DNA from: the human T2T-CHM13v2.0 reference genome, Homo sapiens
DNA length: 64,000 bases
Reading direction: 5' to 3' (one strand)
Assembly: GCF_009914755.1 (NCBI RefSeq)
Contig: NC_060926.1
Below, one piece after another: positions 1 to 64,000 of the stretch; position 1 is the stretch's first letter; each line of letters starts with the position of its first letter. The notes below the pieces were generated by a model that was given only the letters and a program-made list of their open reading frames with translations, was not told the origin of the DNA and did no database searches. Made by a program: the position numbers and the translations under genes.

Positions 1-57
1 AGGTTCCAGGGACTAGGATGCTGACATCTTCAGGGGCCATTATTCTGCCAACCACAG
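1..57 (-). mobile_element. MLT1 (MaLR) LTR terminal fragment
   Basis: ttccagggactaggatg...ggggccattattctgccaaccaca resembles the reverse of an MLT1 5' end. Confidence 0.55.
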
Positions 58-191
58 TGTGTCTTTGATGGCCCCTTTCTTCCCCTTATCCCCCACTCAA
101 TAGCATTTCCTCCTGCACTCGGCCATCTAAGCAGCAGAAGTCCTTTTATCTGACATGATCAGGATGGCTGATGAATTGAAAATGCAGGTTA

Positions 192-538
<347 letters not shown>

Positions 539-542
539 CCTA

Positions 543-860
543 GACCAGGCATAACAGCTCACATCTGTAATCCCAGCACTTTAGGAGGCTGAGGCAGGAG
601 GATAACATGAGCCCAGGATTCGAGACGAGCCTGAGCAACATAGTGAGACGCCATCTCTGCAAAAAGTAATAAAATAAATTAGCTGGGCATGGTGGTGCAT
701 GCCTGGGTCCCAGCTACTTGGGAGGCTGAGACAGGCGGCTGAGGCAGGAGGATCCCTTGAGCCTGGGAGGTCAAGGCTGCAGTGAGCTGTGATCATGCCA
801 CTCTACCTCAGCCTGAGACTCTGTCTCAAAAACAGAAAATAAAATTAAATAAAATAAAAC
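543..860 (+). mobile_element. AluJ, tandem to the previous copy
   Basis: Full dimer with a small internal ggctgag duplication; shares the aaaataaaacctag-type TSD. Confidence 0.9.
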
Positions 861-866
861 CTGGGG

Positions 867-1540
<674 letters not shown>

Positions 1541-1584
1541 AAAAAAATGTTTAAAAAAAAGATACCTAAATAGCTTATGCTAGA

Positions 1585-1742
1585 TCTTCTCAAACTTTAT
1601 TGTACATATGAGTCATGTAGGGAACTAGTTAAAATGCAGATTTGGATTCAGTAGGTCTAGGCTATAGCCAGAGATTCTGTGTTTTCCAAAAAAGCATCCA
1701 GGTGAGGCCAATGCCACAGGTACCACATTTTGGGGAGCAAGA
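1585..1742. mobile_element. MER5 (hAT-Charlie) DNA transposon
   Basis: ttctcaaact...gttaaaatgcagatt..gattcagtaggtct...accacattttg. Confidence 0.75.
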
Positions 1743-2889
1743 ACTTAAACAAAGACCTAGCATACATTCATTTGCCATTTTTTTGTAGAGCCTTCTATGG
1801 ATCCACTGGGGTGAGCCTGTGATATATTTTTTCATAAGCCATGCCCAAAATACATCTTCCATGATTTCCTGCTTTTTTCTAAAATAGATCTGAAACTGAA
1901 AGCCACCCATGAAGCAATCTGAGCTCAGAGCCTGCCTAGAGTTTGATTATTTTTTCTAATATAAATCTCTTACAGGTATATCACCCACACTTAAATCAAT
2001 AGAAATTTTTCAAAAACATTAAACTTGGTTTTTACATAACAAAATGGTTCACTTTTTTGCATGCCTATATAAGTAATATTTATTTAAACCATGTCATTAC
2101 AATAACAAGTCCAAGTGGTAGAAGATTTGCAACAGACATAAGAGGCCCTTGGTGAAGAGGCAACACAGTTGGAACCAGTGAGGGAGGAAACCAGAGAGCA
2201 GAATCCTCACCATGTGCTATGGACATAGTAGATACAGCTCACCAAGGAAATGGATTCTGTTAGGGAGAAGCCAGGAAAGACAGCCTCTATTCCATATTCA
2301 TACCCTTTCCCTCTACCGGTAATCTCGTAAAACCTGGCTGGGGAAAGACCAGGACTCATTCATACAAAGATACAAACAATCAACAAAGTGTAAAGTGTAA
2401 ACCCTTCCATGGGAATTTTCATTTTAACTCCTAAAGGAAGCCTCAAGTTATAGGAATGACTCCCTAATATGTAAATTTTAGGCATTGTTCAGTGAAGGAG
2501 GTACTATGTCACCCCCTTAAACAACCCTAAAATCACACCAGCAATTCTAAAGGACAAACTTAGAGACATACAATGCATTTTCTTATTAAAGCTTCAATAA
2601 AAATGCTTGGCAATAATAAATATTGGTATTTCGTGAATTCAGGACAGGCTTTTTGGGGAAAGTCAACCGAAGACAGATCTGAATTAGGAGAAGGAGTGAA
2701 TGTGTGCTGGGAATGCAAGGATTCACTCTGTAGATCTGACACAGTCAGTGACCTAGACTGAAATCCAGCCATCATTTCAGACAGTGTGCCCTCATCCACT
2801 CCATTGAGGAACACAGCTCCAGGGGCCAGGGGACCTCTCTTTGGAAGGTCCTTTCTGAGTACACAGTTTAGTGCTCCATGGATTCCATG

Positions 2890-3237
2890 TGATATGATTT
2901 GGCTTTGTGTCCCCACCCAAATCTCATTTTGACATAATCTCCACGTGTTGAGGGAGGGAGGTGATTGGATCATGGGGGTGGTTTCGCCCATGCTGTTCTT
3001 CTGATAGTGAGTGAGTTCTCATGAGATCTGATGGTTTTATAAGAGGCTCTTCCCACTTTGCTTTCTCTTCTCTCTCCTGCCACCTTGTGAAGAAGGTGCC
3101 TGCTTCCCTTTTCGCCTTGATTGTAAGTTTCCTGAGGCCTCCCCAGCCATGCAGAACTGTGAGTTAAACTTCTTTCCTTTATAAATTACCCAGTCTCAGG
3201 GAAGTTCTTTATAGCCGTGCGAAAACAGAATAATACA
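2890..3237 (+). mobile_element. THE1/MSTA MaLR solo LTR
   Basis: TGATATG...TAATACA termini; perfect 5-bp TSD CCATG at 2885-2889 and 3238-3242. Confidence 0.92.
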
Positions 3238-3295
3238 CCATGAAAGAAGTCAAAAAGTTAGGAGCAAAAAACGGTCTAAAAAACAGTTAAGCTGA

Positions 3296-4201
3296 GGGGT
3301 TTTTCCTCTCGGAAGTCCCCTCTCTCTCACTAGAGAGAGGGCTCTACTCCTTTCTCTTTCTTCTGCATATTAAACCTCTGCTCCTAAACTCCTCATGTGT
3401 GTCCGTGTCCTAAATTTTCTTGGTACGAGACAACGAACCCCAGGTATTTACCCTAGACAACCTAGCTGCTTCATATTGAGAACCTCGTCCAGGATACCAA
3501 GGTACAACATTCATCAAAATGGTGAGTAGAGGAGTGGACGCCAACTCTGTCCTTCCATTTCGGGGCCCTCAGCCTCCATTTTAGAACCAAATCAAATCAA
3601 TAACGGGTATCCTTCAGCCATTAAGAATATGATTAGTGTGGCTGCCGTTCTTAAAAACTTGGATGTGAGGCTTGCTGGGGAGAACATGGAGAATCCCCCA
3701 GTACCCACGGGTTGCTGGGCATATTGGCCATGTTTGAACCAGCTTCCTTTCACGGAGGACTTAGCCACCTCATGGGGCTGGAAGAGGTCCTGAAGCAACT
3801 GAGGAATTTTGGCTGGGGCTACCCCTGGTGTTATCCAAAGGCTTCTGGACTGACCCCAGCCTCCAACCCTCTGGGTTATCCAAAGGCTTCCGGACTGACA
3901 CCCAATGGGGTGTCGGCAACAGGATCTTCAACTTTCCTATCGTAATTTCCTCCTTTCCTATCTGCGACAGCCATGTCTCCTATCCTCTCTGTGTATGTAA
4001 TGCATGGGAAGTTTTACCGTTCAGGAAAGTAATTCCTAGGTAAATCAGACATCGCCTCCTCAAGCCTGACTATAAAATCAGCACATCCGCCGTCAGCCGG
4101 GCTTTTCCTCTCGAAAGTCCCTTCTCTCTCACTAGAGAGAGATGGATGTTCTCATTTCTCTTTCTTCTACCTATTAAACCTCAACACCTAAACTCCTAAA
4201 G

Positions 4202-4264
<63 letters not shown>

Positions 4265-4272
4265 AGAAAGAA
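3296..4272 (+). mobile_element. L1-processed ERV1 (MER50-like) transcript: R-U5-leader/U3-R-polyA
   Basis: Two R copies (3296-3393, 4099-4197); U5 ends TTCA 3473; degenerate tRNA-Pro PBS ~3476-3495; TATAAAA 4071; ATTAAA 4173; A tail; ~15-bp TSD. Confidence 0.8.
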
Positions 4273-4278
4273 AGAAAG
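4198..4278 (+). repeat. (GAAA)n tetranucleotide STR derived from a poly(A) tail
   Basis: About 15 perfect GAAA units plus about 3 more after one interruption. Confidence 0.97.
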
Positions 4279-4567
4279 TTCAGCTGATAAAATGGATGGT
4301 AGAATGAAAAGGCAAACATGTGGTAAATGGAATCTCCACTAAAGACAGAAAGAGGATGACGGAGGAGGCGTCAGGAGCACTGTATGTAACCATCACGTTA
4401 TAAATCTGTGCTACCCAAATGAGAATCACTAGCACCTCATAAAATAGCCAAGGCAGACACCCAGAATAACCTTACCAGGGTGATGGACAGGGGCTACCAT
4501 TTTGCAAATTGTCACTACCTTTAGCTCCCTCCAACACAACAGTAGACACCCTCACGCATGACAACCA

Positions 4568-4770
4568 GGCACAGTGGTTAAGAGCTTTGGCAGTCAGACC
4601 TATCTGGGTCTAAACCCCAGCTCTAACACTGAGTATGTTATTTAACCCCTCAGTACCTATTTCCTCAACTGAAAAATGGTGATAAAAATCATACCCTCTT
4701 CATAGTACATTGTAAGGCTTAAATGATATTGTTGGTATAAAAATCCTAGCACAGTGGCTCATAGCAAGGA
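4568..4770 (+). mobile_element. MIR SINE
   Basis: cagtggttaagagc...atttaacccctcagt..tttcctcaactgaaaaatgg core. Confidence 0.8.
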
Positions 4771-5529
4771 CTGGAGAGATGTCAGTTCTTTCAATATTAT
4801 CATTCCAGGGCATTTGAAGGACTCATGGTTACTTTTAATCACAGCAACACAGGTTGGCTAGAGGTAAGGTGAGATAACCTTAACAGCAACTTCTAGATTC
4901 ATAGACTTAGAAGGCATGAAAAGTCACCTGCCGTGTTCTGAGAATAGCTAGAAGGGGACACACTTAGAAATCACTCACAAACCCCAGTGGCCCCTAACTC
5001 ACTACCCACGAGTGGTCTCCAAGCTCAGAGCTGTGCCAAAAATCCCAACGAGAACCACTGTCCCTAGATCAATTCACCTCCACGCTTTCCTAAGGCACAC
5101 TCTTGCTTCTCTGGCAAGAAATATGTAGCATCTTTGATAGTGATAGTGATAGGTGAATGTTGGTGGACAAGTCAGCTCTCAATAATCCTTTTCACAAATC
5201 ATGGGTCCCCAGACATGTTATCTAAACTGATATTATTTTTACCAATACCAATAATAGCTTTGGGCTGGACTCAACCGGCTACAGGATAATCCATTCAAGT
5301 CAAATAGTCCACTTTCATCCAGACCTGGGTCTGCTACAGATACCAGTTTACCTAAGACATGAATCTTCCACAGGAAAGGGTGGTGGCATCTAAAGCCCCT
5401 TCTTAAGACATGCCTTCAAAGTGCTTGAAACTCTCACAGCCCCGCTGCCAAAACCCAGCCACCAGGCATCTTGGGAATGCAATTCATGGTGGAGATGTTC
5501 GCAAAGACATTATTTTGTTGAGACTAAGG

Positions 5530-6230
5530 GCATTTTCCTCATCAGTAAACTGGAAACAGCAGCCCTGCCCTGGTGATGGTGGAGATGAAATGTGATGTTG
5601 CATGAAACAGCTCAGCACAGAGTCCACACCTGTTGCCACTGCTGCTGTTGTCCAGCCACCATCCAGGAGAAAAGGAGGATGTGACAGAGCTGAGAGAAGA
5701 AACAAGCAGCTATTTCTACAGCTTTTCCTTAGTCTTTTAAGTGGAGTGTGCACTAAATACCCACTCTTATGGACATCATCTCATTGAACCTTTCCAACCA
5801 CCATTTTCACGGACCAGGAACAAGGCCAGGGGACGTTCTGTAACTTGCCGAGGCTGCAAAGGAAGTCAGGGGCAGAGCTAGGGCTCTTGACTCTAACTTC
5901 TGAGTTTCTTTCTCCTTGAAGAACATCAGTCCCCTCCCAGAACAGAAATCAGACGCCTCTCTGGGCCTCCCCAGCATTGCCATTTTTATATCAAGTAAAT
6001 GTTAGTGAGAAGGATCTTTGAAACGTGCAAAGTGCTCTGCTAAGCACAGTACCTGCAATGTCACATGAAATACTCCCAAACACCCAATGAAATGTCAACT
6101 GCACATCACAGATGAAGAACTTGATGCCCCGGGAAGTTATTCATCTGTGAAGTTAAGCAAGTGGCTCAAGATCACACAGCCAGTAAAAAGAAGAGTCCTA
6201 GGATTCCAACCCAGGTCAGCCCAATTTCAA
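5530..6230. mobile_element. Three degraded MIR fragments (~5530-5620 +, ~5770-5900 -, ~6100-6230 -)
   Basis: MIR core words (tttcctcatc.gtaaa; acagatgaagaa; aacttgcc; caagatcacacagc). Confidence 0.55.
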
Positions 6231-6457
6231 GTAACCATACATTTAGATCAACTGGGCTGAAGATAAAAAGGAACACCCCTAAGAGTTTGCTTTTGCTACA
6301 CTCACAAAAATCCAGCATGTAAAGGATTCAGGAAGGCACTCTAAGAAAAGGACTTGAAATTGCAGAAGACCTAAGTGTGGAGGAGAATCAAGGCCAGAGA
6401 GGGACTCTAAAGGCTATGATATTTAGACATGAACCAGCACTTGTTCAGGCAATTTAA

Positions 6458-6755
<298 letters not shown>

Positions 6756-7959
6756 ATAACCTGTTTAATTTTTAAACAGAAAAAAAAAAAATGAAAAGAG
6801 AGAGAGACAGTTAAGGTCTTTTTTTTTCTTTTGAACAGCAAAGTACTCAACCAGGGAATACTCTCTGCCCCCACATCATCCATCATATGATGCTGCACGT
6901 TTTCTGAGACCACCAACTGTGTATGAGTGTGGAATTTTTCCCTCAAGGAAAGTGGCTGAAACTCAGTCACATGAGACTCCTATAACTGTGCCGGACAGAG
7001 CTGAGGAAAGACGGAAAGACACCCTGGGGAATGCTCTGCCTGGTGGGAGGGAAGGCGAGATGACCCAAGGGTGCTGAGCTCTTCAAGCCTCACATCTCTG
7101 ATTCCATACACAGCATCCTGGAAGGGACACATCTCACCCAGCAGGTACACCATGGAAGGCATCCAAGGTCCCATGGGCCTTGGGGACCGGGCACCACTTT
7201 AAGGCATGTCTGGCTCCTCACCAGCATGGCGGGCCCTGCTGACTGAGGCATAGGGAGGCCACACGGGCTTCTGCCTGGCACAGCCAGGACCACCCTAGGC
7301 ACCAGGATGCTCAGAGCCCACCCCTTGGCATGCTGCCCAAGCTGATGGATTGCATCCTGTCAGGATATTGATCCTGATGAACTAGGAGACCCTTGGCTAT
7401 GATTAAATGAACCTGAGCATAAAAAAAGTCATGAGCTATAGATGATACCCTGCCACTTGGGAGACATTGCCAGAAAATCAACTCCAAACAGCTCTAATGG
7501 AATGTGATCGAGACTTTAAGCATCTAGGGAGCGGGGTGAGAGGAAGTTCTTCACAGCCAGAGATGCCTTCCAGAGTCTGGAAGGCCCATTCACTCGGCCT
7601 GCAAACCCTGAGTCTGTGTGCCTACGGGCAGTGCTTGAGTCCTTCCAGACCCAAGGCTGAGCCCGAAGAAACGGAAGGGCCCCTCAATAGCTTCCAGCCA
7701 TGGAAAAGACTTGTGCAGAAGTGGATAGGGAGGTGGATAATGTGGCATGGCTCTTCGGTGGGATCTGAAAACCTGAATGAAGCTGCATCAATGCAGTTTT
7801 CAGGATGTGTCTTCACTGAGGGCAGGTTCTGCGTCTAACTCACCTTTCTCTTCCCCACATCAGATATTCCACCCGACAACACGCTTCCATTCTCACTGAA
7901 CCCAGTGAAGCTAGTGGGCAGAGTCCAGTGCCCTCAGTCACTCAGTGTGCCTCCAGCTG

Positions 7960-8920
7960 ACACCCCTGAGCATGTACTGTGTGCCAGGAAGACCTCGGAG
8001 CTCTGCCCTATGGAGCCCCCATGCTGGGAGGAAGAACAGGGAAAACACAGCGAGGCCACGGCTAGGAAAGTTACAATGCAGCGTAATGGACACAACGACA
8101 GAAGAGCCCCACTCCACACCCAGGCAGGGAGAGAGGTCAGCTGAGGAAGATTCTTGGGGGCCCAGTTGTGATTCTAGGAGAAGAGAGCGAGCTCCTGGGC
8201 CTGGGGGAGCGGGATGACAGCCACAGGGGTTAGAGCTTATAAGACTTGTGATTGGTTTTCTTCACAAAAATCACAACAGGATGAGAAGCAGAGGAGTGAC
8301 ACCATCACATCCACATTTAGCAAGTTCTTTTTTTTTTTTTTAGATTGAGTCTTGCTCTGTCACCCAGACTGGAGTGCAGTGGTGTGATCTCTTCTCACTG
8401 CAACTTCTGCCTCCCAGCTCAAGTGATTCTCCTGCCCCAGCCTCCCGAGTAGCTGGGATTACAGGTGCATGCCACCACACCCAGCTGATTTAGCAAGTTC
8501 TTTCTGACTGCATTTGGGGACGGGATGGAAGGATGGCAGAGGGAGGAGCCTGGAGGCAAGGAAAGCAGGTGGGGGGTGCCCACCTGGGGGGCTGTGGGGA
8601 GGTGGGGAAGGGGTACAGATGGAAAGCTCTGTATTGACTGTATTCCCTACTGGCTGTGAGGAATAAAGGAGGAGAAGGAGGCAAGGGTGGCGCCCTGGGT
8701 CTGCCTTGGAAGCCTGGTAGCAAATGGTATCATGGGTGAGGTAGGAAATTCAGGAGCAGGGCAATGGAGAAGAAAACTGCACCAACTCAGGTCAGAGCAT
8801 GCTGAGCTTGAAATACTCCCGGGAGGACTCTGTGGAATGGCGCCGTGGGCGGCTGACCTCTGGATCCAGAGCCCTGGACAGAGGCGGGAAGTGGGCCGGG
8901 ATCTAGGAACCAGCAGGGGA
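7960..8920 (-). mobile_element. Degraded L2 fragments
   Basis: gagcatgtactgtgtgccagg..ctgccctatggagc and gcagaggagtgacaccatc are L2-like; highly diverged. Confidence 0.45.
8331..8487 (-). mobile_element. 5'-truncated Alu (right arm only)
   Basis: Perfect 16-bp TSD ATTTAGCAAGTTCTTT at 8315-8330 and 8488-8503. Confidence 0.92.
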
Positions 8921-9136
8921 AGCTGACACCTGGTAGTCAATGTTCTCCAGAGAAAGCACACGGGGTTATTTAAAACAAGCACCACAGCAAAAGAATAAAT
9001 TGGTATGGCTAAAACCCAGGAAACACCCACGTTTAAGAAAAAGTAGAAAGGGAAAAAAAATCCACAAAGGAGACGTTTTAAAAGCCTGAGAAAGAGAATA
9101 AAAACCAGGAGAGACTGATGGCATGAAAACAAAGGG

Positions 9137-9415
<279 letters not shown>

Positions 9416-9429
9416 TCAAGGACATTGAG

Positions 9430-9520
9430 TCTGATTTGATCTTCACAGCAGCGTTATCGTTCCCATTTTACAGAGAAAAGCTGAGGTCCAGAGAGCCAAG
9501 GAGATTAAGCAACCTGCACA
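9430..9520 (-). mobile_element. MIR fragment
   Basis: cccattttacagagaaaagctgagg. Confidence 0.6.
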
Positions 9521-9587
9521 CTCTCTTACTTTAGAAAACAGGCTCACGTCATCTTCCCATAGCTGCCTCCCACGGGCTCTTAAGTAA

Positions 9588-9639
9588 GTCCCTTCCTTCC
9601 CTTCCTTCCTTCCCTTCCTTCCCTTTCTTTCTTTCTTTC
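9588..9639. repeat. (CTTC)n/(CTTT)n pyrimidine tract
   Basis: Read directly from sequence. Confidence 0.85.
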
Positions 9640-9990
9640 ATAGAAACCTCCTCTTCGTGGTAAAAATAAGTAACCGGGATAGAGTATTCCACACTAATGT
9701 TAAGAAATGAACTGAAGAGATTTCAGGCCTTGGGGGAAGACCAACATTTGTTTAAATCCTTCAGGCCAGCCCCAGCCCATGCCCTCCACAATCCTGGAGG
9801 CTCATCCCTGACAGGTCTACAGGGGTGAGAGTCTGAGAGAAGGGTGGAAACACGGTAGCCCGAGAGACACCCAGAGGGCTGTGTGGGCTACGCGACTTTC
9901 CGCGTGGGTGGAGGGGTCGGGCAGGGTCCCTCCCGGTCCGGGGCCGCTTCTCGAGACAGCCGGGCATCCTCCCTCCCGTGAGCGAGCCTG

Positions 9991-10009
9991 GAGCGCCACC
10001 TAGTGCCCG
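9991..10009 (-). promoter_or_regulatory. CTCF motif in a CpG-rich patch (~9850-10130)
   Basis: GAGCGCCACCTAGTGCCCG against reverse consensus AGYGCCMCCTRGTGG; locally dense CpG outside repeats. Confidence 0.65.
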
Positions 10010-12786
10010 CCAGCAACATGAACACACGCCAAGGAGCGCTGCCAGCGACAGGAGCTGGGCTCCCGGTGTTTGCTCCGTGGTGCTTCTGTCCGAGAGACCC
10101 TGGAACATTCTCAAGTTGTGCGTCTCTCAAATCTTCAGTCTAGTGTGGCCAGTTCCGATGATCTGAAAGGTTTTCCAAAGAGATCTTCTGTGGCCTGAGC
10201 ACCGGGAATGAGGACAACAGCGGGGAGAAATAACAACTACAAGAGTGATCAAAACCCTTAAAAGGCGGAGACAGATGGACAGCCCTGGAAGAGAAACCCA
10301 GTGTCTCAGGGAGAGCTAATAAAAAACTTAAAGAGAAGCAAACATCAACCTTGAAAGCAGCCGCCTTAAGCATTAATACCAGACATGCTGAGTGATATAT
10401 CCGATGGACAAAATTATTTTCCCATGAAAAAAGGGAGAAGCGAGAGGAAAGGAAAGGGAAAAGACATATGCATGTCCATGAGGGAGTTTTTAAAGGGTAA
10501 TAACAATACAGAAAGAGAAAAGTGCATGGTCCTTTGTAGAAATGGGGATGGGGCTGCTTGATTTAGGATTCACCTGATGTGGGAATGATGGAATTTCGCT
10601 CTGCACCCGGCATAAGAGTAAATCAGTCCTGAAATGTACCAGAGAAACCAACAAACACAACATTACCTTCTCCTGCATCTCTCATGGAAAGTGTCCCGAA
10701 GAGGCTCAGCAGAATGGAATTGAGCTGAGCTGCGATGAGAAGGCATATACACTATAAAGAAACATTCTATATAGAAGCAATCAATCCAAGGTGATTCATG
10801 CAATCAGCCAGTCAGAGGTGTAAATCCCACGGGGTGCATGAGGTATGCCACAGCCTGGATGCCTATTTTCTGGGGGCAATGAATGAATGGATTTCTCCCT
10901 CCTTCCCAGGCTCCAGTGCTTTTAGCAATTGGCACTGTGGCAGGATTTATACCATGGTTCTTGTAAATTGTACCTTCTCTCTCTCCTTTTCAAAGATTTC
11001 TTTCAATAAAATGCAGATGGAATTGTTGGAGAGCTGCTTTTCATGTGTTTATAGGTTACTTCTGCTCGGTTGCTTGTGCAGGTGCGTGTCTCTAGGCCTC
11101 TTTGTTTTTTATTTTCTCTGCCTATTAGGGAAATGGAAACATATGGATTCCTTGTTTGGGCCCAGCGGACCTTATAGAATAGGATCCCTGTTGCCTTCCT
11201 CACACATCTTCCTGTAATCACATGTCTCTGAATTAGCCTCTTAATCTCCCAGTGGAAAAGCCGTAATACAGGGAAATACAATAAAATGCATATGCATTCT
11301 GAATGCCAAAGCATTTACAAAGTAGATGGGAATGTGGTCATTTATACAACTGTGTAAGGACAGTCTTAGCTGGCATTGGTTACAATATGAATAAAGAAGT
11401 AGACATTCAAAATGGCAGACATATCTGGTGGTCCAGCAAGCTAATATTTTCAAGTCTAGCTAGAAGAAAAGAAAAAATAGTACTGAAGTGCAAAGAAACT
11501 GGAGGCTTGGATTTGGATCTGAAACTCCAACATAATCATTTCCAGGTTACATGAGCAGTTTAATGCAGAGATTTCATGACTTTTCTTCACCTGGAAGATG
11601 AAGAATCTAGAAACATATGTGGAGTGTTCTCAGAAATGCATAGAAACAAATGGTGAAGGCCTGCTATAGATAATATCCCCATGTTTTAATTCCCATTGTA
11701 AATAAAGATCCCATTTACTGAAGGCGGCATATGTTTTATTAATATGCCCCACTACGGCCCTTTAGGAAGAGGCAATAAGCAAATGTTCACCCAAGAGGCT
11801 GTCCACCATCCCCAGCAGAGTGCTTATTAAGACTAATAGGAACGAACATACAGCATCTATGTTGCGAAAATTTCAGGAAAAGAAAAGCCCGCAGCTAGAG
11901 ATGGTTGTTTTGCAGTCCTTCTTCCAAATCACTATAAGGACAGCCTGGCCTCATCAGGAAGGTGAGGAGGTAAAGCGCACAGACGACCATCTCCACCATG
12001 CCTGGACAAAAAGACAGATGTATCCTGTGAGGTCTCAAGCTGGCAGTGTTATGCGATTGGGAAGCCCCAAATGATGTACAGAGGTTCAGACCAAGATGCG
12101 GCTCAGTCCCCCTGTGCTTCTCTGAACCTTTTGGAAACACTGCCAAAGTGGCAGGTGATGAAGTCACACTCTGGAGCCCTGACAACAATGGCCCCTGACC
12201 ATCTTCCTGATACGATGGGTGGGAAACCTGCTCTTCTTGATGGATAGATGAGACTCGGGTGGGGCAGTGACTTTCAGACCCTCACAAACCCTTCCCTAGA
12301 CTGAACCTAGGATAGGAAGGTAGGAACCCCTCAGGAAGAATCTGAAGAGATTCATTGTGTGTAATGAATGATATTACTGCATCTGAAGACTGGAGAATCA
12401 TTGTATGTAATGAATGATATGACTGATGGCACCTTTTTCTCAGACGAACAAAGAGCAAACAGGGAAAAGAACCACCCACAGTGTCTGCATGGAAAACTCT
12501 TACAAGTGACCCACATGACTTGAACTTGATTCTTCTCCTCTCCAATTCATGAATCCAATTCTATACTAGCTCCTTCTCTAAAGAGAGTAAACACCATTGT
12601 CGAGCAGTGAGGTCCTGACCAATGGATTGACCTGCTCCAGTTGTAGCCCGAGCTCAGCTTTGAATGCATAACCTCAGGCAGATTGTGTGACATTTTGAGC
12701 CTGTTTCCAAATCTGCAAAATGAGATGGTTGAGCAAGGTGATTTCTAAAATTGTTTTCAGTCTTAACATGTAGGACTCTACGTATT

Positions 12787-12943
12787 TTGTTGTTTTGATT
12801 TTTTAATTTATATATTTTTTATTTTCACAGACAGGGTCTCACTATGTTGCCCAGGCTGGTCTTGAACTCCAGGACTAAAGTGATCTGCCCACCCTGGCTT
12901 CCCAAAGTGCTGGGATTACAGGCGTGAGCCACCGTGCCTAGCC
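12787..12943 (-). mobile_element. FLAM / Alu left monomer inserted at the end of a MIR
   Basis: Monomer flanked by TSD GGACTCTACG(T/C)ATT at 12773 and 12946. Confidence 0.88.
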
Positions 12944-13439
12944 TTGGACTCTACGCATTAACAGTTAAATATTAACATTAACTCTTAGGATGTGCTGCCT
13001 GTGCCAGGCAAATAGGATACCCATGACTTAGGTGAGCCCAGAGGTGGTTTCCCGACAGAGCAGGGTTTGTCCCCCCACCCTTGTGTGGATTCCCCTTCTG
13101 ACCCCTCAGCCCTCATTCAAGAGGTGGCTGGCCAGAAAAAAAAGGATTGCATGTGTTTTGTCGTGGAAGCATTTTCTCATTTGGTCTCTTATTGCCAGTA
13201 GGAAGATATAATAAATACTAATTAAAATAACTTGATGCAGCATTTTTCATCTTGACAAATAGCTTGTCCCCCATCTTTACACAAACAAATTAGAAAAAGC
13301 ATATGAGGATATATGGCTCTAGACAGAGTAAAAGAACAGGAGCTATACCATGCACTTAGTATATGCCACCAGTTGTACAGTGAGCCTGTGACTGCAGCTA
13401 TTTCAAATGTAATTACCTCAGTCACCCCCCACTGGGCAG

Positions 13440-13830
13440 GGACTCTTAAGGTCTGCTCAGCTTCTAGTGCATGGCTGGTGCTCAATAAATGACAAATGCA
13501 ATTATAATAATTAATAATTCATATATTAATAATGCAATCCCTTTCCCGCGCTCAGTAATTGCCGCCAACAAGCCATGCACACACAGGAACTGGCACTGCC
13601 AGGCGCCCGGGAATTTCTCCACACTTCCATAAACCTGTGTCCAAAGGTCACCTTGAAGAGGCAATCACAGCCGCCTGTTAGTCTAACAAAGATGGCTGGT
13701 TTAAATGCTTCATTTTTTTCCTATCGCCTTCCCGTTTCAAATATTTACAACTCTCTTCGAGACCCAGCCTTGAGAAATAAATGCCCTGTTGACACAGTTG
13801 ATAGCAGTTGATAGCTGTGGAAGATCCTCC
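13440..13830. promoter_or_regulatory. Candidate conserved enhancer
   Basis: Repeat-free; TAAT cluster, GTCCAAAGGTCA (DR1-like), FOX-like TATTTAC/TGTTGAC, tandem CAGTTGATAG. Confidence 0.4.
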
Positions 13831-15258
13831 TTGTACTCCCAGGAGGCACTGCAGTCACCTCCTTTATCCCAAAACTGCAGAAAGTTCAAGGAATTGAAAG
13901 GTACACCCAGACTTGAGAGCCTTGAGGTGTAGACAGAGCCACTTATCTGGGGTGAATTGGTGAACTCGATTTGGCACATCCTCATCCCACAGTGAACAGA
14001 TCGTTCATTTTGGAGACAGTCACAAAAATCAAAAGCTCAAGCAGGTTATTAATACCCTAGCAAGTCTTCCCAGAAGAGGGCTAATGCTGATTTATTTATC
14101 TCATCTGTGCTTTCTTTTTTCCTGGCATTCTTTGATTTTTCACAACGCAGGTAATTCTACTCTGATCAGAACTCACTCAAGTTGCCCAATGAATTTCAAT
14201 TGCCAGTTTTAGTTTTCCAACTGGCCTCTCCTCCCCGGACATCCATGCGATTTCCAAACTGAGATTAAACCTCAGTGTTTCTGACTCCCCACAACCCCAT
14301 CCCCCAAATCCATCTGCTCTTCCCCCAGTCCTTCCCGTTTTCTGTAGTAATAAGGCCATGGTCAGCAGGAAGGAAAGAGGCTGATGTCATCAGACAATCC
14401 TCTAATCCTTCTGGAGCCCAGAAATGACTGACCTTTTGTTATGCATAAAATCCACTCCTACATCCTAACTTGGAGGGACCGGAAGGCAAAGGAGTCCTTT
14501 AAACTGATTGTCTTGCTTCTTACAAATCATTTTTTCACATTATTTTGTCAGCTCTACTTTCTTTCAGGTTCCCAGTAAAACCAACTAAAATAACAGCTTC
14601 TGACTTCACCTTCAGAGGATAAAGTATATATAAAACCAACTTTCAGACGTAATTTTCTGGGTGTTGATTAGAGCACATTCATCAAGATAATGTTTAATTG
14701 GAGAGCTCTGTTAAGCATATCATTGGCACAGAATCGCCCTAAATAGCTGCTGGTAATAAGCTGAGTTCTCAGTTTCCACATGTGCAGGAATATGTCTCCA
14801 TTCTGTCTTCAGGCCTCCTGGAGGAAGTACTCTGTTTATGTTTTTGGTACATTTTATGCCTCATCGGGAGCTAGAAATGAAACCCTTTGAATATGAGGTT
14901 TTCTCTCTCCCATGCTACAAGTTCAGAGCCAGCGTCAAAGGTATCTGTCTCTGTGTTAGCACTCTTTCCAGAACCCTTATAAACATCTTTGCCTTTGGTT
15001 CAGTTCTTCGTTTTAATGAATGTGAGATTTCTCGTTAAATACATTGCTCATCTGTAGACAGATGCATAAGAGAAGCTCAATGTAACAAGCTCATCTTTCC
15101 CTGTAAATTGCTCTTCCTCTCATATGCATTATACTAATTCGGGAATGCCAGCATTCCGCTAGTCCGAGTTGGCCAACTTTTCCTGTAAAGGGCCAGAAAA
15201 TAAATATTTTGGGCTTTGGGGCCTCTGTCACAGCTACTCATCTGTGCTGTTGTAGTGT

Positions 15259-15903
15259 TGTTACTGGTGGAGGGTCTCCAGGTTCTTGGCATCTTGAACA
15301 AAGAGTTGGACAAAACCCACAAAGCGAGGAAACAATGAAGCAACAAAAGCAGAGATTTCTTGAAAATGAAAGTACACTCCACAGGGTGGGAGCAGGCAGA
15401 AGCAAGTGGCTCAAGGGCCCAGTTACAGAATTTTCTAGGGTTTAAATACCCTCTAGAGGTTTTCCATTGGTTACTTGGTGTACAAGTATGTAAATGAAGT
15501 AGTGGCCTATGATCAGTCTGATTGGTTGCAGGAAGGAACCAATCAGAGACTGAAGCAAAGTTATAAAGTTACCCCTTATGCAAATGTATGATTGGTTGCA
15601 GAAAGTGACCAATCAGAGGCTGAAGTGAAGTTACAAAGTTATACTCCTATGCAAATGAAGACTTGGCCCGCAACCAGCCTTACTGGTTGCAGGAGGGGAC
15701 CAATCAGAGGTACCTTCAATTTCTCATCTGCCACACAGAAAAAGGTGGGGGCGGGGGTAGGGGAGTGGTTGCGAAGGGAGTAGCCGCTGGTCCTTTTGTT
15801 ACTTGGGTGTGGAAAATTGGGGTTTTCCTTTTGATTTACTTCTAGGAAGTCAGCGTGAATTGGCCTTAGGTTCCCTGCCTCCAGACCCTATTCTCCTGCC
15901 TCA
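15259..15903 (-). mobile_element. MER51 ERV1 solo LTR
   Basis: Minus strand starts TGAGGCAGGAGAATAGGGTCTGGAGGCAGGGAACC; 4-bp TSD GTGT; CCAAT and octamer repeats. Confidence 0.85.
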
Positions 15904-15904
15904 G

Positions 15905-16754
15905 TGTCAGAGGCGTTCAAACCAGAGCAACTCCACAAGGTATGGGTCATAAAGGCCTTACTGATAAAACAGGGTGCAGTAAAGATGCTGGCCAAATCCC
16001 ACCAAAACTAAGATGGTGATGAGAGTGATCTCTGGTCATCCTCACTGCTCATTATATGTTAATTATAATAACATTAGCATGCTAAAAGATACTCCCACCA
16101 GCGCCATGACAGTTTACAAATGTCATGGCAATGTCCCTATATACTCTAAAAAGGGGAGGAACCCGTGGTTCTGGGAATTGCTTGCCCTTTTGTGGAAAAC
16201 TCATGAATAATCCATTCCTTGTGTAGCATATAATCAAGAAATAACCATAAAAATAGCCAACCAGCAGCTCTTGAAGCTGCTCTGTCTATGCAGTAGTCAT
16301 TCTTTTGTTTCGTGGGTTTTTATTTTTATTTTGGGTTTTTGTTTTTGTTTTTTTTTTTGAGACAGGGTCTTACTCTGACTCCCAGGCTAGAGTGCAGTGA
16401 CAGTGATGTGCTGCAACCTCCACCTCCCAGGCTCAAGCAATCCTCCTGCCTCAGCCTCCCGGAGTAGCTGGGACTACGGGTGTTTGCCACCATGCCCGGC
16501 TAAGTTTTGTGTTCTTAGTAGAGACAGAGTTTCCCCTTGTTGCTTAGGCTGGTCTCGAACTCCTGAGCTCAAGTGATCCACCCGCCTCAGCTTCCCAAAG
16601 TGCTGGGATTACAGGCATGAGCAAATCTTTAGTTTCTTTACTTCTCTAATAAACTTGCTTTCACTTTACTCTGTGGACTCACCTTGAATTCTTTCTTGGG
16701 CAAGATCCAAAAACCCTCTCTTGGGGTTTGGATTGGGACCCCTTTCTGCTAACA
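15905..16754 (+). mobile_element. MER41(B-like) ERV1 solo LTR with internal deletion and an Alu
   Basis: TGTCAGAGGCGTTCAAACCAGAGC start, ...CTAACA end; TSD GTAG at 15252-15255 and 16755-16758. Confidence 0.88.
16312..16622 (-). mobile_element. AluJ inside MER41
   Basis: Reverse dimer; TSD TCTTT(T/A)GTTTC. Confidence 0.9.
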
Positions 16755-16836
16755 GTAGTGTGAAAGCAATGATAGACAATACATAAACGAATGGTGTAGT
16801 AGTGATCCAATAAAATTTCATTTACAAAAGCAGGTG

Positions 16837-17177
16837 TGAGATGGGCTGAATGTTTATGTCCTCCCAAAATTCCTATGTTGAAATCCTAACCCCCAAGGTG
16901 AAGGTGTTAGGAGGTAGGGCCTTTGGGGGGTGATTGGGTCATGAGGGTTGGATTAGTGTCCCTATTAAAAGAGATCCCTCATCCCTTCTATCATATGAGG
17001 ACACAGCAAGAACGCACAGTCTATGAAACAGGAAGCAGGCCTTTACCAGGAACCAAATCTATGGGTGTCTTCATCTCAGACTTCCCAGCATCCAGAACTA
17101 TGAGAAATAAAGTTCTGTTGTTTATAAACCACCCAGTCTGTGGTCTTTTTTTACAGCAGCCTGAATGGACTAAGATA
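16837..17177 (+). mobile_element. MLT1A MaLR LTR
   Basis: gggctgaatgtttatgtcctcccaaaattc...gaatggactaagata. Confidence 0.85.
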
Positions 17178-17480
17178 AGTTAGTTACCCAGAGTTGGCCC
17201 TGGGTTTATAGTTTGCCAACCCTTGTGATCGGAAGCCTGGGAGCCATCCATATTTCCTTCCCTCTTTCACCTGACACATCCAATTAATAGATAAGTCTGC
17301 CAATCTTACCTCCCAAGTATTTCTGAAATCTGCTCTTGTTTGCCATCTTTAAGTTCTTACTTCACTTTAAAGAAATTGCACGTGCAAATTATAGAAGAAG
17401 CAAGAAAGACAAAGGGGAATGCCAACCAGTGTTCAAAGAAAATTGCTCCTGCATCAAAAGATTGGAGAAAAAAATGCTTA

Positions 17481-18715
17481 CCGTATTTCATCAAATCTGA
17501 GAAACCATTGATTTTAAAATGTACATTATTTTATGCATGCCACCAAGAAGGAATAACTGCAGCCAAAATGATAATCAAAGATTTCTTATCACTTAAAATT
17601 TTTATTTTATACTTCTGGGAAGAATTGTTTTAGACAAAGAAAATATAGATTTTTGTGATAAATCAGTATGTAACATATATATACATACATACATATATGT
17701 TACACACTTTCTAAACTTCTCTTGTTTCTTGCCACACCCCTCTTCCCTAGCACAAGGAGGGGCTCTCTCTGGAATGTCCTTATCTGACTGAGGAAACTTC
17801 TTTCAGAAGAAATGCAATTGTCTTAAAACCTGTTCCTAGGAATCTCATCAAATAACCAGGAAACAGCAGAGAAGAGAAAAGACTAAAAGTCATCGCCAGG
17901 CCCAGATAGACTTTTCCTCTATTCTTCTGAGGGCAGCTCCCAGATATTACCTGTGAAACTCTCTCCATAACAAGACAACCTTTGTTAACAGTGAAGTGTT
18001 GCCCCTCACCTTCCCATAATTTGTCACCACCTCCCCCAGAGCTCAGAAGAATTTTGTCTCAGGCCACTGTCTGGGAGCTGAAGATCATTTATTACCAGTC
18101 AAAATCGCCTCCATTACCCTATCTCCCACTCCTCTATGAAGAGGGTGCTATTTAGGCTTCAGCTGTTTGGCCTTTCTTTGAGTCTCCTAGTTTTTATGAT
18201 TCCCATTCCTACACATGTGAATAAATTTGGATACCTTTCCTCCTGTTAATCTATCATCAGCTCATTTCAGCAGGGGAGGGAAAATTCATAGAGGGAGGAA
18301 AAATTCTCCCCAACCCTACCATACATCATTTTCCTTCTGGAGTCACAGAGGCCTTTCAACTTGATATCCTCCCCTGAGCCATCGAGGGTGATAGCAATGC
18401 AGCATTTCTTCAAAGAGCACTCCACAATTGTTTCTAAGAATTCTCTGTAGCCCCTTGGAAACCCATTCAGCATGTTTTAATGCTGTCATGTTCTTGATCT
18501 TGCTGGAAGGTGTCAAGGGAATGTTTTCCAACAACAGTCAGGACTCATATTCCTTCCTCAAAGAGTCCTTTAATGGTTGGAGGCTAAAACATTGAGGAGT
18601 TGCAGTTGACCAGTTGTGCCACCAGGAAGAGCTAACTAACAGGTCGAAGGCTGGCAATGACAACCACATCTTGAATTTGTCTGTGATTACAAAACAATGT
18701 CAATTTCAGAGATGT

Positions 18716-18749
<34 letters not shown>

Positions 18750-18775
18750 GTGTGTCTTAGCATCCATGAAATTGA
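17481..18775 (-). mobile_element. TcMar-Tc2 (Kanga/MER104-like) DNA transposon with transposase remnant
   Basis: CCGTATTTCATC-type TIRs at both ends; minus frames read LPGGTTGQLQLLNV..PLKDSLRKEYES*..LTPSSKIK..EWVS..IVECSLKKCCI..LDGSGED (pogo DDE C-terminus). Confidence 0.75.
17715..18320 (+). mobile_element. MER34/MER39-group ERV1 LTR inserted in the Tc2 element
   Basis: ctattcttctgagggcagctcc..cataacaagacaacc..gaataaatttg..tcctgttaatct; 5' end indistinct. Confidence 0.7.
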
Positions 18776-18902
18776 TATATAGTTTAAGTTACCACAAATG
18801 TTTATGGCATGTATGTAATCTTTTTTATGTTTTCCATACTGCAATCAGCTTTTTTGATTAACTAACTGCTAGTCACTCTTATCTATAAAAAAAAAAAAAG
18901 AA

Positions 18903-19282
<380 letters not shown>

Positions 19283-19714
19283 TTAGAGCTTAAGGCCTTT
19301 CTTTGGATGAGTATGTTACTAGCAGTTAGGCTATCTCACTGTGGCAAATAAAGCGGAAAAAAAAAAAGAAATTTGTTTTTTTCCCAAAACCCCCCCACTG
19401 GGCTTGAAAATTCTTGTTCCACTATTGATTTGGTTTTAAAACACACAGCCATGAAGACAGGATGAGCATTAACATTCTTAGGCCCAATTTTTCTAGTCCA
19501 AAGATTACACCATTACTTCAAATTAGTGAAGTTTTGAGGGACTCACGAGTCTCAAAAGGGAAGCATTGTCTCCTAGACAAAGCCCTCAGGTCCTATGAGG
19601 TTGGAACATTCTTCTAGATACACCCCTAGGAGGGCACCTGCACCCAGGGAGGAAAGCACCTGGGGCACTGAGGCTTATGCAGAACTCAGTTCCCCATCAG
19701 AAGCTTGCACTGGT

Positions 19715-20001
19715 GGCTGGGAGAGGTGGCTCATGCCTGTAATCCCAGCACTTTGGGAGGCCACGGCGGGTGGATAGCTTGAGGCCAGGAGTTCGAGACC
19801 AGCCTAGCCAACATGGCAAAACCCCATCCTCTCTACTAAAAATACAAAAATTAGCTGGGTGTGGTGGCACACACCTATAATCCCAGCCACTTGGGAAGCT
19901 GAAGCAGGAGAATTGCTTGAACCCGGGAGGCAGAGGTTGCAGTGAGCCAAGATATCACACCACTGCACTCCAGTCTGGGTGACAGAGTAAGACTCTGTCT
20001 C

Positions 20002-20030
<29 letters not shown>
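19715..20030 (+). mobile_element. AluS with A29 tail
   Basis: Full dimer; TSD AG(A/G)AGCTTGCACTG. Confidence 0.94.
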
Positions 20031-20032
<2 letters not shown>

Positions 20033-22000
20033 AGCTTGCACTGTCTCCAACTTCCTTCTAGAATTAATTGCTAGTTCAGCTACTGAATGCAGACACAGGG
20101 CCACTATATAACAGTAAAGCTAGAAGGAACCTCAGAGAGCCAAACCCCAAAAGCTCTAGTTGGGAAGATGGGAGAAAAGTGAATTTGCCTGTGGGATCAC
20201 TCCTGGTCACAGGTAGAGTGTCCAGTCCCTAAGCTGGTGTCTTACTCCCCACATCTTGTGACTGGTGGTAGCAAAATTCTTTCATTCTTCAGTAAGACAA
20301 TGTTTTGGCTGTTAAAATAAAAGGCCCCCCCAAGCCTAAACTCTAGAATAGGAAATAATCTTTTTTTTCCCTTTGAAATGTGGATGAGAGTAGCGCTGCC
20401 AAAAATTCTCCAAGACCTCTTCTTTTAAGCTTTAAATGGAATTAATTAAATCACTTGAAAAATAAATACAATCATCTGATTTTCTTGTGTTACTAAAAGA
20501 TTTTCGAAAGAAAGGCAGCACAGCTAGCCCAGGCAATGGCTGGATGAAGTCACAGAGCTTCCAGTTCTAACGCTCTGCATGGGAACTGCTGCTGATACAA
20601 TGAAACAAAGTTAATGGTGAGCTCATTACTGCCTTTTTCACAAGAGCCGAAATAATCCTGAGCTGACTTGTGTGTGCCCAGGCCACTTGCCGATCGGTGT
20701 GAAGGGATGCTGGGGGCCGGAGGGAAAGAGGAAGGCGGGGGTCACTTTTCTCTGTCTTACTTCAGCTGTAAATTTTCTGGGCTATACGACCGTGACAACT
20801 GATTTATTTTTCATTTAATACAGATTTATTCTGTGAAGCTTTGAACACTCACTGACTCAGAATGGAGAATTTTCAGTTTAACAAAGCAAACACTCAATAA
20901 ATATTATTGGATATGAAATTTGTTAATCTGCACTTCCCCTGTTTGGAGATAACCATATTTTCTGCTGCCCCATTTGACAGAACTCCAACCTCTAGCATTT
21001 CAATGTTAATCTGAAAGGGTAAGTGATCGGAGCTCATAACCTATTTTCTTTTCAGACAAGACTGACGTTATAAAAAAAAAAAAAATCATACTCTTAAAAT
21101 CGCCCAAAGAACAAGCCAGGAATGCCTGGGGAATCTAATCAGATCTATTATGCTAACTATAAAGACATCCCTGCCCCCAACTCCTCAAGAAAAGATCTTA
21201 AGAAAGTTGAAATCAAATTGCCAAGCCTAATGGATTCCCTGTGTGACTAAATCATTGTATTATTTCTCATGTTTGAAGAGATACACAAATTTCACGGACA
21301 GGCTTAGATACTCCTGCTTGAACAGCTGTTGCCCTATCACTGTGTCTAAGGTCAGGTTCATCAATGGTGGGGCCCAGCAGTTCTTACTCAAGTGGACTGA
21401 ATGCATGAAAGAGTTTTCTGTTGACATTATTCTGATGCTTCTAGGAAACCCCTCCTCACCCTGTCCCAGGGAAGATTCCACCCCTTCATGATGGGCGGTG
21501 AAGGGGATTAAAGGAATGGGGTGGATGAAAGCTCTTTCATCTGAGAGTCTGAATAGCACAGAATGGTTTTCAAGGTCATCCAGAAGTACCAAATCTGCCC
21601 TGCCCCACCAACATGGCTTCCAACCCTCACCTTTATTTCCAACAATTTGCTGCTTCTTGGTCACCATTTTTTATGCCAACTCCAAAGAGAATACTAAATA
21701 AGCAGTCTTAAATCCTTTTGGGGAGAGAGTGGGATAAATACCTTCAACAAATAACACTAACAAGCTTTTGATCTTCCACTTTTCTTTTCTGGTATCTCAC
21801 ATTGACCATCCTCACCTCCCAGCTGCACCCTCAGAAGCAAAACCTCAAGTGGCCCTTAAGTCCCTGGGCATAAGATTAAGTTCCTTTACTCTTTAATTCC
21901 ACTTACTACATTTTAATGTTTAAAATATATATCATTTAATAAATATTAGATAATGAAACAAATATGATTATACAGTTTCCTAATTGTAAACCTTTATATG

Positions 22001-22464
22001 TGCCACGTGCATCCGTGTGAAGAGACCACCAAACAGGCTTTGTGTGAGCAACAAGGCTGTTTATTTCACCTGGGTGCAGGCAGGCTGAGTCCGAAAAGAG
22101 AGTCAGCAAAGGGTGGTGGGATTATCATTAGTTCTTATAGGTTTTGGGATAGGCGGTGGAGTTAGGAGCAATGTTTTGTGGGCAGGGGGTGGATCTCACA
22201 AAGTACATTCTCAAGGGTGGGGAGAATTGCAAAGAACCTTCTTAAGGGTGGGGGAGATTATAAAGAACCTTCTTAAGGGTGGGGGAGATCACAAAGTACA
22301 TTGATCAGTTAGGGTGGGGCAGAAACAAATCACAATGGTGGAATGTCATCAGTTAAGGCTATTTTCACTTCTTTTGTGGAGCTTCAGTTGCTTCAGGCCA
22401 TCTGGATGTGTACGTGCAGGTCACAGGGGATATGATGGCTTAGCTTGGGCTCAGAGGCCTGACA
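22001..22464 (-). mobile_element. LTR7-family (HERV-H) solo LTR
   Basis: Minus strand starts TGTCAGGCCTCTGAGCCCAAGC; perfect 5-bp TSD ATATG; internal U3 repeats. Confidence 0.93.
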
Positions 22465-23158
22465 ATATGTACAATCTTAATAGTACAATATGGAATTCAA
22501 TTTTTTCACATGGGTTCTAACTAGGGTTAATACACTTCTTGGCTATAGAGGGGACCTCTTTATTGGAACTCAGACAGGGATCAAATCCTCTCTTTCCTTT
22601 TTATGAACCCTAAGTAAACACTAATTATAATGTGATGCCCAAAGCTTAAAATTAGCTACTCAGGGAGGCCTTTGTTCTGACCATTTTTACCTGTTTCTAT
22701 CAAATTATTTCCATTCTCCAACATCAGTTTTAGTTCTATTTAAGTAGGAATTACCCAAAAAATTATATCTACTTATTAGAGAATGAAATCAGAAAGTACC
22801 CTGACTACATCTCCAACTCTTCCTTTTTCTATCAGGTTGTCATTTGAAATGGACAAAGGAAAGAAAAGACAGTTCGGAGTTGAAAAGGAGAAGTGCGGCA
22901 GCCTGGGAGGGTTTGTTATGCTTGGCAATGAGGAGATGATCAGAAGGTCGGAAGCCTGGCCTCCGTCTGTGCAGAGAGCGCGGGCCCAGCATACAGATGG
23001 CAGGTCGGTGTCTGAGAGCCCAGCCTCAGCCTGGAGCCCGTGGGCAAGGAGAGGGCACCAAATGAAGAACTGACGCAGCTCCAATGAGTGGAGGAACACC
23101 AGGTTCTTAGTCTCCAGTCGAATTAGATAAAATGACACAGACACACGTGGAGTGGTTT

Positions 23159-23916
23159 TGAGAGACAGGACTAGCTGGATTTCCTAGGCCGACTAAGAAT
23201 CCCTAAGCCTAGCTGTGAAGGTGACGGCTTCCACCTTTAAACACGGGGCTTGCAACTTAGCTCACACCCAGCCAATCAGATAGTAAAGAGAGCTCACTAA
23301 AATGCTAATTAGGCAAAAACAGGAGGTAAAGAAATAGCCAATCATCCATCACCTGAGAGCACAGCGGGAGGGAGAATGATCAGGATATAAACTCAGGCAT
23401 TCGAGCCAGCAACGGCTACCCTCTTTGGGTCCCCTCCCTTTGTATGGGAGCTCTGTTTTCACTCTATTAAATCTTGCAACTGCACTCTCTTCTGGTCCGT
23501 GTTTGCTACAGCTAGAGCTGAGCTTTGGCTCACCGTCCACCACTGCTATTTGCCACCACCGCAGAACCCCGCTGACTTCCATCCCTCCGGATCCAGCAGG
23601 GTGTCCGCTGTTCTCCTGATCCAGCGAGGCGCCCATTGCCGCTCCCGATCAGGCTAAAGGCTTGCCATTGTTCCTGCACAGCTAAGTGCCTGGGTTCATC
23701 CTAATCGAGCTGAACACTAGTCACTGGGTTCCATGGTTCTCTTCCATGACCCACGGCTTCTAATAGAGCTGTAACACTCATCGCATGGACCAAGATTCCA
23801 TTCCTTGGCATCCGTGAGGCCAAGAACCCCAGATCAGAGAACATAAGGCTTGCCACCATCTTGGAAGCGCCCACCGCCGTCTTGGGAGCTCTGGGAGCAA
23901 GGACCCCCTGGTAACA
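23159..23916 (+). mobile_element. LTR17 (HERV-W) solo LTR
   Basis: TGAGAGACAGGACTAGCTGGATTTCCTAGGCCG...GGTAACA; CCAAT, TATAAA, ATTAAA; TSD G(T/C)TT. Confidence 0.93.
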
Positions 23917-24369
23917 GCTTTAAGGAGCAGAGAGTTTAATACACAAGAAAGAACAGAGAAGGCAGAAGGAAGCAGCTCCCAGTACAGAGACGGGGGGGCG
24001 GGGGGGTGGGGGCAAAGCCAAGAGAGGGAACCCCACCTTCCACCTATACCAACCAGGTATATATACAGAGGCTGGAGGAAGCAGTGTCTCAGGGGATTGG
24101 TTTGACTAGGCATGTCATTCACGTAGCCCATGAAAAAGCTGGCCCTCCCACCCTAGCCTTTTAATATGCAAATACAGGGCACTATGATGTTCTACACACG
24201 TGGGGATATGGCCATGTTGCCAGGCACATGTGGGGCAATGGCAAAAAGAAGAGGGTGGGAATCGCCATGTTGGGCGGACCCAGTTTCTAATGGCCGGCGC
24301 TTGCATAGCTCTAAGAGCTGGGGCTTTCCAGGAAACTTTTCCAGAGATGCTTTAAATAATGAAAACTTT

Positions 24370-24691
<322 letters not shown>

Positions 24692-24895
24692 CTATCTGCC
24701 TAAAACAATTTATTAATAAGTTATATCACAGAAATTGGAAGGAAAAGGGAAGAGAGTGGTTTCTGACACTCACACATGCATTTAGAACAAGGTTCGAGGG
24801 TGTGCCTAACTAAGTATGGAAAGAGCTTCAGACTCCAGGAAGTTGCCCAGGACCCAGTCTTCCCTCTGCCACCGTGTGAGCTTGCTGTTGCCACC

Positions 24896-25632
24896 TGTGT
24901 TGGTCTGCTCAGCTGCCGTCACAAAACACCACAGGCTAGGGGGCAAAAAACAATAGACATGTATTTTTCACACTTCTGGAGTCTGCACATCCAAGGTGAG
25001 CATGGTCAGTTTCTGGTGCAGACCCTCTTCCTGGCTTGCAGACAGCTTCCTTCTCCCTGTGTCCTCACATGGCCCCTACTGATGTTAGAGAATGCAAGTA
25101 AGAGAGACTGAGCTCTCTGGTGTCTCTTCTTAAAAAGACACTAATCCCCTCAGACCAGGGGGCACTCCCCTCCTGACCTCTTCTAACCCTAATTGTCCCC
25201 AAAGGCCCCATCTCCAAATACCATCACATTAGGGGTTAGGACTTTCATATGGTTTGGCTGTATCCCCAACCAAATCTCATCTTGAATTCCCACATGTTGT
25301 GGAAGGGACCCAATGGGAGGTAATTGAATCATGGGGGCAGGTCTTTCCTGTGCTGTTCTCATGACAGTGAATAATTCTCACGAGATCCGATGGTTTTATA
25401 ATGGGGAGTTTTTCTGCACAAGCTCTCTTCTCTTGTCTGCCGCCATGTGAGATGTGCCTTTCACCTTCCACCATGACTGTGGGGCCTCCCCAACCACGTG
25501 GAACTATGAGTCCATTAAACTTCTTTTATAAATTCCCTAGTGTCAGGTATGTCCTTATCAGCACTGTGAAAATGAACTAGTACAGACTTCACCATATGAA
25601 TTTTGGGAGGGATACAGCATTTAGTCCATAAC
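24896..25632 (-). mobile_element. MLT1A MaLR LTR interrupted by THE1
   Basis: ccaaataccatcacattaggggttaggactt|caccatatgaattttggg continuity. Confidence 0.8.
25245..25584 (+). mobile_element. THE1B solo LTR
   Basis: Perfect 5-bp TSD GACTT; THE1 body. Confidence 0.9.
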
Positions 25633-25639
25633 ACAACCA

Positions 25640-26200
25640 TGTGCCATAAAATAACCAGTCACAAAGCCTCAGTGCCAAATAATAGCAAACTTTTTTTTTT
25701 TTTTTTTTTGAGACAGGGTCTCACTCTGTCACCCAGGCTGGAGGACAGTGGTACAACCTTGGCTCACTGCAACCCCTGCCTCCCCGGGCTCAAAGAATCC
25801 TCCCACCTCAGCCTCCCAAGCAGCTGGAATTACAGGTTCATGCCACCAGGCTTGGCTAATTTTTTAAATTTTTTGTAGAAATAAGGTCTCACTACATTGC
25901 CTAGGCTAACATTCATTTCTCCCATACCTATAAGGTTCACTGATCTCATCTGGACTCCCTTATGCATTTGGGGTCCAACCAGGGCCGAGCTCATCTGGAC
26001 TGGCTCAGCTGGGGCAGCTTAGCTCTGTGGCCCACACCTCTCTCCTCTGGCCTAGCCTTGTTCTTCTCATGGTGGTGGCAGAGGAGCAAGAGAGAAAGTC
26101 CTTTTCAAGTAGCTGGGTGTGTCCCATTTGTTAACATCTTATTGGCCAAAGCCAGTTCATACGTCTGAGCTCAGAATCAGATGGGAGGGCTATAAAGTCA
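25640..26200 (-). mobile_element. Old MLT1(G/H) LTR containing a truncated AluJ (25691-25906, -)
   Basis: tgttcttctcatggtggtggcagaggagcaagag..ttattggccaaagc. Confidence 0.6.
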
Positions 26201-26416
26201 CGCATCACACGTGCGACGCAAGTATGAGTGAAGAACTGGAGCCATCCTACTCATCCATGCCAGCCCAGATAGTGCTCAGATGACACCACCTCTCTGTAGC
26301 AGCTCTCTGAGGAGCACTGGAAAATCTAATACTCTTGCCAGATTCTGTGATGACTGTCTCAATATAATATTTAATGTATCATTTCATCCTACTGATGAAA
26401 TAGTTTCAAAGTTTTG

Positions 26417-26714
26417 ACTGGGCACTGTGGCTCACACCTGTAATCTCAGCACTTTGGGAGGCCACGGTGGGTGGATCACAAGGTCAGGAGTTCAAGACCA
26501 GACTAGCCAACAATAGTGAAACTCTGTCTCTACTAAAAATACAAAAATTAGCTGGGCATGGTGGCGCACACCTGTAATCCCAGCTACTCAGGAGGCTGAG
26601 GCAGGAGAATTGCTTGAACCCAGGACCTGGGAAGCGGAGGTTGCAGCAAGCCGAGATCATGCCACTGCACTCCAGCCTGGGCTAAAGAGCAATACTCCGT
26701 CTCCAAAAAAAAAA
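26417..26714 (+). mobile_element. AluS (Sg-like)
   Basis: Full dimer; GATCACAAGGTC 2-bp deletion. Confidence 0.93.
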
Positions 26715-26809
26715 GAGTTTTTTAACCCTAGTTAAATAGTATTTTAAGCAATATTTTTGACACATTTGGGAGGAGGGAGATTTTAAATCTATAGTGTTCA
26801 ATCAAGTCA

Positions 26810-27141
<332 letters not shown>

Positions 27142-27951
27142 GAGCTAGCCAGAAAGTAATGCTCCCTGGGTTTTCCCTTTCCTTTCCACCATTCACTGTA
27201 TAGTCTTTTCCTCTGAAGAGGGCTGGGGCTTAGGCTTAGGCAAAATGAAGTAACCAACAGAGCCTCTTTGCAGTAAATTCCAGTTCTCATGAGAAAGATA
27301 ACACCACATCCTGAGAAGTTACAAGGTGCAGGGAAAGAAAAAGACAAAGGGCAATTGTACAGACATCCTGAAGAATTTAAAATGTTTTCAAAACCCTAGA
27401 TGGAGATTTAAACAGAAAATCTAGGACTATGAGCTCCTGAGTTGTCAGGATAATTGAGAACAGGCAATTTCCTAAATGATAATGAAGTAATGCAGAAGAA
27501 ACGTACTTTTTCAGGTTGTACCAAAATAACAAATTTAGAGAGGTCCCAGAGAGACGGTTTGACACACTTGACACACGTCATTCTGGGAGTGAAAAACGGC
27601 ATCCAACCCTGCAAAGGTGAGCACATTGATGCCTTTGAGCTCAGCTTTGCAATCCCATCCCTCGACATCTGGGCTCACCTTACCAGTGACAGGTAAAAGC
27701 AGGCAGCAGATACCAGTTGTCAAAACCAGCCAGCCGTTTCTGCAAGAGGAGCTCAGAGTCAGCCCAGAAGTGGCCCTGGGTGGCAAAGGGCAAACAAACC
27801 CTTGCCCGAGAATAGCCAAGCATATGCAGTTTTGTTGCTGGGAAAGATGTACTTCATGGCACCATCCCGAGTCCCCACAAGTGTGAGCCTAAGGCAAGCC
27901 TAGGCCCTGCGTTAACGATTGGCAAACCCTAGGACCTCAAGAAATACCCTA

Positions 27952-28348
<397 letters not shown>

Positions 28349-29192
28349 TCATGGGCTGGCATTTTTGTGCTGCATTCTTCCCCTCTGCCAGGTGCTGGGC
28401 TAGCCCCTTTCTACCCACCAGCTTTCGTGACTGCACGTCACATTCTAGGAGAGCGGGTTCCCCAAATGCAGACATGCAAGCTGGGGAGAACTCTCAGGCA
28501 GAAGCCCAGCCATGGGAAAGAAGAGAAAATATGGTCAGCAGACTCAGCGCTGGGTGCTTAGGTGTCCTGTGGGTCCTGGTCCTGAAGGTGGGGCAGGGTG
28601 ACCCGCCCATCCCCAGCCTCATCACATGCTCCTGCCCTCTGTGGCAGGATGAGGCCCATGCCTGGCCTGGCGGGAGTGGATGTGAGGGAGTGGATGTCGC
28701 ACTCTACATCCAGCCTGCAGAGTGACTCACAGACACCCACAGCCAAGGCTGCCACGCTTGTCACTCACCCTGAGTGACACGGTGAAGCACCTCCCAGCAC
28801 CCAAGGTAACACAGCTATACCAATAGTAGATAAAGTGCTGGAGAAGAGGAATTTGAGAGACACGAGGAAGCTGGACTGGGAGATGAAGCAACTACTGTGA
28901 AATCTCTTCCCGTTGAGACAGCACAGGAAGTTACACTGAAAATAGGCTATGAGCTGACATGCATGCACAATTTGATTCCACACCTGGATTTCTGAATAAA
29001 ACTAGGAAGAAATGAGGGTTTTATCCAAAAGCACCAAACAAAGCTGTTTTGATGCTGTTAGTTCTGTGCTCTTTTCTTGTCATTTACTTGATCATTAACC
29101 CAAGGTGACACCAAAAAAAAAAAAAATGAAATGTAGGAGACATCCTTCAGCTAGATTAGAAAATCACCCAACCTATAGAAAAACATAAACGC

Positions 29193-29637
<445 letters not shown>

Positions 29638-31071
29638 TCAGTGTATTCTATCTGCAGATAGGCGTTACACTGAATACTACAAAATAGGCTACTTTTATAC
29701 TAGAAGGAATTCAATAAAAGTGAAATACATAAAAGCCCAGTGCTTATAGATTTTTATTATGATTCTTTCAACTAAGCTTTTAAAAATTCTCTGATGTTGG
29801 GAGAAGTATAACCAAGGTATCTTGCAGGACCAGACAAGGTGTCAGGAAGCAAAGTGGGTATGTCTACACAAAGACAAACGCCGGGGAAAAGAAAAACCCC
29901 ATCTTTCCCGGGAGCCATGTTCGAGCTCAACACTCACCCCGATGTGCTTTTGGGGACAGCTTGCTTTATGCCAGTCCCCTTGAGGGTGTGGGGTCCCAGT
30001 GAGGTGGCTCCCACCAGTTGCATCTTTTTATAATCTTTCATGAAAGCGTTTCTTTTGTCTTAAACAGTGGTAATCTGTTTGATGTTCATAGAGATTGATG
30101 AGCGGCCTTGGGTGCCAGCAGAGAATCAGACAGATGGCAATAGTGACAATAAATAATTGTCATGTTTTTCACTTTTGTGGCCTCGACAATTCAAGGGTCT
30201 CAAAACACAGCGGAAATTTAGAATGATAGGAAAGGAAAAGACCTTGGGAAAGGGCATCTCGTCCATCCTTCCAACATCTCACCCCAGGGCTCATACTAAA
30301 CAAGATGCTCTCATGCGCCCTTGGCCCCTGACTGCAGTGGGGATGGCTGTGTTCCCAGTGAGAACACAGGCACAGCCCCTAAGTTACAGGATGTGGCTTC
30401 TTCGTTGCCCCCAGGGGGATGGAAACTTGAAGACTCAAGGGCAGACAATACAGTGAACTCCGGGGCCCTCCCAGTGAGATGGGGAAGCTAAAGACAAGCT
30501 GAGGGCAGGTTTGGTGCAGGAGGTGGCAGCGGCCCCTCCGAGCACCATCCTGGCAGGGAAGGGCCACTTCTGGGAGCTGGAAGGGGCAGATGCTGGGAAC
30601 ATGCCCCAGACTCAAACCACACTGACACAGACCATCACACCATGGACAGCCCTGGCCGCCCTGTTCTTTCCTAGAATAACATGCTCAGTGGCATGCCTGC
30701 TGGAGCCCAAGCCAGGACTTCTTACATGCCGATTCCTCCCCACGGGCTGTTCTTTAGATGTTAAGAGAGGACATGGCAGGAGGTGGTGAACAAGCACTCA
30801 TCTCACCTTCCAGCCGCTATCACAGAGCACCTAATGAACCGCAGTGTGCTAGAATTTCCACATGTGGGTAGAGAGAAAAAGAGGACAGTCTTCACCCAAA
30901 TCTCAGTGCTGGGCACAGGGATAGAAGGATGGTGAGAAGAAATGAAGATCTGTTCTTCCTTCATTTGTCTTCCCATTTCCAATCCTCAAGAACCAGTTTG
31001 AGGAGAATGTCTGCCAAACCAGCTGCAAACATACTACTATTTAAATTTTCTTCATTTCAAAGGGTTTTAGA

Positions 31072-31362
31072 GGCCAGGCACAGTGGCTCACGCCTGTAAT
31101 CCCAGCACTTTGGGAGGCTGGAGTGGGAGGATTGCTTAAGCCCAGGAGTTCCAGACCAGCCTTGGCAACATGGCAAAACCCTATCTCTACAAAAAAATAG
31201 AAAAATTAGCTGGGCGTGGTGGTTCACGTCTGTGGTCCCAGCTACTCAGGAGGCTGAGGTGGGAGGATCACCTGAGCCCAGAAGGTTGAGGCTGGGTTGA
31301 GCCATGTTCATGCCACTGCACTCCAGCCTGGGTGACAGAGTGCAACCCTACCTCAAAAAAAA
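31072..31362 (+). mobile_element. AluJ
   Basis: Full dimer. Confidence 0.93.
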
Positions 31363-31720
31363 GCTTGGGGGGGTGGGGGTCAGGCCTCTTCAGAACTGCG
31401 TGCCTCCTCGTAGGTCCATAATAAGAAGTTCCCCAGCCAAACCACCCAGGGGAGATTACTGTTTGCTGTCCTGGCCCCTCTTCCTTCCCTCGGGGCCCTA
31501 TCTCTCCTGAATTTTACTTGTATCTTCATCCTCACCTCCTTCGCAAAAGAGGATCTTGCCTTGGACTAGAAAAGCAGAAATCATCCCGCATCCATACAGA
31601 TCTTTAATCACATCCTTGTTCTTGAGATCCGAATTTAAAACATAGAGGTGTTGTCAGGCCCTTTAGGGCTTTGCACAGTGTCAAAGCGAGCAATCTGAAT
31701 GGAAGGAGTTTTAATTTTTC

Positions 31721-31866
31721 AAAAATTAGCCAGCAGTGGTGGTGCATGTCTGCAGTCCCAGCTACTTGGGAGGATCATGTTTGAGAACAGGAGGTTGAGA
31801 TTACAATGAGCTATGATCACGCCACTGCCTGGGCAACAGAATGAGACCCTGTACCCAAACATAAAA
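31721..31866 (+). mobile_element. Degraded Alu right arm
   Basis: aaaaattagcc..gtcccagctacttgggagg..gagctatgatcacgccactg. Confidence 0.8.
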
Positions 31867-32227
31867 TCTGACAAATTTCTTCACTTACTCTTTCCAACTA
31901 AAAAAAAAAAAATTTACTTGTTATGCAATCAGAAAACTGACCTCCAAACAGCAAATGTCAGCAAGTCAGTAGCAGGAGCCGACAACTCATTCAGGAAAAA
32001 TGAAGCACTTTTTATAAAAGTCCTGTTTCTGGCTCAGTTATACTGTCCTAAGAACTGACATAGTAAGAAATAAGTCCAGGAATCATTAAAACAAGATAGA
32101 ATCCAATGTCCTACGTGTTCCAAGAACACAGCTGTTCCTCAGAGGCTCAAGGCTTCGGCTACTCCTGTGTCAGCGCGCAACATAAACCCACCACAGAGAA
32201 AACCCAAGCACGAAGCACGACCGTGCT

Positions 32228-32244
32228 CTGCCATCTGGTGGCCA
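32228..32244 (-). promoter_or_regulatory. CTCF motif
   Basis: CTGCCATCTGGTGGCCA, i.e. TGGCCACCAGATGGCAG on the minus strand, near consensus; CpG-retaining unique flank. Confidence 0.7.
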
Positions 32245-32705
32245 AAAGTGAAATGGCCCTGAAGGCGCAAAAGATTGAAAATAGATGTTTCCTAAACTGT
32301 AGTCATCAATAGCGAAACTTTCTCAAGTCGGCTACCAATAAGCAGTGGATGTTAGAATGCTGAAAAAAACAAATCCAATGTTGAAGAACCTCCTTTCTTT
32401 GGCCCTCCAGGCATGAATGAAAAGCTCTTAAATTGCTTGCCTAAATGAGCCCATCTGTTTACTAAACAGGGGTACATGAAAACATCAGTTACTAAGTATG
32501 CAGACTCTTTTGATCCTATGAAAGCACTGACCATCTATCCATGCTATGCAGATCTCTGTTGGTGATATAATTACAAGATGGGAAAGGGAAGTGTGACCGG
32601 GACACTCTGAGAGCCACTTGTAGTCTAAATGAGACACCCCGCAAAAGCAGTCACGTGAGCTTGGAAACTCAAACCCTGCTTTCCTAGCACACTGAAGCCT
32701 CAGAA

Positions 32706-32982
32706 GGCCATGCACACCTGTAATCCCAGCACTTTGGGAGGCCAAAGCAGGTGGATCACTTGAGTCCAGGAGTTTGAGACCAGCCTGGGTAACACAGACA
32801 GACGCCCATCTCTACAAAAAATACAAAAATTAGCTGGCACATGCTTGTAGTCCCAGCGACTCAAGAGGCTGAGGTGGGAGAATCACTTGTGCCTAGGAGG
32901 TTGAAGCTGCAATGAGCCATGGTCACGCTGCCCTTGCACTCCAGCCTGAGCAACTAAGCAAGACCCTATCTCAAAAAAAAAA
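32706..32982 (+). mobile_element. AluJ with small deletions
   Basis: Dimer with A tail. Confidence 0.9.
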
Positions 32983-33015
32983 GGCCTCCAAAAAGTCTGA
33001 GTAAAAAAAAGTTGT

Positions 33016-34653
<1,638 letters not shown>

Positions 34654-34770
34654 GTAAGTTGTTTAACTTTGCTTAACTTAGCTTCCCAAATTCCTTTGAC
34701 CTCTGAATAGGTTGTTGTTTTTTAGGTAGTTGTTTTTTAAATTGTTGTTTGTTGGATTGTTTTCTTTTCT

Positions 34771-34897
34771 GTTTTGTTTTTAGAGATGGGGTCTCCCTAT
34801 GTTATTCAAGCTGGTCTTGAACTCCTGGGCTCAAGCAATCGTTTCCCCTCAGCCTCCCGAGTAGCTGGGATTACAGGCTTGAGCCATCACACAGGGC
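34771..34897 (-). mobile_element. FLAM monomer
   Basis: Monomer; TSD TGTTGGATT. Confidence 0.85.
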
Positions 34898-35361
34898 TCT
34901 GTTGGATTTCTTTCAGTATATCCCAAAGAATTTGTAAAACACAAGTTGAAATGCAAATGCAGTCTCAGCTCTGCAGCTAGCTGAGCGATGTTTTGGAAAG
35001 TTATCTAACCTCCATGTGCTTTTATTTCTTCCAAAATAAATCAAGAGCAGAAAAAAGGTAAAAAGAGAAAATATTTTACTTCAGCCATTCCTAAGCTCTG
35101 CCATCGTTTTCTTATACCAATTTTCAACAACCTTGCACTGTAGATCATCTGGACTACTACTCAAAAATAGCCAACTGGTGACACGCATCTATCCCCTTCC
35201 TCTTTTCAAACCCAACTAGGCAGTGAACGGATAATAAAAGGCTATTCACTCATAAGGACAACAAAAAAAGCAGCACCCAGAGATATTGAACTTCAAGAAA
35301 TGTTTGAAGACAAAGTGGGTGGAGAAATAGCAACCAGCTGAACAGAATAGAGGGTGTTACA

Positions 35362-35660
35362 ATGTGGGGCACATTGTATTTTTCAAAGACATCTGAGATA
35401 CTTCCTCCCACCTACATTCTTCTGCAATGTGACTTTGCCACTCTTCCATCAAAAAGGACAGTCTGATTCCCCTCCCCTTAAATCTGGGTTAGCCTTAGTG
35501 ACTCTTCTATAACCCATAGAGGCCTTGTAGTTAGTTCTGTGGAAACCTTGCTCTCAGAACATTCCTTCTTAGATCCCAGCTGCCATGCTGTGAGGAAGCC
35601 CAAGCCACATGAGTCCTCCCAGCCCAGGTGGCAGACATGAGAGTAAAGAAGCCTCAGACA
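35362..35660 (+). mobile_element. MLT1(F/G/H) LTR fragment
   Basis: tgcaatgtgactttgccactcttccatcaa..gctgccatgctgtgaggaagcccaagc. Confidence 0.7.
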
Positions 35661-35664
35661 GAGA

Positions 35665-35925
35665 CATCTTCTCTGAACACTTTATTGAAAACAACACCTT
35701 CTTTCCTGACAGTGGTCAAAAAAAAAAAAAAAAACACACTTTCGCCTGCCTAATTTTTATTCATAGCCATAATATAATTCATTTGTTTATTATTTTCCCT
35801 AGCTAGACTATAACCTTCATAAAGACAGAGAACCTTATCTTACTATTATATCCTCAACAACTAGAACAATACCTGGCACATAAAAGGAACTCAATAAATA
35901 TTTGATTGATAAGTAAATGAATAAA
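35665..35925 (+). mobile_element. L2a 3' end
   Basis: ctagaacaatacctggcacata..ctcaataaatatttg..aatgaat. Confidence 0.8.
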
Positions 35926-36268
35926 GCAATCAGAAAAAAAAGAACAGGGAGAAACACAATCAATGGATGGAACAGATTAAAACTTCTACAAGGTATTAAC
36001 ATATATATGCACACATATATATGTATATATGTATATACACACACATGTGTGTGTGTGTTTATATAGAGAGACAGATGTGGGAAGCCACTGAGGGAGCAGT
36101 TCAGATAAGAACAAACAGGGTAAAAGAAAGAACTCTTACAAAGTAAAAATGTGGCAGCTGAAATTTAAAAATTCAATAGAATGCTTATCAGATAAGGCTG
36201 ACAAAATCTTCCAGATTATATCTCAAGGAAGAAATGTTAATTAAAAAAAAAATCTTCCAGAAAGTTGT

Positions 36269-36473
36269 ACCAAGAGAAGGTGAGATGGAAAATGTGGGGA
36301 GGGGGAGTTAGGGGATCAGTCCAGGAGGTCTCCTGTCTAATGCAAGTTCCAGAAAACAAGAACAGAGAAAAATGGAACATAGATGAACAATGAAGTGAAA
36401 TCCCAGGAAGCCACATGTGCACCAGCAGAGAACCCCGCCCAGCTGGAGCAGAACACAGGGGTTGGGGCCTGGG
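36269..36473 (+). repeat. Copy 1 of a ~205-bp local duplication
   Basis: About 10 differences from 38634-38837 by manual alignment. Confidence 0.95.
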
Positions 36474-36914
36474 CATCTGGGAAGCATGGGACTGAGGCGG
36501 TGTGATCTGAGCATTTGGAAAAATCATTACAGGATATTTTGTTGGAAAGATCTGTTGAAGTATTTAGGAACCAAAAAATCCTTGTGTAGTGGTAGATCCA
36601 TAGAAAACTACAAAAGTTAAAAAAAAGATATAATTATTGCCTGCAGGAAAAGTAAAATATTGTACAATTTGGCCAGGCAACAGTGAGGCCTGAGTATCCT
36701 TTAACCCCCAGCTGTGATATCACCATGTTGGAAGGATGCAGTGGGGAGAGAAGGGCAGAGAGGACAAGGGAGTGGTATGAGGGAGGTGAGCCCTCAAGTA
36801 CCACAGGAAACCAAAAGATTGCACCCGAGATGGATAACTAAGAACATAATAATATAAGCTTATTATTTAGAAATATGGACAACATACAGAAGAAAGAACC
36901 ACAGCATCCTAGAC

Positions 36915-37982
36915 TATCGGGGAACCTGCCCTGATAGTCACATAGGTTCTTTTCTATTTTCCCTAAGCGTCGGCCAGTTTGAGAAATAAATGGACAGAGT
37001 ACAAAAGAGAGAAATTTTAAAGCTGGGCGTCCAGGGGAGACATCACATGTTGGTAGGTTCCGTGATGCCCCACAAGCTGCAAAACCAGCAAGTTTTTATT
37101 AGGGACTTTCAAAAGGGGAGGGAGTGTACGAATAGGTGTGGGTCACAGAGATCACGTGCTTCACAGGGTAATAGAATATCACAAGGCAAATGGAGGCAGG
37201 GCGAGATCACAGGACCACAGGACCAGGGCAAAATTAAAATTGCTAATGAAGTTTCTGGCACCATTGTCATTGATAACATCTTATCAGGAGACAGGGTTTT
37301 GAGAGCAACCAGTCTGACCAAAATTTATTAGGCAGGGAATTTCCTCTTCCTAATAAGCCTGGGAGTGCTATGGGAGACTGGGGTCTATTTCACCCCTACA
37401 GTTTCAACCATAGAAGACGGCCACACCCAAGGGGGCTGTCTATAAACCCACCCCCAGGCACGTATTCTCTTTCCCAGGGATGTTCTTTTCTGAGAAAAAG
37501 AATTCAGCAATATTTCTCCCATTTGCTTTTGAAAGAAGAGAAATACGGCTCTGTTCCGCCCGGCTCACCTGTGGTCAGAGTTTAAGGTTATCTCTCTTGT
37601 TCCCTGAACATTGCTGTTATCCTGCTCTTTTTTCAAGGTGCCCAGATTTCATATTGTTCAAACACACATGCTCTACAATTTGTGCAGTTAATGCAATTAT
37701 CACAGGGTCCTGAGGCGACATACATCCTCCTCAACTGACAGGATGAAGAGATTAAAGTAAAGACAGGCACAGGAAATCACAAGGGTATTGATTGGTGAAG
37801 TGATAAGTGTCCATGAAGTCTTCACAATTTATGTTCAGAGATTGCAGTAAAGACAGGCATAAGAAATTATAAAAGTATTAATTTGGGGAACTAATAAATG
37901 TCCATGAAATCTTCACAATCCATGTTCTTCTGCCATGGCTTCAGCTGGTCCCTCCGTTTGGGGTCCCTGACTTCCCACAACA
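36915..37982 (-). mobile_element. MER11 (HERV-K HML-8) solo LTR
   Basis: Minus start TGTTGTGGGAAGTCAGGGACCCC; perfect 6-bp TSD CTAGAC. Confidence 0.92.
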
Positions 37983-38045
37983 CTAGACAGGGGCCTTCTG
38001 GGAAGCAGAATGAAGAATAGAGAGAAATGGGAAAGGGGATTAATG

Positions 38046-38343
<298 letters not shown>

Positions 38344-38633
38344 TCATGTTTGTCTTTATAAGCCTTTTGGTATTCATTGATTTTTCAGCCATGTGCATGT
38401 AGGTCTTTGATTTAAAAAAAAAAAAAAATTTAAAAAGGAAAGGAAATAGACTAGAATGAAAGAGACACATGAGAAGACACTGTGGCAGTCTTGGGTAGTG
38501 AGGTCCTGGGCTTTGTTTTGCCTGACTTTTCCTTTTTTGTGTTTTCCAAATTTTCTGTAATAAGGATGTAATATATTTGTACTAGAAAAGTTCAAAATAA
38601 ACATTTTTAACAAACATGCTTACAAATACTTAA

Positions 38634-38837
38634 ACCAAGAGAAGGTGAGATGGAAAATGTGGCGAGGGGGAGTTAGGGGATCAGTCCAGGAGGTCTCCTG
38701 TCTAATGCAAGTTCCAGAAAACAAGAACAGAAAAAATGGAACATAGATGAGCAGTGAAGTGAAATCCCAGGAAGCCACGTGTGCACCAGCAGAGAACCCT
38801 ACCCAGCTGGGGCAGAACACAGGGGGCGGGGCCTGGG
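38634..38837 (+). repeat. Copy 2 of the ~205-bp local duplication
   Basis: About 95% identical to 36269-36473. Confidence 0.95.
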
Positions 38838-38964
38838 AGTCTCAGGGAAGCCCCACTGTAAGTTTCCTGCAGTTGAAGCCATGGGCCCAAAGTGTTGATA
38901 TGCATAAGAATCACCCGGTTCCTTTGTTAGCTCGTTTATGGGGGGAAGAAAGGAATCACATGGT

Positions 38965-39426
<462 letters not shown>

Positions 39427-39559
39427 TCAACTGGGGAGTTACTGAAAATGCAGAACCCCAGGCCCGCCTCAGAGATGTGGACCTTTCTAGAGGCCCTACT
39501 ATATGCTATAGTATTCTCATATAATTCAAAATGTAAAGCAATACCAAACCAGGAAATTA

Positions 39560-39839
39560 TTTTTGATTTTTTATTTTTGAGACAGTCTCTCGCTCTATTG
39601 CCCAAGCTGGGGTACAGTGGTGTGATCTCGGCTCACTGCAACCTCTGCTCCCAAGTGATTCTCACGCCTCAGCTTCCCGAGTAGCTGGGATTACAGGTGT
39701 GCGTCACCACGCCTGGGTAATTTTTTGTATTTGTGGTCTATGTTGCCCAGGCTGATCTCAAACTCCTGACCTCAAGTGATCTGTCCACCTCAGCCTCCCA
39801 AAGTGCTGGGATTACAGGCGTGAGCCACCACACCTGGCC
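39560..39839 (-). mobile_element. Alu with internal deletions
   Basis: TSD AGGAAAT(T/G)ATTTT. Confidence 0.9.
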
Positions 39840-40424
39840 AGGAAATGATTTTTCTAATGTCCTAAGTTATCCAATACATGATACGCATACAGTGGATATG
39901 GAGTTTGAATAGCTGTCTTTCCGCAATGGACCATTTTCTAGCGTGTGTGCATAAGCATGCCCACATGTGCCTCTGCACTACTAATGCTTCAAGCAGGTGC
40001 CAGGCCTGCCTAGCAGCTCATCCAGCCCTGGTCAGAGCTGGGGGACCGAGATTTGTAACCGCATCCCCAGGTGACAGGGGAAACCTGGCTCCAGGACTCC
40101 ATCCCACAGGGCAGAGCTCTCCCACTTTAATCCCTGTACCATTCAGTGCCGGCTAGATCCAGTTCTTTCCCCTGCTCACAACTCTGGGGCCACTCCAACC
40201 ACAGGGGCAAGAGAGATCCTAGGGGCTGCAGCAGCTAGTACTAGCAACTCAACTGCAGAAAAGTTACAATGAAACAAGTTCTCCCAGGCAGAGGGAGTCA
40301 GAGCTCCTGCGGAGGTGTCCACACACCGTTCATTAATGCCTCACCCCTACCACCAAGGGACTGCCAGGTAGGGGGCTTTCCACACGCAGGACGTGGCTGG
40401 ATTGCAAGGTTCCTATGACCCTAG

Positions 40425-40670
40425 AAATCCTGGTTGCCCAGAAAGATTTTGCCACCACAACCACCACTTCCCCCTCATCCCCCAGGGAGTTTAGCAATGT
40501 TTAGGGACATTCTTGTTTTAACGGAGGACTGGAGGAGTGGGGTGCCACTGGCATCTAGTAGGCAGAGGCCGGGCATGCGCTAAAAATCCCACATACGCAA
40601 GACAGCTTTCCCATCGCCCAACTCCAGTAAAAAATTATCTGACCCAAAATGTTAATGGTGCCAAGCTTGA
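40425..40670 (+). mobile_element. MER20 DNA transposon
   Basis: gattttgcc..ctggcatctagta..aattatctgacccaaaatgttaatggtgccaag. Confidence 0.85.
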
Positions 40671-41116
40671 CATGTGCTAGAGCCTGTGATACAATTATTC
40701 AAATAAGATAAAAATATTAGCTCTTCACTTCTTTTACCACAATAAAGCTCTATTATCTATAAACACTCGGCTCAATGGAATGAGTTCCCGGCTGTGTACA
40801 GAAGCTGGGACCATTTATAGACAGGTGCATTTGCAAGAACACCAGTCAATCCTTCCCAAGTTAAATCAAAATACAGACCATTGCCACCTCTCCTTAGAAG
40901 GCACAGATGTAGTCTCATAAAAGACGCTTTGCATATGATTTTTTTTAAGTCTTAGTTCCCACCAGAAGTTGGAGATGGTAAAAAATAAAATCCATATACA
41001 AAACTAGTGAGAAAAACAATTTGACAAGTGATATCCAATGCTAAAAATAAAGTGTTAGTTTCCTAGTATTCAGGAAAATATAAGCTACTGTAAGGCAAGT
41101 TCCAGATATCAGCACA

Positions 41117-41462
41117 GGGCACTGGGCTTCTGGCCTCTGTGCTCCACCACCTGGCAAGCAGCAGGAGACAAAACACCTTAAGGTCCCCAGCCCAGCCCTG
41201 CAGGTGTGTGTGTGTGGGGAGGAGTGGGGGGGCCTGGGGACAGCCATTGACCATGGAGTGGGTATCCCAGTGGGGTCCCCTGAAGGGCAGCAGGCACAGA
41301 AGAGCAGCTTGAGGCTGTCCCAGGGCGGTGGCTGTGTGAGTCTAGTTTTTGCTTTACCAAGTGTACAGAAATCACAATTACTTTTCTCTGATGCTCCCTT
41401 GAAGTCATAGAATTTAGGAGCTTTTTTAAAAAGGAAAAGAAAAACACAACCCCAAAAATAAA
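41117..41462 (+). pseudogene. 5'-truncated retrocopy of an unidentified mRNA 3' end
   Basis: Perfect 13-bp TSD AGATATCAGCACA at 41104-41116 and 41463-41475; A-rich 3' end; non-repeat body. Confidence 0.6.
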
Positions 41463-41847
41463 AGATATCAGCACAACATTTGTTGGGATGAATGAATGTA
41501 CAATTGTGACGTCACACCAGCAATCAAAGCTCTGGCAGTGTGTGAGGGCGAGGTGTCTTATTAACTTTTGTTGTTTGGGTGTGGTAAGGCCACCAGATCA
41601 GGAGAGGGTTGTCATTGAAAAGAGAGTTGGTTATTCACAGCCCCAAGAGGATGGGGCGAGCTACACTATAAAAGGGCCATGCGGGGAAGCCCAGGGTGGT
41701 TTAAGAGGCCATGAGAGAGGGAAAAGTGGGGGCAAGGGAGAGAACACAGTCTTGGGACTGGTGAGTTGGAATAATTTGGGTGGGTTCTGGGACATACGGG
41801 CTGTCCCTCATCGTCTGGTACCTGACTCTAGGATGATTAGGGCAGGT

Positions 41848-41907
41848 AGACCGTAGCCTAGAGTGTGAGACCGCAGCCTAGAGTGTGAGACCACAGCCTA
41901 GAGTGAG
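41848..41907 (+). repeat. 3 x 20-bp tandem repeat
   Basis: AGACC(G/A)(T/C)AGCCTAGAGTGTG three times. Confidence 0.95.
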
Positions 41908-42043
41908 AGCCTTCAAAGGAAGTGGTGGAGTCGTGGGCTCTGGGTTGGTTGGTTTGCATTTGAAAAGCACACTGGAGAGCCAGCTGTCTACTGCTTCTAG
42001 GAACTGGCTAACCTACCAGAGGGTCAGCAAGGCCCAGACATCA

Positions 42044-42365
<322 letters not shown>

Positions 42366-42721
42366 GAGAGAGAGAGATGTGGTTAATACACAAGGGGAAT
42401 GTCAGAGTCAATAACAAAATATGTGACATAATAAGCTGATGCTTGCTGTGTACGCATAGGTCCATGAAAAGGAGATATATATTCAAGGTGAATGGAGTCT
42501 GACTGGGTAGCTTCTTTTTCCCCCTGCAGATTAGATTTTATTTAAATGGCCGGGTCAATTTCAGAGAACGGAAATCTCTAAGGTAAATCAATCATGGGGG
42601 CAGAAAATATTTCTTCACCAAAGAATGTAAGAGAATATAAAGAATTTTCAAATCCCCCCACCCCGTAAAATAACCACACAAATGGCTGGGTCAAAAAAAC
42701 AGACCAATAAAATCATACATA

Positions 42722-43462
<741 letters not shown>

Positions 43463-44229
43463 CAAAAATACTTAAACCATAGCAATAATCAAGTGTTCCC
43501 TATTAACACGCAAATACTCCTGAGAGAGTTATAAAATAGTCATCTCTCCTGGTTGTGGAAATCTCGCAGGAGAAGAAGCTGCTGGCCCTATGCGTTCAAA
43601 TATTAGTGCAGTTCTTGTAAAAGCCACTGTGAGACTCAGCTCAGCCTTCAGCCTTGCGTGCATGTGTGCACGTGAGATGCCAGCTGGGAGCTGGCGAAAG
43701 ATGGAGGACAGGAGGGAGGGGAGGGATGTGAAAGTAGGGAATGAATAGGGCTCATCTGCAAGGCACTGGAGGCAAAAATAGAGAGTGGCAGAGACAAGCC
43801 TACACACCTCGCCCTGAGGTCCCCAGGCTCTCTTCTTCATGCTGCACTCCCTGATGTGACAGTGCAGCCACCCGCGTCAGGATAGGACCAGCACACAGAT
43901 CGGGAAAAGACCCGTGAAGTTTAAGGTGAAAATAGGGCAGGACATGATGTGAAAGAAACTGGCAGGCATGCATCACAGGCCAAGAGGCAAGTGAGGGCCC
44001 AGGTGGTCCACACACCCCACAGGGAGAGGACACTAAGGACCAGGGAGGTGGTACCAGGAAAAAAGCGATGAGCTGAGTCTCTCTTCACCTTGGTTTTACA
44101 CAAACTGAACATAAAGGATGTAAATACCATGGCCAGCCCTCACTTTCCTCAGTAGATGGAGTTTGCACTAAGCCACATGTTCGCAATCCATGAATTGCCA
44201 TTCCTTTGTATCAACAAACATTACTGAGT

Positions 44230-44510
44230 GGCCAGACATGGTGGCTCATGCCTGTAATTTCAGCACTTTGGTAGGCCAAGGTGGGCAGATCACTTGAGCT
44301 CAGAAGTCTGAGACCAGCCTAAGCAACATGGTGAAACCCTGTCTCTACAAAAAATACAAAAATTAGCCGGTCATGGTGGAACACGTCTGTAGTCTCAGCT
44401 ACTCAGGAGGCTGAGGTAGGAGGATCACCTGAGCCTGGGGAGCTTGAGGCTGCAGTGAGCCAAGATCACACCACTGCACTCTATCTAGCCTGGGCGACAG
44501 AATAAGACCT
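44230..44510 (+). mobile_element. AluJ lacking a poly(A) tail, inside an L2 fragment
   Basis: Ends ...AATAAGACCTG with no tail or TSD. Confidence 0.88.
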
Positions 44511-44867
44511 GACACAGGCCCTATACTGAACACTGAGCTTGTGAGGAAATTAAGATTTGGTCCCTGAATGATATGCGGGGGATAATTACATCCAGAATCA
44601 GAAAGAAAGCAGGAGACGCTCATCCTCAGGAGGCTCTAGGTCCCTGCCGAGAGAGACATTCTCCTTTTAGACTCAATTGAGCAGCGTTAATTCAGAGACA
44701 GCCAGGAGCCTGGGAGGCCAGGGCATAAACAGCATAAATGTTGTCACCCACCCCTATTTTGTGAGAAGATATATCGGGCAGCCCTGGGGAAATGGGATGC
44801 AGGATAGGAGAAGAAAGGCATGTCTGGGGAAGCTGCTGTATGGAAAAGTAGGAAAGTCATCCTATAC

Positions 44868-45057
44868 CAGCAGTTCTCAAACTTGAGCACACAGCAGAAT
44901 CACCGAGGGACCTCTTAAAACACACATTGGTGGGCCCACCAGCAGTGCCACTCAGTCAGCGAGTCAGGGTGGAATCTGGTACCTGCCCTAGTTCTAACGA
45001 GCTCCCAGGCAATATGCATGCAGACGCTGCCAGTCAGGCAGCCAGATTTTTAGAACG
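44868..45057. mobile_element. MER5A
   Basis: cagcagttctcaaacttgagc..agaatcacc..ttctaacgagctcccagg. Confidence 0.75.
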
Positions 45058-45224
45058 CTTACCAAAACTATTTCACCTGTTTTCCCAGGTCACCTGCGCA
45101 GATGGGTCCCGTGAAGGATACACACAGAAAAAGGGCCGAAAGGAAGGGCTCAGGATCGAGCAGAGAATCCTGCCTAGGAGAGAAACATGGAAAGAGATTC
45201 CACAGGAAAACACAGGTAGTAGAA

Positions 45225-45450
45225 GAACAGCAGCCAGCATTTATGGATTGAGCACTTACTATGTGCAGAGCCCCCTCTAAGTGCTTCATGATTGATTTCA
45301 TTTAAGCCACACAATACACCTATGGAGTTAGGACTATTAGCCTCCCCAGCTCATATCAGTAGGGAAACAGCAGCACAGGGAAGATAAGTAACTAGATGGT
45401 GCCAAGATGCAAGTCTAGCTCAAGTGCCCACCATTAACTGCTGTGCCCTG
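45225..45450 (-). mobile_element. MIR
   Basis: gcatttatggattgagcacttactatgtgc..ggaaacagcagcacagggaag. Confidence 0.7.
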
Positions 45451-45595
45451 CTGCTGGCAGAGGAAGCCAAACTGGAAACAAAGAAACGAGAACTTTCTTC
45501 CCCTCATGAATCCTCCTGCCAGGCCTTCAGATAAGCACCTCCATTTTGCAAGCTAGTCTGTTTGGGAAAGAAGGAGATGAAAGGGAAGTGTGTAG

Positions 45596-46880
45596 TGCGT
45601 TAGTTTGCTAGGGCTGGCATAATCAAGTACCACAAACTGATTGGCTTACACAACAAATTATTTCGCAGTTCTGGAGGCCAGAAGTCCAAGAACAAGGTAC
45701 CTGCATGGTTCATTCCTCCTGCACGGTTCATTCATCGGCTGGGAAGGAGAATCTGCTCCATGCCTCTCCAAGCTTCTGGTGGTTTGCTGGCTAACTTTGG
45801 TGTTCCTTGGCTTGGGGACACATTGCCCCAATCTCTCCCTTCCTGTTCACGGGGTGTTCTCTGACGAACACAAAGTTTGCTTGGCCAAACTTTAGACAGG
45901 CCCCTGATCCTTCTCCTAGGCCCGTCTGTGCACTTTCGTGTAAGATTCAGCTTCAGCAATGAACACGACTAAGCTAGTTTAGCAAGAACCCCCCTCAACA
46001 TCTGATCACCGTAGATATCTGATTGGGCTCCTCCTTCTCCACCGACCCCCAGGTGTGTCCCATCACCCTGGCCTGTTTTGAGCAAGAATCCTATTAGGTC
46101 AGTTTAACCAGAATCTCCTCACCCGTGATGTTTCCTCTTAGTAATTTTCCATCCACTGACTGGCCACCCTGCTCCTGGGCTATAAATTCCCACCTGCCCC
46201 TGCTGCTTTCGGAGTTGAACCCAGTCTCTCTGACTGCACGACCTGGTTGCAGTGGTCCCTGTACCTATCACGATGGTGCTGAATATAGTCTTCCTTACCA
46301 TGCCTTACCAAGTGTCATTGAATAATATTTTTCTGTTTTTGAGACAGAATCTTGTACTGTTGCCCAGGCGGGAGTGCAGTGGCGTGATTTCGGCTCACTG
46401 CAACCACTGCCTCCATGGTTCCAGCGATTCTCATGCCTCAGCCTCCTGAGTAGCCAGCACCACAGTTGCACGCCACCACACCTGGCTAATTTTTGTAGTT
46501 TTGGTAGAGACAGATTTCACCATGGTGGCCAGGCTGGTCTTGAACTTCTTGGCCTCAAATGATCCGCCCACCTCGGCCTCCCAGAGTGCTGGGATTCCAG
46601 GCATGAGCCACCACACCCGGCCTAATAATTTTTTTTAACATCTCTCGTGTGTATGTCTGCTCTGTATCCAAGTCTCCCCTTTTTACAGGGACATCAGTCT
46701 ATTGGATTAGGGGACCACTCTAGTTCAGTATGACTTCATCTTAACTAATTACATCTTCAATGACCCTATATCCAGCTAGGGTCACATTCTGAGGCACTGG
46801 GGGTTAGGACTTCAACATATGAATTTGGTGGGTATTAGGTGGGGAGGTGGGGCAAAGGAGACACAATGCAACCCTTAACA
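45596..46880 (-). mobile_element. MLT1B/C LTR interrupted by MER31
   Basis: ttagtttgctagggctg..aagtaccacaaactg ... gtcacattctgagg..ttaggacttcaacatatgaattt. Confidence 0.82.
45862..46640 (+). mobile_element. MER31 ERV1 LTR containing an Alu (46328-46622, -)
   Basis: TG...CA ends with 4-bp TSD TCTC; ccaaactttagacaggc and tagcaagaacccc repeats. Confidence 0.8.
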
Positions 46881-46950
46881 GGAAGAAAAAAATGTTCTTG
46901 GAACAAACTTCAAAAGCTTAGATGCTAAAGACATTAGACATACTTCCCTG

Positions 46951-47115
46951 TGTATGGTGGTGCATGCCTGTAGTCCTAGGTACTTGTAAGGCTAAGGCAG
47001 AAGGATTGCTTGAGCCCAGGAGTTCAAGGCTGCACTGAGCTATCATCGCGCCACTGCACTCAACCTGGACGACAGAGCAAGACCCGTCTCTAAAAAAATA
47101 AAATAAAAAACAAAA
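46951..47115 (+). mobile_element. FRAM/FAM Alu monomer
   Basis: TSD ATACTTCCCTG. Confidence 0.85.
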
Positions 47116-47844
47116 ATACTTCCCTGAGCAGGGCCAACCCACCATATTGTATACACTAAGTAAGAAGCTCCATTTTCATTTACGATTTTAGACGCCATCA
47201 CCTAGGATGTTGAATCAATTATGGACAAGTCGGAATACGTTAAGGAAGTTGTTATAATGAGAATTCTTTTCCCTAAGACTTCACTTCAACTTTAATGTTT
47301 CTCTTTCAGATTTATCTACCATCCAATTATAAAACAGAAGTGCAGCAAGTCGGGTGGAAATGGTCTTGGTACCTGACACTAGCCAGCGTGTGAATTTCTC
47401 CCCTCTGAATAGCATTTGAATAAAAGCTGTGCTCATTTTTGGAGTGCAAGGTCAAATTAGAGAAGATGGATGTGAAGATTTCTCTGAACAAAGGTCTAAG
47501 AAGTAAAGGGAGCCAGTGTTCTGTATCAAAGTTCCTGGGAAAGACATTCTACTGATTTCGTTACTACAGATTCTTCCACTTCTCTCCATCACTCAGCGTG
47601 GGATGGGCCAGACATAGAAAGATGCAGTATCTGAATCCTGTAAGAAGTTCCTAGGGATGGGAAGAAGAACCTTTCTTTGGGTATAGAATGCAATGTCCTA
47701 ATTAGCTCGAGGGAGCAGTGAGGACATCCTTGAGAAAGCCAATTCACATCCAACGCAGAATTCAATTTGGTGTAATGGATATCATACTTGTTTAGGAAGG
47801 GGATGATAAAGAGACTTGGATTTCGACCTTAGTTATAAATACCT

Positions 47845-48420
47845 CATTTATTCTTTATTTTATTCACTGTCTACTGGACTCCTATGATGTGACAAGTATC
47901 GGGAAAGCCATGAGTCAGGAAGTCAGATTTGCCATGCCCCTCTCTTCATGGAGCTCCGGGGCCTGGAACAAGCGCTCTTCTTTATGTGTTATTTCTCAGT
48001 CAGTAATGGGAAAATAGATAACTGAGTTTCCCTGAAGAATCCCATTCAACTCAACCAATGTCTACCCAGCCCTTAGCTTGATGGCAGCCAGTGTGTTTGA
48101 GGCTAGATAGCTGGAAAGCAAAAAAGGAATCTAATGGTGAATGAGATGGGACCCCCTACCTTAGAAAAAGTGCAATAAGCCAGGGAAGGCAGACGTGTAA
48201 ATGACTGAGATCAGCACTCAGCAGAGGCACAGGCCTCAAGCAAAGGAGGGATTTCCCTGAGTGCTGTGCAAGAGCAGAAAGAAACCCCAAAGTGTGATGT
48301 GCCCCATTTACCCTGGGCCTTGAAGGAAGAATGACTTCTCCAGTAAAGAACCGAGGAAGAACAGTCCAGTCTGAGTGTACAGAGTGAGCAAAGGGCAAAG
48401 GTCCAGAGCATGAAAGCGCC
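47845..48420 (-). mobile_element. Degraded L2 fragments
   Basis: ttcactgtctact..cctatgatgtgacaag; gggccttgaaggaaga..agcaaagggcaaagg. Confidence 0.5.
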
Positions 48421-48499
48421 AGACCCTTAAAAAGTATAGTCCTCCCCAGTCATACCACTCCCAGCTCATTCTCATTCATCCTAGACGCGGGAACCCAAA

Positions 48500-48720
48500 C
48501 ACGCAGCTCAGACAGGAGTCAGGAAACAGCTGGACTCGAAGAGCCATCAGAACAATTCAGATAAGTCAACAATTGGAAACAATAATATTGGCATGGGTCA
48601 AGGGTGGTGACAAAGAGCACGTCATCTAAAGGGGACAGCACTGTTCAGCTTGGCTTGATTGTTGCCTCCCAGGAAAGTCACAGAAGCCAGATCTTGGAGA
48701 TTTTTCAGAGAAGCTAGAAA
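48500..48720. mobile_element. MER102-like hAT fragment
   Basis: tctaaaggggacagc..gattgttgcc..gccagatctt..atttttcagagaagctagaaa. Confidence 0.55.
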
Positions 48721-48759
48721 TATATATATACATAAATATATATATATGCACACACATAC

Positions 48760-48794
<35 letters not shown>

Positions 48795-48812
48795 ATCACA
48801 TATATAATATGT
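48720..48812. repeat. (TA)n/(CA)n low-complexity tract
   Basis: Read directly from sequence. Confidence 0.9.
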
Positions 48813-48840
48813 ATTAGAGGGAGAGAGAAAGGATAAGTAA

Positions 48841-49186
<346 letters not shown>

Positions 49187-49928
49187 AACTAGGTTCAAAT
49201 CTTGAACTGTCAGATTCCAAAGTTGAGCTTCTGGAACGGCTGGGTAGGAAACATGGAAATTATTCAGGCTATGGAGGTGGAAGTTCTGGAAGGAAGAGGA
49301 ATGGAAGCCAGGAAGGCACAAACAGGGAAGGCCAGTAATCTAGGGATAAGACATCCTAGCAGAAGAATCTTTTCTAATGATTAGGAAAGTCAAAACACAC
49401 ACATGCACTCACATCTGAAGAGTGGCAAGAGGAATTAGCAAGATTTAAAAGATTTAAAACACTAAAGCTTTGACACCAAAAGCAGCCAGAAAATAGAAAA
49501 AGGCAAAAATACTTGGAACCACCCCAACTTCCTGCTGATATTAAATTTTAATGGATTAGGACTCAAGAATGGCTTCAAATAATAAAATGAAAATTTGTTA
49601 CCAATTAAAGGAAAACATCAACCTGACCAAAATAAATCTGAAATGAGACGCTGAATCCTGGACTCCCCAGCCCTTCCTACCAGCCACAATTTCTTTCGAT
49701 CAATAATTGAAACATCCTCCAGGCATATTAAAGAACCCAGAAGTCACACCCTGCCCTGCAGGGCTCCACAGGTGAACATTTGCATATGTCAAAGTAAAGG
49801 GCATTTCCACCAGCCTCCCTTGCTCTCCAGAGAGAACCCCGGGGCCTTGCAAGTCTCGGCAGATTTCCCTGACCTTGCGTGCCAAGGCAGAAGGTGAGAT
49901 GGCAAACAGATGCGCGCTTCCACTGAGA

Positions 49929-50017
49929 GCGTGCATGTGTGTGCGTGTATGTGAGTGCGTGCATGTGTGTGCGTGCGTGTATGTGTGTGCGTGCGTGTGA
50001 GTGCACATGTGCGTGCA
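49929..50017. repeat. Alternating purine-pyrimidine (TG/CG/CA) tract
   Basis: About 89 nt, nearly uninterrupted RY alternation. Confidence 0.92.
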
Positions 50018-50887
50018 GGTGCCTGTGACCGCTGCTGTGGTGGGGGAACTGTGGGGAGAAGAGAAAGAAAGGGAGTGTTAAGAGAAAGGAAGATGGAGGG
50101 ATGTTTACATTTAATCGTCACCTTTCGATTACATTTATTTTGGCCAAAGCCATCTAGCTATTGAATGACACAGCTATTCTTGGGTTCCATCTTAAGACTT
50201 TTTTTTTTTAATTGAAATGTATATTCTTTTTAAGAATCAAGGGGAAAGCCATTTAGATGCCTGGTATAAAGCCATTAAGGCTAAAGACGCAGCAGGATCC
50301 GCCTTACTGGGTATGAATGTGCCCATGAAAACCTTGTCCTTGTCAAGCCTTTATAATAATTATACACACCCTTAGTGATTTCAGTGGAAACGACGCTCTG
50401 AGGGGTTCTTGGGGAAGATTCACAAAAGCCACATAGCAAATCTCTTTGACTCAGTCTGGTAAACATCAGGTAGTAAGGGGCTTTCCCGGCTTAATTCATG
50501 GGAAATAATATGGAAAATAAATTCATCTTCAGTATTTATGAAAGTCGAGACTGAAAAATCTGCGAAGACTCCACAGGCGACAGTCACACAGGTTTCCCTC
50601 CCTTCCACAAATGATCAGCTCCAAACACTGAGCTGTAGGAAATGTAAAAAGCAACAATCCTTCACTCAAAGCAGGTCTCTGGAGGGGAGAGGCTGGAGGG
50701 TAAGAAGGAATGGAGCATATTTGACCCAGATGAAAAACCCATGCCCTGGCAGCCCCAAGACCACTATTCCAGAGCTTTCCCAGCTGAGGGCAGGCACACA
50801 GATGCCTAGTTCGCCTCTAAGATTTCAAGGGGGTGTTCTTTTGTCTCACTTTCTTGAAACTTTTTTTAAACTGGTATCTGTTTATAA

Positions 50888-51224
<337 letters not shown>

Positions 51225-51844
51225 TGTTTTTTCTTTTTTCCTATACACTGTGTGCTTGAGTCGAAAAGTTCATTCAGTTCATCTTCCAAACACCTCCGTG
51301 ATGCACCTGTTTAGTACCTGACACAGGTGCTGGGCATTGGGCTGTGAACCTGCCCAAACATACTTAGCAAAAGTGAGCAGCAAAGATGGCATGGTGAGCA
51401 ATGGATCCTGAAGGAAAAAGGACCAGCACGTGCAAGGCCAGGGATGTGGAACCTCACAGGACTCCCAGCATCTGCAGTCCAGACACTTGACCCACACTGA
51501 GTCAGAGAAGCCTCAGTCTTACTGACCTCGCTTCCCTCTTTTCTTTTTGCCTAGTGGCTTATGAAAGAGACTAAAAGTCCTGTTGAGAAACAACAGAGGG
51601 GCAGAACAGGAAATGTTTTCTAGCAAAGAAGAGAATGCACTCACAAATAAAAATGAAATGATCATTTGCATCCATCAAACATGTGTTTCTCGATTGTGTT
51701 ATGAAGAAATTCAGAGTAGGAGATGAAACAGTGTTAATAGTCACATTGCATTTTCAGTTTGAGGAGCTTGCTGGGCATGCCCGAGTGTGGGTCTGCTACT
51801 TCGTTATTCATTTCGCCATTTACATTTCTGGTTTTTATCACATG

Positions 51845-52886
<1,042 letters not shown>

Positions 52887-53029
52887 TATGCATATTTATT
52901 TTCCTTATGAAAATCAGAAATGTTATACACAGCAAAATATCCATGTTTAGTTCTCCTTCAGGTCTCTTAATTCTTTTTTCTGAATATTGAAAAATATATT
53001 TATCAGGAAAAATTGAATATATTTGTTTA

Positions 53030-53846
<817 letters not shown>

Positions 53847-53923
53847 TTTATTGGATTAAAAAATCATTTTCCAAGTGCAAAATGAATTATAGTATAAAAT
53901 AATTATTTGAACAAATAGAATGA

Positions 53924-54212
53924 GGCCAGGTGCAGTGGCTCATGCCTGTAATCCCAGCTCTTTGGAAGGTTGAGGCGGGAGGATCACTTTAGGCCAGTAG
54001 TTTAAGAGCAGCCTGAGCAACATAGCAAGACACCATCTCTACTAAAAAATAAAGTAGCCAGGCATGCTGGCGTGTGCCTATAGTCCTAGCTACTTGGGAA
54101 GCTGGCGTAAGATTGCTTGAGCCCAGGAATTTGAGGCTGCAGTGAGCTATAATTGTGCACCCTAGCCTGGGCAATAGAGTGAGACCCTGTCGCTTAACAA
54201 GAAAGAAAGAAA
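53924..54212 (+). mobile_element. AluJ
   Basis: Dimer; TSD AGAATGA. Confidence 0.9.
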
Positions 54213-54235
54213 ACCAGAATGATCAAATCTAGATT

Positions 54236-54811
54236 TGTGCAATAAAGGAAACCAAAAATATTTCACCTCAAAATATACTTCTTTGAGGTATTTCAAGATG
54301 GCTATTCAAAGGCTGGAAACAAAATTGCTCAAAATCTGCCTTGTATGGGCGGGATTTGTATTCATAAAGAAAATCTGCATTGATGAAATAAACAGCCACC
54401 CTTTCTCTGCCTCACCCAGACCTTGTCGGGATCGAGGAGACTGGCTCACAGGAGAGACTGAGAGTCTGATGGGGGTCTAACAAAAACTTACTCTTTCTGA
54501 GCACCACTACCTGTGAGGTGTCATCTGCATAACAAGACCGTGTTTGCTAGCCAGGCCCGTCCTCTTCTCTCTTTCTCATAACTGGTCTTACCATACTCCA
54601 AGCCCCTATACTTTCTGTAACCTCAAGATGATATAAAGCATCAATCAGCAGATCCTTTCTTTGAGAGTTTTCATATTTTGTATGACTCCTGTGCCCATTT
54701 GCACATTAATAAGTTTGTATGCTTTTTTTCCCTGTTAATTTGTCTGTTATCAGTTTGGTTTTTGACTCAGCTTATCAAACCTTCTGGGGAAAAATTTAAG
54801 CTTTCCTTTCA
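54236..54811 (+). mobile_element. MER34-group 5' LTR
   Basis: aaaatatttcacctcaaaatatacttctttga..catctgcataacaagacc..ttccctgttaatttgtct; followed by a PBS-like sequence. Confidence 0.78.
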
Positions 54812-55086
54812 GTTCGGTATTGTGAGCAGGACAACAAATTGCTCTGTTGGCTCCAGAACTTCAGGATGGGATCTTGGGTCAATTGATGAAAAGCCAGTGA
54901 AGAAAGCTAAGAAATTTTTACCAAGTCAGTTCTCCTGGGTCTCTGTGGTGCCCAGTTGAATGAGGAAGAGTCTTTCTTTGTCTTCTTCCATTTCTAAATT
55001 TGGATTAACAGGAAAAAATGTGTACGTAAATTAGTTTTGTGTTGGTTTAAATAGCTTTTGAAATAAAACGCTATTTAGTTGGCAAC

Positions 55087-55371
55087 ATTTTATTTTATTT
55101 TAGTCATTTTTTTAGAGACAAAGTTGTCCAGGCTACAGTATAATGGCACCATCATAGCTCCCTGTAACCTCGAATTCCCAGGCTCAAGCGCCCCTCCTGC
55201 CCCAGCCTCCTGGGTAGCTGGGATTACAGGCACATGCCATGCCACCATATTCAGCTATTTTTTTAATTTTTTCTATTTTTTAACAGAGACAGGGTCTCAA
55301 ACTTCAAGCAATCCTCCTGCCTTGCCCTCACAAAGTGTTGGGATTGCAGGCATGAGCCACTGCACTCAGCC
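55087..55371 (-). mobile_element. AluJ (degraded)
   Basis: Reverse dimer with deletions. Confidence 0.85.
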
Positions 55372-56450
55372 AAAATTTTTGCTTAAAAAAAAAAAAAAGT
55401 AAAATTGTGTTGGTCTTTTTGGGGAGCTGCAGACCTCTCCAGACTGGCTCCTCTGGGACTCATTCTTCCTTCAGCTTCTGCCCCGCCTTTTGCCCCCTTT
55501 GATATTCCCTCCAGTTGTCTGATATGGTTTATCTCAAGCCCCTTCTCCTCTATTTGGTGGTCAGTGGATGAAAAATTACAGAGAAAAAACATCAGAGTTC
55601 TAGTTATCACATAAAGGGATCTAAAAGAAATTTCTATCAACTGCGAGACCCCTTGAAGAACACAGTTAAGGCACCACTGACCCCCCTCTTTTGAGGTCCC
55701 CTGTATTCCTCATGGAACCCCAAGAGTTGTGAATGGGTTCCTTTCAGGTCTAAAGCTCTGCTCTCTTTTGTATTAAACTCCCTAATCTCTATGACTTTTG
55801 GATACATACATGTGTACATGTGTGTTGTGTGTTGTATCTACATGTATGTATGTGTCTATACATGTATTTGTATGTTGTCTACAGGATACCAAACTGACGT
55901 ATAAATAAATGAGTACTCATAAATAACTAGCCAAAATGCTTTTCAAGTTCACATGTAATTTTTGGTAAGTAAAGCTAGCTTTAAATTTTTGAGTAAAATA
56001 AAAATGTCTTCAAAATTTAATGTAGACATTTTTGCCTGAGTCTACTGATTAAACAAATTTATGCTGTCTCTGCTAGGTGTTTTAAGGTCAAAAAACTTGC
56101 TTCTGTGATACTTTTGATACTTGCTTAACTTGTCTTTGAGCTAACACTGCAGGCTGGCTGTGTTCCACCAAAGCCTTGCAAACATCCTGCTGTGGGGTTT
56201 ATGACTTTGGTTTTAAGCTTTGGATTCTGTAGTCTAGACAGTTGGCCATGGTGAGGCCTGGAGACATATGTATGTCCACAGTACCTGGGCCACCAGCTGC
56301 AGGGAAGAACCAAGCCCAATATGGCTCCATTCTCTCTGGCCCAGCTTGCCTCCTAGCCATGCTATGAAGGATCAGATCCTCCAGATACGGTCTTTACAGC
56401 TCTCTCCTTGTCCTGGGCTCTGCACCTGGTACATAACAATGAAAATTGCT

Positions 56451-57822
<1,372 letters not shown>

Positions 57823-57950
57823 CAAAATTGCTTATTTCTATGTTTTTCATTGAAAATTAAGGTTACTAAGAGTTAAAATTGTAATTAATATATGAAATTA
57901 AAACTACTAGATATAAAACGCACAATTCCTGCATACAGAATGTGTAAGAA

Positions 57951-58066
57951 GGCCAGGCACAGTGGCTCACACCTATAATCCAAGCACTTTGGGAGACTGA
58001 GGTGGGAGAATTGCTTGAGCCCAGGAGTTTGAGACCGGACTGGGTAACACAGGGAAACCTTGACTG

Positions 58067-58129
<63 letters not shown>

Positions 58130-58263
58130 TTAAGTAGCTGGGATGGTAGCACACACCTGTAGTCCTAGCTACTCAGGAGGCTGAGTTGGGAGGAGCACCT
58201 TGAGCCCAGGAGTTCCAGACCAGCCTGGGCGAAGGAGCGAGATCACATTTCAAAAAAAAAAAA
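57951..58263 (+). mobile_element. AluJ with (AT)22 T-run in the linker
   Basis: AT run 58069-58112, T run to 58131. Confidence 0.88.
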
Positions 58264-58296
58264 TTGAATGTGATTTTGGTTAAAGAAAAGTTTATA

Positions 58297-58659
<363 letters not shown>

Positions 58660-59704
58660 TTAGAGGTTATTTAAAGTTTGTTTCAAAATGAAGGTATAAA
58701 GGAATAAAATATACACAGCAACACATCTATTACAGTTTACTTCAAAGAGAGATACGGAATGTGGGAGGACATCTCATTAGCTGGAAAATTCTCTGGGAAA
58801 ATATTTTCTTGCTCTGAAAGAATTTTGAAAAAGGGCATTTCAGTTATGATTGAATCACATTGTAGGTCAAAAACAGTTAAACATCCACAATTTCATATGA
58901 TTCAATCTGATCCAAGAGGACTGAGAAAAGTGTCATTACTTTTCTACTTGTTTATAATAAAAATTCTGTTATAAATTGTGCACTTAAAATGAGTGAATTT
59001 TATGGCATGTAAACTATAGCTCAATAGTGCTATTAAACATTCTACTTGAGTCATTTATTCATTCCCGTTTTCAAAACACAAATTCCTAATTCAGAGGTGG
59101 GATATCTCACTGAGGTTTCATGTGGCTAAATGACTTGTTTATTCATCCAGAGCAGAGCAGAAAACCAGACCACAAAGGAAAAGCCCAGACCTTTCCCTAC
59201 TTGGCTCAGTCCCCTAGTTCACGAGACTTGGGTATAAAATGGCCCAATGTATTCCCAACAGCTGCAATTCTTCAAGACAGGAGGATAATCAAACTAAGTC
59301 CACATATTTTTTCAGAAAAAGAACCAGAAACTAAAGTCCACCCTCTCAACCACTTCTTTCTCCAAGGTAAAGTTAAACATTAACTGGAGTGCACAAACAA
59401 GGACTTTGTCTTGTTCTCTGTACTTCCTCCTCTCCTGTGACACACCCTGTTTCTCCCCAACCCCATCTCCCAACCCAATGTGTTCAATGTTATCAAACAC
59501 CAGTCTCTCTCTGGAAGTTCAACTTGACCCAAACAGTCCATACTGGGAGACAGGAAAACAATAACAGTTTCAGCAGCAATATATTGACAGCCTTGTACGT
59601 GCTGCTTAGCATGCCACAGTGCAGTAGCCATTCTAGAATGCATTCCTGGTAGCAGATGGATATGCTAAACCTACAGGAAGGCCTCTATGGTGGCAGAGGG
59701 AGAG

Positions 59705-59885
59705 GCACTTCTCATACTTGCATTGCACCTGAAACCCTGGGCATCTGGTTAAAATGCAGATTTTGATCCTTTAGGTCTGGGGTGGGCACTGACACGCTGC
59801 ATCTCTAACAAGCTGTCAGGAAATGCTGCTGCTATTGCTGCTGCCGCTGCTGGTGGTACAGGGACCACACTTTAAAGTAGCAAGA
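59705..59885. mobile_element. MER5A with a short (GCT)n
   Basis: ggttaaaatgcagatt..taggtctggggtggg..ctgcatctctaacaagct..gggaccacacttt. Confidence 0.8.
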
Positions 59886-59896
59886 TATTAAGGCAT

Positions 59897-60220
59897 CACT
59901 GTTCAACAGAAACATAAAGCAAGGCAAAAATGCAAGCCCCTGTACATAATTTTAACTATTCTGGTAGCTGCACTAAAAAGTTAAGAAACAGGTAAAATTC
60001 ATTTTAATAATATATTATTTAACTTAATAACTTAAAATGTTATCATTGCAATATGAAACCAATAGAAAATTTTATTTATGAGGTGTTTTACATTCTTTTT
60101 TTCATACTAAGTATTCGAAAGCTGGCAGGTATTTACCCTTAAGGAACCTCTTATTCCAGCTAACCAGGCTTCAAGGGCTCAGTAGTCCCATAAGGGCAGT
60201 GGCTATGTACAAGACAGCAT
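59897..60220. mobile_element. MER33 (hAT-Charlie)
   Basis: cactgttcaacagaaac..aagaaacaggtaaaatt.attttaataatatatt..ttttttcatactaagt. Confidence 0.8.
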
Positions 60221-60689
60221 GGCCCCTGGGGCTCCTCAGTGGTTCTGGACTCCCTAAGCAGCCATGCCGCGAAGCAGCCAACACTACGGGGAATTATTCT
60301 ACTCTATTGGCTCCTATTGAGAGTCTTCTAAGAGGTCATAGAGACTCAGAAACGGAGTCTCAGAAACGGAGAAGAGAAACATCATGTCTTTTGAGGTCTG
60401 CTTATCAAAAACAAGAAGGGCCATGGTTCCAGGAGGGGAAGGAGGGCTTTTGCAGTTCGGAGCCCTCCAACAGAGAATCTAGCAAGCACGTTGCGAAGTA
60501 AGGTGGCCAAGACTGGTGGGTGGGAGGCATCCCAAGGGAGAAGCCCTAGAGCTCCTCAACTACTTCCCATGCCTGCTTCCTCACCGCCCTTCCTTGACTG
60601 GGTGCTGCTGAGATCCAGGTTCCGGACCCTCAGGCCACAGCCAAGCTCACCAATCCTGTGGCCTGAATTTAGTATCAAAAATGAAGTCA

Positions 60690-62379
<1,690 letters not shown>

Positions 62380-62680
62380 AAAGGAAGAAAATAAAGGAGA
62401 AAATAAGAAGGAAAAAGGAAAGTAAGTAAACATAAAGAGAAAAAAGGAAAGAGTTCTAAGCTCTTAACCTCTATTTGCCTTCTTGCTTCTTTACTCTTGG
62501 TTCCCAGGTTATACACAAGAAGATGAATTCTGGAGTTTAATGTCCCTGCCTTAGCTTAGAGATAGGAGCAGGCTTGAAACCACAGTCTTTACTCAGGTAA
62601 AGCCAGCATGAGAGGATCACTTCTGACTTGCCCACAGGATTTGTTTATGGAAGTCATAGATCTATAGGACTTCACCCCGA

Positions 62681-63030
62681 TGATATGGTTTGGCTGTGTC
62701 CCCACCCAAATCTCATCTTGAATTCCCATGTGTTGTGGGAGGAACCCAGTGGGAGGCAATCAAGTCATGAGGGCAGGTCTTTCCCATGCTGTTCTCATGA
62801 TAGTGAATAAGTCTGATGAGATCTGATGGTTTTATAAGGGGGAGTTTCCTTACACAAGCTCTTTCTTTTTTTGCCTGCTGCCATCCATGTAAGATGTGAC
62901 TTGCCCCTCCTTGCCTTCTGCCATGATTGTGAGGCCTCCCCAGCCACATAGAACTGTGAGTCCATTAAACCTCTTTTTCTTCCTAGTCTTGGGTATGTCT
63001 TTATCAGCAGCATGAAAACGGACTAATACA
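62681..63030 (+). mobile_element. THE1B/C solo LTR
   Basis: TGATATGGTTTGGCTGTGTCCCCACC...GGACTAATACA. Confidence 0.93.
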
Positions 63031-63525
63031 CCTATCAAAGCAGGAATTCCTCTGAAACAAGGACAGCCAGACTTTCCTTGAAAATTTCCAGAAAGAATTC
63101 ACTACCCGAATAAGACATCCTCTCCAATTTTTAAGAAATATTACAAAGTTATTGCTATGAAGTTGAAATTTACCTTCATTTAATGTTCAGCCACTAATCC
63201 ATGTACTATTTTCCAGAACTTCATGAAATACATGTAATCCCTATTCTTTAAATACTTGAAGACAGTTGTCCTGGGTACCTGTCCTAGATCCCTTCCTGTC
63301 CAAATCTGCCAACACCTTTCTATCAATATGTATATATATGTTTCAAGTTGATATATATACACACATATGTATATGTGTGTGTGTATATATATACACACTG
63401 TGTTATTGGTTTTAGTTTTAAAATGTGAAACATAATAATAGCATGTTTGTATGTAAATGGAAATGATCCTTTAGATAGGGAAACACTTACAATAGAGGAG
63501 AGAAGGGAGAATTACTAGAGCAGCA

Positions 63526-63882
63526 TGTCTCAGTCCATTTGGACTATTATAACAAATTCCATAACTGGGGGCTTATAAACAAAAGAAGTTTATTTCTCAC
63601 AACTCTGGAGGCTAAAAGTCCAAGATCAGGAAGCTGGAAAATCCAGCCTGGGAAGGGCCCACTTTCTGGTTCATAGTTGGGACCTTCTTGCCCTAGCCTT
63701 ACCTGGTGGAAGGAGTACAGGAGCTCCCTTGCACCTCTTCCATAAGGGCACCTATCCTATCAGGAGGGCTCCACCCTCATGACCTAATCATCTCCCAAAG
63801 CCCAACCTCCTGATATCACCACCCTGGGGGTTAGGAGTTCAACATAGGAATTTGGGGAGGACATCGCCATTCAGGCCATAGC
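63526..63882 (-). mobile_element. MLT1A/MST MaLR LTR within an old L2-like fragment
   Basis: tgtctcagtccattt..tttatttctcacaactctggaggct..ctcatgacctaatca..caggccatagca. Confidence 0.8.
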
Positions 63883-64000
63883 AAGGTGTCTTTGATGAAT
63901 GAAAGGGTGTGGGATCCATGTCCGAGTGGAAGGGCAGGCCCTTGCTAGGAGCACAGACCCATCATCCATGGAAACAAGAAGGCGGAGTGAACAGGAACAG

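What the first reader, a model, noticed from the sequence alone, without database searches (positions are those of the whole stretch)
3281..4287. ERV transcript retroposed by L1 (R-U5...U3-R-polyA)
Seen: the element starts at 3296 at the sequence lying ~28-30 nt downstream of the TATAAAA in its 3' LTR copy, i.e. the expected cap site, and has no 5' U3. It ends 19 nt after ATTAAA in an A-derived tail with no 3' U5. It is flanked by a ~15-bp direct repeat (AAACAGTTAAGCTGA / AGAAAGTTCAGCTGA) rather than a 4-bp integrase TSD. Known: this is the architecture of HERV-W processed pseudogenes. Inference: the same route was used by a MER50-like ERV1, which is less documented. The copy records the start and poly(A) sites of the ancestral viral RNA. 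Most internal sequence and most of U3 are absent (junction ~4040).
Basis: partly seen in the sequence, partly recalled or inferred. Interest (0 to 1): 0.7.

Follow-up and report, generated by a model that had tools for sequence, protein, structure and literature searches.

The report
Short-circuited retrovirus RNAs copied by L1
This ~1-kb human DNA relic has the shape of an ancient retrovirus RNA likely pasted into the genome by the LINE-1 enzyme, and it and 14 sibling copies all skip from about 700 letters into the RNA straight to its far end at mirror-image points, which likely records that the two ends of the viral RNA were base-paired into a loop.

Summary
Observation confirmed: cap-site R-U5-leader (3296-4033), 64 nt of U3 end, R, A-derived tail, TSD core 10/11. 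The family is LTR9/HUERS-P3, not MER50: homologous loci fall on two published LTR9 annotations (coordinate shift inferred). The copy is not alone. I found 28 L1-type copies: 15 with the same leader-to-U3 jump, 8 R-only, 3 spliced, 2 others. A review calls HERV-W the sole L1-mobilised group; single HERV-H/HML-2 exceptions are in print. The jump is in 13 of 14 cap-start copies and 0 of 29 U3-bearing proviruses, is not GT-AG, and arose in at least three subfamilies (one clade rejected, p-AU 7e-5). Donor and acceptor positions are anti-correlated (n=13: r=-0.89, slope -0.94; n=15: r=-0.88, one outlier). The leader is partly complementary to the U3 end on the same anti-diagonal (3 of 500 block shuffles as good), but several other folding tests were not significant and no two-sided covariation was seen. 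Best reading: L1 reverse transcriptase skipped across a 5'-3' RNA stem like HIV-1 gag-U3R (55%).

The parts
3278..3295 (+). 5' target-site duplication (core 3285-3295), after a CT/AAAA L1-endonuclease-like site
3296..3393 (+). 5' R from the cap site; first G has no counterpart in the 3' R copy (likely cap-derived); ATTAAA 3369-3374 read through
3394..3473 (+). U5, ending in CA
   Evidence: match to the end of proviral LTRs
3474..4033 (+). PBS-like site (~3475-3494), major splice donor G|GTGAGT at 3521/3522 (unused here), unspliced leader/internal 5' region to the junction
4000..4025 (+). leader arm of the predicted stem (partly complementary to the U3 TATA region; decayed in this copy)
   Evidence: this copy alone does not fold it
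4033..4035 (+). leader-to-U3 junction (about 4-8 kb of internal sequence and ~400 nt of U3 skipped; 1 nt ambiguity; no GT-AG)
4034..4098 (+). last 64 nt of U3 with TATAAAA 4071-4077 (U3 arm of the predicted stem ~4065-4087)
4099..4197 (+). 3' R with ATTAAA 4173-4178; ends 19 nt later
4198..4276 (+). poly(A)-derived (AAAG)n tail
4277..4287 (+). 3' target-site duplication core

Best explanation
The element has the ends, tail and target duplication of an L1-made copy of an unspliced LTR9/HUERS-P3-group viral RNA, and it likely lost the RNA's middle because L1 reverse transcriptase jumped across a predicted base-paired stem between the leader (about nt 680-900) and the end of U3. Shown: the architecture, the recurrence in 15 copies, the anti-diagonal junctions, independent origins, and partial complementarity. 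Inferred: ORF2p primes on the poly(A), copies R, enters the stem from its 3' arm, displaces the 5' arm, switches onto it near the fork, and runs to the cap, adding a G. The stem itself would be a genome-circularising 5'-3' contact like HIV-1 gag-U3R, used by the ancestral virus about 35-45 My ago (age inferred from 83-88% LTR identity with a recalled rate). Confidence that it is an L1 retrocopy is about 0.97; the figure below is for the stem-skip mechanism.
For: Jump in 13 of 14 cap-start unspliced copies versus 0 of 29 U3-bearing loci (counts; Fisher p 4e-10), plus 2 5'-truncated jump copies. Donor versus acceptor: r=-0.89, slope -0.94, permutation p 1e-5 (n=13); r=-0.76 without the two extreme copies; r=-0.88, Spearman permutation p 5e-5 (n=15). 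Score-threshold bias of the first search would push the correlation positive (inference). One origin rejected for 10 jump copies among 35 rows, at least 3 origins forced, p-AU 6.75e-5. Duplex across 19 proviral copies: -56.4 vs -43 +/- 6 (2% of 200 shuffles; 5 of 300). Watson-Crick only: -36.7, 0 of 300 column shuffles and 3 of 500 block shuffles. At the 0.7 threshold the top 5 of 228 window pairs cover this diagonal. The best duplex in a 500x400 window runs at donor+acceptor sums of -18 to -55, against a junction mean of -38. 11 of 15 donors land 4-49 nt 5' of the predicted partner, the side the displaced strand would be on. MFE folds of L017 and L006 close the TATA helix across the junction. 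HIV-1 nt 600-700 pair with the last 123 nt (PMC1976439).
Against: The stem is only modestly supported. Single-copy duplex z-scores were -0.3, -2.4, -1.7 and -0.8. A single-chain test was not significant (22 vs 18 +/- 3). aliduplexfold ranked junction-region windows top for only 1 of 5 U3 windows. With G-U allowed the junction window was beaten by windows at -328/-303, and at thresholds 0.5-0.6 other window pairs tie. The Watson-Crick-only variant was the third one tried. Whole-fold z-scores were not significant for L017 (-0.4), L006 (+0.8) or this copy (+0.9; -1.9 for a longer stretch). No two-sided covariation among 34 helix pairs in 5 subfamily groups. RNA and cDNA strands pair equally well, so the stage of the deletion is not fixed. 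L089 lies ~85 nt off the diagonal and L017 ~29 nt past its partner. L042 reads through all of U3 and L067 runs >3.9 kb unspliced without a jump. Only ~1.9 kb of the RNA was scanned for rival partners. The null test for the large window was lost.
Confidence: 0.55

Rival explanations
1. The same leader-U3 stem exists, but the RNA was cut across it and re-joined before L1 copied it (non-spliceosomal ligation, as recalled for U6-L1 chimeras).
For: It explains the anti-diagonal equally well. Three junctions (L001, L010, L065) share acceptor -35 to -37, which suggests a preferred cut or pause site.
Against: Donors scatter 4-49 nt to the 5' side of the partner, which is looser than a cross-stem cut. 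No ligase route for such ends is shown here.
Confidence: 0.15
2. L1 copied the long RNA in full, and the loop was removed at DNA level, from a first-strand cDNA hairpin during second-strand synthesis or repair.
For: The cDNA strand pairs as well as the RNA strand (-57.4 vs -56.4), and Watson-Crick-only pairing is the most significant variant.
Against: It needs repeated full-length copying of 5-9 kb. The outer stem is kept, whereas slippage usually removes a stem whole (own knowledge). Proviral DNA, which carries both arms, shows 0 of 29 such deletions.
Confidence: 0.15
3. There is no specific stem: copies are chimeras of a prematurely ended 5' RNA and a 3' fragment, or microhomology jumps between two pause regions, and the anti-correlation is partly luck.
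For: Several folding tests were not significant. Junction ambiguity (microhomology) is 0-4 nt. Three acceptors lie at or just inside the R start, where abundant R-only RNAs begin. L089 is an outlier.
Against: A slope near -1 with p about 1e-5 to 5e-5, and coincidence with the independently computed duplex diagonal.
Confidence: 0.12
4. The copies derive from one deleted or alternatively spliced master element.
For: Junctions cluster within about 230 nt of the leader and 170 nt of U3/R.
Against: All junctions differ and none is GT-AG. A single clade is rejected. No provirus has the deletion (0 of 29). Truly spliced copies exist and use the donor at 3521/3522 instead.
Confidence: 0.03

Closest known systems
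HERV-W (LTR17/HERV17) processed pseudogenes (PMC5537654, PMC5016936; passages read)
   Same: R-U5 and U3-R ends, poly(A), TT/AAAA-like site, 5-15 nt TSD; a large share of the group's internal-sequence copies
   Different: Different family (LTR9/HUERS-P3 group). HERV-W copies are described as colinear with the viral mRNA with recurrent gag/pol/env deletions; the passages read mention no leader-to-U3 jump, no secondary structure (0 hits in PMC5016936) and no R-only copies.
Retrotransposed HML-2 rec-like mRNA at 2q32.1 and spliced HERV-H copies (PMC3590776 passages; Goodchild 1995 seen only as a citation)
   Same: Non-HERV-W ERV RNAs copied by L1, so HERV-W is not strictly the only case
   Different: Those are spliced RNAs; here the main class is unspliced with non-GT-AG junctions, 15 copies
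HIV-1 gag-U3R circularisation and Ty1 gag-U3 pairing (PMC1976439; abstract, introduction, methods, last results and discussion read)
   Same: A segment about 600-900 nt from the cap, downstream of the major splice donor and so only in unspliced RNA, pairs with the U3/R end
   Different: Here the pairing is predicted only, with no probing and no two-sided covariation, and it is inferred from genomic fossils
Reverse-transcriptase template switching across stems (false 'introns' in cDNA) and U6-L1 chimeras (both recalled, not checked in a call)
   Same: Non-canonical deletions or joins made during or before reverse transcription
   Different: Here the skip spans several kb, is fixed in the germline many times, and traces one diagonal

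Membership tests
L1-made ERV processed pseudogene (HERV-W type) | 5' LTR reduced to R-U5, starting at the cap site | tested here: met
   start 28 nt after TATA in the 3' copy; same start in 23 copies; G before GG in 17 of 23 vs 0 of 20 LTRs (binomial p 1e-6 at 0.25). Of 16 with a TSD, by eye 6 clearly outside the TSD, 7 ambiguous, 3 absent
L1-made ERV processed pseudogene (HERV-W type) | 3' LTR reduced to U3-R followed by poly(A) | tested here: met
   ends 19 nt after ATTAAA in (AAAG)n; U3 further cut to 64 nt
L1-made ERV processed pseudogene (HERV-W type) | TSD of 5-15+ nt at a TT/AAAA-like site | tested here: met
   10 of 11 core; CT/AAAA (one mismatch) at 3276-3281
L1-made ERV processed pseudogene (HERV-W type) | colinear with a full-length or spliced viral mRNA | tested here: not met
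   leader joined to U3 end without GT-AG; this is the variant feature
L1-made ERV processed pseudogene (HERV-W type) | empty site in outgroup primates | not testable with these tools
   no other primate genomes held
LTR9/HUERS-P3 group | homology to loci annotated LTR9 in print | tested here: met
   L030 LTR (T2T chr6:31,279,326-31,279,966) fits the 642-bp LTR9 at hg38 31423445-31424086 (PMC7848197) with an inferred shift of 144,120; L073 fits LTR9C in HLA-DPB2 (PMC8193847 supplement file 2) and matches the window element at 71-79%. Shifts inferred, not lifted over
LTR9/HUERS-P3 group | exact LTR subfamily (LTR9, 9A1, 9B, 9D) | tested here: inconclusive
   the element sits in a 100/98 clade apart from the L029/L030 clade; LTRs of close proviruses are ~615 bp; no Dfam models available
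LTR9/HUERS-P3 group | tRNA-Pro primer binding site | not tested
   PBS-like stretch at 3475-3494; the resemblance to Pro is recalled only
MER50/MER50-int | best match to MER50 models | not testable with these tools
   no Dfam/Repbase; no MER50 locus with coordinates found in the passages or the supplement searched; relatives map to LTR9 instead
Spliced subgenomic ERV RNA copy | GT-AG at the junction, use of the major donor | tested here: not met
   the donor at 3521/3522 is read through
5'-3' circularising RNA contact (HIV-1 gag-U3R, Ty1) | complementarity between an internal 5' segment and U3/R | tested here: inconclusive
   significant; not
5'-3' circularising RNA contact (HIV-1 gag-U3R, Ty1) | compensatory covariation across lineages | tested here: not met
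   only one-sided changes among 34 pairs
5'-3' circularising RNA contact (HIV-1 gag-U3R, Ty1) | pairing shown by probing or gel shift | not testable with these tools
   experiment needed

The most novel reading that the evidence does not exclude
The human genome holds a base-level fossil footprint of a circularised retroviral genome: L1 reverse transcriptase repeatedly jumped across the leader-U3 stem of LTR9/HUERS-P3 RNA, so retrocopy junctions map a 40-My-old long-range RNA helix. This family is a second major L1-mobilised HERV group, and junction diagonals in processed pseudogenes can serve generally as in vivo probes of long-range RNA structure.
Probability: 0.5. Interest if true: 0.85.

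Novelty: new variant of a known kind. Interest (0 to 1): 0.72.

Why it matters
It contradicts the repeated statement that HERV-W is the only HERV group mobilised by L1, with at least 28 copies in another family. The copies fix the cap site, poly(A) sites, splice donor and promoter-proximal polyadenylation of an extinct virus. If the stem reading holds, it extends genome circularisation (HIV-1, Ty1) to an ancient gamma-like ERV, shows that L1 ORF2p can skip kilobases across RNA stems in the germline, and offers one testable determinant of why some ERV RNAs are retroposed: a short cut to a cap-complete copy. The locus itself is probably inert: intergenic, with no annotated element.

Tried and rejected
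MER50 label: not supported. Splicing at the junction: no GT-AG. Single master element: rejected by the tree (5 of the 15 jump copies were left out for Alu interruptions or truncation, and 4 of 29 proviruses were left out). Transcription from a small DNA circle or tandem duplication: three acceptors lie inside R with no TATA, and no provirus shows the duplication (inference). An apparent second intron in the spliced copies was an insertion in reference L058. Folding tests that gave no support. Prospective check: of 17 newly fetched leader-bearing loci (L079 re-read), 2 had a jump (L090 on the diagonal, L089 off it), 14 continued into internal sequence, and L076 broke off. The automatic TSD search found no convincing TSD for L012, L014, L027, L068, L069, L036, L045; L027 also lacks a clear tail. 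Paper searches listed no paper describing LTR9/HUERS-P3 retrocopies or this jump (listings only, plus the passages cited). Pavlicek 2002 is not held and may bear on novelty, as may most subscription papers, Repbase notes and bioRxiv supplements.

Full report
1. Observation. The element starts at 3296; a second R begins at 4099, 28 nt after TATAAAA (4071), and the two R copies are 85.9% alike over 99 nt. It ends 19 nt after ATTAAA in (AAAG)n. The TSD core matches at 10 of 11 (3285-3295, 4277-4287), behind a CT/AAAA site. U5 ends in CA at 3473 and the major donor at 3521/3522 is read through. The junction is at 4033/4034.

2. Family. A genome search gave 65 matches from 40 scored candidates out of 963; 30 loci were fetched. 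Four of six long stretches held both LTRs, about 615 bp where both were complete and 83-88% alike. A U3-start pattern has 396 matches. One relative, L030, has a ~641-bp LTR at the place of the 642-bp LTR9 listed between MICA and MICB (PMC7848197, passages). A fetch at the place of LTR9C in HLA-DPB2 (PMC8193847, passages and supplement file 2) matched the element at 71-79%. Both coordinate shifts are inferred. Kojima's table (PMC5753468, passages) and Vargiu (PMC4724089, passages) pair LTR9 with HUERS-P3. MER50 could not be tested directly. The group predates the New World monkey split (HUERS-P3b in Platyrrhini, PMC3597737, passages).

3. A family of L1 copies. Nine of the 30 loci start at the same R position with no U3. 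An R-end-plus-A-run pattern found 14 loci and none in the control: 1 already known, 8 R-only copies, 3 spliced at the major donor, 1 truncated within R, and 1 with a complete U3. Leader patterns and further fetches added six more jump copies. The total is 28 L1-type copies, a lower bound; L027 qualifies by its 5' end only. In the leader-pattern sample, chosen without regard to the junction, 6 of 25 loci were jump copies, 17 U3-bearing, 1 cap-start without a jump and 1 a fragment. A G precedes the R-start GG in 17 of 23 cap-start copies and 0 of 20 LTRs. By eye it is clearly outside the TSD in 6 of 16, ambiguous in 7 and absent in 3. This fits copying of the cap (own knowledge) and suggests that R-only copies come from polyadenylation at the promoter-proximal signal.

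4. The jump. Thirteen of 14 cap-start unspliced copies and 2 truncated copies join the leader (about RNA nt 680-900) to the last ~145 nt of U3 or the start of R; 0 of 29 U3-bearing loci do (p 4e-10). Junctions differ, lack GT-AG and show 0-4 nt ambiguity. A tree of 10 jump copies and 25 proviruses needs at least 3 origins and rejects one clade (p-AU 6.75e-5). The later the donor, the earlier the acceptor: r=-0.89, slope -0.94 (n=13), r=-0.76 without the two extremes, and r=-0.88 with the two prospective copies, of which L090 fits and L089 lies ~85 nt off. Such symmetry is what an antiparallel helix between the two regions would give (inference).

5. The stem. Aligned natural copies show helices between the leader and the U3 end: one over the TATA region, one 7-bp helix at -50 to -56 and one at -80 to -86. 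Counted over 19 proviruses, the duplex beats 98% of shuffles, and with Watson-Crick pairs alone all 300 column shuffles and 497 of 500 block shuffles. The best duplex in a much larger window follows sums of -18 to -55, against a junction mean of -38. Against this: single copies gave z of -0.3 to -2.4; two other tests were negative; rival windows tie at looser thresholds; whole folds of three copies were not significant, and this copy does not form the helix; there is no two-sided covariation, and RNA and cDNA strands pair alike. The null for the large window was lost. The copies have decayed by about 0.13 changes per site (median end branch), which weakens every such test.

6. Mechanism. I commit to template switching by L1 ORF2p at a strand-displacement fork in a leader-U3 stem (0.55). 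Eleven of 15 donors fall 5' of the predicted partner, where the displaced strand would lie. Rivals are RNA cut-and-join across the same stem (0.15), a cDNA hairpin deletion (0.15), no specific stem (0.12) and a master element (0.03). L042 and L067 show that the jump is not obligatory.

7. Known work. Grandi and Tramontano (PMC5537654, passages) define the hallmarks and call HERV-W the sole L1-mobilised group, with the determinants unknown. Schmitt et al. (PMC3590776, passages) report an HML-2 case and cite HERV-H, so exceptions exist. Grandi 2016 (PMC5016936, passages) lists recurrent deletions but no secondary structure. Ooms et al. (PMC1976439, parts 1 and 3 of 4) show HIV-1 nt 600-700 pairing with the terminal 123 nt, only in unspliced RNA, and note the Ty1 parallel. 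Searches listed nothing on LTR9/HUERS-P3 retrocopies or this jump; Pavlicek 2002 was not held.

8. Verdict. A real L1 retrocopy of an LTR9/HUERS-P3 RNA and a new variant of a known kind: a recurrent, geometrically ordered short cut that likely records a long-range RNA contact. Interest 0.72.

Noticed in passing
L033, L035, L037, L039, L041, L043, L044, L046 (each ~1420-1545): Eight ~95-nt R-only copies running from the cap site to poly(A), most with TSDs: likely L1 copies of RNAs polyadenylated at the promoter-proximal signal of a solo or 5' LTR.
   Followed up: partly
L036, L038, L053: Retrocopies of a singly spliced RNA (major leader donor joined to an acceptor ~270 nt before the 3' LTR) with complete or partly deleted U3.
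   Followed up: partly
L067/L074 (chr18:49.645 Mb): A copy of another LTR9-like subtype that appears to start at R and runs >3.9 kb unspliced; its 3' end was not traced.
   Followed up: partly
L089/L093/L094 (chr5:70.43 Mb; twin match at chr5:71.48 Mb): A jump copy with TSD inside another LTR-like sequence, duplicated with a chr5 segmental duplication; it is the outlier from the diagonal.
   Followed up: partly
window 2886-3239: A MaLR-like LTR (family recalled as MST type) just upstream of the insertion; a related LTR lies inside provirus L056.
   Followed up: no
G000:C10:131447806-131448140: Two LTR starts back to back, about 270 nt apart, on opposite strands.
   Followed up: no
L060, L063, L064, L067: A subtype sharing a ~160-nt leader deletion that keeps the predicted pairing region.
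   Followed up: no
window 3821-3902: A 37-nt tandem duplication in the leader, apparently particular to this copy.
   Followed up: no
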